A stretch of DNA of 55,134 bases, taken from assembly GCA_013115125.1 (NCBI GenBank), contig JABANN010000188.1, positions 1-55,134 of the forward strand. Direction: 5' to 3'. The stretch is from Perkinsus olseni (Eukaryota). Made by a program: the position numbers and the translations under genes. The notes under the pieces were generated by a model that saw nothing but the letters and a program-made list of their open reading frames with translations, made no database searches and was not told the DNA's origin. Positions 1 through 55,134 of the stretch are shown one piece after another (the stretch's first letter is position 1; each line of letters opens with the position of its first letter).

Positions 1-3000
1 TTTCGTAACTCGTCCCAGTTGGAGCTGGCGGCGAGAAAAACACGATATTCCAAATTTATTTGGAGGGCTGTATTTCCCTCGCTCTTGCCAAGGAAGAGAG
101 ACCGAGTGGAACGATAGCGGTGTCGCTCAACATCCCCGTCGGAGTCGGGTGTATCCGTGCTGCACTATCGCCCTCAGAGTGGTCGCGTCCATGAAGCGGT
201 TCGAAGTCATAAACCCCTCCAACATCGTCAAGGGAGCATTCAAGGTCCCCAACGTCGTCTTCAAATCCATCTTCCCGGAACCCCTCATGGACGGCGACCT
301 CATCGAGTTCACCGCTCCCGGAGGCTTCGACCTCCGCGGCTTGACCGCTGGCTCGTGCAACGAGTAATGCACCGCGCCGGTATGCTGAACGATCAGGGTC
401 CATTGGCAGGTACGTGGCGTCGCCGTTGTTGACGACGAAGCCATCTTGCCAGTGCTCGAGCGTTGGCTGCAGTATGACCTTCGTTCTCAAGTACGACAGA
501 GTTCGCTCCGTACCATCACACCGCCTCCTCTCAGCGAGGGGAGTACCCCTGCCTTGTCGCAAGGGGCCCTTCTGGAGTTCACAGTGTCAACTGTCAACCC
601 TATAAAATCGCCCACATTGATGAGGTCGTTCTGGAAGGTCTCCCATACTAGGTAGGTGATGCACGACCTCAACTTCCTCCTAGGAAGGCGTCTCACAGGG
701 GGTCCACAGTCCGAGCTGCGGACGGCACGAAAGGCTGGGAGGTGATCTCGCAGCTCACTGGGGTCAGCGTAGACCTCGTCGGTGTCAACCAAGGGGCGGG
801 AAGCTACTCAGACATCGACATCACCTTCACCAGCGTCAGCGCAGCCAGAGTGTTGCGAGTAAGAATCTTTTCTCTTGAGGTGGTCGACTAAAGATCTTTT
901 CCAGATAGAAGCAACGGAGCCCTCGGGCTTCGACTTCATGGATGCCCAAGTCGATCCTCCGGTCCAGATGGTTCCGGTAAGCCTACCACGACACGGCCCT
1001 CGAGATCGCCCAGCCTCAGTTCGAGCTCACGGATGAAGAGCTGGCCACGGAGGGCGCTACCCGCTCATTCGTAGTCCTGTCCAACGTGAACATCTTCGTC
1101 GGTGCCGCTACTACAGTCAGGGTGTCAAATGTGAGGCCTAGCGTCGTTCCGAGGGGGAGGCTGTAGTCTTAGGTCCGCCTAGGGGATGTGGGGGGTCAGT
1201 CAGTCTTCACGGTCGAGACGTTCAAGGACCTCCTCAGCATGGACGCTCTCATTGACGAGAGCAGAGGCTTCGATGAGGGCTTCAGCCTGCCCGGAAAGGT
1301 GCCGTCAGGAGGCCTCAGGGACCCCTCGCTACAACGCCCTTCATTCCCCCATTCTCGAAGCTTAGCGAGGGCGTTTCTATTGTCTTTGTCTCGGCCAATG
1401 AATCATCCAGCAGGACTCGAGAGTGTTCAGGTGATCGTCCTCGACGGAGAGGAGGACCCCTCGACAGCACCCCACCTCAGCAGTAAGGGAAGGGCCACGT
1501 TAAGGCGAGGGAAGAGAGCTCCTCGTGCTCAGGCATGTTCGCGGAGCAAGCCTGGCTTCATCCTGTGAAGTCACTTCTGGCGGCGCGAGTTGACGAGGAG
1601 GCAAGAGCGGTGTTCTCGGTGAGGTTCACACAGAATGTAGGGCATCTGCTTCGCTGGCCTGTTTGCCACTCTGTTTGCTTCTCAGGTGTACGCTAAGGAG
1701 AAGCTCATCATTGGGGTAGAGATGGTGGTGCCTGAGGTCGTTACACCGTCGCCATCGGAAGAGGGTGAGTAGGGCATGTTGTGGTATCGCGGATGAGTCT
1801 CTCAAGATGCCACCACGACGCCCATAGTGGTCGAAGCACCACCGCCTGTGCCGTACGAGCTGAAAAGCAAGAGTTTCATCGTGCGTGGCACATCCTCGGT
1901 GAGCCTGGTGCCAGGGGCCGGGCAGCTGGATGGGAAGCGTAGGTTCAAACTGCCACTGCAGTGGACAAGGCCACCGGTAACATCGAATGCCTGCTCCTCG
2001 GCCACGACGGGGAGGTGGTGTTGAACACAGAGGAGACGTACGTCCAGGGACCGATCGGCAACTTTTTCGAGTGGATTTCCCAGATACGAGATCGTCATGA
2101 CTGTTGTCCCGAAGCCGGGTAAGCAGACCTGGAGGATGTACACTCAGAAGGCTGGAGAGGCTCTTCCGAGCAACACGAATGATGGCGGGACGCCGGGGTT
2201 CAGCCCGGTAAAGAACGTCCGAGGGCCCTGGGGCGATACCTCTCTCTATCAGGTCTTGGCTCTAGGCATGACGGTGACTCCCTTAAGGAAGCCACCGAGG
2301 GCGGAAATAGAGGTGGACCTCAAGTTCGACGTGAGGGGGCAAGAGATATCGGTAAGCACCCCCTGTTGTTGGCAGGGCTGTACGAGCTTCCTTGGCAGGC
2401 ACTCACAGTGATCGCTCCAGAGGGCTTCAGTTTTCCACCCGAGGGATGCGGCCCGGTGTGCTTCCCAGAAGGGGAATGGGCCAACACTGGGAGGCGCATC
2501 GCGGTTATTCGCAGCACCGTTGGTAGGCGAGCCCGCCAGCCTCTCCAGGCCAGCTGGTCTGTTCGTCGTAGGAATTACCATCCCACCTCAAGTCACCAAA
2601 AGTCCAATACGGATCATGGCCATCACTCCCGACAGGAGCCCCGCCTCTCTTAAGTGGTTCTTCGAAGCTGCCGACCGCGGCGTGAGTCTCGAGAGGGCGC
2701 TGCTGATACTGGGTAACTTGAGTGTCTCTCAGGGCACGGCTTTGGGTTGGGCGGAGGGCGATGGCTTCGAAGTCGACCAGATGCGCAATGTGAAGCTGTC
2801 GTAAGTTGGCTGCCCTCCGCGGGGCTTATTGGCCGGCTCTCATCAGATATGCCGGAATTTCGAGTGCCGTGGCGACAGAAGAGATATTGGTGTGGTTCGC
2901 GCTGAGCTTCGACGTCTCGGCGGCCAGAGCTAGCCAGATCGTAGTCGTGCAGCCGAAAGAGTGAGTCGAAGGGCAGCCGAGGGCAGTCGCGACCCTGTTC

Positions 3001-4121
3001 TTCAGATACAAGCTGCGATGCTCTGACGCGGCTTTTGTGGTCCCTGTGTCCTTGCCTGGTGGGCATCCAGAATGCACGGAAGAGTATCCCCTCACATTAA
3101 CCCTTAATAATAACGGGTAAGTATATCATCCACTGAGCGATGGATGCACTTTCATGTCATCATTGTAGCACTTCACTGGACGTCGGGAGCTATGCATTCA
3201 CAGTGAGGCTGCAGAACCCAGCAACCACGCCTGGGAACAACACGTTTGATGTCCTCGTTAAGAGCAGCGACGGAAAGGTGGGGCTGCTCCTCCCGTGTAG
3301 CCAGGGCTCTCACTTCCTCCCAGGTTGTGGATGCAGCATTCGGTGTGCCTGGCTTGGACATAGCGGCGGCGTACGTCGTGGACCCCTTCGTCTACTGGTC
3401 GTCCAGTATCCCAAGCAGCATGACTCGGGTCAGGATTGCGGCGAAGCTATTCGCTGGCCAACTAGAAATCTCAGATCACGATTGGCTTCGAAGTGAAGGC
3501 CAGTGTTGACACGTTCAAGGCGATTTTGATTACACTACCACCGGACTTCGTCCACCTCATTGGCAACCCCACCGAGATCATCAACGATAATAAGGACTTC
3601 CCGGTCGCCTCGGGTGAACATATTTGCCTGAAACTGCATAGTGAAGTCACTTGTTCATGGCTGTGCAGGAACTGTTTGGGCCGACGTGAGCAATTCAAAC
3701 AGAGTGAAGATTCTCATGGACGATACCACCGCTCTCACCGTCATACGCCCCGGGTAAGCCGAGTGCAGCTGAGAGGGTTTGGCTTCTCTGACTGTGCTCA
3801 GGAAGTATTCATGGACCTTCCCGATCCGGCTGCCGAGGGAACTGCCGGGGAGAAATATATGGTACATTTCTTTCTGTGGGAGTAGAGAATGCAACCAGCA
3901 TGATGGGGATAACGTAGGTGGGGGACGGCTCGGTTCATCGGACGAATATCTATCAGGTCATTATTGATCACCCTGTTCCTGGCTTCGATTTCTACGACGA
4001 GTCTCCTGTTACCGTCTTGAACACCGAGCCGGGTTCTGTCGCAACCCATAGCACCCCGCCAGACTCAGCTATTCCGCTTTCAACGATTATTGTTTTGTTC
4101 GCAGCGATTGTGTATTATTAA
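1..4121 (+). CDS. 3' part of a large multi-exon putative cell-surface protein built from repeated beta-rich modules, with a hydrophobic C-terminus (GPI signal or tail anchor); 5' end outside the window
   Basis: Chain of + strand exons separated by short GT..AG introns. Recurring motifs FTAPGGFDL..C, IAPEGFSF..C, ITLPPDF and TVNPIKSP / LQNPATTP. The last exon ends ...PDSAIPLSTIIVLFAAIVYY* at 4121. Confidence 0.7.
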
Positions 4122-4518
4122 ATTCATCTCATTTATGAGGATTCGCATGATTGTATGTATGATTGCTTAGCGGTTGTTACGCTTGGGAGGGGTTGAGTTG
4201 ATAGTCACAGACTCATGAGGGCCACCACAGACTGAGGAAATCTCTCACTAAATAACACAGTATTCATGAGGACTCGAAGAACGCGAACGGATGGCGCAAA
4301 GAAGCCGATGACATCAAAAAGACGCCATTGAAGTTCGCAGAACTCCTGGGGCCGCCTGATTTGCCGTGTTCGTTTTCTACCTCAAGTTCACGCGCGCGCG
4401 ACTTGCAAGTACAGGTGAACTGTTGACCCCTTCAAAAACTCAAGCTCCATCGTTGAAATGAGAATCGTTGTTGGATTGTGATGATGATATTGACAAGGCA
4501 TTCTATGGGGCACTGGGC

Positions 4519-5518
4519 TCAATTGGGGTTGTCCGCGGCACCATCTTCGGCAGGGAGTACCTGAGGTTGACTGACGAGAGCAGGCCGCACGACTGAGCCT
4601 ACCTTAACAGTGCTTGAATTGCCACACCCTGGGCAGGAGGTACTCTGCATCGAATCGGCTCTCCCTCGGGAGAGGTGACCTCGATCTGAACCGACACATG
4701 CACCCTCCGTGATCACAGAATTCATCGCTACCATGAGATGTCCTTTGTTCTGTCCAATCCTAGCATGGGAGCCTCCCTCTGCAGATCCTTCCGCTGCACT
4801 CAGTGCCTCCACGCCCGACATTGCTTCCGGGTCACGGAAGTTGAGAGCCTGACTAGTTTGCATGACGGAAGCGGAAGCGCGTTTCTCGCCTCCCACCAAG
4901 ATTTGTCCAGCGCCCTTCCACCCCACTGAAAATTCATTAACCTTGGCCGGAGTGTCCCCTTCAGCTGGCTGTGTGAGGACAAGCTTCATCGGATTGTTAC
5001 CGGAAGCCTAATGGCAAAGCACATGAAACGCATGAGTCAGGAGCGAGGCTGACCTCAGGGTTGCGCACGACGTTGCCGAAGTCGAGCTTGAGGCGGATGT
5101 TCTTTCCATTTGCCTGGGGGTCGGTATAGTAGAATTGATTGATGGGGAGTGCGGGCTTCGTGAAGCCGCCGAATTTGTTGCCGCTCCAACTCTTCTTATA
5201 GAAGGAGTTGCCGTTCCCGCCCGCCTTGTAGCCCTGACCGTTGCCATAGCCCCCGTTACCGATTTTTTTCTGATAGCCTCCGTAGCCGTAACTTTTCTGG
5301 TAGCCGCCGTTCCCATAACTCTTTTGGTAGCCGCCGATACCATAGCTCTTGCCGTAATTGTTGCCATAACCTTGACTGTAGCCTCCATTGCCACTGCCGT
5401 TCCCACTCTGGCTGTAATAGGAGCAGCGCCCTCCGCTGCTCGCTGACAGCAGACAAGGCACCGCCCTTTGAACGAGGCTCTTCGCACCGCCGACGGAATA
5501 AGACGATGGGACCAACAT
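4519..5518 (-). CDS. Hypothetical protein: basic, acid-free N-terminus (possible mitochondrial presequence), Gly/Tyr/Asn-rich repeat region and a small globular C-terminal domain
   Basis: ATG at 5518. ORF 4997-5518 joins ORF 4519-4989 in frame through a 46-nt GT..AG intron at 5053-5008 (VRNPE|ASGNNPMKLVLTQP). Further small introns are likely. Confidence 0.7.
5222..5410 (-). repeat. Coding tandem repeat, about 30-nt period, encoding GGYQKSYG(N/Y/I)-type units
   Basis: Translation reads GGYSQGYGNNYGKSYGIGGYQKSYGNGGYQKSYGYGGYQKKIGNGGYGNGQGY. Confidence 0.85.
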
Positions 5519-5762
5519 TGGAACTTTCCCCCAACTACAACAGACTTTACTTCCACCTTCAACGCGAAAAAAGAGTTTTCATGAAATAAGGAGCCAGCAT
5601 GAATAACTATGACTTCAACAGTGTACACATCACAGGTGGTATATACATCACAGGAGAGCTGCTAACATGCTTCATGTTACTACTCAACCACATCATCATC
5701 ATCATCATCAGAACATTTCATCGCTTTCGGTCAAGTCGCTATCTCCAGTCGGACCTGACCAG

Positions 5763-8700
5763 CTAATGCGTAAATACGCTCAGTACTGCTGTTACCAGCA
5801 TCACAGCAGCGCCCTGACCCGAGGCCAGCCTCCAAGTCAGCAGGCATCTGAGAGAACTACGGAGTGAGCGAGGTGATGGAAAGCTGTGGATCCTACCGAG
5901 CCGAGCGCCTCCTTGGCAGGCAAGCTTCGCAGACTCTCTCGCCTGGGCGACTCCGACTGCTGAGAATTGACGAGCGGCCGTTCCGGAGTGCCCAAGGCCT
6001 ACGCAGGGATCCACTGCTGCCGGAGTTGCTAGTAAACACAGGCTGCCATTGGCCCCCGTGCAGAGCCTGTCTCGCCATTCCTCAAGCGTCTTCTTATTCG
6101 GGAGGACCTGCGCACCACTCCAACGCCAACTTCCGAGCGGAGGCAGCGTACACTTCTATCCTTGGTGCTCTCCATCTCCCTCTCTATGAAGAACGTCCTC
6201 ATCAGGCCCTTACCCTTTATGAACATATCCCCCCGGTCGACCAGCTCGAAGTCCCCTTGTATGCGCTGCGCTGTGGCCTCCGAGCAATGCACCTGAGCCG
6301 CCGCCGCTGCAGCTGCTGTGGCCTTGTGGGGCCGCTCACCTTCATGGGCTCGCCGTGGCTCTCCATCCGAGACGCTGTGTTCACACAGTCGCCCCAGACG
6401 TCGTAGATGAACTTCTTCCGGCCAATCACCCCCGCCACGCAAGAGCCAGAGTGACACCCGACCCGCAGTGCCAGAGGGTTACCCATGTCATCGCAAAACC
6501 TGGAGAGGCCACAGCAGAGGCCATCACGGCGACTAAGCAGGAGCGGGCTAATACACGCCAACATCAGCAACCATGTCGAGCCCCATGCGGGCTACAGCGT
6601 GAGCGTGGAGGGGATGGGGGGTGGGCAGGCCTGCCGCTGCCATGTACCTTACATGATGCGGTCGTGCGCAAAGAAGGATGACCGGCAGCGTACGCGTCCC
6701 CGATAGTTTTTATTTTCTCGAGGCCGTGCTTCTCGGCGATATTGTCAAACATGAAGAAGAGCTCATTGAGCAGCAACAGGACTTGTTCGGGAGGCACTCT
6801 CGAGGAGATAGAGGTGAACCCAACGACGTCAGCGAAGAGGATTGATGCATCGCTGTAACTGATAGCAGAATAAGCCGGAGTCCTGCTACAACGAGTCCGC
6901 TAATAATGATGAGTATCGGCAGTTCGACAGCGGCAATCTACGGACGGTAAAAGAAGTGTAAAGTGTAAAGGAGTAGCAGCAGCAGATACAATGTGGGAAT
7001 GACAAGCATGCAATATTCTCTCCTACGGAAAGCCCACAAACTTCTCATTTTCCATCCCTCAATCTGAATGCACACTGGCGTCAACAGACTCCGTCAAAAT
7101 ACGGTGCACACGAAGAAGACACGCGTGAGCCTCCAGAAGGTCGAACCTTACAACTCAGCGAGTGCCGAGTTATACAAGCCGCTAGTTGAGGCATTTCCAC
7201 CAACCGCCGCCGCCGCCGCGGCTGCTGCTGCTGTAGCTGCTATGCCCGCAAAACTCCGACTGTGCGGCACGCCACTACGCTTAGTGCTCTTGCCAGTGAG
7301 CAGCTGCGCTTGAGAGGATGCCGCCGCTATCTGAAGGGATCCTGCCAAATCTGCCTAACAGCACGATAGTCTCCTACTTGCATGGTGAAGGCCGCTGAGT
7401 TCTGACTACTGATGGCGTAACCCCCCTGCTGCTGGACCTGAGACCGACAAGGAAGGGACACCCCTCCGCGAGGCCGATGCCGAGCCCTCACTCCGTTAGG
7501 AACGTGCAAGTAGTTGGACTGGCCACAGTTGGTTTGAGCCAGCAGCTGACCTACCGACGATACACCTGAGCTTCGTGACTGCACCGCACCCACAGACCAC
7601 CCGCCGCCGTACTCCGGGCCGTGTTGCACACCGACACCGCGCTGAGGTCCTGCTGCTGCCGCTCCTTCAGAGTGTCAATGATCCGTTTGGGAAGTACCTT
7701 AACGTAGATTCGAACCTGGCTCGTTCGCAGCGACGCACATTCCTGAGTAGCCGGTCACTTCTCTGTGACTCAATAGTAACCATCAGTGACTGCACGAAGT
7801 CCTTGCGGCCCAACACCTACAGCAGCCACGGCCACGGGCTCACCGAGGCTCGGCGATACTACCTCGAGCGAGTAGGTGAGTATTGCCATGAACAGAGCAC
7901 TCACTACCATGATGACGGGGTCCGTCGGAAGGTCGAAGAATTCGCCATGACGCTCAGCCACCGTTGGGAAGGAGGCGCGCAGGGCCACAAAGAGGACAAT
8001 CTGGTACCTGTTTACAACACTAGACTATCGAGATTCAAGAGAGGCTGATCGATGTGCAACCTTACACAGAGACAGCGACCATGAGGATGAACCTGAGCCT
8101 GTAGAGGCAGGCGGTGACCAGAAGCAGGATGCAGAAGGTACTGGCCTCGTCCATCGGCCACGTGTACCAAGCAATCAGTTCCGGCCCCAGGTACCTGTTG
8201 AAGGGGTACCTCAGCCGTGAGGCATGTGCCCTTCATCACATCCAGAGGAGAGCCAGTGTGGTTGTGAACCAAGCAAAGCAGGACTGGAAGGCCTGGAAGT
8301 ACTGCACTAGCCAGCGGCGTGAAGATCTCCGACGAGGACGGTTGGAGGAACGTCCCACACTCTCATGGGAGGCTCGAAGGGAGGCCGTGCTGCTGCTGCT
8401 GCGAGGAGGAGGCGACGGCTCCCGAACTAGGATCGAGACGATAGTAAAGTGAATCTAAAGAGCCACGATAGAGGATGGGAGGATACTCCGGGGCCCGGAG
8501 TCCGGGCTCACCAGGCCAAGATAGATGAGAGCGTTGAGGGGCTCGGCCAGTAGGACCCTGCCGAATGTCGCCTCCGGGTAACGGTTGTGGAGCGACTCGT
8601 ACCTACGAATACGGAAGTTCATGGACAGTCCATCGAAGGTGACGATGATGATGGTGCGAGCGTGTGCTGCCTCCCAAAGACCACTAACTTAGGGCCACAA

Positions 8701-9775
8701 CAAGGAAGCCTCCGAGGACCAGTATGAGGCTCAACACTCGTATCAATTGTAAACTCTTATATGCTAAGTCAATTTGGTACCTGAAGGCTGTCCAATAAGA
8801 CGACCGGCAGGTCCTGCCGGGCAGGATAAGTACAATACCCTTTCTCGAGGCCGGGGTTCTCGAACTCCAGTGTGAGCCAATGCATGCTCTGGCCGTGGCG
8901 AGCCCAGAGCTCGTGTCGGTTCAACTTGTCGTAGAGCACCGCGTCCCATTTACCTACAGCACTCCCGTAGGGGCCAGAGACAGCGGGCGCCGGAGTGCTC
9001 AGAAATGCATGACAGCAGTTCACCGATTATTACAGTATAATTTTCCGTTTTTGGGGTTCTTGCAATCGTGTAACCTCAGAGGAATGCGGAGGGTCCAAGG
9101 AAGCAGAGACACAACGGAGAAGTCCCACCTGATCACCGAAAATGTCCTCTCCAAGCAGACGTTAGACGAACAAACTGTGAGGGGCTGGCGGTACCTTATC
9201 AAGGCACCCTTGCCCCTTGGGGGAGGTAGCGGAAAGGCATCCCATTCGGGAGGGTCACTAGCCCCGCTATTCTTCACCTCTGCAGTACCATTGAGAGTAC
9301 CTGTACCGCCCGCTCTCAGTAAGGTACGACCATGCTAGAGACCGTACTCGTGGATCCCCTATTGGTGACACGCATCGGCCCACCATCCATCACAGCAGGG
9401 CCGTGCTCCAGCGAGGAAGCCCTGGTCACCACACCCTTGCCCCTTCACAAGACTTATGGCTACTACTACTACTACTACCTGCCCTCTACGGAGTAAATGC
9501 TGCCTCCTGCTTGATGCTCCATCTCGGTGGACGAGGACTTTCGGGAACGGAATAGCCTCATCTTCCAATGACAAACTACTGTTACCTCGTCGCAAGAGTA
9601 GAAATCCCACCTCCTAGAAGCTGTGATAAGGCCACCAGTGGACTCAAGCGGCGAATGGTACAGCCCTCATGCCCCACCCCGACCCCCAGCAGTATAACAC
9701 TACCAACGCAAAGCCCACTGGGGACCTAGCCGTAGTATGAGACACAGCTTGTGCGACAGTGCAGTCGGACATCAT
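5763..9775 (-). CDS. Multi-exon membrane-bound class III nucleotidyl cyclase, adenylyl-type (N-terminal region, several TM helices, single catalytic domain); ends approximate
   Basis: Catalytic exons at 6100-6850 read [11 protein letters not shown]...[17 protein letters not shown]...[48 protein letters not shown]...[10 protein letters not shown]. Lys in KIKT and Asp in YDVW indicate ATP specificity. Upstream - strand exons with hydrophobic segments (e.g. [18 protein letters not shown]) trace back to ATG ATG at 9775. That all of this is one gene is an inference. Confidence 0.8.
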
Positions 9776-9877
9776 CGAATCCTTAGTAGGAAGTTACAAA
9801 CGGCCGTGGTTATCGAGGCTTGCGAGTATGAGTATTAATAACATTAGGATATAGCCATCCAGCGAGGACCTCCAAGT

Positions 9878-9937
9878 CAGCGAAAGCACATTGCTTGTGA
9901 GCCTCTGGGACCCACAGCGGATGCCGTTGCGTACACT
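9878..9937 (-). other. Conserved non-coding hairpin element, copy A (about 460 nt downstream of transporter 10397-11749)
   Basis: + strand CAGCGAAAGCACATTGCTTGTGA-gcctctgggac-CCACAGCGGATGCCGTTGCGTACACT matches 12365-12420 at 47/49 flank positions. Strand and function are inferred. Confidence 0.75.
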
Positions 9938-10396
9938 AGTATGGTCCTCGCCCAACGATGGTAGTATGGAAGAATGAGTGGTGTTAATGATGACTAAGTA
10001 TTACAGAGATCGCAGGACAGTAGACAGAGAGAATAGAATGCGAGAATGATAGTCGTGTTAAGAACGACAATACTACTCCCGGCAAAGGAAAAGCTCCTAA
10101 GAGTATAGGGCACTAAGCCAGCACCGTCCATCCGGCATCAACAAGGAATCACCAGGGTAACAACAGCGATAGCAGCCTTCGAAAGACCCCACTGTGTCAC
10201 CGGGATAGAACAGCGAGGCTGCAGAGAGGTAGTGAGAGAAACTGTCTACAGCTGGACAGCTAAATGCATCATCAAATCCGCAGAGTGTAATGAACGGTCG
10301 ACGAAACCGTACTCGGTAAAAATTGGAGGAACTCTAGCTGGCTCATCAACACTCCCGCCGAAGAGATGACGGGATGCCCGCCAGCTTTCGGAGAAG

Positions 10397-11749
10397 TTAC
10401 TTACTGTAAAAGTCGATAACGCCATCAAGAGAGACCCAGGTACCGAGTACGAGGGAAACCAAGCCCACCACGATCATCAACCAGTACCACCAGTTCTTCC
10501 ACGCGAACATCTTACCCTTAGCGAGGACGAGGTTGAAGGCTCCAGGCCCCAGGAAGCAGACGATCGAGCCGGCAATGGCTCCGACGAGCCCCAGAATCAT
10601 ATTAACATCGGGCAAGGCGACCGCCACTGCGAAGGACAGGGCTACCGTTAAGGTAGCAACGAATATACCAATGATGGTTCGATGCTTCTTGGGGTTGAGA
10701 GAGTGAAGGATAGTCGTCCTTACAGGGTAGATGTTGAGCGGGAAGCAGCCGACGATGGCGACGCCCATAAGAATAAAGGCAATGCACACCATCGGATCTC
10801 CAGACTGAATCATAGGGCTGAGACTGATGAGAACACTGGAGGCGATATCGTCCCCGAAGTTGATGAAGAAGAGGATGCCAACCATTAGGTAGACGATAAC
10901 ACTGACGATCATAGACACGGCAGTGACCCTCCTCATAGCGGAAGGCTTCCGGTTCGACAGGCCCACGTAAATCTCCGGAACGTTCGGCTGACTGGCGAAG
11001 GCGAAGATGTAGGTATTGAAGGCGGACATGAGCGACCCCGTGTTGAGGGGGGTCCATGCCGTATTTACATCAAACGTGTCCGAGACGCCGTAACGGGAGA
11101 GAGTGTAAATGGCTGTGATAGCAAGGAAAACGACTCCCACCGAACCAGCCATAGTCAAATACCTGATAGAGCCGATGCCCTTGAGAAGGGAGATCGGCCA
11201 GAGAATAATGACCGTGACCAGTATGCTGAAGTAGATCCTGTTTACGAACATTATGCCGTACCAGGTATCAGGGTGGGAACCGAAGGCGGCGACGAACACA
11301 GGGTTGAAGATATCGTAGATGGTGACGATGTATGCAGCGGCAGTACCGAAGCAGAAGAGGAACATACCGATTTGGAAAACCCATCCCCATTTCTTGCCAA
11401 AGAGCATGTCGACAAGATCTTCATAAGTATCTTTCTTCGCGATATCCTGTGCTCTCACGATCATTTCGACAGAGAGGAAGGTGAAGAAGCACATAGCACA
11501 CAGCAGGATGGTGCCAGCGATGATACCGGCACAATACATAGTGTAGGGCACGGCGAGAGCACCAGCACCGAGAGTGCCTTTCATAAGGCTGAACGCGGCC
11601 GCGGCTTCAGAGCCCTCGGCCAGCACATCCCACCACTTGAAGTTGGTAGCAGTAGATTTGGCATCCTTAACAGTATACTCGCTGTCGGAGGTCGATATCT
11701 CGGTAGAGGGCAGCTCCTCCTCCTCCGTTACGTCCTTCTGCTCGGGCAT
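10397..11749 (-). CDS. Amino acid/auxin permease (AAAP, Aa_trans / SLC38-like) transporter, intronless
   Basis: About 450 aa with about 11 hydrophobic segments. Motifs FSLMKGTLGAGALAVPY, TYEDL, FAFASQPNVPEIY, FPLNIYPVR and LGLVGAIAGSIVCFLGP. ATG at 11749. Confidence 0.93.
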   Translation of the reverse strand: MPEQKDVTEEEELPSTEISTSDSEYTVKDAKSTATNFKWWDVLAEGSEAAAAFSLMKGTLGAGALAVPYTMYCAGIIAGTILLCAMCFFTFLSVEMIVRAQDIAKKDTYEDLVDMLFGKKWGWVFQIGMFLFCFGTAAAYIVTIYDIFNPVFVAAFGSHPDTWYGIMFVNRIYFSILVTVIILWPISLLKGIGSIRYLTMAGSVGVVFLAITAIYTLSRYGVSDTFDVNTAWTPLNTGSLMSAFNTYIFAFASQPNVPEIYVGLSNRKPSAMRRVTAVSMIVSVIVYLMVGILFFINFGDDIASSVLISLSPMIQSGDPMVCIAFILMGVAIVGCFPLNIYPVRTTILHSLNPKKHRTIIGIFVATLTVALSFAVAVALPDVNMILGLVGAIAGSIVCFLGPGAFNLVLAKGKMFAWKNWWYWLMIVVGLVSLVLGTWVSLDGVIDFYSK

Positions 11750-12364
11750 CACACAAAGTCAGAGGGAAATGATGAAGGCTGTCAACGAACGGGATACTAG
11801 AACACACTTTGACCCGGGAAAATTCAGAGTCGGCCGAGACCCCTCCCCTCTTCCGCGGACATGCTAGCTTGCAGTACGCTAACACGCATGAGTACTTCGA
11901 TAAATCCCACGGAGAAACACGGCCTAGATCCATCTCGGGACAGGCTGGCACAGGGCCCTCCTCAGCTCCAGTACGATTAGGGCAGCACACAATTCGGGGA
12001 CAGCTGGCCATACCCACCCACCGGGTGTCCCACTAAGACGCGTTGCAATGACATTCTCTGATAGATGCATTCGGGTACGCCTTGCCCCGATGTGTCGAAA
12101 CACAACACTTGCTCGCTTCTGAAAGTCGACTCCGTTAACCGAAGGTGAGACAGCTCGATCGCCGACAAGGCGATCAGCTCGACTGGCGAGCAAAAATGCG
12201 CTTCACGCGCCGTCCGTCATCAACCCTGGCAAGGGCAGCACTGTCCTCAGTACCATCCTAGAGCACGGAATCACTCAAAACGCCTACTAACCTTCAACAA
12301 TACTTATGGACGATGACCAGAAGAAAATACAGAAGAATGTTGTTGTTGAGAGACCGGGTAGAGC

Positions 12365-12420
12365 CAGCGGAAGCACATTGCTTGTGAAATCAATCCACAG
12401 CGGATGCCGTTGCGTGCACT
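12365..12420 (-). other. Conserved non-coding hairpin element, copy B (about 43 nt downstream of the stop of transporter 12463-13794)
   Basis: + strand CAGCGGAAGCACATTGCTTGTGA-aatcaat-CCACAGCGGATGCCGTTGCGTGCACT, near-identical to 9878-9937. Confidence 0.75.
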
Positions 12421-12462
12421 CTCTTGCGGTCTCGGCAAAATCCTCATCATCAGAGCTGCTTA

Positions 12463-13794
12463 TCAGCCCCTCTCTTGATAGAATTCAATAGCGTCTAGAA
12501 TCGCTATGTACGTCCCTAGGAGGAAAGCGACAAGGCCAATGATGATCATGGCCCAATAATAGATTCTGTCCCTTATGTACACCGCACCACCATCAAGTTT
12601 TATGTTGAACGCAGCCGGGCCCAGAAAGCAGATGATAGAGCCAGCCAGGGCTCCCACCAGCCCTAGAATCACGTTCACGTCCGGCAAGGCAAGAGCGACG
12701 GCAAAGGCGAGTCCCACAGTGACGGTCGACACGACCATGCCGATGAGAGTCCTGTACTTCTTGGGGCGCAGCGAGTGCAGAACTGTGATTCGTACAGGAT
12801 AGATGTTAAGAGGGAACGTACCAACAATCGCTACAGCCATCATTAAGAAGGCAGCGGCGATGACGGGGTCTCCACTGTTCAGCCTAGGGCCCAAGCTCGT
12901 GAGAATGTTCGACTCGGTCAATGCACCGTATGCCACGAGAAAAAGAGATCCTTCCACTGCATAGACGACAAGGACGGAGAGAATGCTGATGAGCGTCACC
13001 TGACGCATGTTACGAGGGGTGGCAACCGAGAGCTCGGTGTATATCTCCGGGATGTTGGGCTGGTTGGCGAAGGCAAATATGTACGTGTTAAAGGCGCTCA
13101 CCAACGACGACAGATCCATGGGCTTCCACAGCATGTCGGAGGTGAAGCTCGAGGCCACACCGTAGCGTGCCAGCACATATACCGAGGTTATGGCGAGGAA
13201 GCAGGCACAGAGGGAACCGGTGAAGGTGAGGTAGCGGATAGAATCAATGGTCTTCATCAACGACACTGGGAGTAGTACCACCACTGTTACCAAAATACTG
13301 AAGTACAACCTGTTGGTCAGGAGTACGGCGTACCACTCCTCGGGGTTGTCCCCGAAGGCATGTACTGTGACAGGCCTCACAATGTCGTAGATGGTGACTA
13401 TGTATACGGCGCTGGTACCGAAGCAGAATACAAACATCGCCAGCTGGTAGAGGTAGCACCAGCGGCGTCCGAAGAGCAAATCTACTAGCTCCTCGTATGT
13501 ATCCTTCCCACTCTTGTGCACCGCCCTCACGATGAGCCCTAGGGACAGGATTGATAACGCGGCCATGACAACGAGGAGGACAAGGCCGAGAGCAACCCCA
13601 GCTGAGAGCATCGTGAAGGGCAGAGAGAGAGCCCCGGCTCCCAATGTAGCCTTCATGATGTTGAAGACAGCGGCTATCTTTGAGCCGGCCGGAAGGAGGT
13701 TGGTCATCCGGTTCCAGAAGGGCCTACCCTTCATCCCCTCGCCACACTTGGGAGACTCGAGCCCACCGGAGTGTGCCGAATCCGTCGTTTTCAT
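12463..13794 (-). CDS. AAAP (Aa_trans / SLC38-like) amino acid transporter, tandem paralogue, intronless
   Basis: Motifs FNIMKATLGAGALSLPF, TYEELVD, FAFANQPNIPEIY and FPLNIYPVR. First ATG (MKTTDS) at 13794. Confidence 0.93.
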   Translation of the reverse strand: MKTTDSAHSGGLESPKCGEGMKGRPFWNRMTNLLPAGSKIAAVFNIMKATLGAGALSLPFTMLSAGVALGLVLLVVMAALSILSLGLIVRAVHKSGKDTYEELVDLLFGRRWCYLYQLAMFVFCFGTSAVYIVTIYDIVRPVTVHAFGDNPEEWYAVLLTNRLYFSILVTVVVLLPVSLMKTIDSIRYLTFTGSLCACFLAITSVYVLARYGVASSFTSDMLWKPMDLSSLVSAFNTYIFAFANQPNIPEIYTELSVATPRNMRQVTLISILSVLVVYAVEGSLFLVAYGALTESNILTSLGPRLNSGDPVIAAAFLMMAVAIVGTFPLNIYPVRITVLHSLRPKKYRTLIGMVVSTVTVGLAFAVALALPDVNVILGLVGALAGSIICFLGPAAFNIKLDGGAVYIRDRIYYWAMIIIGLVAFLLGTYIAILDAIEFYQERG

Positions 13795-14485
13795 GGAAGA
13801 ATCGAAGCGAAAAAATCTGAGAATATACGACACCGATATCGCGCTGAGCCAGTCGACACACGAAACGCTCTCGACCTGACACTAAGTCCCTACCGTGATG
13901 ACTACAGGGCATCATCGACATCGGGATAAACCATTGGGCAGCGAGAGTGATGCCAACTACAAACGAGATACGACAAGACGAGCCTTATTCGTCAGCCGAC
14001 TATTTAATAGCGGCAACAGCACGCCTATGCTACGCTTAGCTCGCCACGCCCACGCGTGCCAGCGGAGCGGTCATCGAAATCTTCATGGGAATTAGAATGC
14101 CTCCGATACATTAGCCCTTCCCGCCAGTCTTGTGATAACGTAACATACTCCTCGGCATCACAGATGTGCTCGATCGGGCCACCTACGGTCGTGACCGGGT
14201 AGCTCGAGGCCCACGCCGGGCGGACCAAGACCAACTCGAGTGTCGGCCCGACGGGGGTGCTCTTGCGCTCCGGACGGGAGGGGGTGGCTGGTGCCCTCGA
14301 CCGTGTGCATGCGTGCAAGGGAGACACGAGGCGCGCCACATCCTGCACGGGGTCGCTGCACTGGACATCAAATCAAGCAGTGGCTGTCAACTGCCCGGCG
14401 GGTTCGAAGGCATCGGGGAGCTACAGGCTACCGAGAATGCCACGGCAAGAGAACTCAACCGGTACCAAAACTATCATAGAAACTA

Positions 14486-15649
14486 TCACCAATCATCAGT
14501 GAGATCAATAACTGCTGTTAATTCGCTGGGCTCACTGGCATACTTCGCAGCCTTGCTGGGCTTGCAGTGGAAGTAACTCTCCAGCCTTCCCCGGTGATCA
14601 GGGAGCATGATACTCCCAGCCACAGCTGTAACCTGAGCGTCTCGCTCCGCCAACGTCTTCCCAACCGTTCCAATAACCCTCTGCGGCCGTACGTGCTTCA
14701 GAAAGTCCACCAGCTCTGTGTAGGAGCTATGCTCGCTATACGGTATCGAGTACAGCACGCAGCCTGGATGTTTCTTACTGCGCCAACAAGATTCTTTCCG
14801 AGTCCAGCCAGTGCAGCGAAATCCAACCACCTTGCCGTAGCCCGCCTCGAGAAAGTCGGCCAGGGTGTCGGGCGAATTCCCAACTCGGCCCATGGTATCG
14901 AAAACCACCCCACAGTCTTCCTTGTCCGCGATCAGCCTCTCCGGAATCGCTCCGCAAATTGCTACGATCTTCCGTCGATTTTTGGGTATGAAAATTTTCT
15001 TCCCAAGGACCTCGCTTATCCGCACCGCACAGGATTCCTTTCCCAGCCTGTAACCCCCAACAACAAAAATAGTACCCGACTCGTTCTCTCTACCAACAAT
15101 TCTAGCGATCATATCCAAAGCGTCCTCCCTAGGTGGATGGACGAACCGCCTGTCCGAATACGTTGTATCTAGCCATACTGTGTTGATAACGCCATTACCG
15201 GGGACCGTCTTCAGGAGGGAGCTCGAAGCCCGGAAATCTCCCGTGTGAAGGCCCATCCAGTCACCAGCGCCGCAGAACAGAAACATGACCGCTCCTGGGC
15301 AGTGATTAGCATCAATACAGGTCACCTGTACTCCCCCAATCTCGGTCGGCCGGCCCATTTCCAACTTCACGACTCGGGAGCCGTCAACGCCGATAACCTG
15401 GGTCACCAGCTCTGCCGTGATCGGCGAGCAGTATATGGTTCCCTTGCAAAAGCCCTTCGCAAGACCCCAAGTATGGTCCCCATGAAAGTGAGTTAAAAAA
15501 TACGTGCTGCTATTCTGACGCAGCCTTACAGGTACACCAAAGCCGTCCACTATGAAAGCCTCCGTTTGCCCCGGGATCTCCGTTATAACCTTATACGCCC
15601 ATTCCCTCTTCTCCTTCTCGAGGGATGATGCCGAGCGCTTGGGAGGCAT
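14486..15649 (-). CDS. SNM1: SNM1/PSO2/DCLRE1-family DNA cross-link repair nuclease (metallo-beta-lactamase + beta-CASP), intronless
   Basis: Motifs FLTHFHGDH, DANHCPGA, LHTGDFR, LDTTY and IPYSEHSS. Likely start MPPKR at 15649, although the frame stays open to ATG 16099. Confidence 0.9.
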   Translation of the reverse strand: MPPKRSASSLEKEKREWAYKVITEIPGQTEAFIVDGFGVPVRLRQNSSTYFLTHFHGDHTWGLAKGFCKGTIYCSPITAELVTQVIGVDGSRVVKLEMGRPTEIGGVQVTCIDANHCPGAVMFLFCGAGDWMGLHTGDFRASSSLLKTVPGNGVINTVWLDTTYSDRRFVHPPREDALDMIARIVGRENESGTIFVVGGYRLGKESCAVRISEVLGKKIFIPKNRRKIVAICGAIPERLIADKEDCGVVFDTMGRVGNSPDTLADFLEAGYGKVVGFRCTGWTRKESCWRSKKHPGCVLYSIPYSEHSSYTELVDFLKHVRPQRVIGTVGKTLAERDAQVTAVAGSIMLPDHRGRLESYFHCKPSKAAKYASEPSELTAVIDLTDDW

Positions 15650-16266
15650 CACCTGTTGAGAAGCCTGAAACAATGCCGAATGACAAGGGTTCAATATTGG
15701 TATAGCGAGTAGTGAGGATCCTCGTATGACCGCTCGAGCATAGATATTGTGTAAAGGTATTGAGATACATATTATAATAATATAGAGATATGATATTTTC
15801 TTGGTTACCTCATTCATAGGCGTTTCAACCCATCTAGATTTATAAGGATAGTATATTATACGTATCAGCTCATGTAAGCCCGCGTGGCCTGTCATAACCA
15901 ACATTGACAAGGCATGCTCGATCGAGTGGGGAAATTTGATGACCCCTTCGAGGTGACCCGAAGTGACTTGGAAGTGCCGCACTGAAACTACCGCCTCCTC
16001 CACTTCTTCCGCACGAAGGAAACCAAAAAATGTATCGTACGCGAATCTCGCCCATCCCATAGGATTCCCCCAAACGTGAGATTCACTAACACAAGCCATT
16101 AAGGTGATAGTATAATTATTTCAGGAGGCATAGTTGCAAGCCAGGCGAATCGGGCCGAAAACCCGTAATATTACTAAACAACACACTGTTCTGAATACCT
16201 CTAGAGTGACCCGAAACTGCCTCCTTCGGGACCCCAGGCATCGCCTGCTGATGCAGTAGTCCTAGC

Positions 16267-17241
16267 TTACGCGGACTTCAAGAGAGCCTGACGCTGCTTC
16301 TCCTTAGCCCTGTTATCAAGAGTCTCCTGGAAGGCCTTCCACATAACAGAGAAGAACATACCCTGAAGACCGTTGGTGAGGATACGAGTAGCAAGGCCAC
16401 GGCCGAAGAGTCCGGCGTAACCATCCTTGGCAACGATATTCCTGACAGCCTGGGGATAGGTGAGAGGCACCTGGGAAGTCTGCTTAGTGGTCTTGAGCAC
16501 CCTAAGGGAGTTCGAAATGCAATCGGACACGAAGGATGAGCAGAAACCGAGCACGGCGTTACGCACATATTTGCCATACTTGAAGTTGAAATCGGGCAAA
16601 TGAGCGTTCAGAGTGTTATGGGTGACGAACCACGGGTAGTGGCCAACCCAAGTGGCGGCCATGGCACCGAGAGTACCGTGCCACAAATTGGAGATACCGT
16701 GAGTCTTCACCTTGTTCATGAGGACCTTCATACCAGCCTCGCCCTCGACCTGCTTGGTGGTCTTCCAGGCATCAATAGGCATGAGGAAGGCACGGAAGCA
16801 TGCGGCGCCGCAAGAGGCGAAGGCAGTCTTGACACCGATGGGCATGTTCTGAGTGGCCTGAGTGTTATCCAAGAGAGCCAATACTCCAACGTTAGCGGCG
16901 GTATCGCCGAAACGAGACATGGGGGCCTGGATCAGGGCGGGGACAAGACCGCGATAGAAACGGGGAATGCCACCCTCGGCGTAAAGCTTCTTGAGGACCT
17001 CACCGAGGTGACCACCATAACGGTACTGGTAGTTCATAGTGGTACGCATCCACATGAGGGCGAACACGTTAACGACCTGGGCGGAAGCACCAGCGATACC
17101 ACCGCGGAAGGCGGCCTTGGTGGCCTTGTTGAGGACATCGGCGGCGGCGAGCTGCTTGCGCTGCTGTTCCAGAGCAGCAGCCTGGGCAGGCGCGGGGGCG
17201 GCAGTAGTGGTAGTTGTCGCAGGTGCGGCGGAAGTAGACAT
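16267..17241 (-). CDS. Mitochondrial carrier family (SLC25) protein, intronless
   Basis: Three carrier repeats: EGGIPRFYRGL, PIDAWKTTKQ...LWHG and KDGYAGLFGRGL. ATG (MSTSAAP) at 17241. Confidence 0.9.
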   Translation of the reverse strand: MSTSAAPATTTTTAAPAPAQAAALEQQRKQLAAADVLNKATKAAFRGGIAGASAQVVNVFALMWMRTTMNYQYRYGGHLGEVLKKLYAEGGIPRFYRGLVPALIQAPMSRFGDTAANVGVLALLDNTQATQNMPIGVKTAFASCGAACFRAFLMPIDAWKTTKQVEGEAGMKVLMNKVKTHGISNLWHGTLGAMAATWVGHYPWFVTHNTLNAHLPDFNFKYGKYVRNAVLGFCSSFVSDCISNSLRVLKTTKQTSQVPLTYPQAVRNIVAKDGYAGLFGRGLATRILTNGLQGMFFSVMWKAFQETLDNRAKEKQRQALLKSA

Positions 17242-18220
17242 AATATTTAAGGGAGAAAAATGTAGCTTCTGGTAACGAGGAGAGCTAATTCTCACAACTC
17301 GAAACCGATAACCACTTCTCACTCCCTCCCCGAATGGCTTCCAGCACGATGAACTAACGCCATGAGCATTGCCGTACCGCAAAAGAGCAACAACTAACTA
17401 CAGTAGATCACAAGACACACACTTAAGCTTACAGCCCGCTCAACCTCGGTACATAATTTGCAGTCAATTCTACGTTTAGAGCTGTCGGCCAGCCTGCCCT
17501 CTCCATAAGGTGGACTCCTCGAGGCCGAAAGATCCATCTACAAACTGATTACTGTCCGGAGTCGCGGCGCTAGTAAGCATCCCATCCCTAGCTCCGGACC
17601 GCAAGATTTCACGCAAAAAGCGCACGCCCCAAAAGCTGCAGGCCAGAAGCGCATGTCAGAATGGTATGCACGTCCCAGTCCCGAACTGTTCGCTAGGAAT
17701 TATCACAGCATTATTGGATACGATAGGCGCCCCCCTGAGGAGTAATAGAGAAAAAATACTCCCACGGCGCCTGAGCTGTCAGCGTGATTTATGGAGATTC
17801 TCTTGAAATAGCTTCTGGGTTCAACAACCGGCCTACCAGACCGACCTTTACTGGGGCCGCGATGTTGGTGGAGGGTACGCCTTGTCCATGCCGGGCTGTA
17901 GATGTGATCCGCCCGAAGCAAGTCAGCGAACGACGTCTTCGATACCTTCTCTATCAATTTGGAAGCCTCAGAGTCCGGGTGCCGTGGCTCGAGATAGTTA
18001 ATCAAGTATAGAGACATACACTAACACAGAAAACTGTCCCACACAGTCTGCAGGCGACTTCATATCAGCCGAGCTAGTTCCCGTCAGTCTTCGCGGTGTG
18101 AATGCGCTGGCGAGTGCATCACGCTTAATGAGAATTAATCCAAGAGAATCTTGCTGTCCGAATGACTTCGTGAGATGACCCGAGAGTGCAACCTTCGTAG
18201 CTCCTCTTGATTGTGGGTCA

Positions 18221-19869
18221 ATGCCCGAATCGATTTCCTCCGAGTTGCCGGTGGATGTCCCGACAGATTCACTCAAGAAGCCCTACCCGACCGTCAGGGC
18301 TCGAATCAGGCAGCTAATCCTCTGGCACAACCAACAATGGAAGGGCATGCGGTTCCCCGGAGCCGCGCTGTTCTTCTTCAAGTTCTTCTTCCTTGGCTTC
18401 GCCATAGCGCCTAAGGATGTGCCTCGAGACGCCTGGTGGGGTGTTACCTTGACGGCCTGTGCCTGCATGGGGTCGGCCGTGCTCCCCCTTCCCCTGCCGG
18501 CCTTCTGCGTGTTTGTCTTGGCCCTCGCTGGTTTATCAGGGGGGATGACATCCGATGAGATCGTCTCGGGCTTTGGCAGTCCAGACCTGTGGTTCAACAT
18601 GTTCAGCTTCATGACTATAAGAGCCTTCACTGTGACAGGCCTCGGTCAAAGACTTGGCCTTCTTGTTTACAAGTACATAGGATTCAACGTCCTACTGGTG
18701 GCCTATGTTATCTGTGCGCTTGAGCTCATCTTGGCTCTGTTCATAACATCTCCAGCAGTCCGTGCTGTCGGCTTGGTCATGCCCGTACTGGTACCCTTAC
18801 TCGAGCATGGCTACAAGTCCTCTCCCCAACGGGGGACGCAGCGAGAGGTCGGCAGCTATCTGATCCTCGTCGAGATAACAGCCAATGCCTTTACCAGCGC
18901 ATGCTGGCTTACTGGTTACAACGATGTTAACCACTTCATCGCCACTTATCTGGGCGAACAAGGCTTGGACGCGGACTTCAACTTCTGGGCGACTGAGGTC
19001 GCCATCCCTGTGCTACTGGCTGTGCTTCTGGTGCCGTTGATGCTCTACTTGCTGCATCGACCTGAGTACATCCGAGACCCCACCGCTTACAAAGATGCGT
19101 GCGAGCAGCTGAGATCGCTCGGAACCGTCTCCTGCCCGGAAGTAAGCTCGCTGTCACGTCTCAGTAGTTCCCCAGCCAGCGGCTTCGTACGCTCAGGTCA
19201 TTGTGGCTATCATCTATGTTGCCACTTTCGCCCTTTGGGTTGCCGCATCGATGTCGCCTGGCTTCTACATCAGCGATATGATTATCGCTGCCATCGGTAA
19301 GCCGCCCACCCGTCGGAGTTATTGTTCATGCTGCTTTCTGGGCAGGTATCGCAGCCCTCCTAGCGTTCGGCATCATCGAATCCGAGTCGGCGATACTTGA
19401 AGACAAGCGCCCATTTCGGATGCTCTTCTACTACGGGATGCTCCTTTCGATAATCCAAACGGCCGTGGCCAAGGGCTACTGGGCCTATCCCTTCGCTGGC
19501 AAGTATGTTGTGGAATGGTTATCCGACCTACCAGTCAGCAGCTCGGTTCTGCTCGGTTCTTTTGTTATGTACTTCACATCTTATGTTTATACTTCTCCAT
19601 TAGCCCATGCTAGAGATTTCTATCCCCCTATCTTCGAGTCGATGCTCCAAAATGGTGTTCCTGCTCGTCTAGGGTCGAGTGCATTGTCATATGTCACCAT
19701 GGCTCGTAATCTATCACCGTACACTTCCCCGACCAATCCTGCCTACTACGCCCTCGAGTACGTCACCGCTCGCCAGTGGTGGTTCTGTGGGGTAGCATCG
19801 CTTGTATTAAACTACCTGTTCCTCATCTCTGTGGGGTTTTTGTGGTGGCTCATAATTGGCGACTGGTGA
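18221..19869 (+). CDS. DASS-family (sodium:sulfate / dicarboxylate) transporter, similar to CitT and DiT oxoglutarate-malate translocators
   Basis: Three exons joined in frame by introns 19142-19196 and 19297-19345. Motifs PLPL, SGFG, TGLGQRLG, TSPAVRA, LSPYTSP..PAYY and a C-terminal WWLIIGDW* typical of the family. Confidence 0.85.
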
Positions 19870-20807
19870 GTCACCAGTGGTGATTGATTCATCCCTCCCG
19901 CTCGTGGAGGTTAGCGCATCAGCGTTCAACTCCGTTCCGTATTTTTCCTGCATTTCTCCGCAATTTCGGATGGCACTGCCACTGTTCCTAGATGTAGTGG
20001 ATTCGTTACTCTGGACCTAACAGGGTCGTTGCGTCAGTAGTCGACAGACGAGCCTAATGAGGCTCTGCACAATAATTAATGTTAAGAGCAAGCATCAGGC
20101 GTCTCTGAGGGAGTTATTGGCTAACAACTAAACTCAGTAGCGTGGAAGTCGGAAAACCCAGCCTTTTGTCCGCGTTACGTTCGGAAGACAGCTCGTGTCG
20201 CGAATCGATCAGCCGGGGAGGAGACACTCCTATCGTTGAAGTCGATCCGGGACGACGAGTTCTATTCCCGCGCTCACTTTAATCGCTGAGCGCATGTGTG
20301 CCTGGAATCGAAAGAAATTGAAGTAACTGTATTGCAAAGCACCAAAAGCGGAGATAAGCTTATTCACGCAAAGCGAAGATAGTGGCATCAGCATGTGGTG
20401 GGATGTTGCGCACTTCGTGTGTGTGCCGCACACAGTGCGCGTGCTTACCAGATCTGTAGCGCGCCGCGGCTGGTGTAGTTGGTCGTCGTCCCAGCTCTTT
20501 CCGCCCTCCATAGCCACTCCTCTCGCTAACTACTTAACCTTAGGCCTCTTACGGTTGTGTGCACTGAATCTGAGCACTCGAGTCCTTACTAGTTCTACCC
20601 GACACGAACCCTATAACAAGCATCGCGGAAGTTACTTCACACGATGCACGCATGCTCGTGGCGGAGCGGCTCACCTGTATATGCCCTGTAGAGAATAAGG
20701 TAAGGGCGCCTCACATGCGGAGCTGAGGGGAAGAGATACAGTCGACGTCGTAGGCGGCCTAATCGGCAGCGCCGCTTCCATAGGCTCGTGCTTAGGCGCA
20801 TGAAAAC

Positions 20808-20855
20808 CGCGTGACGCGTCACGCGAGCCTTTCGTACGTCACTAGCGTGCGAAAG
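20808..20855. repeat. Perfect 18-bp palindrome followed by a 10-bp-stem hairpin
   Basis: CGCGTGACGCGTCACGCG (20808-20825) is self-complementary. CTTTCGTACG-tcactag-CGTGCGAAAG (20829-20855) pairs with one G-T. Confidence 0.7.
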
Positions 20856-21238
20856 CCTTTCGACTTACCGTAAGATCTCCTTGTTTCGCGTGAGCCCGAT
20901 CGCGATGATGGTATGGATTCCACGCAAACGGCCTTTGTGGAAGCGAACGTTTCAGACTTTGCGTCTGACTACCACCCCACACTGTGGGGTCCACAAATAC
21001 GCCGCCGAACTCGAGTCGACTTAGCCGGAGTGCTCCAGTTCACCCTTAGATTCCGGCCCGTCCAGTGGCACGTCGTGTACTGAGTGTGCCAAGGGACTAT
21101 GCCCCGAGATCTAAATGAGGTCAAGCAACTCGAACACCTTCGGGATGGTACGTTTCGTTATGGACCTTGTTTCTTAGAATCTTCTGTCTAAGCACGCCGG
21201 TAGGTGGTTTCCCTGTAGGATTTGACGGTTGATTATAA

Positions 21239-22738
21239 ATGTCCAAACGCCTTCCTCGCGCGCTGGACCACACTGGGCCATCGTCGGATTCCCATCGGGA
21301 ATGTGCGGGTGCGCGCTTACGAGGCTGCTCCTTGTCCTCTATTATGAGGGATCGTTCTTTCCTTCGTGATGCTGAGAGTCATAAAGATGCATACGACGAG
21401 TCAGTACCAGTCAGATCTCTCGAATTTTTCTTTAGCCATTCCTGGTCGGCTGATGGCTTTTCGAAACAGATGGCTCTTTTTATTTGTTGTAGCAGTTCTA
21501 CGTATAAGGTGATGTTTTTTTCATCTTTGATCGGAGCTTATTTATTTCATGGCCGTGGTCCCTCCGGGGCTCACACTCGGCTGATGGTGTTCTTTTTCGG
21601 CTTTGCATCATTTCTAGTCAGCCTGTTTATTATACCATTACTCAAGCATCGCAAAACCATGGTATTTCTCGATAAATGTTGTATACCGCAGAATGACCCT
21701 GTTGCCAAGGCCTACGGTATATCAATGCTCGCCGATTATCTCCGCGCTTCGAAGAAACTAGTTATACTGTGGTCCCCTAATTATCTCGACCGTCTGTGGT
21801 GCGTCTACGAGTTGGCCGTCTTTCTGCGAACACACGGTAAAGAAGACGTTATCTTGGTCAACCTGGACCATTTTAAGCTCTGTGTGTCACTCATGCTTCT
21901 GCAGTTTCTGAGTGTCCCCGTACTCAGTCTTGCGGAAGAACACATCTCAGGGCGAATAGTATACGCGGGGTATGCTTTAGGTGCTGCTACAAGTTTCCTC
22001 ATTGGTCGGAGAGCCTTCTGTTCGAGCGATGAATGGCAAGGATTCTGTTCGAAGGTCAAGTCGTTCAGCGTTCACCGAGCTAAGTGCTCAACTTTAGCAG
22101 ACCGCAACACTCTCAGGAAGCTCATAACCGATATGTACGGTTCAGAGACCAAGTTCGCCGCTGTAGTGAGGGCCATCTGGTTGGGTGAAGGCGAAGAGAA
22201 GCATTACCCAGCTTGGCTGTTCTCTATGGCGACGCTGCGAATCCTCTGTGCGCCTTACGTCCCTCTCATCGTTGCGAGTACTGTACATGCTATCGCTCGC
22301 AGAACTCGTGGAGTTAGCGTGGCCCTTATACCGGTGTACCGTCCAGGAGTGATCCCCGAACCTTTGCCGGGCAGAGTTCATACAACCCTGTGGGATATAC
22401 GGACCTCGATCGTACCACTCATAATGATGTCCTTCCGCGCTCCGGTCATGTTGATCGTAGTCCACAAACTCACAACTAGTTCGACGTTCAGGAAATTTGG
22501 CAAGTGGTGTCTGAGTGTAACTTTCTCTCTGACCTTCGCGGCGTACAATTGTTCAACTCAGCTTATATGCGGCTTGCAAATCTTCTACCATCCACTCCGC
22601 ATGGCTCCGATAGCCAGGTCGGTGGACGAGGTGCTCTTCTGGCTGGGCGGAATCATTGCTGTGGGCGTTGTCTTTTCAATTTTACGACGCTCGTATGCAT
22701 CTGAGCTACTTATTGATTTATCTAAACCGTCCCACTAA
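21239..22738 (+). CDS. Intronless 499-aa polytopic membrane protein with a TIR-like (TIR_2-type) domain
   Basis: FFFSHSW, VFLDKCCIPQ and LVILWSPNYLDRLWCVYELAVF occur in TIR order, with multiple hydrophobic helices. An in-frame TAA directly precedes the ATG. Confidence 0.75.
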   Translation: MSKRLPRALDHTGPSSDSHRECAGARLRGCSLSSIMRDRSFLRDAESHKDAYDESVPVRSLEFFFSHSWSADGFSKQMALFICCSSSTYKVMFFSSLIGAYLFHGRGPSGAHTRLMVFFFGFASFLVSLFIIPLLKHRKTMVFLDKCCIPQNDPVAKAYGISMLADYLRASKKLVILWSPNYLDRLWCVYELAVFLRTHGKEDVILVNLDHFKLCVSLMLLQFLSVPVLSLAEEHISGRIVYAGYALGAATSFLIGRRAFCSSDEWQGFCSKVKSFSVHRAKCSTLADRNTLRKLITDMYGSETKFAAVVRAIWLGEGEEKHYPAWLFSMATLRILCAPYVPLIVASTVHAIARRTRGVSVALIPVYRPGVIPEPLPGRVHTTLWDIRTSIVPLIMMSFRAPVMLIVVHKLTTSSTFRKFGKWCLSVTFSLTFAAYNCSTQLICGLQIFYHPLRMAPIARSVDEVLFWLGGIIAVGVVFSILRRSYASELLIDLSKPSH

Positions 22739-24028
22739 TAGCAAACTTATTCTTCCTTCACACCCTCTTTTCTCCCTCAGAGTAGAGTCGCGTTTATAGA
22801 GTTCGTAGAATGACCCAGTTCGCCTTTAGCGCGCCGCTTCTAACAGGGCCAAGAAGCGCTTCAAATCAGATGTACGATACCGACGAATGTGGGCACTTTA
22901 TTTATGGGAGCCGAGCACTCGGAAGTTGATGCCCGCCTCATCTCGAACAAGGAAATGGCTGCGATCTGCCAGTACACTGGCCACTCAATTCCCAAGGGAC
23001 ACATTGAAATCAGATTATAAGCATCTCATTGGTCATTCGCTACGTCTATGCACAAGAGGGCGAACGTCCACTCTGCATATTCTTCACGACTTCGCGACAA
23101 AAACTACAAGACTCTCGTCAGCCTTGCACACGGAGGAGACGACATAGACACTGTTGTTCGTGGAGCTCATGAAAAGGAACCCAGACCGATACAAGATGCT
23201 CGAAATATGTAGCTCGAGAGAGTGAGCAAAGCTTCCAGAAGCTGTTGAAGGAAGTGTACCGCGAAATAATGGGAAGCAGACGACTGGGGCTTTTCGACTG
23301 AGAGATATTAGCGAGTTGTGCGGCTGCTGACGCTCCCGTATAAATGTACGAGATAAATAATGATAACAACAAGGAGATTGCAATCGTAGTCTAAAAATAT
23401 ATTCACGTGCACAGTTCGAGTGGGAGTTATAGAGATCAGTAGACAACGATGATTAGCAGGTGATGGGTATAGATATTAGAGCCTCAGTGCGGCAGTGTTA
23501 GTACGATACGAAAAGATAAGTATATTTCTAGTTGATTAACACGCGATGAAACAGGGAGCAAGAGACTGTTCACCCGCGACACAGATATTAGCAACCCCTC
23601 AAGATGATGGCGACTTCGACTTCCTCATTATGATTAATAAAAGCATTGGCGGAAGACTGGATTCGGTTGAGGAGCGAGATTGTTGGATAGAAGCATCTGC
23701 TGCTGCTCCTCAGTCACCACAGCCGCCTCTGCAACAGGGGTTGGAACGATATCGATAATAATAACGGGCGATCTCATCTCATTAGGGTTGTACTGGTGGA
23801 GGTGCATCTGCTACTACTGAAGCATCATTTGAGATTGGTCGGCTTTTGCGATACCTGAAAGAAACACTCCTATCACTCTACTACATATATCCATAAAAAA
23901 CGAATAACGCACAGTCTTGGCAAGCTTGAAGCAACTGCCAGCATGCAGTAGCCACTGCTCCAAACGAAACTTTTCGCGCTAGTAAGACAACTCTTTACCC
24001 AGCGGGAGTTCTCAGTGATGGTGCTACC

Positions 24029-27000
24029 TCAGCAGTTAACTTTCCGATCATTGCTGAGCCCAAGAACTCGCGTGACGGCTGGTGGGCTAACCCGCTCATC
24101 GGGCTCGATGAACATAACTTCCGGGCTGAAAGTCACTGACAAAAAATCAACATTCTCGTCCCATTGGCATCGCCGTTTGGCGAAGAGAGGTGCCCATCTT
24201 TCATAGGCCTACCTGTAGCCTTCCGCTGGATACTGGGGCGAGATGATGGCACGTTCGCGGGGGTGAATACTGACTTGAGCGAGGACCGACTTCGGATACT
24301 CGGAGTGCCCGCAGTAGTGCCTGAGTTTGAGACGCGCAGCCGGCAACGGTTAGTTATCTACCACATACTGGCTTCGAAATCAGAGCTATCAACCGTCTTT
24401 GTGAAGCTCTGTAGAAGACCCATTACGGGAAGCCGAGGCTTAGCCAGCGACGCTGAGTAGGCAGCACAACTCGATGCCACTATCGCCTCCACCTGGGATG
24501 AAAATCAGGCGAACAATGAAACAGTGGATGCTTACATCGGATACAGCGAACTGCGGCGAGGACGGTGTGTGGGTCAATAGACCTCCACTACACCTCATCC
24601 TGTGTACTAGAGCGGCTGTCTCCTTGTACAGTGGCCTGATAGAAGCTGAAATCTGCGATGAATTTGTCAATGACAAGGGTGACCTCAGGATATGTATATC
24701 CTTAGAGGGAGATGTCACCAACATATGCGGGAGAATCTTCCAGTAGAAGCTGTCGTATCGGCAATTCTCCGATCCGTCCTGCGCAGCGGAAAGAATATCC
24801 GAACGCTGGCAGACTTAGATTTTTACACTATCAGCCTGACTGACAAAGCGCGACTCGGAGTCGATATACCGGTAACTGGAAGGGAACCGGGATCGACCTA
24901 AGATACACCAATACGCTCCTTACGCCAGTTCGGCTCGTCTGCGAGGACTCTCCCGTCTGCTGTCACAGTCAAGGGCGGCTAGTACATGCAGCACCAGTCT
25001 AGAAGAGCGAGACAGACCTGACCAAAGCACGAACAAGAAGAGAAGGAATTCCTGCTCGAAGTGTCCAAGATCGATTGGACGATGGACTCACCCATGTAGT
25101 ATCTCGAGCCCAGCACTTCCCTAGCGGCCTCACCGCTCGTCAGTGCTTCTTCCTTCAGTCGGTCGTTGCTTGTAGTGTCGCTACCACTACCTCGTGGTAG
25201 TGGCTGAAAGGGCTCCATAGCAGCCTGAGAATACCAGAGGTAACTTCATCACTGCACAGTGGCCCTTCTCCCCACCAGACGATCGTCCTCGCAGCACTGG
25301 CCCAACAACCACGGGTGTCGACGAGCCTGCTCGGCAGTCATACGCTTCTGAGGATTAGCGTTGAGCAGGCTCGTGATGAAGGAGCCAAACACTGGGCAGT
25401 AGCCCACAGACGGCCCCTCGTCTCCTACGATCTTCCCATCGCACCTGAGGAGGAGGAACGAACCGCAGTGATTAGACAAACACCGGTCGCGAACAGACCT
25501 ACTCGCCAGCACTGGAGTCGCTTCTCGAGCGGGCAGAATCAGGCACGTCACCAGGACACGTGAGGATGGTCGGGTCAGCCTTGAGCAACAGCTCGAGAGT
25601 CCTGCCATTCATCTCGTACGATCTATGAGACTCCGGCGAGCCCTTCTTCTGGGAGAGGATCTGATATCCTCGATAACGCGAGGGGCCCAGCTGTCCAATT
25701 TACATTATGTATGTTCCTGTGGCGAGGGCCAGTCGTCATGAGCAGCGCGATGATACCAGCGCTCCACATGTCCGACGCACAGCTAGCATCACCTCGGAAC
25801 ACCTCAGGCGCAACGTACGGGTACCTGAGAGACAACAGTGGTAGCAGCAGTATCGGGCAGGGTAGTCTTGCAGTTCCCGGAGTACGTTCCGCACACTCGA
25901 CTCCGTAGCTCTCCGTGAGATCGTGTGGCGAATCCAAAATCGATGAGTTTTAGGCAGCAGTTTGAGTCAATGATGAAGTGCTCCAGCTTGACATCTCGGT
26001 GCATTATATTCAAACGATGCCTGAACAACCACGGCTGGACAGCTCCAAGAAAGGACTACAGCAAAGACTCACAAGTAGGCGAGAGCGTCGATAATCTGAC
26101 TAAGAACGATGCGGGCTTCACTACGCCTGAGGGTGCCTAAATATCGGAACGTACACGAGTATCGCAAGAGAGGAGACGGTTCACGTCGACGGATAGCCAG
26201 CCATTCGCAGAGGTCTTTGCCTTGGATGTACTCCATGACGAGCCACAACTTGGAGCTGGTCTCATAGACAGCGTGGAGCTTACATACTGAGGGGTGGTCA
26301 GTCGATAGGAGCACTGACGCCTCGTGAGCTGCAAGATTCAATACACCTGACCGTAATACGCTCACAAGACGACGCGGTGGGACCACTGACGACCATCACC
26401 TTTGTCCGCCAGTCGACGTTTGTCAAGCAGCTTAATCGCATACTTGAGCCCCGATGCACGATGATAGCCAACCACAACTGATCCAGAGAATCTGCGGAGG
26501 GGACTGCACTACTAGACGAGGCAAGCAGTTACTCTTACCCGCTGCCAATGGCGCTCTCGAGCCGGTAGTCCTGGCTGATATGACGGTGTATGATCTTGCT
26601 ACTCAATACCTGATCATAACAGCCCTATCGAGGAGCTAGAAGCAAGAAAAAACATCCTCGACAAGACCCCTCCTGACTCAGAAGTGGAGGAAATCCTCAG
26701 GAGTCCAGAGGAAGGCCTCCACTCAGCATTCTAATCACATTCTGGGTCGCATGACGCGCCAAGAACTGCCTCTGGAAGGTCCTCACCTTGTCCTCTGGAT
26801 TGGGACTCTTGACGATATAACGAGCCCCAGCACTGCTACTGCTGCTACTAGTGCTCGGGGGGATCCTTGGACGTGCATCATTACTGCGAGCAGACCTCGT
26901 AGAAGCCGTCATTGCAGTACCAGCGGAGAGACCAGTCGAGCCAAAGTACTTTCTCGGACGACTTGGACGACGACACACAGGCGGGGGCTGAGGTGAGATA

Positions 27001-27134
27001 GAGGGGCTCTTGCGCAGAAACACGGAATGTGATGATTCACCTACCGCTGGGCCGGGCCTGTCCTTCGGTGGAGCTTGTCGAGTACAGCCGAGGACGCCGC
27101 ATCCGATAATGGCATCAATGATAGCGTCAAACAT
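24029..27134 (-). CDS. Multi-exon Ser/Thr protein kinase, CAMK/CDPK-like group, with a C-terminal extension; 3' end approximate
   Basis: Spliced exons give IGSG|FSGSV...YAIKLL, HPSVCKLH..YE, LVMEYIQGKDL, HRDVKLEH, LIDFG, YVAPE and DMWSAG. Further - strand exon/intron pattern continues to about 24030. Confidence 0.85.
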
Positions 27135-27323
27135 TTGTCAACAAAACGGTTCGAGGGAAGCAAAAACAAAAATATTCCTGCATGCAAAGCTCTCCAATGC
27201 CGCTGGTAACGTCAATACAACAACAGGATGAAGGAAAGCATCACTAAGTATCGTATCATGCACTGCCCCTACTACTGTACCTACTCCTCAGCTCACACCG
27301 CCACCACAGTCAGCACACGAGGC

Positions 27324-30300
27324 TCACGGTGCGCTCTGCTGCTGCTGCTGCTCTTGCGTTGTTTCACTAATGGGTGAGAGTTGATTCCTCAGCTCTGAAT
27401 CAGCCTTTGAGTTCACTCTAGGGGTGAACTTGGGCGCTACACCAGTAATTCGTTGCTCCATCATCTAATGGAACGCCATTATCATCATCACCCCACGACC
27501 CTCATTCCTCACCTGAGACTTCAGTCTCTGTTTAGCTGCATTTTGAACGTCGGACATGAGCCCGCCATGATGATGATGATGATGGCTAGAGCTGCTTCCA
27601 AGGCTCGTAGGCCGGGTACCACTGGCCGAGGTAGAGTGACGACCAGATCGGCTCGAACCTCGAAGATCTGCACTGGACTGAGTCCAGCGAGCAGTCCTAC
27701 CAGCGAGAGTCCGCCGATGTGAATGATAAACAGGCAGCGCGCCGCCTGAGCCAATTACAGGCGGAACCTAAGAACTTGAGTATCTAGTGCTCGAGGGTCG
27801 TCGGGAAAGATACCCTCTCCCTACCCGTTGACCAGCGAACTGGCCGTGAGCAGCATTGCCACCATGGCTGCTCCATCGAGACCTGGTCGCACCCCCGGTG
27901 CTCCGCGATGGCGGCTGATCATCACTGTCGCTCGACCGAGTAGTCCGTCTATTTTCGAATAAACGCGGGGACTCTTGTCCCAGCACAGTCGCCGGCCTGA
28001 AATCACTCTTCCCGGCTTCATAACATATCCTGTCGGGCGATACTTCTTGAGTGCTGCCGTGCCTCTCGAGACCGATAGAGCGAGAGGCGGTATGTCTGGC
28101 CGGGAGGAGCCGGTCGAGGACACGCTGCTCTGACCTGAGGCACCAGCATAATACAAGCGTAGTACGGGATACTGAGAGATCGGAACTGATAATATAAAAT
28201 TCTACTACCGCTCCTAACGAAGACAGTCAGTAAAATCTGACACGTCTGGCCGGAGGGTGAGCACCAATGGAACCTAACGAGCCTCTAGTCGCCTGAGGCT
28301 TCTTATGACCGCGCGCCACCAAAATACTCGTTCGCTTCCTAGGGGCTCCGGAAGGTGCCAAGGGAGGTCGTCCCCGATCGCTTGCAGCAGACCCCGCCGA
28401 CTCGATACTGCTTCGACGACCACATACGGAAGACGCCATCGACGATACCGGTGAGACTGAGGGGACTCATCACCTTCTGAACTCACATTGGAGCACTTAT
28501 TACATCGTCCTGAGGCCAGGTCCTCCTCTTCGCTATCAGGTAGAATGCTTTCTTCAAGCTGCGGATTCTTCCTTTTCAGTATCTACAGTGAACGTGATCG
28601 AGAGCCCCATCGAATTTCCCGAGGGACTCACTCGTGCAACTGAATTGGTCATACTCTTTCTGGACTCCAGCCGCCTTCTTAGCCTCTCAGCCTCCCGGGA
28701 TTCAGAGCCGTGCCTAAGTTCGGCCGATAGAAGACGGCGACAGGGATCACTACTGACTTCGATGTCTGCCGCTTATTGGAGCTGCTGTTGCTACTCATAG
28801 GGGGAGGGCGGAAGTCTTGCGAGCCCGACACTGAAGAGAAGCAACCCACCGTGATGAGAAACATTGAGGTCTCCGGTGCTAGCATGCAGCCTCCCCGAAC
28901 ACCCGCCCGGAACGAACCTTACTAGCTCGAAGACTCGGTCGGCCAGTTGGGGGCTTGGCAGCGGCACTACCGACGCTTGACCGAGGTGAGGAAGCGCTGA
29001 AGGGAAATAAGCGGGTAGCCGCCAGCCTCCCTTGAAACTACGCGATCGTGGCTGAGCCGCTCGGGAACAATCAGAGAGGCAGAGACTAAGAGTCCTCAGT
29101 GTCACCGATAACTACTACCTCGACTTCGCCGTGTAGAAGGTCTCGCCGCTGGGCGACTCAGTTGGACTCTCCCGTAGCTTCGCTGAACAGAAACATCGTA
29201 GGTCCTCGGCCCGGCGTCGAACCACGACTAGTAGACCAGAGTTGCGTAGACAACGGGACAGAGCACACAACAGAGGAGACCTGCCAACCTCACCCATCGA
29301 CACGATGCTCCTCATCGACCTCTTCCGGGATACGCGGGATCGCCGTTCTGAAGGAGAGCACGGCAGTACGGCTAGCGAGGGAGGGGCCCGGCTCACCTTT
29401 GGTAGACTTGACAGATCGAGTGCTGCGAGCTGATGACACTGAGACTGTCGACTGATCCAACTCGGACATGCTACTGCCATCCACGGACTCATTCTCTGTT
29501 ACTATCTGGACAGTGTAGGGCCGTCCGTTGAGAGCGGCGGAGCCTCCACCCACAGAAAGGGGCCTTTCTCGAAGGGCTTCGCGGATCTTGTTGGTCGGAC
29601 GTGGTACAGTCTCAGTATCAGCACCAACCCTATCAAAAGACTCGACAGAGGAGGCATCGGGCTCTCCGGCAGGGGCTAGTAGCAGGGCTGGTATCGCTGG
29701 CGGGCACGGCGACAAATCGGGAACCTTCGCACGAAACTCCGCCCTACTCAACTGAAACTCCATCCTATTCTATAACTCACCGAGAATGCCCCAGTCGCCG
29801 CGGGTCCGGCATCCGTTGTCTCCTGACTCGGAGGGCTGGGCGGCGGGCTGTTCAGGTGGGAGAAGCTCGGGAAACCGGGGAGCTGACCATCCCGCAGTGC
29901 GTTATCCTCAAGCACCTGCAGGATACGCTGCCGGTACAAGTCGAAAGTCGTTGAACACCCCGCACCTTCTCTGGCTCTGCAACAGGCGCGTTGACGCTAA
30001 TATTCTCCTTCTCTCGAGGGAACCCTGGGAACCGTGTGATAGGATTGGCATTAGGCAATGGCTGACACAACGACCAGTGTTCCCTTATAGAGGCCAGCAG
30101 TACCACCTTCGAGGCCACACCGTCAGAGACAATTGTACTCGGAGTAGAGGGAGCGATGGTCGGGGTGATGCATAGAGGACTGGACAGCTGACCCCGTTCA
30201 ACCGTGCTCTCCAAGTCGGTCGGGGTAGGGTACTGCTCTCGGAACTGCTCCCGGAGCTTCAACTTCTGTATCTGCTGAGCACTACTTGGCAAGCACAATA

Positions 30301-33300
30301 ACGTTCGAGCCCCAAAGGAACTTACGTCCAGCTCTACTTTAGCGATCAGCTTGAGCATGTCGTGGCAGACCTCGAAGAGGTCTTTGGAGTCAGGCCCTCG
30401 CTCCTTTGGCGGTGGCCACACTGAGTCGTAGTCCACGAACGTCATGCACAGGTTACGGTAGCTGAAAGAAGACACCGGGCTACCGGGGAGGGGCTTCACC
30501 GCAATACGACCACAGAGGTGGTTGGAAGGACTTACGCTGGAAGTCCAGCGTAGTCTTCCATCGAAACAGCTCTCAGCTCTCAGTGACTTTTTGTTTTGAG
30601 TTTTCTGTCCGCTATAGAGCAATGATGGTCAACAGCTACTCTCTGTACTCCCTGTTTTCGGCCCCGTTTGAACAGTTAAAATGCACAAGTACAGCACTCA
30701 ACATACTACAGTATGACGAAAGGCGTGTACCAATCCCTCATCCCCATCCTCATCCGCAGTAGGAATCGCCCGACGGCCCTACCTGGCGTAGACGTTAAGG
30801 CCATAGTCGAACAGCCATTGGCTCTCGGCGATCTTATCCCGATAAAACTCGGCCAGGTGCGTGTGAAAAGTATCCAGAGGTCCATCCTCGTTCTAAAATA
30901 ACCAGCCAGCTCCCTCGGTACAAAGGAGACGCAGATGGTCAGCAAGGAGCCCATTACTTTATCCCAGTCACCATCCTGAGGTTTGGCCACGACCGATGTG
31001 AGCCTCCGTTTCTTCTCCCGTTCACGCTCTTTCTCCAAAGCATGCTCGATGTCGTGAAAGGAGTCTGTTAACTCTCGGACATCATCCACCGTGCGATAGG
31101 CCCTGCAGACTTCAATCGACTGCTCGACAACTCACCGCCCTCGGCCCACCTCAGCTCCGCTGCTCGCTCTATACACCGGGTGACGACCCTGTCGAGCAAC
31201 GCCTTGACATCCTCCTCAGCCATCAAGGCTATAACACAGTGGAGGCAGCTGACCTGACATCATCGAAGCTGGGCGGCGGGGGGCGGGTATGCACTTCACA
31301 ATGCCCTACCCGGGGATTTTCCGTGCACTTGAGCTCGTAAAACTTGCTGAAGGCGCCGAGCTGGAACATATCGATCTGAGACAGGGGCCACCGTGCTGAC
31401 CACCATGATCGCCCATGACAGTTCACTTGACGGCCGCCCGGGTGCAGGGCGTTAGCGAAGTTGACGCAGAGTTGGAGGACCAGGGCGAACTTGTCGAGCT
31501 GAGAAAATGGAGCATTAGGGGTCCACAGTCCAGGGCTTTCACTGCAGCTCATACCAACTCATACATAACTTCCAGGGCCCGATACATCGTAGTCAGGTTA
31601 ACCTCGATCGCTCGGAACTCCTCCTCGAAGCCGCTCAGGAAAATCATTAGTTGCAGCCGATGACGAATGTCCGGTATTTTGCGCAAGTGGTACCTGGCAA
31701 GCTCGACTAGGGCCAAGTATCCTAACCATACTTAGTGCTACACGAAGAGGTCAACTTCGTCGCGGCAGGCGCCGGGAGGATCGTGATCGACCGCGTCCAT
31801 AACTGCCTGGGTGAGCTCGGGTGGCAGCTACAGCACAGACAGAATGTCCCTGTTGGAAGAGAGAGAAGTCCCTCACATCTCGAAGCAGACTTTCCACCGG
31901 GCCCAGCTGGTCTTCCTGCCACACCGAATCGTCGCAGCGCAGAAGAAGATTTCGGTAACTGCCGTGCGAGTTGTGCTGCACTAGCGAAGCGTGGACGTTA
32001 CTGTTCGCTGCGACTCTTGACCTTGGCGTCCGCTGGTGGAGGCTCCATCTGCATGAACACCTTCTGCGCCACGATACCCACCAGTCGATGCTCCTTCGTC
32101 CCGAATACCGTCAAAGGCTTACTCGGAGTTCCAAGAAGATCTACGATTGGTGCGGTATTGATTTCCCCTCTCTACTCGCAAGACCTACTCTCGAGCTCTT
32201 TGCCAGTAGCAGCAGCCTTTTGGTTCAAATCCCTGATGACTTCCTTCTTCTTGAACAGCTTCGTCAAGAACTTGGAGTCCACCTGAGCAAGAGACGCCTC
32301 CCGACACGAGCGGCCGTCCGACCAGCCTCACCCTTTTCCATATCCTCTGGGCACCCACTTGGCGCGATATGATACAGTCAGGGGGCATCACCGGCAGCAG
32401 CGACTTCGTGCCTGCCCAACACGGTCCGTAGAAGGGAAAATAAACAAGGACTCGGAATGGACTTCCGACTGGACTCACTCTGCGAACCACCCATCCCCGG
32501 AGGTCGATCACAGCTGCCGAGGATCGGCACGCTAGAGTTCTTCGACATCGACGGCGGCCCGTTCATCACGATACTATGCTGAGGGATGCCGTCCGAGCAT
32601 ATCGATATATCCGTATGAGCCGGGAGTACTGAGAGGGTATCCAGAATGCTTGCCAGCCCCAATATGAAATGGACTACCGAGGCCGCTAGTGTCCACATCC
32701 GAGGCGCAGCTCCTGGGTGTACCGCATTCCGACATAGTGAAGTCCCGAGGACGACTGCCGTATCTGGATAGAGGTCGCACTAGAGATAAAAAAACCGATA
32801 GCCGTCAGGAGGGAAGTGCGGGTAATCCCTACAGGTCCATCGACCCGACAGTGGTTCCTGTCCACTCATTACACCAGGAACTTCTAGAGCCACCACTGTT
32901 GATCAGGAGAATGAGCATCACCTCGTGAAGTATTGCAATAGTGGCTCATCATGAGCATGCTCCAGCTGGGCTGCTTGAATGAAGGAGCTATCGCAGCTCA
33001 GTGGAGTATCCGTGCCCGAGTCCGTGCTGCCAGCGCCGCCACCTCTCGGTGTCGATACACTACCTGATGAGCAAGATGGAGAGTCAACACCAGCCGGCGC
33101 TGGAAATATTGATTATTCTCTACGGAATATTCTGCGTCGCAGCGATCGAGGACACCGTTGACTTGGACAGAGCAGCCACCGAGATCGGGACCACGGCGGA
33201 TGTGGACAATCTCAGAACCCACAGAAAGCCTACATGCAGTCGCCCTCTTCCCCTTAGCTTTGTTGATGTCCACCCCCTTAATATGCAACGCCACGTAGGG

Positions 33301-34524
33301 GCTGGGCTGTCTAGCCTTCGGAACGCCTTTAGGCCCACTCAAGTTCGTAGGCACTCGTGGCGGAGGCCCCTAAAGTACCGACTCAAAATACCGTCCCGAG
33401 GCCTCAGTCGACAGAAGTGGGGTACCTTAGGCCCTGGCAAGGGAGGCATTGCCTTCCCACTCGGCAGAGGAGGCGGAGACGCTTTGCCCGGGGGAGCCAG
33501 GTTCTGAGGCAGTCACTCGCTTGAAGCACCCTCAGCAGCATCCGCCGCTCACCATGAAAGTCGGTGGAGGGGACCCCTTCGCGGACGTCGGCGAGGACTT
33601 CGGCGGAGGGCATGTGAGAACCGGCGAGGTCTAAAGCACTCCTACAGACCCACCCAGTTGAGGAGCTCCTCACCTTAGGTGGAGGAGGCGGTAGTGCCTT
33701 AGCCGACTTCGGCCCCGCAGGTGCCTTCCCCGCTAGACCCAGCTTACCCAGAGGCAAGGGCGGAATCCCCTTCGGAGTAACAGGAGGCGACCCCTGCCAT
33801 GCAGCAGTTCTCGAGAGCCCTCCAACTATCCATGGTCACCTTGGCAGACGACGGAGGAGAGGGCAGTGTCGGCGGTGGTGAGCTCGCCGCTGGTGGGGAA
33901 GTGTTCACACCGATCGTGCAGGTATCGACGCCAGGCTGCTGGTGGTGAGGCTTCCGAGGCGTTGGAGCAATGGCCCTGAGCTCTGCTGGAGGTGAGGGCA
34001 TCCCAGGGTATCGACCCGGGGTATCAGGAAGGCAGCCACCTGAGGTAACGGGCACGGCGCCTTCAATAGGGCGCGCATGTAGCGGGCCTGGGTGCCGATG
34101 GTAAAAATGGCTCGACCGTAGCTCCACTGTCACCTTGCTGTTTTCGACAACCCCTGCGCGTTGACACAAGTTGGAAGATGGATTAACCACCCAGAGACAC
34201 CTTGAACGTGATGCCATGAACTCACTGGTATTGAGACCATCACCAGCTGCTCTCCGATTCAGCTTGGCCGGCGTCCGAGCCTTCCGTCGTGCTTCATTAA
34301 CCTACAGCACAGTGAGGCCAACGCATCTCACAAAGACCTACAAATCCTCTCAGGGTCCTCAGCTCCTCATTCTTATCCTTCAGCTCATCCTTTATGGCTT
34401 CATACTGCCGCCTCAACGTCGCCAGCTCAGCCACCACCGTCATCGATGCCGGGCTGCCCTCCGGAGTACCAGCCGGCAAGGGAGGCGTGCCGCCTTCCGC
34501 TGTTTCGCCTCCGGGAGATGCCAT
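27324..34524 (-). CDS. Multi-exon formin-like protein (N-terminal coiled coil, Pro-rich FH1, divergent FH2, long Ser/Arg-rich tail); could be more than one gene
   Basis: Pro-rich segments (SPPPTLPSPP, ALPPPPPK) at 33670-33900. FH2-like helices at 31300-31720: RHRLQLMIFLSGFEEEF, KFALVLQLCVNFANALH and FQLGAFSKFYELKC. Last exon ends ...QEQQQQQSAP* at 27324. ATG (MASPGGE) at 34524. Confidence 0.65.
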
Positions 34525-34888
34525 CGTCAATAAATAAATAAGTAACAGTGCGGATACTGAACTGAGAACAGCATTCGGGCCAGTAATTATACCCCATAAC
34601 TATTAATAACGATATACTGGTAATAATATTAACCCCTGCCATTAATCAAACTTTTATATATCGAACACCGGATTATATTTTATCAATGTCCACAATACCT
34701 CTCTGGTATGGTATTTATCCCTACTGCCCGTAATAGAACAGAGAAAAGACTCCCAAGTAGCGACAATAGGAGGTCTACTGGCACACGAATGAGCAACTCA
34801 GCGTCTTGTAATCAACAGTGCTTTTTCCGAAGGACTGACCCCGATCTTACGCGCGCCACCCAACGGCAACACTAGCGGCTCGGAAACA

Positions 34889-36381
34889 TCATCGATCGCG
34901 CTGCGCTCGGTCGGGCCCGGCCTTGCGTATGACCACAAAGCGCGGCATATCCCTCAAGTCCGGCACGACCTCCTGCAGATGCAACCTCGTAGCATGATAC
35001 CGAGCGATGTACTCCTCGACCAGGCCATGCTGCTCGGCTTCCGCATAGACCTCCATCCACAGCAGTCCGCCGGGCTTCAATGCAACTGAGGCTACATCCA
35101 GTACCTGACGAAGAGATCAGCCTGTAGGGGCTCCTCGTCAGACGGGGCGGATCTCCCATTCGTACCTGCCGCATGATATCCATGCCTTTCACGCCCCCGT
35201 CCAGAGCTAAGATGTCTTCGTGATTCTTCACTGTGCGCGAAAGATTCTCAATAGTGGCGGTCGGAATATAGGGTGGATTGGAGACAATCATATCGTAGGA
35301 GTTTTCGGCGAACTCCTGGTCACCGATGGCGCCCACCAGGAACGACAGGCGCTCATCAACCCCATAACGCACCGCATTTTCCCGTGCCAGGCTCATCGCT
35401 CGTTCAGAGGCATCAACCAGGTCCACCCTGACAGAAGGGCAGCACTAAGATGCTTGAAGACGCGCTGTGGTGCATAACCGAGCGATGCAACGCATACCAC
35501 CGTCACAAATACACGTGACCGTGATGAACCCTATCTCGAAGTCTCGAAGCTTTTCCCGGCTCACCTACTATCAGCCCATTCAGTCGCCAGCGCTATACCA
35601 ATAACGCCGCTCCCACTGCAGAGGTCCAATGCGAGCCTTGTGGCCGGTGGGCGGGACTCGAGGATGCGCTCAACCATGAGCTCCGTTTCCGGCCGTGGTA
35701 TGAGAGTAGGCGGCCTCACACAGAAGTCTTTCAGATGCAGAAAGTCAACGTGACCTGACCAGAAGCCGCCTGCTGCTGCCACCATTTGCCACACGCCCGA
35801 TGAATCCGCCTCCGCCACACAAAGCAACGACGTGAGATTCCCTCACACTCCGGAGGCTTGTAGACCATAATGGCATTCGGAATGACTGACGCACTTTCAA
35901 GTCCGTCTGTACACGATGCATTGGAGGCTACTCTGGTAAGCCATACCGCAATGGGCACAAACTATTGTGGAGCTCTCTCACCCACAAGGTACTGGTAGGG
36001 AGTCCAGCGCAGGGCGCGACTCCGAACAGCTTCTCGCAATCGCCGCCTCTCTCGAATGCTCTCCTTCAACCATCTCAAGCAAGCTGTCTCCTCGTCCAAC
36101 GTTTCCTGCCAGCACCGAATATTTCCAGTTCATGCCGAGCGGGGCGAGCATGGGCACAGCCCAAAACCCTCCAATAGCGCATCTCCACTCCCCTGTGTAG
36201 CTCCAAAGATGAAAGCGACTACCTCATTGCCCAAGGGACTCACCTTCCTCTGGACGGCTGTGTAGCGATGAGCCAGCAGGAAGCTCTTGCCAGTGCAGTA
36301 CGGGAAGATACGTCGCTGGTGAGAGCCCCGGGCAAGAGCCCATAATTGGGACCGAGCTCCCCAACGAGAAGGGTGAGGCAT
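34889..36381 (-). CDS. HEMK1: Release-factor N5-glutamine methyltransferase, HemK/PrmC family (probably organellar), multi-exon
   Basis: VRPPTLIPRPETELMVE, LDLCSGSGVIG, IVSNPPYIP, ALDGG..G and LKPGG.L. Arg-rich, acid-free N-terminus from ATG 36381. Confidence 0.9.
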
Positions 36382-36593
36382 CTGGGAAACACGGCGTTCG
36401 ACTACCAACAAAAAAGGAAAGTTTTCCCGTCCTCCCAGCTTCGCTCCGCTGCTGAATTGACTACTGCGAACAAGACGGTCGTATTTCGAGTACGTGTAGT
36501 AGTAAACGAAGGAACGTAAACTGACGTGGATAGCTCAGCCGCGGAGGCATCGCTATTAATAATCCTGGTAAACAACAGCTGCTATTGCCATCA

Positions 36594-39500
36594 CTAAGCG
36601 TGAAACTTCTCCAAGAGACTCTCGCCCGATACAGCCTCGACTTCAGCCAACATAAGTCGAGTGGCTCGCTCAACCTGACACCAATCATTGGTCATTGACG
36701 AAGCCTTGCAGTGCTCACCTCAGCATTCTCATCCTCCAGTAGCTCTCCAGCGTAGACCGACACCTCCGACATGCCGACCAGCAGTGGGCCACCAACAGCC
36801 TGACCATCAACACTCAGACTACGCACTATGGGGGAGATCTCACCTTCCACAGCTCGGTAACGGCCCGGAGTAGTGCCAGCTTGACTTGGGCTGAGGGCTC
36901 CATACGGCACGGCCGCAGCAGGTCGGATAACAAGTACTTGACCTATAAGAGAACCATGATCTTCCCAGTATCTCGGTGGTCCTCATCCCACCTGGTTGTC
37001 AGTAGCACAACGCTTGCCGATGGCAATGACAGCCAGACTGAGTGCACTCTGGGCCTCTGCCGTGTAGGCGGGCGGCCAGTACTTAGCCGACGCAGAGCAG
37101 TTAGCCACGGCATCAATGATGGCCTCGAAGGTCTCACCATCCGAAGATACCTCCGATGTGACGTTAGACACCGCCGCGACCAAGCTGAGGACGAACACAC
37201 CGTAGAGCCAGGAGCGAAGTACAGCATGAGATAGCTCATGGAAGCCAGCGCCAAACTTTACGCTCAACACCCATCCTACTTGAGAGCCTCCTGCATCAGG
37301 TCGAACCACCACGGGCGACTCTCCTGAGCAGCCTCCTCTCCCGACTTCCTCTTCTTGCTGCTCTTCTTAGACGCGCTCGCCTGCTCGTTGCACTTCTTGA
37401 AGACCTGCGTGAACGAAAATGGACTAAAAATGCAGCGGAGCGAAGCTCACTCACCTCGAGAATCTCTCCAGACATCAGCTGAAGTACTGCAACACCAATC
37501 TCCTGGCCGCCTCTGTTACAGAGCTCCGCAGCCAAGGTGAGCCAGATAGCCGTCTGAGGGGCCTTGTGGCCATCCTCCGACAGCCAGCCTCCGCGCTTCA
37601 TCGCTTTGCCCAGCGTCTTGATGACAGCACCAACATCAGCCAGGCGCATATGCAAGCATGCCTGAAGGGGAGTACATGTGGACACTCGAGCAGCGAAGGC
37701 AGTGAGGCACCTCGCTGAGGGCCTGGACGGTGAGCCCAGCCAATGCCTCTGAGCCCCAGCCGAACTCTGCGTCGCACCATCGGACTTCTCGTCGTGCTGG
37801 GGGTACCACAACATGCGTGGATTGCACAACAGCCACGACGCGGCTGAGGAGGCGGGCGAGAGGGTCATGGATGGCGCTCATCACCCGGATGTCAGCCGAA
37901 GTACGGGAAAACAGGTACCTGGCAATGAGCATGTCGCACAAGACAGCCGTGGCTAACTCACCCCAGCAGCGACATAAGCTTCTGAAGGCGGAAGATATCC
38001 TTATCGCTGGGCGCCGCATGCTTGGGACCACAGGCCTCGATAATCAGCGACTTCACAGATTCCATCATAGTCGCCACGGGTTGAGACCTGAGTAGAAATC
38101 CTCGCAGTGCTAGCACGCGATGAGAAGATACGCTTTTCCGACTCCACCCATAATCAACCTCCGGATACCAACCAAGCCAGTCGAAAAGGTGCACCCATCA
38201 CCCCAGAGAGATATACGTTCGCGGCAGTTCTTAGCGCAACTCTATCATGCATCACCGCAGCCCTACTACCTGGCCAGACGCTGTGCTGTCATCTGCAGCA
38301 GGTGAGAGAGATCCTTGCTGGACTCGCTCAGGGCCTCACCAATTGGTGTCAGTTCCCACTCGGGAGAGACACCTACCACACCACGCATTAACCAGCCATC
38401 AAGCTACCACGGCGTAGTCTCACATAGCCTGAAGACAGACTTGGTCTCGGGGCCGAAGTACTGACCACAAGCGCCAGTGATCTCGAAGAGGCACTGGGCG
38501 GTGGGCTGCAGCTGTGCTGAGTCCTTCCCCTTCACGGACAGAACCGCGATCAAGGACGGCAGGAGCACGCTCAAATACGAAAGGGATGACGCACCTGGGG
38601 AGCGAAGGGGCATTCCCCCGAGCGAAGCAGGCGTATCTTGGCCTTACCCATGCGCTTGACGAGAATGGTCGTAGCCCTGCATAGCTGAGCATTGGCGAGG
38701 GGCAGCTCTCCAGAGGCTAGAGGCTCACTGCTGCCGACCAATTTAGTGACCCGGTCCTTCAACGCCGCCAGACTCAAAGCACTGCAGAGGCCTCTCAAGA
38801 CGGACCAGAGGGAGTCAGCCATTACAGCGTCTGAAGCACAGCATAGGGGGGAGGTATCATCAGTACAACTCCAAGCTCACCCTCACGGCTGGCCCTCTCA
38901 ATAACAGCATCAATACACTCTTCCTGCATCGGTGCGGGGATGGAAAGATACTGCTGCTGCCAGGACCTACCATCGACCTAAGATTTTCTGCGACCTACAG
39001 ACAGTACTACCCAGTGGCGCTCTCCTCAATGGCATCGGCCATCTGCGTGAACAGCGCTGGCTGTTTAGACGGATCCTTGATCAGAGCTGTCAGTGTCGCT
39101 ATGATGCGGTCAGCATCCAAGGCAAGGAGGAGGGCACCTGACCAGGACACCGAGTCAAAAGGGCGGCCCTCCCGAGGACCACACTGCTAGACAGGAACAA
39201 TAAAGAGAACCGTGCTCAAAAAACTACGAGCAAGGTAATCGCTCCGCTCGCGTCACTAAGATGCTCGAGAGGGCGGTGTACTCACCAGCAGCTTCGATGG
39301 CGCGAGAGCGCGTCTGAGCAGCCTTTTTGCTCTTCGCGTTGCCAGTAACGCTGTGAAGGGCCAACAACAGAGACGCATATTGCTCGGGGGTTCCCTCTGG
39401 GGCTCCCAAGTTCATCAGAGTCAACACCACAGCCGACACCTGCCAGCGACCTCAGCCGAGATTCCCAATAGACTCTCATCCTTACCACTCTAGTAGACAC

Positions 39501-42500
39501 AGTATGGTACTGTACAGCAGCCGTACTAACGAAGGTCGACTCTCCCTTGAAAAGGGCTCGGGCCGTCTCTAGGGCCTACACACCACTAATAGTCAGCAGC
39601 GCTCTGTCAGTCTAGGCCGTTCCACCTGAGTCATCGCCGTTATATCCAATGGGAGCACATCACCACTGATCCAGGTCTCAACATCTTCGCGAGGAGCATC
39701 AGCCGCCAACAGCAGCACCTGAGAATCCACGACACTGCCCCCCCCAGCCGAGTCACGCACAACTAGTTACTACCAAGGCTGCACCATTAGCATTGAGGCC
39801 TCTTGCTAGCTCACAGATAACAGAAGAAGGCAGGCGGGCCGACTCCTGTGGAGCGGAGAGCAGGGCGTCCAAGACCTCAGCAGCCGAGTTGCCTACATCT
39901 CGATGAGCGTGACATTCAGTTACACCCTATCCTGCTATTACTACCCTCTCCAACGATCGACTTCACAATCGTCTTCAACTGTTCTATCTGTGGACCCTCG
40001 AGAGGCGCCTTGATCTGGCCGAGAGTCTCCCTCAATAGGTCGACAGTCTTGATGGCCCCACACAGTCCAAGGGCGGCCGAGAGCTGCTGCTTATTGGCAG
40101 CGGCCCTCAGGACCACGGGCTTGACAATCGCCAAGTCAGCCTTCTGGCATACGTTGCCAAGAATAGACAGGCAGACCAGATCCAAGGCCTCCTCACGAGC
40201 CTTCTCACCCGAGAGCAACCTAGGAGGGAACACCGTCTGAAGGAGGCCGCTTTCCTCCAAGAAGGCCGCCCACTCACCCACACAGCGGCTTGACCAGGGC
40301 CTTTCGCGCAACCTCTCTGTCGGTGGCTGAGAGTTCAGTGGTCTGCTGGAACAGAGCCTCGCCAGCCAGAACAGCATTCACCGCCTCTCCGCCCGAAATC
40401 AATGGAAGGAGGGTCGAGGCCAAAACCTGCCGGAACGCTCAAACCACGCATACTGAAACAGGCTACTACCTTCACGGAGATGCCATCAGCGTGTGTCAAG
40501 AAGCGAACGGCACCCGGGCCCGGGAGGGTGGCACAAGTGGCACGCTCCACTAACTTCTCCAACTGCTTGGGCTTTAGTCTCGAACCAGCATTGGCCATCA
40601 CCCCAAGAAGGTCATCCGAGATGCCAGCGCCGGCGGCACCGACTACAGTATCAGCGAACTTCCCAACGACCCTGTCGTCCTCGCATTTCGCCAGGGCGTC
40701 GCCCAGAGCGGCAACTGCGGCTCCAGTAGCGCTGGGGACAGCACCGTTGTGCAGAAGAGACTTCGAGTCCACCATGCGGAGCAGGTCCATACACTGTCCC
40801 TGAAGATCGGCACCTGAAGGAAAGTCATCACTGCCTGGTAGACAGCCTCCCACCCCCCTATTACCGACTGCTCCAGAAGCCTCCAAAATCCAGCGGATAA
40901 GGCCACCGTTGGCAGCGACTATCTCCCTGACAACCGCTGTAGAGCCCACAGCATCGGCCTCCCGCTCAGCAAGCGCCTTCCTCAGAGCTGCGTACGCCTT
41001 CCCTTCAATACTCCTCTCAACTCCCCTATTCACCAACAACCATGGATCCTCATTAGAGGCCGCTGGAGCCTTCGTCCTGGACACTATTTCCGACTGGGCG
41101 AAGGACCTCATGTGCTTGCTTGCATCATCAGAGCCCAGTACGAGGAGGCAAGCCAAGAAGAGAGCGTTGTCATTAGCCTTGGACCCGACCCGTTCCGTGT
41201 ACATTCGGAAAGCCTTCAAGTTGTGCTGCCTCACCGCCAAGGACAACAGCACCGGACGCTTCTCTGCACCCTTCACAGCACTCTTCGCCATCTCCTTGCA
41301 AGCAGGGTTGTTAATCATCAGCCCGACAAGCTTTTCAACGTCACCGTCCTCGGTGGTGGCAGAGGCCAACTTGGCGTAAACGGAAGCGTCCACGGACTTA
41401 TCGAGGCCGAGGCTCTCGATCGCCTCCAGGACCTCGTGTGCTGTCGGCGCTCCACTATCAGCCTCCACACATGCCTGGATGAGCGCAGCAGCGCCGGCTG
41501 CACCACCCGGGTAGGTCTCCTCGCTGTCGGGCATGACGGGTGTGGTGATCTCCGGTTTATCGCCCCGCACAACCTTCACAGCGATCACGGCGGCAGTGGC
41601 CTCCTCGGCCAGCAGAGAGAGCACGGCGTCAACTTCCTCGATTACACGCTCGTCAACGGCGACAACCTGATTCGAGCTAAGACCCTCAAGACCGTACGCC
41701 ATCCCTACTACCTCTTCCCAGTACTGCTTGGGTGTGATGCGCTCCCTCGACGGCAAAAGCCTCCTCAGCAGCCCCTCCAAGGCTACTCGCTTCACCTCGC
41801 CTGAGACGGCCTCCCAAACCCATTCAGCCTCGAGAATCTTCTTTCTAATGACGTGGGAGGGCTCCACTCCGAGACGTTCCACCACCAGCCCAGCCACAGC
41901 CTTGGCCTCGCCGCCAGAGGTGCTGTCCCGATCCACAAGCTGCGCGATAGCCTCCTCCCGAGCCGATGCCGAAGTAGTGGAGAGATGGCGGAGTAGTTGA
42001 GCATCCAGTACATGACCACCAGGCAACATTGCTTCAACCTCCTTAACGCACTTATGCTTGAGAGCACAGCGGCTAACAGCGACAGGGAAGTTGTCGTACA
42101 GCTGAGGTAGTATCTATCGTAAGGGCAGAGAGTGAGGCGGGTTACTCTGATAGCTCCTACGGTTTACCTCGGCCACGTGAGATTCCTCAGGGCCATTGGC
42201 AATGATGGCCACTGCAGAGTCACAGACACACAAGGCAGCCGCAGAGGAGGCGCCGAGCAGCCAGGTTGAAGAGGCGACAGCCGACAAGAATGACGACTCG
42301 CAGAAGGGCAGCACGAGGCCGCTCAGTACAAGCGTCCAGCCCCTTGACTTGCCTATGGCCTCTAGGACCTGATGACAGATGAACCATCACTGCCAAAGGG
42401 CCAGAGTAAGGCTTGCCTGTTCCGAGTGGGCATCGAAGCGAGCATCGAGCTCCCTGGCGACCTTGACCCAGAAGTTGCCTTGCCTCGCCGAGAACCTCAG

Positions 42501-43818
42501 CCCGAGGGCTAGGATGTCAACCACATCCTGCAAAGCGATATGCTGTCAACACCGGAAACACAGCGACGAGGCTTACTGAGAATGCTGGGAGAGGAGCATG
42601 CTTCACTGCCCTCGCGAGGACACTGCAGAGATCACCATCTGTAAAGCTCGAGCCTGTGGAGAGCAACAATACTGGGCCATTCCGTCCAGACCAAAGAGAA
42701 AGGAGCATCGTAACTCCACGTGAAGATTCCCCATCCTACTGGCAATGAGGGGTATGAGCATGGTGACGGCAAGAGAGAAGGCCTGGCGGTCGGTAGAGCC
42801 CTTCTTGATGGCAGTTGTGATTAGAGGGAACAGTGCCGGGGCTAGGTCGAACGTGAACTTGTGAGATTCCGCTAAGGCCTCCAAGAACACCTAAGCAACC
42901 AGTCGCCGCTGCCTCGAGCAGTGTGTCAATTGGTACCATGTTGATAGTGGTCAATAATGGGCGGTTGACTATCCCGCGCTTCAGAGTCTTGCGAGTGTAG
43001 TCGCAGAGGGTACGCCACAGGGAGGAGGACGTTCCTGTAAGGGGCGGACCAAATGACCGGACACCCGACTTTTCTCGCCCTTACTGGCCATGTGAACAAG
43101 ATGTTGTCTCTTGAGAGGCTCCCCGGTCTTGCGCACTTTAGCGAGGAAGATCCACTGGGAGCCGTCACCCCACTTGACGATCTTGGTGAGGCGGGCAAAT
43201 ACTGGGCTATCATGGAACCTAACCGCCAACAGGCCTGGACCATCCCACAAGCCCCCCTGAGGGCACTACGGTATTCCAGCCAGCAGTAGGGCATCCGTAT
43301 TGTACGTTTGAATATCATAGCGACTGATCTGAACAGCAGAAGGCAATGGCCGTTGCAGCAGATCCGCACACGACATACCAACAATTCGAGGCAGGTTTGT
43401 CCTTGGTCAGTGAGAAGGTGCTTGGACAAGTGCATGAGTAGCTTCTCGATGGTATCGTTGAGTTCATCGTTCTCCTCAGTAGTGAGGAAGTCTCTGCCTT
43501 TATAGCCTTCCTTCTCGACCTCAAAGAGCCCAGCAAACTCCTCTAGAGAAGGGTCCTGGGCTACTAGGTCTTGGAAACAGGACAGCTGAACAGTCAGAAT
43601 CCTACGACCTCCCCATGAGCCGTCCTACCGCGGCCTCGGCAGTGGCTTGGGGCTCCACCGACCTCGCTTCGCGCCAGTCGTAAAGGAAAGATACCTAGTG
43701 GAGTCCAAGTGGAGCAGTTCGACAGTACTGGCAGCGGTACCTTCCCATGCTTGGGTTGTTGCGATATGTTATGCTTCGCCTTGAAGGCTTGAAGTTGGCG
43801 AAGAAGCTCCGCGGACAT
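36594..43818 (-). CDS. UTP10: U3 snoRNA-associated protein 10 / HEATR1 (HEAT-repeat SSU processome component), multi-exon
   Basis: N-terminus MSAELLRQLQ...SFLYD. Characteristic C-terminus ELLEDENAE|VERATRLMLAEVEAVSGESLLEKFHA*. Long helical Ala/Leu-rich body including ORF 40335-42029. Confidence 0.85.
42369..42416 (-). other. Non-canonical GC-AG intron (48 nt) in UTP10
   Basis: CAG|GCAAGC...TCATCAG|GTC. Removing it keeps the frame (DAHSEQ|VLEAIGK); retaining it gives an in-frame TGA. Confidence 0.7.
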
Positions 43819-44580
43819 AGCGGCAGGAGTTACGCAATCCTAGCTCGACCACGGCCCTTCTTAATACGGACTTAACACGACACCATCCTCGCGCTTGGGA
43901 AAAAACAATAGCACGTGGGGGAGCTGCTGAGAGGCAAGGTCATACCAGTTGGCAGCATCAGTGGTGGTCTGTCTACCCAGGGGCCAGGAATGGGGTCATG
44001 ACGGGTGGCTTCTACTACCATCACTACAGGTAACACACCCGGTGGGCCTGGACTGCAACGGGGGACTCGAAAGAAGATGCAGAAAGGCGATGAGGGGAAC
44101 ACTGAGATGGGAGTTGGTAGAGTGACCTCAATGCTCTTCGATAGTTTTCGACTGGCACGCTCCGCTACGGAAGGAATCATAACCGCACAGGTTCGATCCC
44201 ACCCGAGAGACATTTCCGAAGCGTTTTGTTGTAACGCATTGGACGTTCGGGCGCACAGAGTAGAAATGCCACGCTATCTTTTATTGCTGATGAGAAAATA
44301 TTCCTTGCGAGATCACGTCCAGCCGCCGAAGAGATCCGTGTCATGCCCGCGGGGCCTTCGGAGACCAGAATCCAAAACCCGAACCCTCGGACATGCCCGC
44401 CTTGTGCAGTACCTGATGAAGGCGAGAAGTAGCTGGTCGGTGTACCGTTGCGAGTACGGGCTTGGACAGGATGCTAACGTAGCTCAACGTGCTCAGACTC
44501 ATCTTGAAGGAAGAGTCATAATGGCACTGTGATTACCTCTATAATAGGGGCCCTATTATCCGCAGGGGACGTGTGATAGC

Positions 44581-46010
44581 ATGGATTACAGGGAAGGAAG
44601 CTTCGTCGCTTCTGGCCAAAGGGTTGCTGCAGCGTACTCTCCTTTGGCCCATTAATGTCACTCACAGCCGAAGAGCTACCCTCCTTCAAGGAGAACGGAT
44701 TTCTCGTCAGAAAGGCATTCGCAGCGAAAGAGGAGGTACTCGAATTCAAGCCTCGCTGAGGTGGGTGTACTGGTACTACCTCAGGTGAAGGAGATGAAGG
44801 AGCAGATGGCTAAGCTGCTGGATGGTTGGAACCCGGAGGATAGCGTGGATAGTGTTTTCTCCACTGAGAGGGACCAGCATATCAACAATGAGTAGTGCTC
44901 CCCTATCCGAATCTCTCATGGCCAAGGCTCGACCCGCCAGGTACTTCACCGGGAGCGCGGATCATATCAGATTCTTTCTCGAGCCTGGCGCAGTCAACGA
45001 GAATGGCAAGGTGCTGCCCCGCTGGTGTGTCTCATTATTTTGACGCTGTCTTCGAATTCAGATAAGGTCGGACATTCCGAAGGCGGAGCTGGTCAATAAA
45101 GTTGGCCACTCGCTACATGTTGACGACCCTGTTTTCCGGAAGTGAGGCGCGGGCGGATCTGTTTCGTCTGTCATCATTACACTGAGCAGGTACAGCACAT
45201 CTCGGAAGGTTTCGGAAATGGTTCGGGACCTGGGCTATAAGGACCCTGTGCTGCCTCAGTCAATGTACGTCTCCGTTCTCTCGGTCAGGCATCCGTCAGA
45301 GAATGGCAGGTACATCTTCAAGCAGCCATTGATAGGCGGTGCGGTCACCAGCCACCAAGATTCGTCCTTTCTGCATACCACACCTAGACAGACTTGCTTG
45401 GGCATGTGGCTGGCGTTGGACCCCGCGACGCTGGAGGTATCGGTAGCCTCGCACCAGACTCGACCGATCTGTTGTCACCTCAGAATGGTTGCCTTTGGGT
45501 GAGACCAGGAAGCCATAGGGAGCCACTCAGACGAGTGTTCGCTCGGAGCACCGAGGAAGGCTCTCCTCACTTTGTGGATGTCAACATGGATATCAAGGGT
45601 AGAGACTGGGGGCCCCTCAGGCGGTGTGGATAGGTGTCGATCAGCATCACCTGCGGTGGCGTGGGAAGGGGAACTGCCGGCCAGCGAGGGGGAGGGTCTC
45701 AGAGCGAAGGGATTCATCCCTGTCGAGGTCGATGCAGGAGACCTTGTAGTCTTCCCTGGTAGTACGGCTGCATGCTTCGCCCCAGCTCGGTAGTCGAGCG
45801 AAATACAGGTACGATTGATCACCTGTCGCTGCCGAATACATCACCAAAGCAGAGGCACACGTAGGCCGCACTTGTAAGGAGGATTTGATGACGCTGTTAG
45901 CCAGGTATCAACTTCATCTTGTTGAAGGCCCCGCGGCTGGTATCACCTGGTCGAAGGAGAACTGGCTGCAGTATCCTGCAGGAAAGCCGTTCCCCTCTCT
46001 CAGAGCGTGA
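44581..46010 (+). CDS. PHYHD1: Phytanoyl-CoA dioxygenase domain protein (Fe/2-oxoglutarate oxygenase), multi-exon
   Basis: Spliced protein reads FKENGFLV...NKVGHSLH..DPVF...QSM|YIFKQPLIGGAVTSHQDSSFL...WLALDPATLE|NGCLWVRPGSH...DHLSLPNTS...YQLHLVEG...WSKENWLQ. HxD...H triad present. Start codon uncertain. Confidence 0.9.
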
Positions 46011-46528
46011 CCGCGCAGCCGGACTGGACGAAGTGGTCGTCGCATAGTTGATCACTATCATGTTATTAGTATCATCGTAATTATCATGTGTCAGCCACAC
46101 GGCAGTGAGCCAGTCAGACTCCCAAGTAGAAGTCAAGTCTTCGTGGGATTTAACCATCACTGCTGCAAAAGCACACAGGGATTAGCAAAACGGTGCTTAT
46201 TATTATTGAAGGACGCGTTAGTCATTTTCTTTCATCATGTGCCCTAGTTTTTGAGTGATATCAGAAAGCAGCTTCATGTCTCACCTCGTGCAGTCTCCGC
46301 GTTCAGTATATTTCACCGGGGGTTGGATCGCTGCAACTGTTAAGTTGTGCAACGTCTCCGGATGATAGCTCTCGACTTTGCCTGTGTCGACCGCTGGCCC
46401 GATCGGCTGAGGGCTCTCACAAATTGCTTTGGGTTCTCAATCGTTTGGTTTGGGTTCCATTTGATTAGGTCTGGAAGCGGTGTACGCCGTCTACAGCAGT
46501 TTTCTGATAAGCAAGGGTTATCGCTCTA

Positions 46529-48084
46529 ATGTGGTCCGATTGGCTGTACGGCTTCGGAGGCCTTTTCCTCATTATTGCTGCCATGAGCTACGCCTTTAAG
46601 CGTGGGAGGTAGTGCTGGCAGGCGTGGAAGGGTTCTCGCGGTAGCACTGGGTAGGTACCAGTCCGTGAAGGGTCTTCATGTATGCATACCCGGGGGCAGC
46701 TGTGGCATAGGTCTGGCAGTGGCCAAACGCTGTGCCTCGGAAGGGGCCAGGAAGGTGACAATTATTGGTAGGAAATGCCCTTCCTCTACTCTTGTTCTAC
46801 TGGCTTGCTGACCGTCGGGATGATGTGCGGAACTACACAGCTGGTGCATGTCAGCACGGCGACTGGAGGTCCTCGAGGAGGCTGCTGAGGAGATACAGGC
46901 TGTCAACTCCGAGTGCGAAGTGGCCGCAGTGAGCTGTGACATTACCGATCCGAAGAAGGTCGACCGAATGTATCATTTACGGTCCACGGCTTTGGGGAAA
47001 TGGTTCGCATGTCTCCTCTAGGTTTGAAAAGGATATAGACGCAGACTCAATAGACTGGCTGGTCAACTGTGCTGGGATGTCCCTTCCCGGCCTGGCGGAG
47101 GAGACCTCAGTCAAGGATATTATGGCCGAGCTCAATATCAACTATCTAGGTGAGTAGCCGTGCGATTCTGGTGGTGGTGGCGAGATCCGAGAATGTATGG
47201 CTCGCCGACGAGCGTTTTCGGAATCAAGTCTGAGAAGGCTTGGCTCGGAGGGATCTCGTATTGGGCAATCTCCACGTCGAGGGCTCAGGGTACTGGTTTA
47301 AATTCAGGGTCGGTATTCATGGCTCGCAAAGTTTTGCCGTCCATGAAGGAGAAGGGCCGTGGTCGCATCGCCTTCGTCAGTAGCCAGGCGGCCCAGATCG
47401 GCGTGTACGGCTTCGCCAGGTAAAAGAGGCGGGGGGCTTCAGTTATCTCTTACTGGTATCGCGATGTCGCTCAGCTACTCGGGATCTAAGTTTGCTATCC
47501 GTGGCTACGCAGAGACGCTGAGGCAGGAGACCGAGGTCCATAATGTGCAGGTGCGTGAGAAAGGCCAAACGCTCTTCGGGAAAATGAAGAAAGCGGAGCG
47601 AAGTTTTGTGTCTTGCTCAGGTTTCTATTATATACCCACCAGACACCAGAACTCCTGGCTTCGAGCGTGAGAATACTAGGAAGCCTGAGATCACCAAGTT
47701 GATATCCTCTACGAGCGGCCTAGTGGAGCCAGAGACCGTGGCCAAAGCGGTGGTCGATGGGGTGGGTTCTACATTCACTTCCACTGACTGGCGCACGGTA
47801 GTGATCTCCTCAGGTCTCTCGAGGTGACTTTAATATTTGGTGTGGCTTTGAAGGCTTCGGTTTATCCCAAATCTCAGCCGGTGAGCATCGAGGGAATCGG
47901 TTTTTGTCCCAGCCTTATGCCGTCAGGTATGACACCGCCCAACTCCCTCCTCCATGGTGTATTCCAAGCGATCAGTGCTAGCCTGTTGAAGCTGATATCG
48001 TTCTTCGTGGTTATGCAACTGGACTGGGTGGTCGGGGCTAACGAGAAGAAGCCGTACAAGAGGCCGGTCACGAAGTTGGAGTGA
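46529..48084 (+). CDS. KDSR: 3-ketodihydrosphingosine reductase (SDR family), multi-exon
   Basis: N-terminal TM helix, GGSCGIG, LVNCAG, NYLG, VSSQAAQIGVYGF, YSGSK and PPDTRTPGFERENTRKPE, plus a C-terminal hydrophobic segment. Confidence 0.9.
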
Positions 48085-48273
48085 TGATGATTATGATGCA
48101 AAATTCGTTGTATTAGCTCACCCTTCCCGGTGGCTACAGCCTGTCCACTAATCTTCCAGTGAAGGGAGCCTTTTCTCGTTTTTGATTTGTTACTTAGTCA
48201 ATGACCTCGGGGTCGATACTGGCATCTCACAAGTCTGCATCCGTACGCCGTTCCAGCGTACGCCGCGTTGCTT

Positions 48274-51200
48274 ATGGTGATGACTTCAGAGGCATCATCC
48301 AGCACTCCTCGAGAGGCCTTCGATCCTTCCGACGAGAACCGCGCTTACCCGATAGCTAACGTAGGATTTGCAGCTCCAGGAGGGTCATCGCTAGTGGTAG
48401 CCGCTTTAGGGTGCTGATGGCGTACGAAATGAGAGGGATGAGGCTTTGCGGAAGATCAAGGTGGGTCCGGTCGTCCCCTTGGAGGCAGCAGTCATCAGCG
48501 GTAGTAGTTACTAGAGCGCAACCTGGCTAACCTCCGCACTTCTGCTGCAAAGACAGCTAGGGAGTTGGAGCTCACCAATCAGGAGATTGTCGAGAGCGCG
48601 AGGTGAGGCGGGCGTGTGCTGCAGTTGAAGGAAGAGTGTCGATAGATGAGAGACAGGGGGCTTGGTGTTACGACTTAGATATCGTTTGGAGGCGGAGTCC
48701 TGGTCTGACTCTGAAGGGGAAGGGAAGCCACGGGATGGGGAGGATCCATCTGAAGGGCCTAGAGGCAGAGAGAGGCTGCAGGCAAGCCACTGGCCGGTGG
48801 CTGCTGGTGATGTCCTGGACTAGCAGACCTTGGAGGAGTCGTTTACTGGTCTGGTGGCTGGACTTAAGAGGTTGGATAATATCAGACATAGTGCAGCTGG
48901 AGGGAAGAAGGCTGAGGACTCGGAGAGGTTGAAGCAGGCCACCGAAGGATACTGTGTAGGGACTTTTGTATCCAATAGACACTACTAGTTCTCCAATGAG
49001 AGGCGTCTCGCGGCTCGGTGCCGGAGAGGTCCTCATGCCAGTGTTGGTGTCGGGTAGGTGCAGACGAAGGCTCTACTCCGAAGGAGTATTGCCGCCACTG
49101 ACGTGGTGGTGGCCGACATGATCCGAGCGAGGAAGGACGCCGGCCGTCACAAGGCTAAGAGCGAGCAGCTTGAGCGAACAGTACGTCCCAGCGCTGCTCT
49201 TCGACAGCATCCACTTTCGTAGCGTGTAGGTTTACAAGCTAGACGCAATGCTCAAGCAGAGCCACGCCCGCCGCCATGGTCAGCCTCAAGCTAAGATACT
49301 TCTCAGGAAGTGGATTCTCAGACAGAAGCGTGCGATAGTCCTGCGCTGCCGTCGAGAATGCTGGCTCGCTAGGCACGCTCGTTACAGCTGTTGTCCGCTG
49401 CTGGTCCGCCTACACCCGTCAGGCTATAACTAGTAGGGTCACGGCGGAGGCGGATATCAGGTGATATCGCCACCGAGAAAGAATGGCGATGTCGGGGATT
49501 CTGTTAGAAACCGCCGATGCTCAGCGCTGAGTCGGACAACTCTGCAATCTTGGAGACGGTGTGCTGAGGGGCCACGAGGGCAGCTAGCGGTACTGGTGGC
49601 CAACAAGGGCCCCTGTGAGAGACGCATTTATCGGCAATTCAGTCCCCTTCGGAGCCGGGAGTAGATATCGCCACGACGACACAGACGGCCGCGCTGGAGG
49701 AAGAGATAGTACTGCTGAAGGCAACGAGGGACCAGTTGGAAGCCGATAAGGTGGCACCGCCGGTAGCTCCGCTCCGCTAGGATCACACCCCGGCCTCTCA
49801 GGCGGGCCTGCGGGTAGAATGCGAGCGGGCATCGAAGGAACTACGAGAAAGAGAGACTGAGCTCAGGGCGGTGCAGGAGGCAGCCATCGGTACCGTTCCT
49901 AAAGGGAGGAGACAGTCGCTGGTTGCCAATCCCATAGGTACCTCCTCACTTGCCTCCGATCTGGCCGCGGAGAGGGAGCGATCAGCTTCGTTAGAGGCTC
50001 GCCTTGAAGATACTGCTGCCAAGGTCGCTGAGTTCCAGGCGATGCTTGAGAGGAATCAAGTATCGTCCGCAGGGGCCTCTACTGGTCTTCTCATCGCTAT
50101 CGTGGTGATCAGGCTCGGGCCCCAGCGATGGAAGAGAAGGCCAGCTCAGTCACGGGCGAAGTGAGCCAATCGTGATGCCCCAGAACTGCCAACTTCGTAT
50201 TCTCAGAGCCCAGATGCCTCCCCTGAAGTTGAGCAGCTCCGTACTAGGATCGAGGGGCTCGAGCTGGAGCTCGGTACTGTCCAAGGGGAACCCTCGACGG
50301 CGGACTCGTGCGCCTGTACTGTTTCAGAGAGGGCTGAGGGGCGACGCCGAGCTGGTGAAGAAGGTCTCCTTATCGAGAGTTCAAAGGAGGTCAGGCGTGA
50401 CGGAGCTCCTGAGGAGTGATGTTGACGCTTGCGCAGGACGAAATCGAAGATACTCGGGAGAAGTGGGCGCAGTATCAAAAGACACAGCTGAAGCTGGCAT
50501 CGCTAAAGGAAGACCTTCAAGGGCAGCTGCGAGTTAATGAGGTATTGATTCTGTGATCTGATGAGGTTTCCTTCGGAAGCAACTGTGAGACCAGTGCCTG
50601 TTCACCCCTTGACGTACCCGGTTCTGTTCGGCGAAGAAGGGGATATGAGTATTTTTCGGCAAAGTCTCGCTCCGTGCCTTAGCCTGCTGCTGTCTCACAG
50701 GAGTTGAAGGCGTCCTCTAGTGCCGAGAAGGAAGCGATGCTCAAGGAGCTCGAGGGACTGCGAGCGGAGATGGCCAACTTGGCGGAGGCTAACGAGGTGT
50801 GATGCGGAGCCTCCGATGGGCCTCCACTCACCCGCTCAGGAACTCCGCCGGGCCGCTGAAGGATTGCAGGCTCGGGAGGATCAACTGAACAGGAGGCTTG
50901 CCTTGAGCAGGGAAGAGGCAGAGGTCAGCAAGGCTCTTCTATGGTTCGTATCAGTCCTGCACATTAGTCGGGGAGGGATGGTCGGCTGTGCTTTCTGGCG
51001 AGGACGATGGTTCGGTCAGGATCAGCGGGCACGACTTGCAGAGGATCTGCAAAGCAAGGTTGGTGAGCTTCAAGACAAACTGAATGCCGTCGAGGAGGAG
51101 AAGAAGGTGAGGGTTTCGGATAGGAGTGATTTTGCGAGGAGAGCTGGGTCGGGTGTTCTTGTGTAAAAAATGTCGTCGCGAGTCGCGAAGGGGGTTGCAG

Positions 51201-54200
51201 AGGCTCGGATTTCAGAGGAGTGCGGAGGCCCTGACAAGTGCTAGAGATGCATTGATGGCCAGGGTGAAAGGGCTGGAGATTCAGCTCAAGGGTAAGGGAA
51301 TGCGAGCTTGGCCCCCTAGCTGAGCACATCGGCAAGAGTCTAAGCCGGAACCGGCTTTAGACTATGAACTCAGACACACGCTCGGACTCGGAGGCCACCC
51401 TTATTCGGTCATACAATCTTTTGGGATGTACTCCTAGCGGAGGAGCGAGGGGAATCTTAGCTGCAAGCAGGTGTTCTCAGGTTATGAAGAGGAGAGGGAG
51501 TCTAGCCGATCCGAGAAGGAGCGGATGGAGGAAGAGACTGAGAAATTGAAGGCGTCGCTGTACGAGGTCCGGAAGGAAAACGAGCGACAAGTAGGCCTGC
51601 CTCCCAAGCCTCCTCGGTGCCGATCCGGGCCCAGGCAAAGGAGGCCGCCGACAGCCTCGATGAAGCTATGGCGAAGATGGAAAGGGAGAGGCAGGAGCTG
51701 AGGAGCGATAAGGTTGGGGGTCCCATCGCTCCTGGGGCCTGGGGCCTGCGGAGTGGGTGCCCTAGTAGGCGAATCTCCAGAAGGAGATCGACGAGGCCAG
51801 AGCCCGTTTGGAGGTATCCGAGGAGCAACTGCGAGAGACCCAGGAAGTGATGACCTTGCAAGGAGCGGTTCCAGGGCTGCGGCTGCTCAGGTGGAGGAGC
51901 GTACGAAGGTTGATAACGAGAAGGTGGTAGAGTCATTGAGGAGTCAACTTGGCAGCCTGCGCGAGGTGGGAGGTCGGGAAAGTGTCGCCAGGGAGGCAGC
52001 TGATTGCAGGAACACGCGAGGTCGGTTGACGAAATGAACGGCAGTCATCAAAAGGAAGTTGAGTCTCTCACTGCTACTGTGGATGCTCTGGAGACTAAGG
52101 TAGCTCCCTGCTCCCCGCCACAAGATTGGCAGCGCCCTTCATGGTCTACAACTTTACCACTTAGATACGAGACATGAAGGTTGCTGAGGAAAAGGGAGAG
52201 ATGGCTGATGACGAGCAGAGAAGTGGGAAGCTTTTAATCCTCGAAGCCTCCAGGCAGTAGCTTTCGTCTTGGGCGATGGAACCTCAGCCGTTGAGGATGA
52301 CTGCACTCGGTTCTGTCGCAGGGAAACTGCAGAGTGAACTAGAAGAGCTGGAAAGGAGATCTGCGGAGCGCGAGGCCGAGTTGGAGCGAGAGGTGGCGGA
52401 GATGTCTCGCCAGTTGGAAGCGGTGAAGGAAGAGCTACAGGAGAAGGCCTCCGACCTCGTAAGCCTGACTGGCGGCTGTGCGCCTCGGATCTCAATAACG
52501 GACTTTTTTTGTAGGCCAGCAGAGTGGGTAGGCTGGAAGAGCAGACAGCTCTGTGTGATGAAGCGAAGCGAGAGTTGTCCACTGAGAGGACGGAGCGAGT
52601 GGGGGCCACTCGCTAGCTTCGATCAACCGATGGTAATCACAGGTCGCGGTGGAAGAGCGCTCACAGAAGACCGAGGAGGAGCTACAGGAGGTAAGGGTTG
52701 GCGGCAGGTGATGAGGAATTAGTCGAGATCTATAGTGTTGGGAGGACGCGTCTGGCGTTGGATCCCGTGCGTTGTGGCGTATATAGGGCCGAGACAAAAG
52801 GGAAACAGCCTGGCACTCGCTCAAGATCTTTCTTTCTTTGAAATGAAGAAGGTTGCTTTCTGCCGAGGTGATGGCACGGGTGGAGGAGGCCGATCGGAAG
52901 GTGTCGGACCTAGAAGAGGCGCTGAAGCGAGCTCTGAGCGAAAAAGTGAGCTCCACCCCGGCTGGCGTCGATGTCAGTCCTCCCGCCTCTTCAAGGCCCA
53001 GCTGTTGGAAGAAAATGTTGTACTAGGAGAGCGCATCGGCGCGTTCGAGGAGTCCTCTGCTGGGGAGGAGGCACTAGTCTCACAGCTGAGTGAGTTGGGG
53101 TTTTACGGTATGGGTAATAAATCTCATACGTGACAGATGAGGCCAAGGCTCAACTGCAGAGCCTTCAGGCTGATAATCAGAAGCAGGTGGAGCGGATGGA
53201 GGAACTCGAGGCGTCCAAGAAGACCTTGGCTGATGTGAGCAAGCGACCGACTTTCAACAGCAACCTCTTCGTTCGCTTGGTGCACTTGGTCTCTTCAGGA
53301 CATATGGAAGCAAGAGGTCTGTTTGAAGGAGGCCGAGGAGGGCAGGCAGAAAGCGGAGACTGCCCTACGTAGTGGCTAGTTTCAGAGAGATCGGTAGGCT
53401 GCATGGTCCCTCAGATAAGACCGAGGCTGAGCTGAGCTCCTCGAGGGCTCAACTGGAGGAGATGGTGGTAAGAGCGGCAGGCGGTGTGGACGCACTGGAA
53501 AATTCCAAGGTGTCTCGTCATCGTGGAAGCACCGGTAGAATTTGATTGGTTTGTCAGAAGAGGTGCGAGGAGCTGGAGAGGGCGTTGAGGGAGGCTACGG
53601 CTACCGGTGACGCCCGGGAGCAGGAGATGTCTCAAGTAAGCAGGATGTCGGGTTCCGTGTTCACCGGCTGGCGGTCTATAAGCGGCCTGAACGATGCGTC
53701 CTGATCAGGCCAGTGGCTATGTATGTCTCTCTTTCACTTAGGAATGTTCCCGGCTAAGGGAGGCCATTGCGGAGATGGAGGGGCAGTTGACGGAAGCGAT
53801 CAGACTCTCAGGTGGGGCAGTCCCCAGCTACGTGTTTTCACTGTCGTGGCGTTTAGAGGAGAAATCAGAGGAGATGAAGTCCCTTCAGAAGACGATTGAT
53901 ACGCTACGGGAGACTATCCATCACGGGGAAGGCGAGAAGAAGGCAGGGCGGTTGTTAGCAGTATTCAGCGAAACGGTTGATCGATTCGGACTTGGCCAAT
54001 ACTTGAGTCACTGTTGTGATTGCCTTCCGTTCGAGGCTTGGTTCACTACGGAACCTAACCATACTCAGCCGCGCATTTGTTGGGGACAATGGCGGCTTTC
54101 TCGGCCGTCTTGTTCTCGGGGGAGGGCGTGGTACGTGATGCATCTCAGGCTCTGAAGAAGAGCATTGACGAAGTTCGATCCGTGGTCGAGGGGAAAGAGT

Positions 54201-55134
54201 CGGCCTTGGCCACTCTCGAAAATCAGATTGGTGTGACTGCCTCGCAGTGGATTGGGCCAACCGACAGCAATGACGCATTTGTAGGTAAGTTGAAGTCCAA
54301 GTTGGCGGAGGAAGATGCCCTCCAAAGGGAACTCTGTAAGGAGCTTGAGGAGGCCCGACAAGAGATAGAGTTACTCAAGGTGGCTCCTCGGTACTTCGGC
54401 CGGCTGTTGAGGAAGCTCCTTCTCAGGAGCGAGCTGAGATCGATACAGCTGTCCACGAGGAAGTTGCAGGGCTGCAGGAGGAGGCGGATGCTGCGAGAGA
54501 ACATATTGGTGGGGAGAAAGTGGCTCACGGTGGCTCCTGAGTGGCTCCTGACGTTAGCTGATCTCAATCGACAACTCAATGAGGCCCAGGATGAGATCTC
54601 CAGGCTCACAGAGGCGATGAGGGAAGTCGAGGGCTCGATTGAGGCTCGAGCGGTACGAATTTCTGATGAAGGGAGCAGGTTACTGCTGGGCTCAGGCGTC
54701 GTCTGATAAGCTCATTAATGAGCAGCGGGAGAGCCACGCGGCGACCGTACAGAACCTGGAAGAGGTCAGATCTTGAGTGACGCGTTTGTTCTTCGTCCAG
54801 TATTACTGGGGCTTTCAGGATAAACGGGCGACTGAGGTCATCGTCAAGGAGCGCGGGATGGAGATAGCGAGGCTCGAGGAGCTACTCAAGTCCGCGGAGG
54901 GCGCCTCTGGTAGGGAATAGCAGTTTGAGCCAGGCCGATGTCTGTCCCTCAGAGGACCTCAAGGGGTCGGTGGAGACCTTGCAGCGTCGGCTTAGTGAAG
55001 CGACCGAGCGCGAGGCGGCGAGTGAAGCTGAACTGGTGGGGAGGGTTGAGGGTTTTGAGATCATGCTTGCGCTAGTACCTTGGGAAATGTACCAGTTCCA
55101 GGTAGCCTCGAGGGATGAATGCGAAGCTCTGCAG
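48274..55134 (+). CDS. Very long multi-exon coiled-coil protein (myosin-tail/golgin/centrosomal-like); runs off the window end
   Basis: Dozens of short E/K/L/A/R-rich exons (e.g. KLQSELEELERRSAEREAELEREVAEMSRQLEAVKEELQEK) separated by GT..AG introns. No globular domain recognised. Confidence 0.8.

Follow-up and report, generated by a model that had tools for sequence, protein, structure and literature searches.

A candidate structured 3'UTR element in two tandem amino-acid transporter mRNAs of Perkinsus olseni

Described 3'UTR structures and the Perkinsus element

The iron-responsive element, the histone mRNA stem-loop, the Roquin constitutive decay element and the Smaug recognition element are single 3'UTR hairpins. 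Protein-bound stem-loops of this kind are common to functionally related mRNAs and act through their binding protein on stability or translation, with the conserved determinant in the loop or bulge and with stems that covary. The element of Perkinsus olseni presented here is likewise a single 3'UTR hairpin common to functionally related mRNAs, and action through a binding protein is expected for it, too. Unlike in the described systems, its loop region is free (apical spacers of 11 vs 7 nt) and both arms are invariant. Pre-microRNA hairpins resemble it in length (about 60-75 nt), in two conserved arms of about 22 nt, in a variable loop and in internal mismatches, but the element is not more stable than its shuffled versions and lies within the 3'UTR of protein-coding mRNAs; in the literature searched, no microRNAs of Perkinsus were documented. 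The eukaryotic TPP riboswitch in plant 3'UTRs is a conserved structured RNA by which the expression of a pathway gene is coupled to a metabolite of that pathway. The Perkinsus element is also a structured 3'UTR RNA, but with no match in Rfam and with a much simpler fold.

Perkinsus, a parasite of molluscs, employs trans-splicing and is related to the dinoflagellates, whose genes are considered to be controlled mainly at the post-transcriptional level. Control is considered to be largely UTR-based both in trypanosomatids, with their 3'UTR regulons and spliced-leader trans-splicing (PMC11405848), and in dinoflagellates, which also use a spliced leader (PMC6027434). These trans-splicing protists are comparable inasmuch as one of the two mRNAs described below bears a spliced leader as well; their elements are mostly linear or compositional motifs, unlike the stem-loop here, and no relation in sequence or structure is claimed. 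In open-access full text, no defined cis-element was found for Perkinsus. If two transporter mRNAs have retained a 60-nt element almost unchanged from a time before two species separated, that element would offer a tangible way into such control and into nutrient uptake in a mollusc parasite. It could also serve as a bait for the binding factor; its practical weight is modest until it is found in other species or on other mRNAs.

Transporter genes and element copies in their mRNAs

The window, i.e. the whole stretch of DNA analysed, is 55,134 nt long. The features of the locus are as follows.

10397..11749, minus strand: coding sequence of transporter A, 450 aa, Aa_trans PF01490 (E 3.2e-50), stop codon at 10397-10399
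12463..13794, minus strand: coding sequence of transporter B, 443 aa, Aa_trans PF01490 (E 4.5e-52), stop codon at 12463-12465
9729..10396, minus strand: 3'UTR of mRNA A according to RNA-library contigs ending at 9768 (X18) and 9729 (X8), colinear, with 0 other letters and 0 gaps
12117..12462, minus strand: 3'UTR of mRNA B according to RNA-library contigs ending at 12133 (X18) and 12117 (X8)
11779..11780, minus strand: AG trans-splice acceptor of mRNA A according to the X18 contig, the genomic AG and the published spliced leader
9875..9937, minus strand: element copy A, with 5' block 9912-9937, apical spacer 9901-9911 (11 nt) and 3' block 9875-9900
12362..12420, minus strand: element copy B, with 5' block 12395-12420, apical spacer 12388-12394 (7 nt) and 3' block 12362-12387

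Genes A and B lie next to each other and point the same way, and each has an uninterrupted reading frame from its ATG to a stop at the aligned C-terminus. Their proteins are 55% identical, in line with the original prediction, which had called them clearly diverged. Four-fold sites are saturated, as 39 of 125 are identical (31%) vs 29% expected from composition. At best, 41 of 49 positions are identical in the coding alignment, with 14 nt as the longest exact run, and the element is better conserved than any coding stretch of the two genes. A protein named P. marinus shares 89% identity with transporter A. Transporter B matches a partial P. olseni protein at 98% identity, one P. marinus protein at 74% and the P. 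marinus protein that is close to A at 54%. Each transporter is thus closer to its own P. marinus protein than to the other transporter, which, judged from these protein identities, places the gene duplication before the split of P. olseni and P. marinus. When metagenome contigs were searched for orthologous loci with an alignment of seven proteins, one locus only was recovered, with 28% identity, too remote to be of use.

Contigs of gene A span 9768-11780 (X18) and 9729-11780 (X8) and are mRNA-shaped. The 3'UTRs delimited by the contigs are about 630-670 nt long in mRNA A and about 330-346 nt in mRNA B, and RNA-contig depth falls to zero in 11794-12021 and 9400-9627. At position 11780, the X18 contig goes on for nine loose letters, the reverse complement of which equals the 3'-terminal portion of PmaSL1, the published spliced leader of Perkinsus (PMC3101222). 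Spliced-leader letters at a genomic AG directly establish the minus strand as sense. Inclusion of the element in the transporter mRNAs, proposed earlier as a check, was borne out: colinear RNA-library contigs cross both copies. Because these mRNA-like contigs pass through them, both copies are located in the transporter 3'UTRs, and hence in mature mRNA downstream of the stop; the contigs are compatible with shorter isoforms as well.

The alignment of the two proteins runs through to their final residues. Both stops are therefore authentic, and so is the difference in distance from stop to element, 460 nt for copy A vs 43 nt for copy B, as had been estimated (about 460 and about 43 nt). The distance from the element to the 3' end of the contigs is not kept either (about 110-150 nt in A vs 230-250 nt in B). 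A coding exon or an extended C-terminus was ruled out, as the proteins end at aligned residues and every frame is broken; it is the 4-nt difference in spacer length that breaks every frame and makes the element non-coding.

The common part of the copies corresponds to alignment columns 10-72 of the minus (sense) strand. Apart from the spacer, 49 of the 52 block positions are identical (25/26 in the 5' block and 24/26 in the 3' block). All three differences are transitions; two of them form a U-A/C-G pair and one is in an internal loop. The longest exact runs are 21 nt (9912-9932 = 12395-12415) and 17 nt (9884-9900 = 12371-12387). The near-identity of the two copies reported at the outset is thereby confirmed, and its narrower blocks were reproduced as well (9912-9937 vs 12395-12420 with 25/26, i.e. 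96.15% over 26). The spacers of 11 and 7 nt are unalignable. The flanks had been described as not alignable, too, and outside the element the 3'UTRs of A (668 nt) and B (346 nt) have no common word of at least 9 nt, only five scattered common 8-mers, all off diagonal.

This conservation is directly established and exceeds chance. By chance, 0.01 occurrences of the 21-nt block with up to three mismatches would be expected in the window, and two matches occurred in 0 of 100 shuffles. The 15-nt block with three mismatches is uninformative alone because 36 of 100 shuffles gave at least two matches. When the window was compared with itself (blastn-short, E <= 1e-3), the element was the single non-self match. 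A covariance model run without filters over the 55,134 bases recognized only two sites, A with 101.5 bits and B with 92.9 bits, the next match having E 0.78; block patterns with three mismatches and self-BLAST likewise revealed no further copies in the window. Both window copies have the same orientation and lie within the 3'UTRs of paralogues.

Predicted fold and the preferred reading

The element is predicted to form an irregular stem-loop of about 60-75 nt, its helix extending to about 9868-9946 in copy A and 12355-12429 in copy B. The fold is compatible with both copies, as all 17 of the 17 proposed pairs are standard in each of them, while shifting the partners by 1-3 columns leaves only 26-50% standard. 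Between the copies, both sides have changed in two pairs, and no pair is broken. The G-C to A-U change had been noticed before and is present at the same position; the U-A/C-G double change is a second one. The 4-nt length difference corresponds to two extra pairs, with a loop of 5 nt in both copies. The minus strand folds at -20.4 and -20.6 kcal/mol vs -16.9 and -15.7 for the plus strand because of three conserved G-U pairs. Inside the whole 3'UTR, the mean pair probability is 0.90 (A) and 0.82 (B).

The selected RNA structure of the original prediction is thus partly supported: its 17 pairs hold in both copies, with two double changes, but its energy is ordinary and its covariation is within the range of shuffles. 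Random placement of the differences inside the blocks gave a compensatory pair without a broken pair in 0.8% of cases when any substitution was allowed and in 2.2% when all were transitions. The observed covariation value was reached by 137 of 500 shuffles, in a control made of two sequences and with the structure chosen on the same sequences. Folding energy relative to shuffles has z of -0.30 in copy A (71 of 200 fold as well) and -1.07 in copy B (29 of 200). In the full-UTR fold, the basal pairs 13-71 and 14-70 of copy B have a probability of 0.01 and a register shifted by one is preferred, in which each of the two changes affects a single side of a pair and is not compensatory. Near-total sequence identity of the stem is also unlike what selection on structure alone predicts.

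As in cis-regulatory 3'UTR stem-loops, the element is located downstream of the stop in mRNA and is conserved beyond the neutral level. It is probably a shared regulatory signal of both transporter mRNAs. The preferred reading, to which a probability of roughly 0.55 is assigned, is a new cis-acting structured stem-loop in both 3'UTRs that would be read by a trans factor. The host genes, two SLC38-like (Aa_trans) amino-acid transporters of a Perkinsus genome, form an old tandem pair. Most likely, the ancestral gene already had the element in its 3'UTR, and purifying selection would have retained it in both daughters as the surroundings decayed. Both arms are invariant, unpaired bases included, and only the tip varies in sequence and length, from which we infer that the helix and internal loops are recognized in a sequence-specific manner by a factor acting in trans, most likely a protein that binds RNA. 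Such a factor may set the stability, translation or localisation of both mRNAs jointly, and the outcome could be linked to amino-acid supply. The unalignable spacer argues against a recent conversion or insertion because one tract would carry the spacer along.

Alternative readings and known RNA classes

The arms of the element are also direct repeats of each other, in 17 of 20 positions in copy B (0 of 2000 shuffles) and 14 of 17 in copy A (25 of 2000), so what is read could be two adjacent copies of one linear motif. The signal would then be no hairpin but a partly palindromic motif of some 20 nt present twice in tandem, bound either as DNA, e.g. by a transcription or termination factor between the tandem genes, or as single-stranded RNA. 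Invariance of the sequence itself beyond pairing, in unpaired bases too, agrees with this, as does the position of copy B about 590-640 nt upstream of the trans-splice site of gene A. However, below copy A the minus strand continues with a gene that contains a Guanylate_cyc exon and is no paralogue, and a shared upstream role would thus be without a shared target. The 4-nt spacing difference shifts the helical phase of DNA but would not matter at the tip of a hairpin, the three conserved G-U pairs speak for the sense strand of the mRNA, and single units are not enriched in the window (six matches vs 2.7 expected and four vs 3.0, every extra one with 2-3 mismatches). Taken jointly, the DNA and single-stranded RNA variants are unlikely.

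A precursor of a microRNA-like or other small RNA within the 3'UTR, cleaved by a Dicer-like enzyme into arms serving as guide and passenger, is somewhat less probable still. Two nearly invariant arms of about 22-26 nt around a terminal loop free in sequence and length are conserved in a precursor-like manner, and the hairpin length of about 60-75 nt is within the 60-80 nt or so of such precursors, but the folding energy is not below that of shuffles. Precursor hairpins are usually clearly more stable than shuffles. The arms are spanned by only 17 pairs with several internal loops, and the window contains no complementary target site elsewhere. Dicer-like proteins found by BLAST in P. marinus, as stated in a review (PMC6027434), count in favour of such a precursor.

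Homogenisation of a functionless duplication leftover by short gene conversion is improbable. Neighbouring genes in the same orientation favour ectopic exchange, but flanking homology to start it is absent, and with an unalignable middle between near-identical sides, exchange must have happened twice, in independent tracts of about 26 nt each. Moreover, the coding sequences are better substrates and carry no converted stretch, their longest common run being 14 nt and their four-fold sites random.

Two fragments or insertions of a dispersed repeat, MITE- or SINE-like and by chance behind both paralogues, are slightly more improbable. The element is short, with hairpin-forming ends and sharp similarity borders, as in such repeats. 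However, the 55,134 bases hold only the two sites described, in the same orientation and both within paralogue 3'UTRs, and the internal spacers differ completely. The arms pair imperfectly (17 pairs with internal loops), and neither a target-site duplication at the borders nor a duplicated flank was seen at either copy when the alignment was inspected by eye. The exact gapped pattern had 0 matches in metagenome contigs and 0 in prokaryote genomes, and a 20-nt block had 0 matches in viral contigs, all of these being collections that hardly sample Perkinsus.

No match at the gathering threshold was found in the whole window with Rfam 15, whose families include TPP, glycine, lysine, glnA, SECIS, IRE, snoRNAs and spliced-leader RNAs, in agreement with the earlier statement that the element could not be matched to a TPP, glycine, lysine, glnA, SECIS, snoRNA or spliced-leader consensus. 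At E <= 10, there was no match on 3'UTR A and a single one on 3'UTR B, to an unrelated lncRNA model (12.6 bits vs a cut-off of 55). A perkinsid nutrient-sensing RNA device, either an amino-acid or metabolite switch or a self-targeting small-RNA precursor that tunes uptake via both mRNAs, has a very low probability; if true, it would be a eukaryotic regulatory RNA class beyond the TPP riboswitch. Least probable is a riboswitch-like 3'UTR RNA sensing an amino acid or related metabolite directly, for although the element has invariant internal loops and helices in about 60 nt on two amino-acid transporter mRNAs, and small aptamers are comparable in size, it lacks an Rfam match, its proposed fold is that of a plain irregular hairpin that includes neither a junction nor a pseudoknot, and it has no evident expression platform. 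Moreover, no riboswitch class other than TPP is known to be established in eukaryotes.

Several other classes were considered and rejected. SECIS elements are defined by a core quartet AUGA ... GA and an apical A-rich motif; there is no in-frame UGA upstream, no AUGA on either 5' arm and no match to a SECIS model. C/D box snoRNAs carry RUGAUGA (box C) close to their 5' end and CUGA (box D) close to their 3' end. Here, CUGA follows copy A only (CUGG in B), UGAUGA is upstream of B only, and no snoRNA of Rfam was recognized. ARAGORN found 0 tRNA genes in the window. A bacterial-type terminator, which is irrelevant in a eukaryote, was matched once, by half of the copy B hairpin, vs 2.8 matches expected.

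The element and its transporter genes

The two amino-acid transporter genes and the two copies of the candidate hairpin, the latter placed by minus-strand alignment of both copies, lie as follows.

10397-11749, minus strand: transporter A frame, 450 aa (Pfam Aa_trans, E 3.2e-50)
9875-9937, minus strand: element copy A
12463-13794, minus strand: transporter B frame, 443 aa (Pfam Aa_trans, E 4.5e-52)
12362-12420, minus strand: element copy B

The presence of a near-identical element behind both transporters, as the original prediction described, is confirmed. The copies are identical at 25 of 26 columns in the 5' block and at 24 of 26 in the 3' block (49/52 together), all three differences are transitions, and the longest exact runs in common are 21 and 17 nt. 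The spacer between the blocks, 11 nt in copy A and 7 nt in copy B, is not alignable. Reading and aligning both sites showed the predicted counts, coordinates and spacer lengths to be correct, and the similarity reaches 3 nt beyond the predicted starts. No other common word of at least 9 nt was found between the two 3'UTRs outside the element. With three mismatches permitted, the 21-nt block has an expectation of 0.01 in the window, and two matches occurred in 0 of 100 shuffles; a 15-nt pattern with three mismatches was uninformative, as 36 of 100 shuffles gave at least two matches.

The C-termini of both transporters, and of their relatives, align to their ends, so the stops are genuine and the unequal distances claimed earlier hold: the element lies 460 nt after the stop in gene A and 43 nt after it in gene B. 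Coding sequence is ruled out for the element, because the 4-nt spacer difference breaks every reading frame across it.

The transporters share 55% identity over 413 residues, and their closest relatives in the protein search are named as Perkinsus proteins. For transporter B, identity is 98% with a partial P. olseni entry, 74% with one P. marinus protein and 54% with a second; the latter is 89% identical to transporter A. These identities place the duplication before the split of P. olseni and P. marinus. At four-fold sites of the A/B codon alignment, 39 of 125 are identical (31%), where composition predicts 29%; the best 49-nt stretch of that alignment has 41 identities and its longest exact run is 14 nt. 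Thus, neutral sites are saturated, and the non-coding element is kept better than any coding stretch.

Presence in the mRNAs

Transcript evidence came from contigs of public sequencing runs compared over 9400-12800, which reveal neither isoforms, levels nor exact transcript ends. Contigs of X18 (an RNA-labelled run) and X8 (a run of unrecorded kind) are mRNA-shaped and colinear with the window, matching it without a differing letter or a gap. Gene A contigs span 9768-11780 (X18) and 9729-11780 (X8), and those of gene B extend down to 12133 and 12117, respectively; contig depth is zero in 9400-9627 and 11794-12021. The 3'UTRs are accordingly about 629-668 nt long in A and 330-346 nt in B, and the contigs run past the element by about 110-150 nt and 230-250 nt, respectively.

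The X18 contig of gene A leaves the genome match at 11780 and continues with nine loose letters, which when reverse-complemented equal the 3' part of PmaSL1, the P. marinus spliced leader given in PMC3101222. The genomic site is:

11779-11780, minus strand: spliced-leader trans-splice acceptor AG of the transporter A mRNA (X18 contig end and genomic AG)

This AG sits about 30 nt upstream of the transporter A ATG (11749). The spliced-leader letters at a genomic AG mark this contig, which contains copy A, as a trans-spliced mRNA of minus sense. With contigs traversing both copies, the expected location inside the transporter mRNAs was borne out, and the element is a real, transcribed and strongly constrained 3'UTR element.

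X20, an RNA run labelled as a mollusc metagenome, has two low-depth contigs at 9931-10129 and 12395-12730 (199 and 336 nt), identical to the window with 0 other letters, so transcripts of both genes appear in a host-derived sample. The X8 contig of gene B is 2287 nt long, with about 1600 nt beyond 12800, and seems to pass the start codon (13794) by about 600 nt, to about 14400, while the X18 contig (1695 nt) stops about 30 nt past it. For the X8 overhang, a long 5' leader, read-through from the adjoining gene and a chimeric contig are all conceivable.

Predicted fold and possible explanations

The two copies share one irregular hairpin fold in mRNA sense (-20.4 and -20.6 kcal/mol). Folding of the plus strand is weaker (-16.9 and -15.7 kcal/mol), because three conserved G-U pairs turn into C-A. 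A 17-pair structure, derived from the same two sequences on which it was scored, gives standard pairs in 34 of 34 alignment cells, and 26-50% with partners slid by 1-3 columns. The predicted G-C/A-U change adjoining the tip is present, and a second double change, U-A/C-G, was found near the base; it accounts for two of the three in-block differences, the third being in an internal loop. Under random placement, a compensatory pair without a broken pair arises in 0.8% of cases (any substitution) or 2.2% (transitions only). The additional 4 nt of copy A correspond to two more pairs beneath a loop of 5 nt, the loop size being the same in both copies. Folded in the whole 3'UTR, mean pair probability is 0.90 (A) and 0.82 (B), and dissimilar flanks extend the helix in both. 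The predicted hairpin did not stand out by energy, which is ordinary against shuffles (z -0.30, 71/200 as good; z -1.07, 29/200), and covariation between only two sequences is not significant (137 of 500 shuffles reach the observed value). The whole-UTR fold of copy B favours a basal register shifted by one, in which both basal changes are one-sided; pairs 13-71 and 14-70 (alignment columns) have a probability of 0.01 there. The hairpin is a plausible model, and the original interpretation has partial support.

The best explanation, with a probability of about 0.55 and based on two copies in one genome, is purifying selection on a cis-acting 3'UTR stem-loop. It is suggested by the succession of conserved, saturated and again conserved sequence, by the mRNAs of an old pair, by the better-folding strand and by the whole-pair changes at the tip. 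The ancestral transporter gene would have carried the stem-loop in its 3'UTR, and both daughters would have inherited it. As arms and internal loops are invariant and the loop is free, a sequence-specific trans-acting factor may read the helix and co-regulate both mRNAs; this factor, its effect and a tie to amino-acid supply we only infer.

The hairpin arms double as direct repeats of a motif of about 20 nt, identical at 17 of 20 positions in copy B (0/2000 shuffles as good) and at 14 of 17 in copy A (25/2000). The recognised feature may accordingly be either the helix and its internal loops or a pair of linear-motif copies. Because the unit is in part a palindrome, tandem units can pair, and the element may have arisen by tandem duplication of this unit. 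Pattern search showed no enrichment of single units in the rest of the window, and a tandem linear or DNA-level motif is an unlikely reading. A small-RNA precursor is slightly less likely still; Dicer-like proteins occur in P. marinus, according to a review (PMC6027434). Short gene conversion without function is improbable, and a single recent conversion tract or insertion seems an unlikely source of both copies, because the spacer would have travelled along. Slightly less probable again is a dispersed repeat: a covariance model made from both copies and run unfiltered over the window found only these two sites (101.5 bits for A, 92.9 for B; next E 0.78), and the element was the single non-self match of the window against itself (blastn-short, E <= 1e-3). 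Exact element patterns gave 0 matches in metagenome contigs, prokaryote genomes and viral contigs, collections that hardly sample Perkinsus, and a search of metagenome contigs guided by the proteins yielded a single distant locus (28% identity) and no usable orthologue.

A ligand-sensing RNA is very improbable. The element matches no known family: Rfam gave no match at gathering score in the whole window, none at E <= 10 in 3'UTR A, and in 3'UTR B one unrelated lncRNA model far under cut-off. No tRNA was found in the window, and no described Perkinsus UTR element in the main texts of open-access papers. The element is filed among 3'UTR cis-regulatory stem-loops.

Neighbouring genes

The frames around the transporter pair are:

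6567-6899, minus strand: adenylate/guanylate cyclase catalytic domain (PF00211, E 5.1e-17)
14486-16099, minus strand: DNA-repair metallo-beta-lactamase (DRMBL, E 9.3e-17)
16267-17241, minus strand: mitochondrial carrier (E 6e-19)
18221-19300, plus strand: sodium:sulfate symporter-like protein (E 8e-37)
21239-22738, plus strand: 499-aa frame with a weak TIR-domain match (TIR_2, 23.7 bits, below the Pfam cut-off of 28)

A 564-aa frame at 40335-42029 (minus strand) has no Pfam match. The PF00211 match takes in profile positions 5-63 of 183 only, and the frame seems to be a single exon of a gene with several exons, downstream of transporter A. The region around the transporter pair is rich in transporters.
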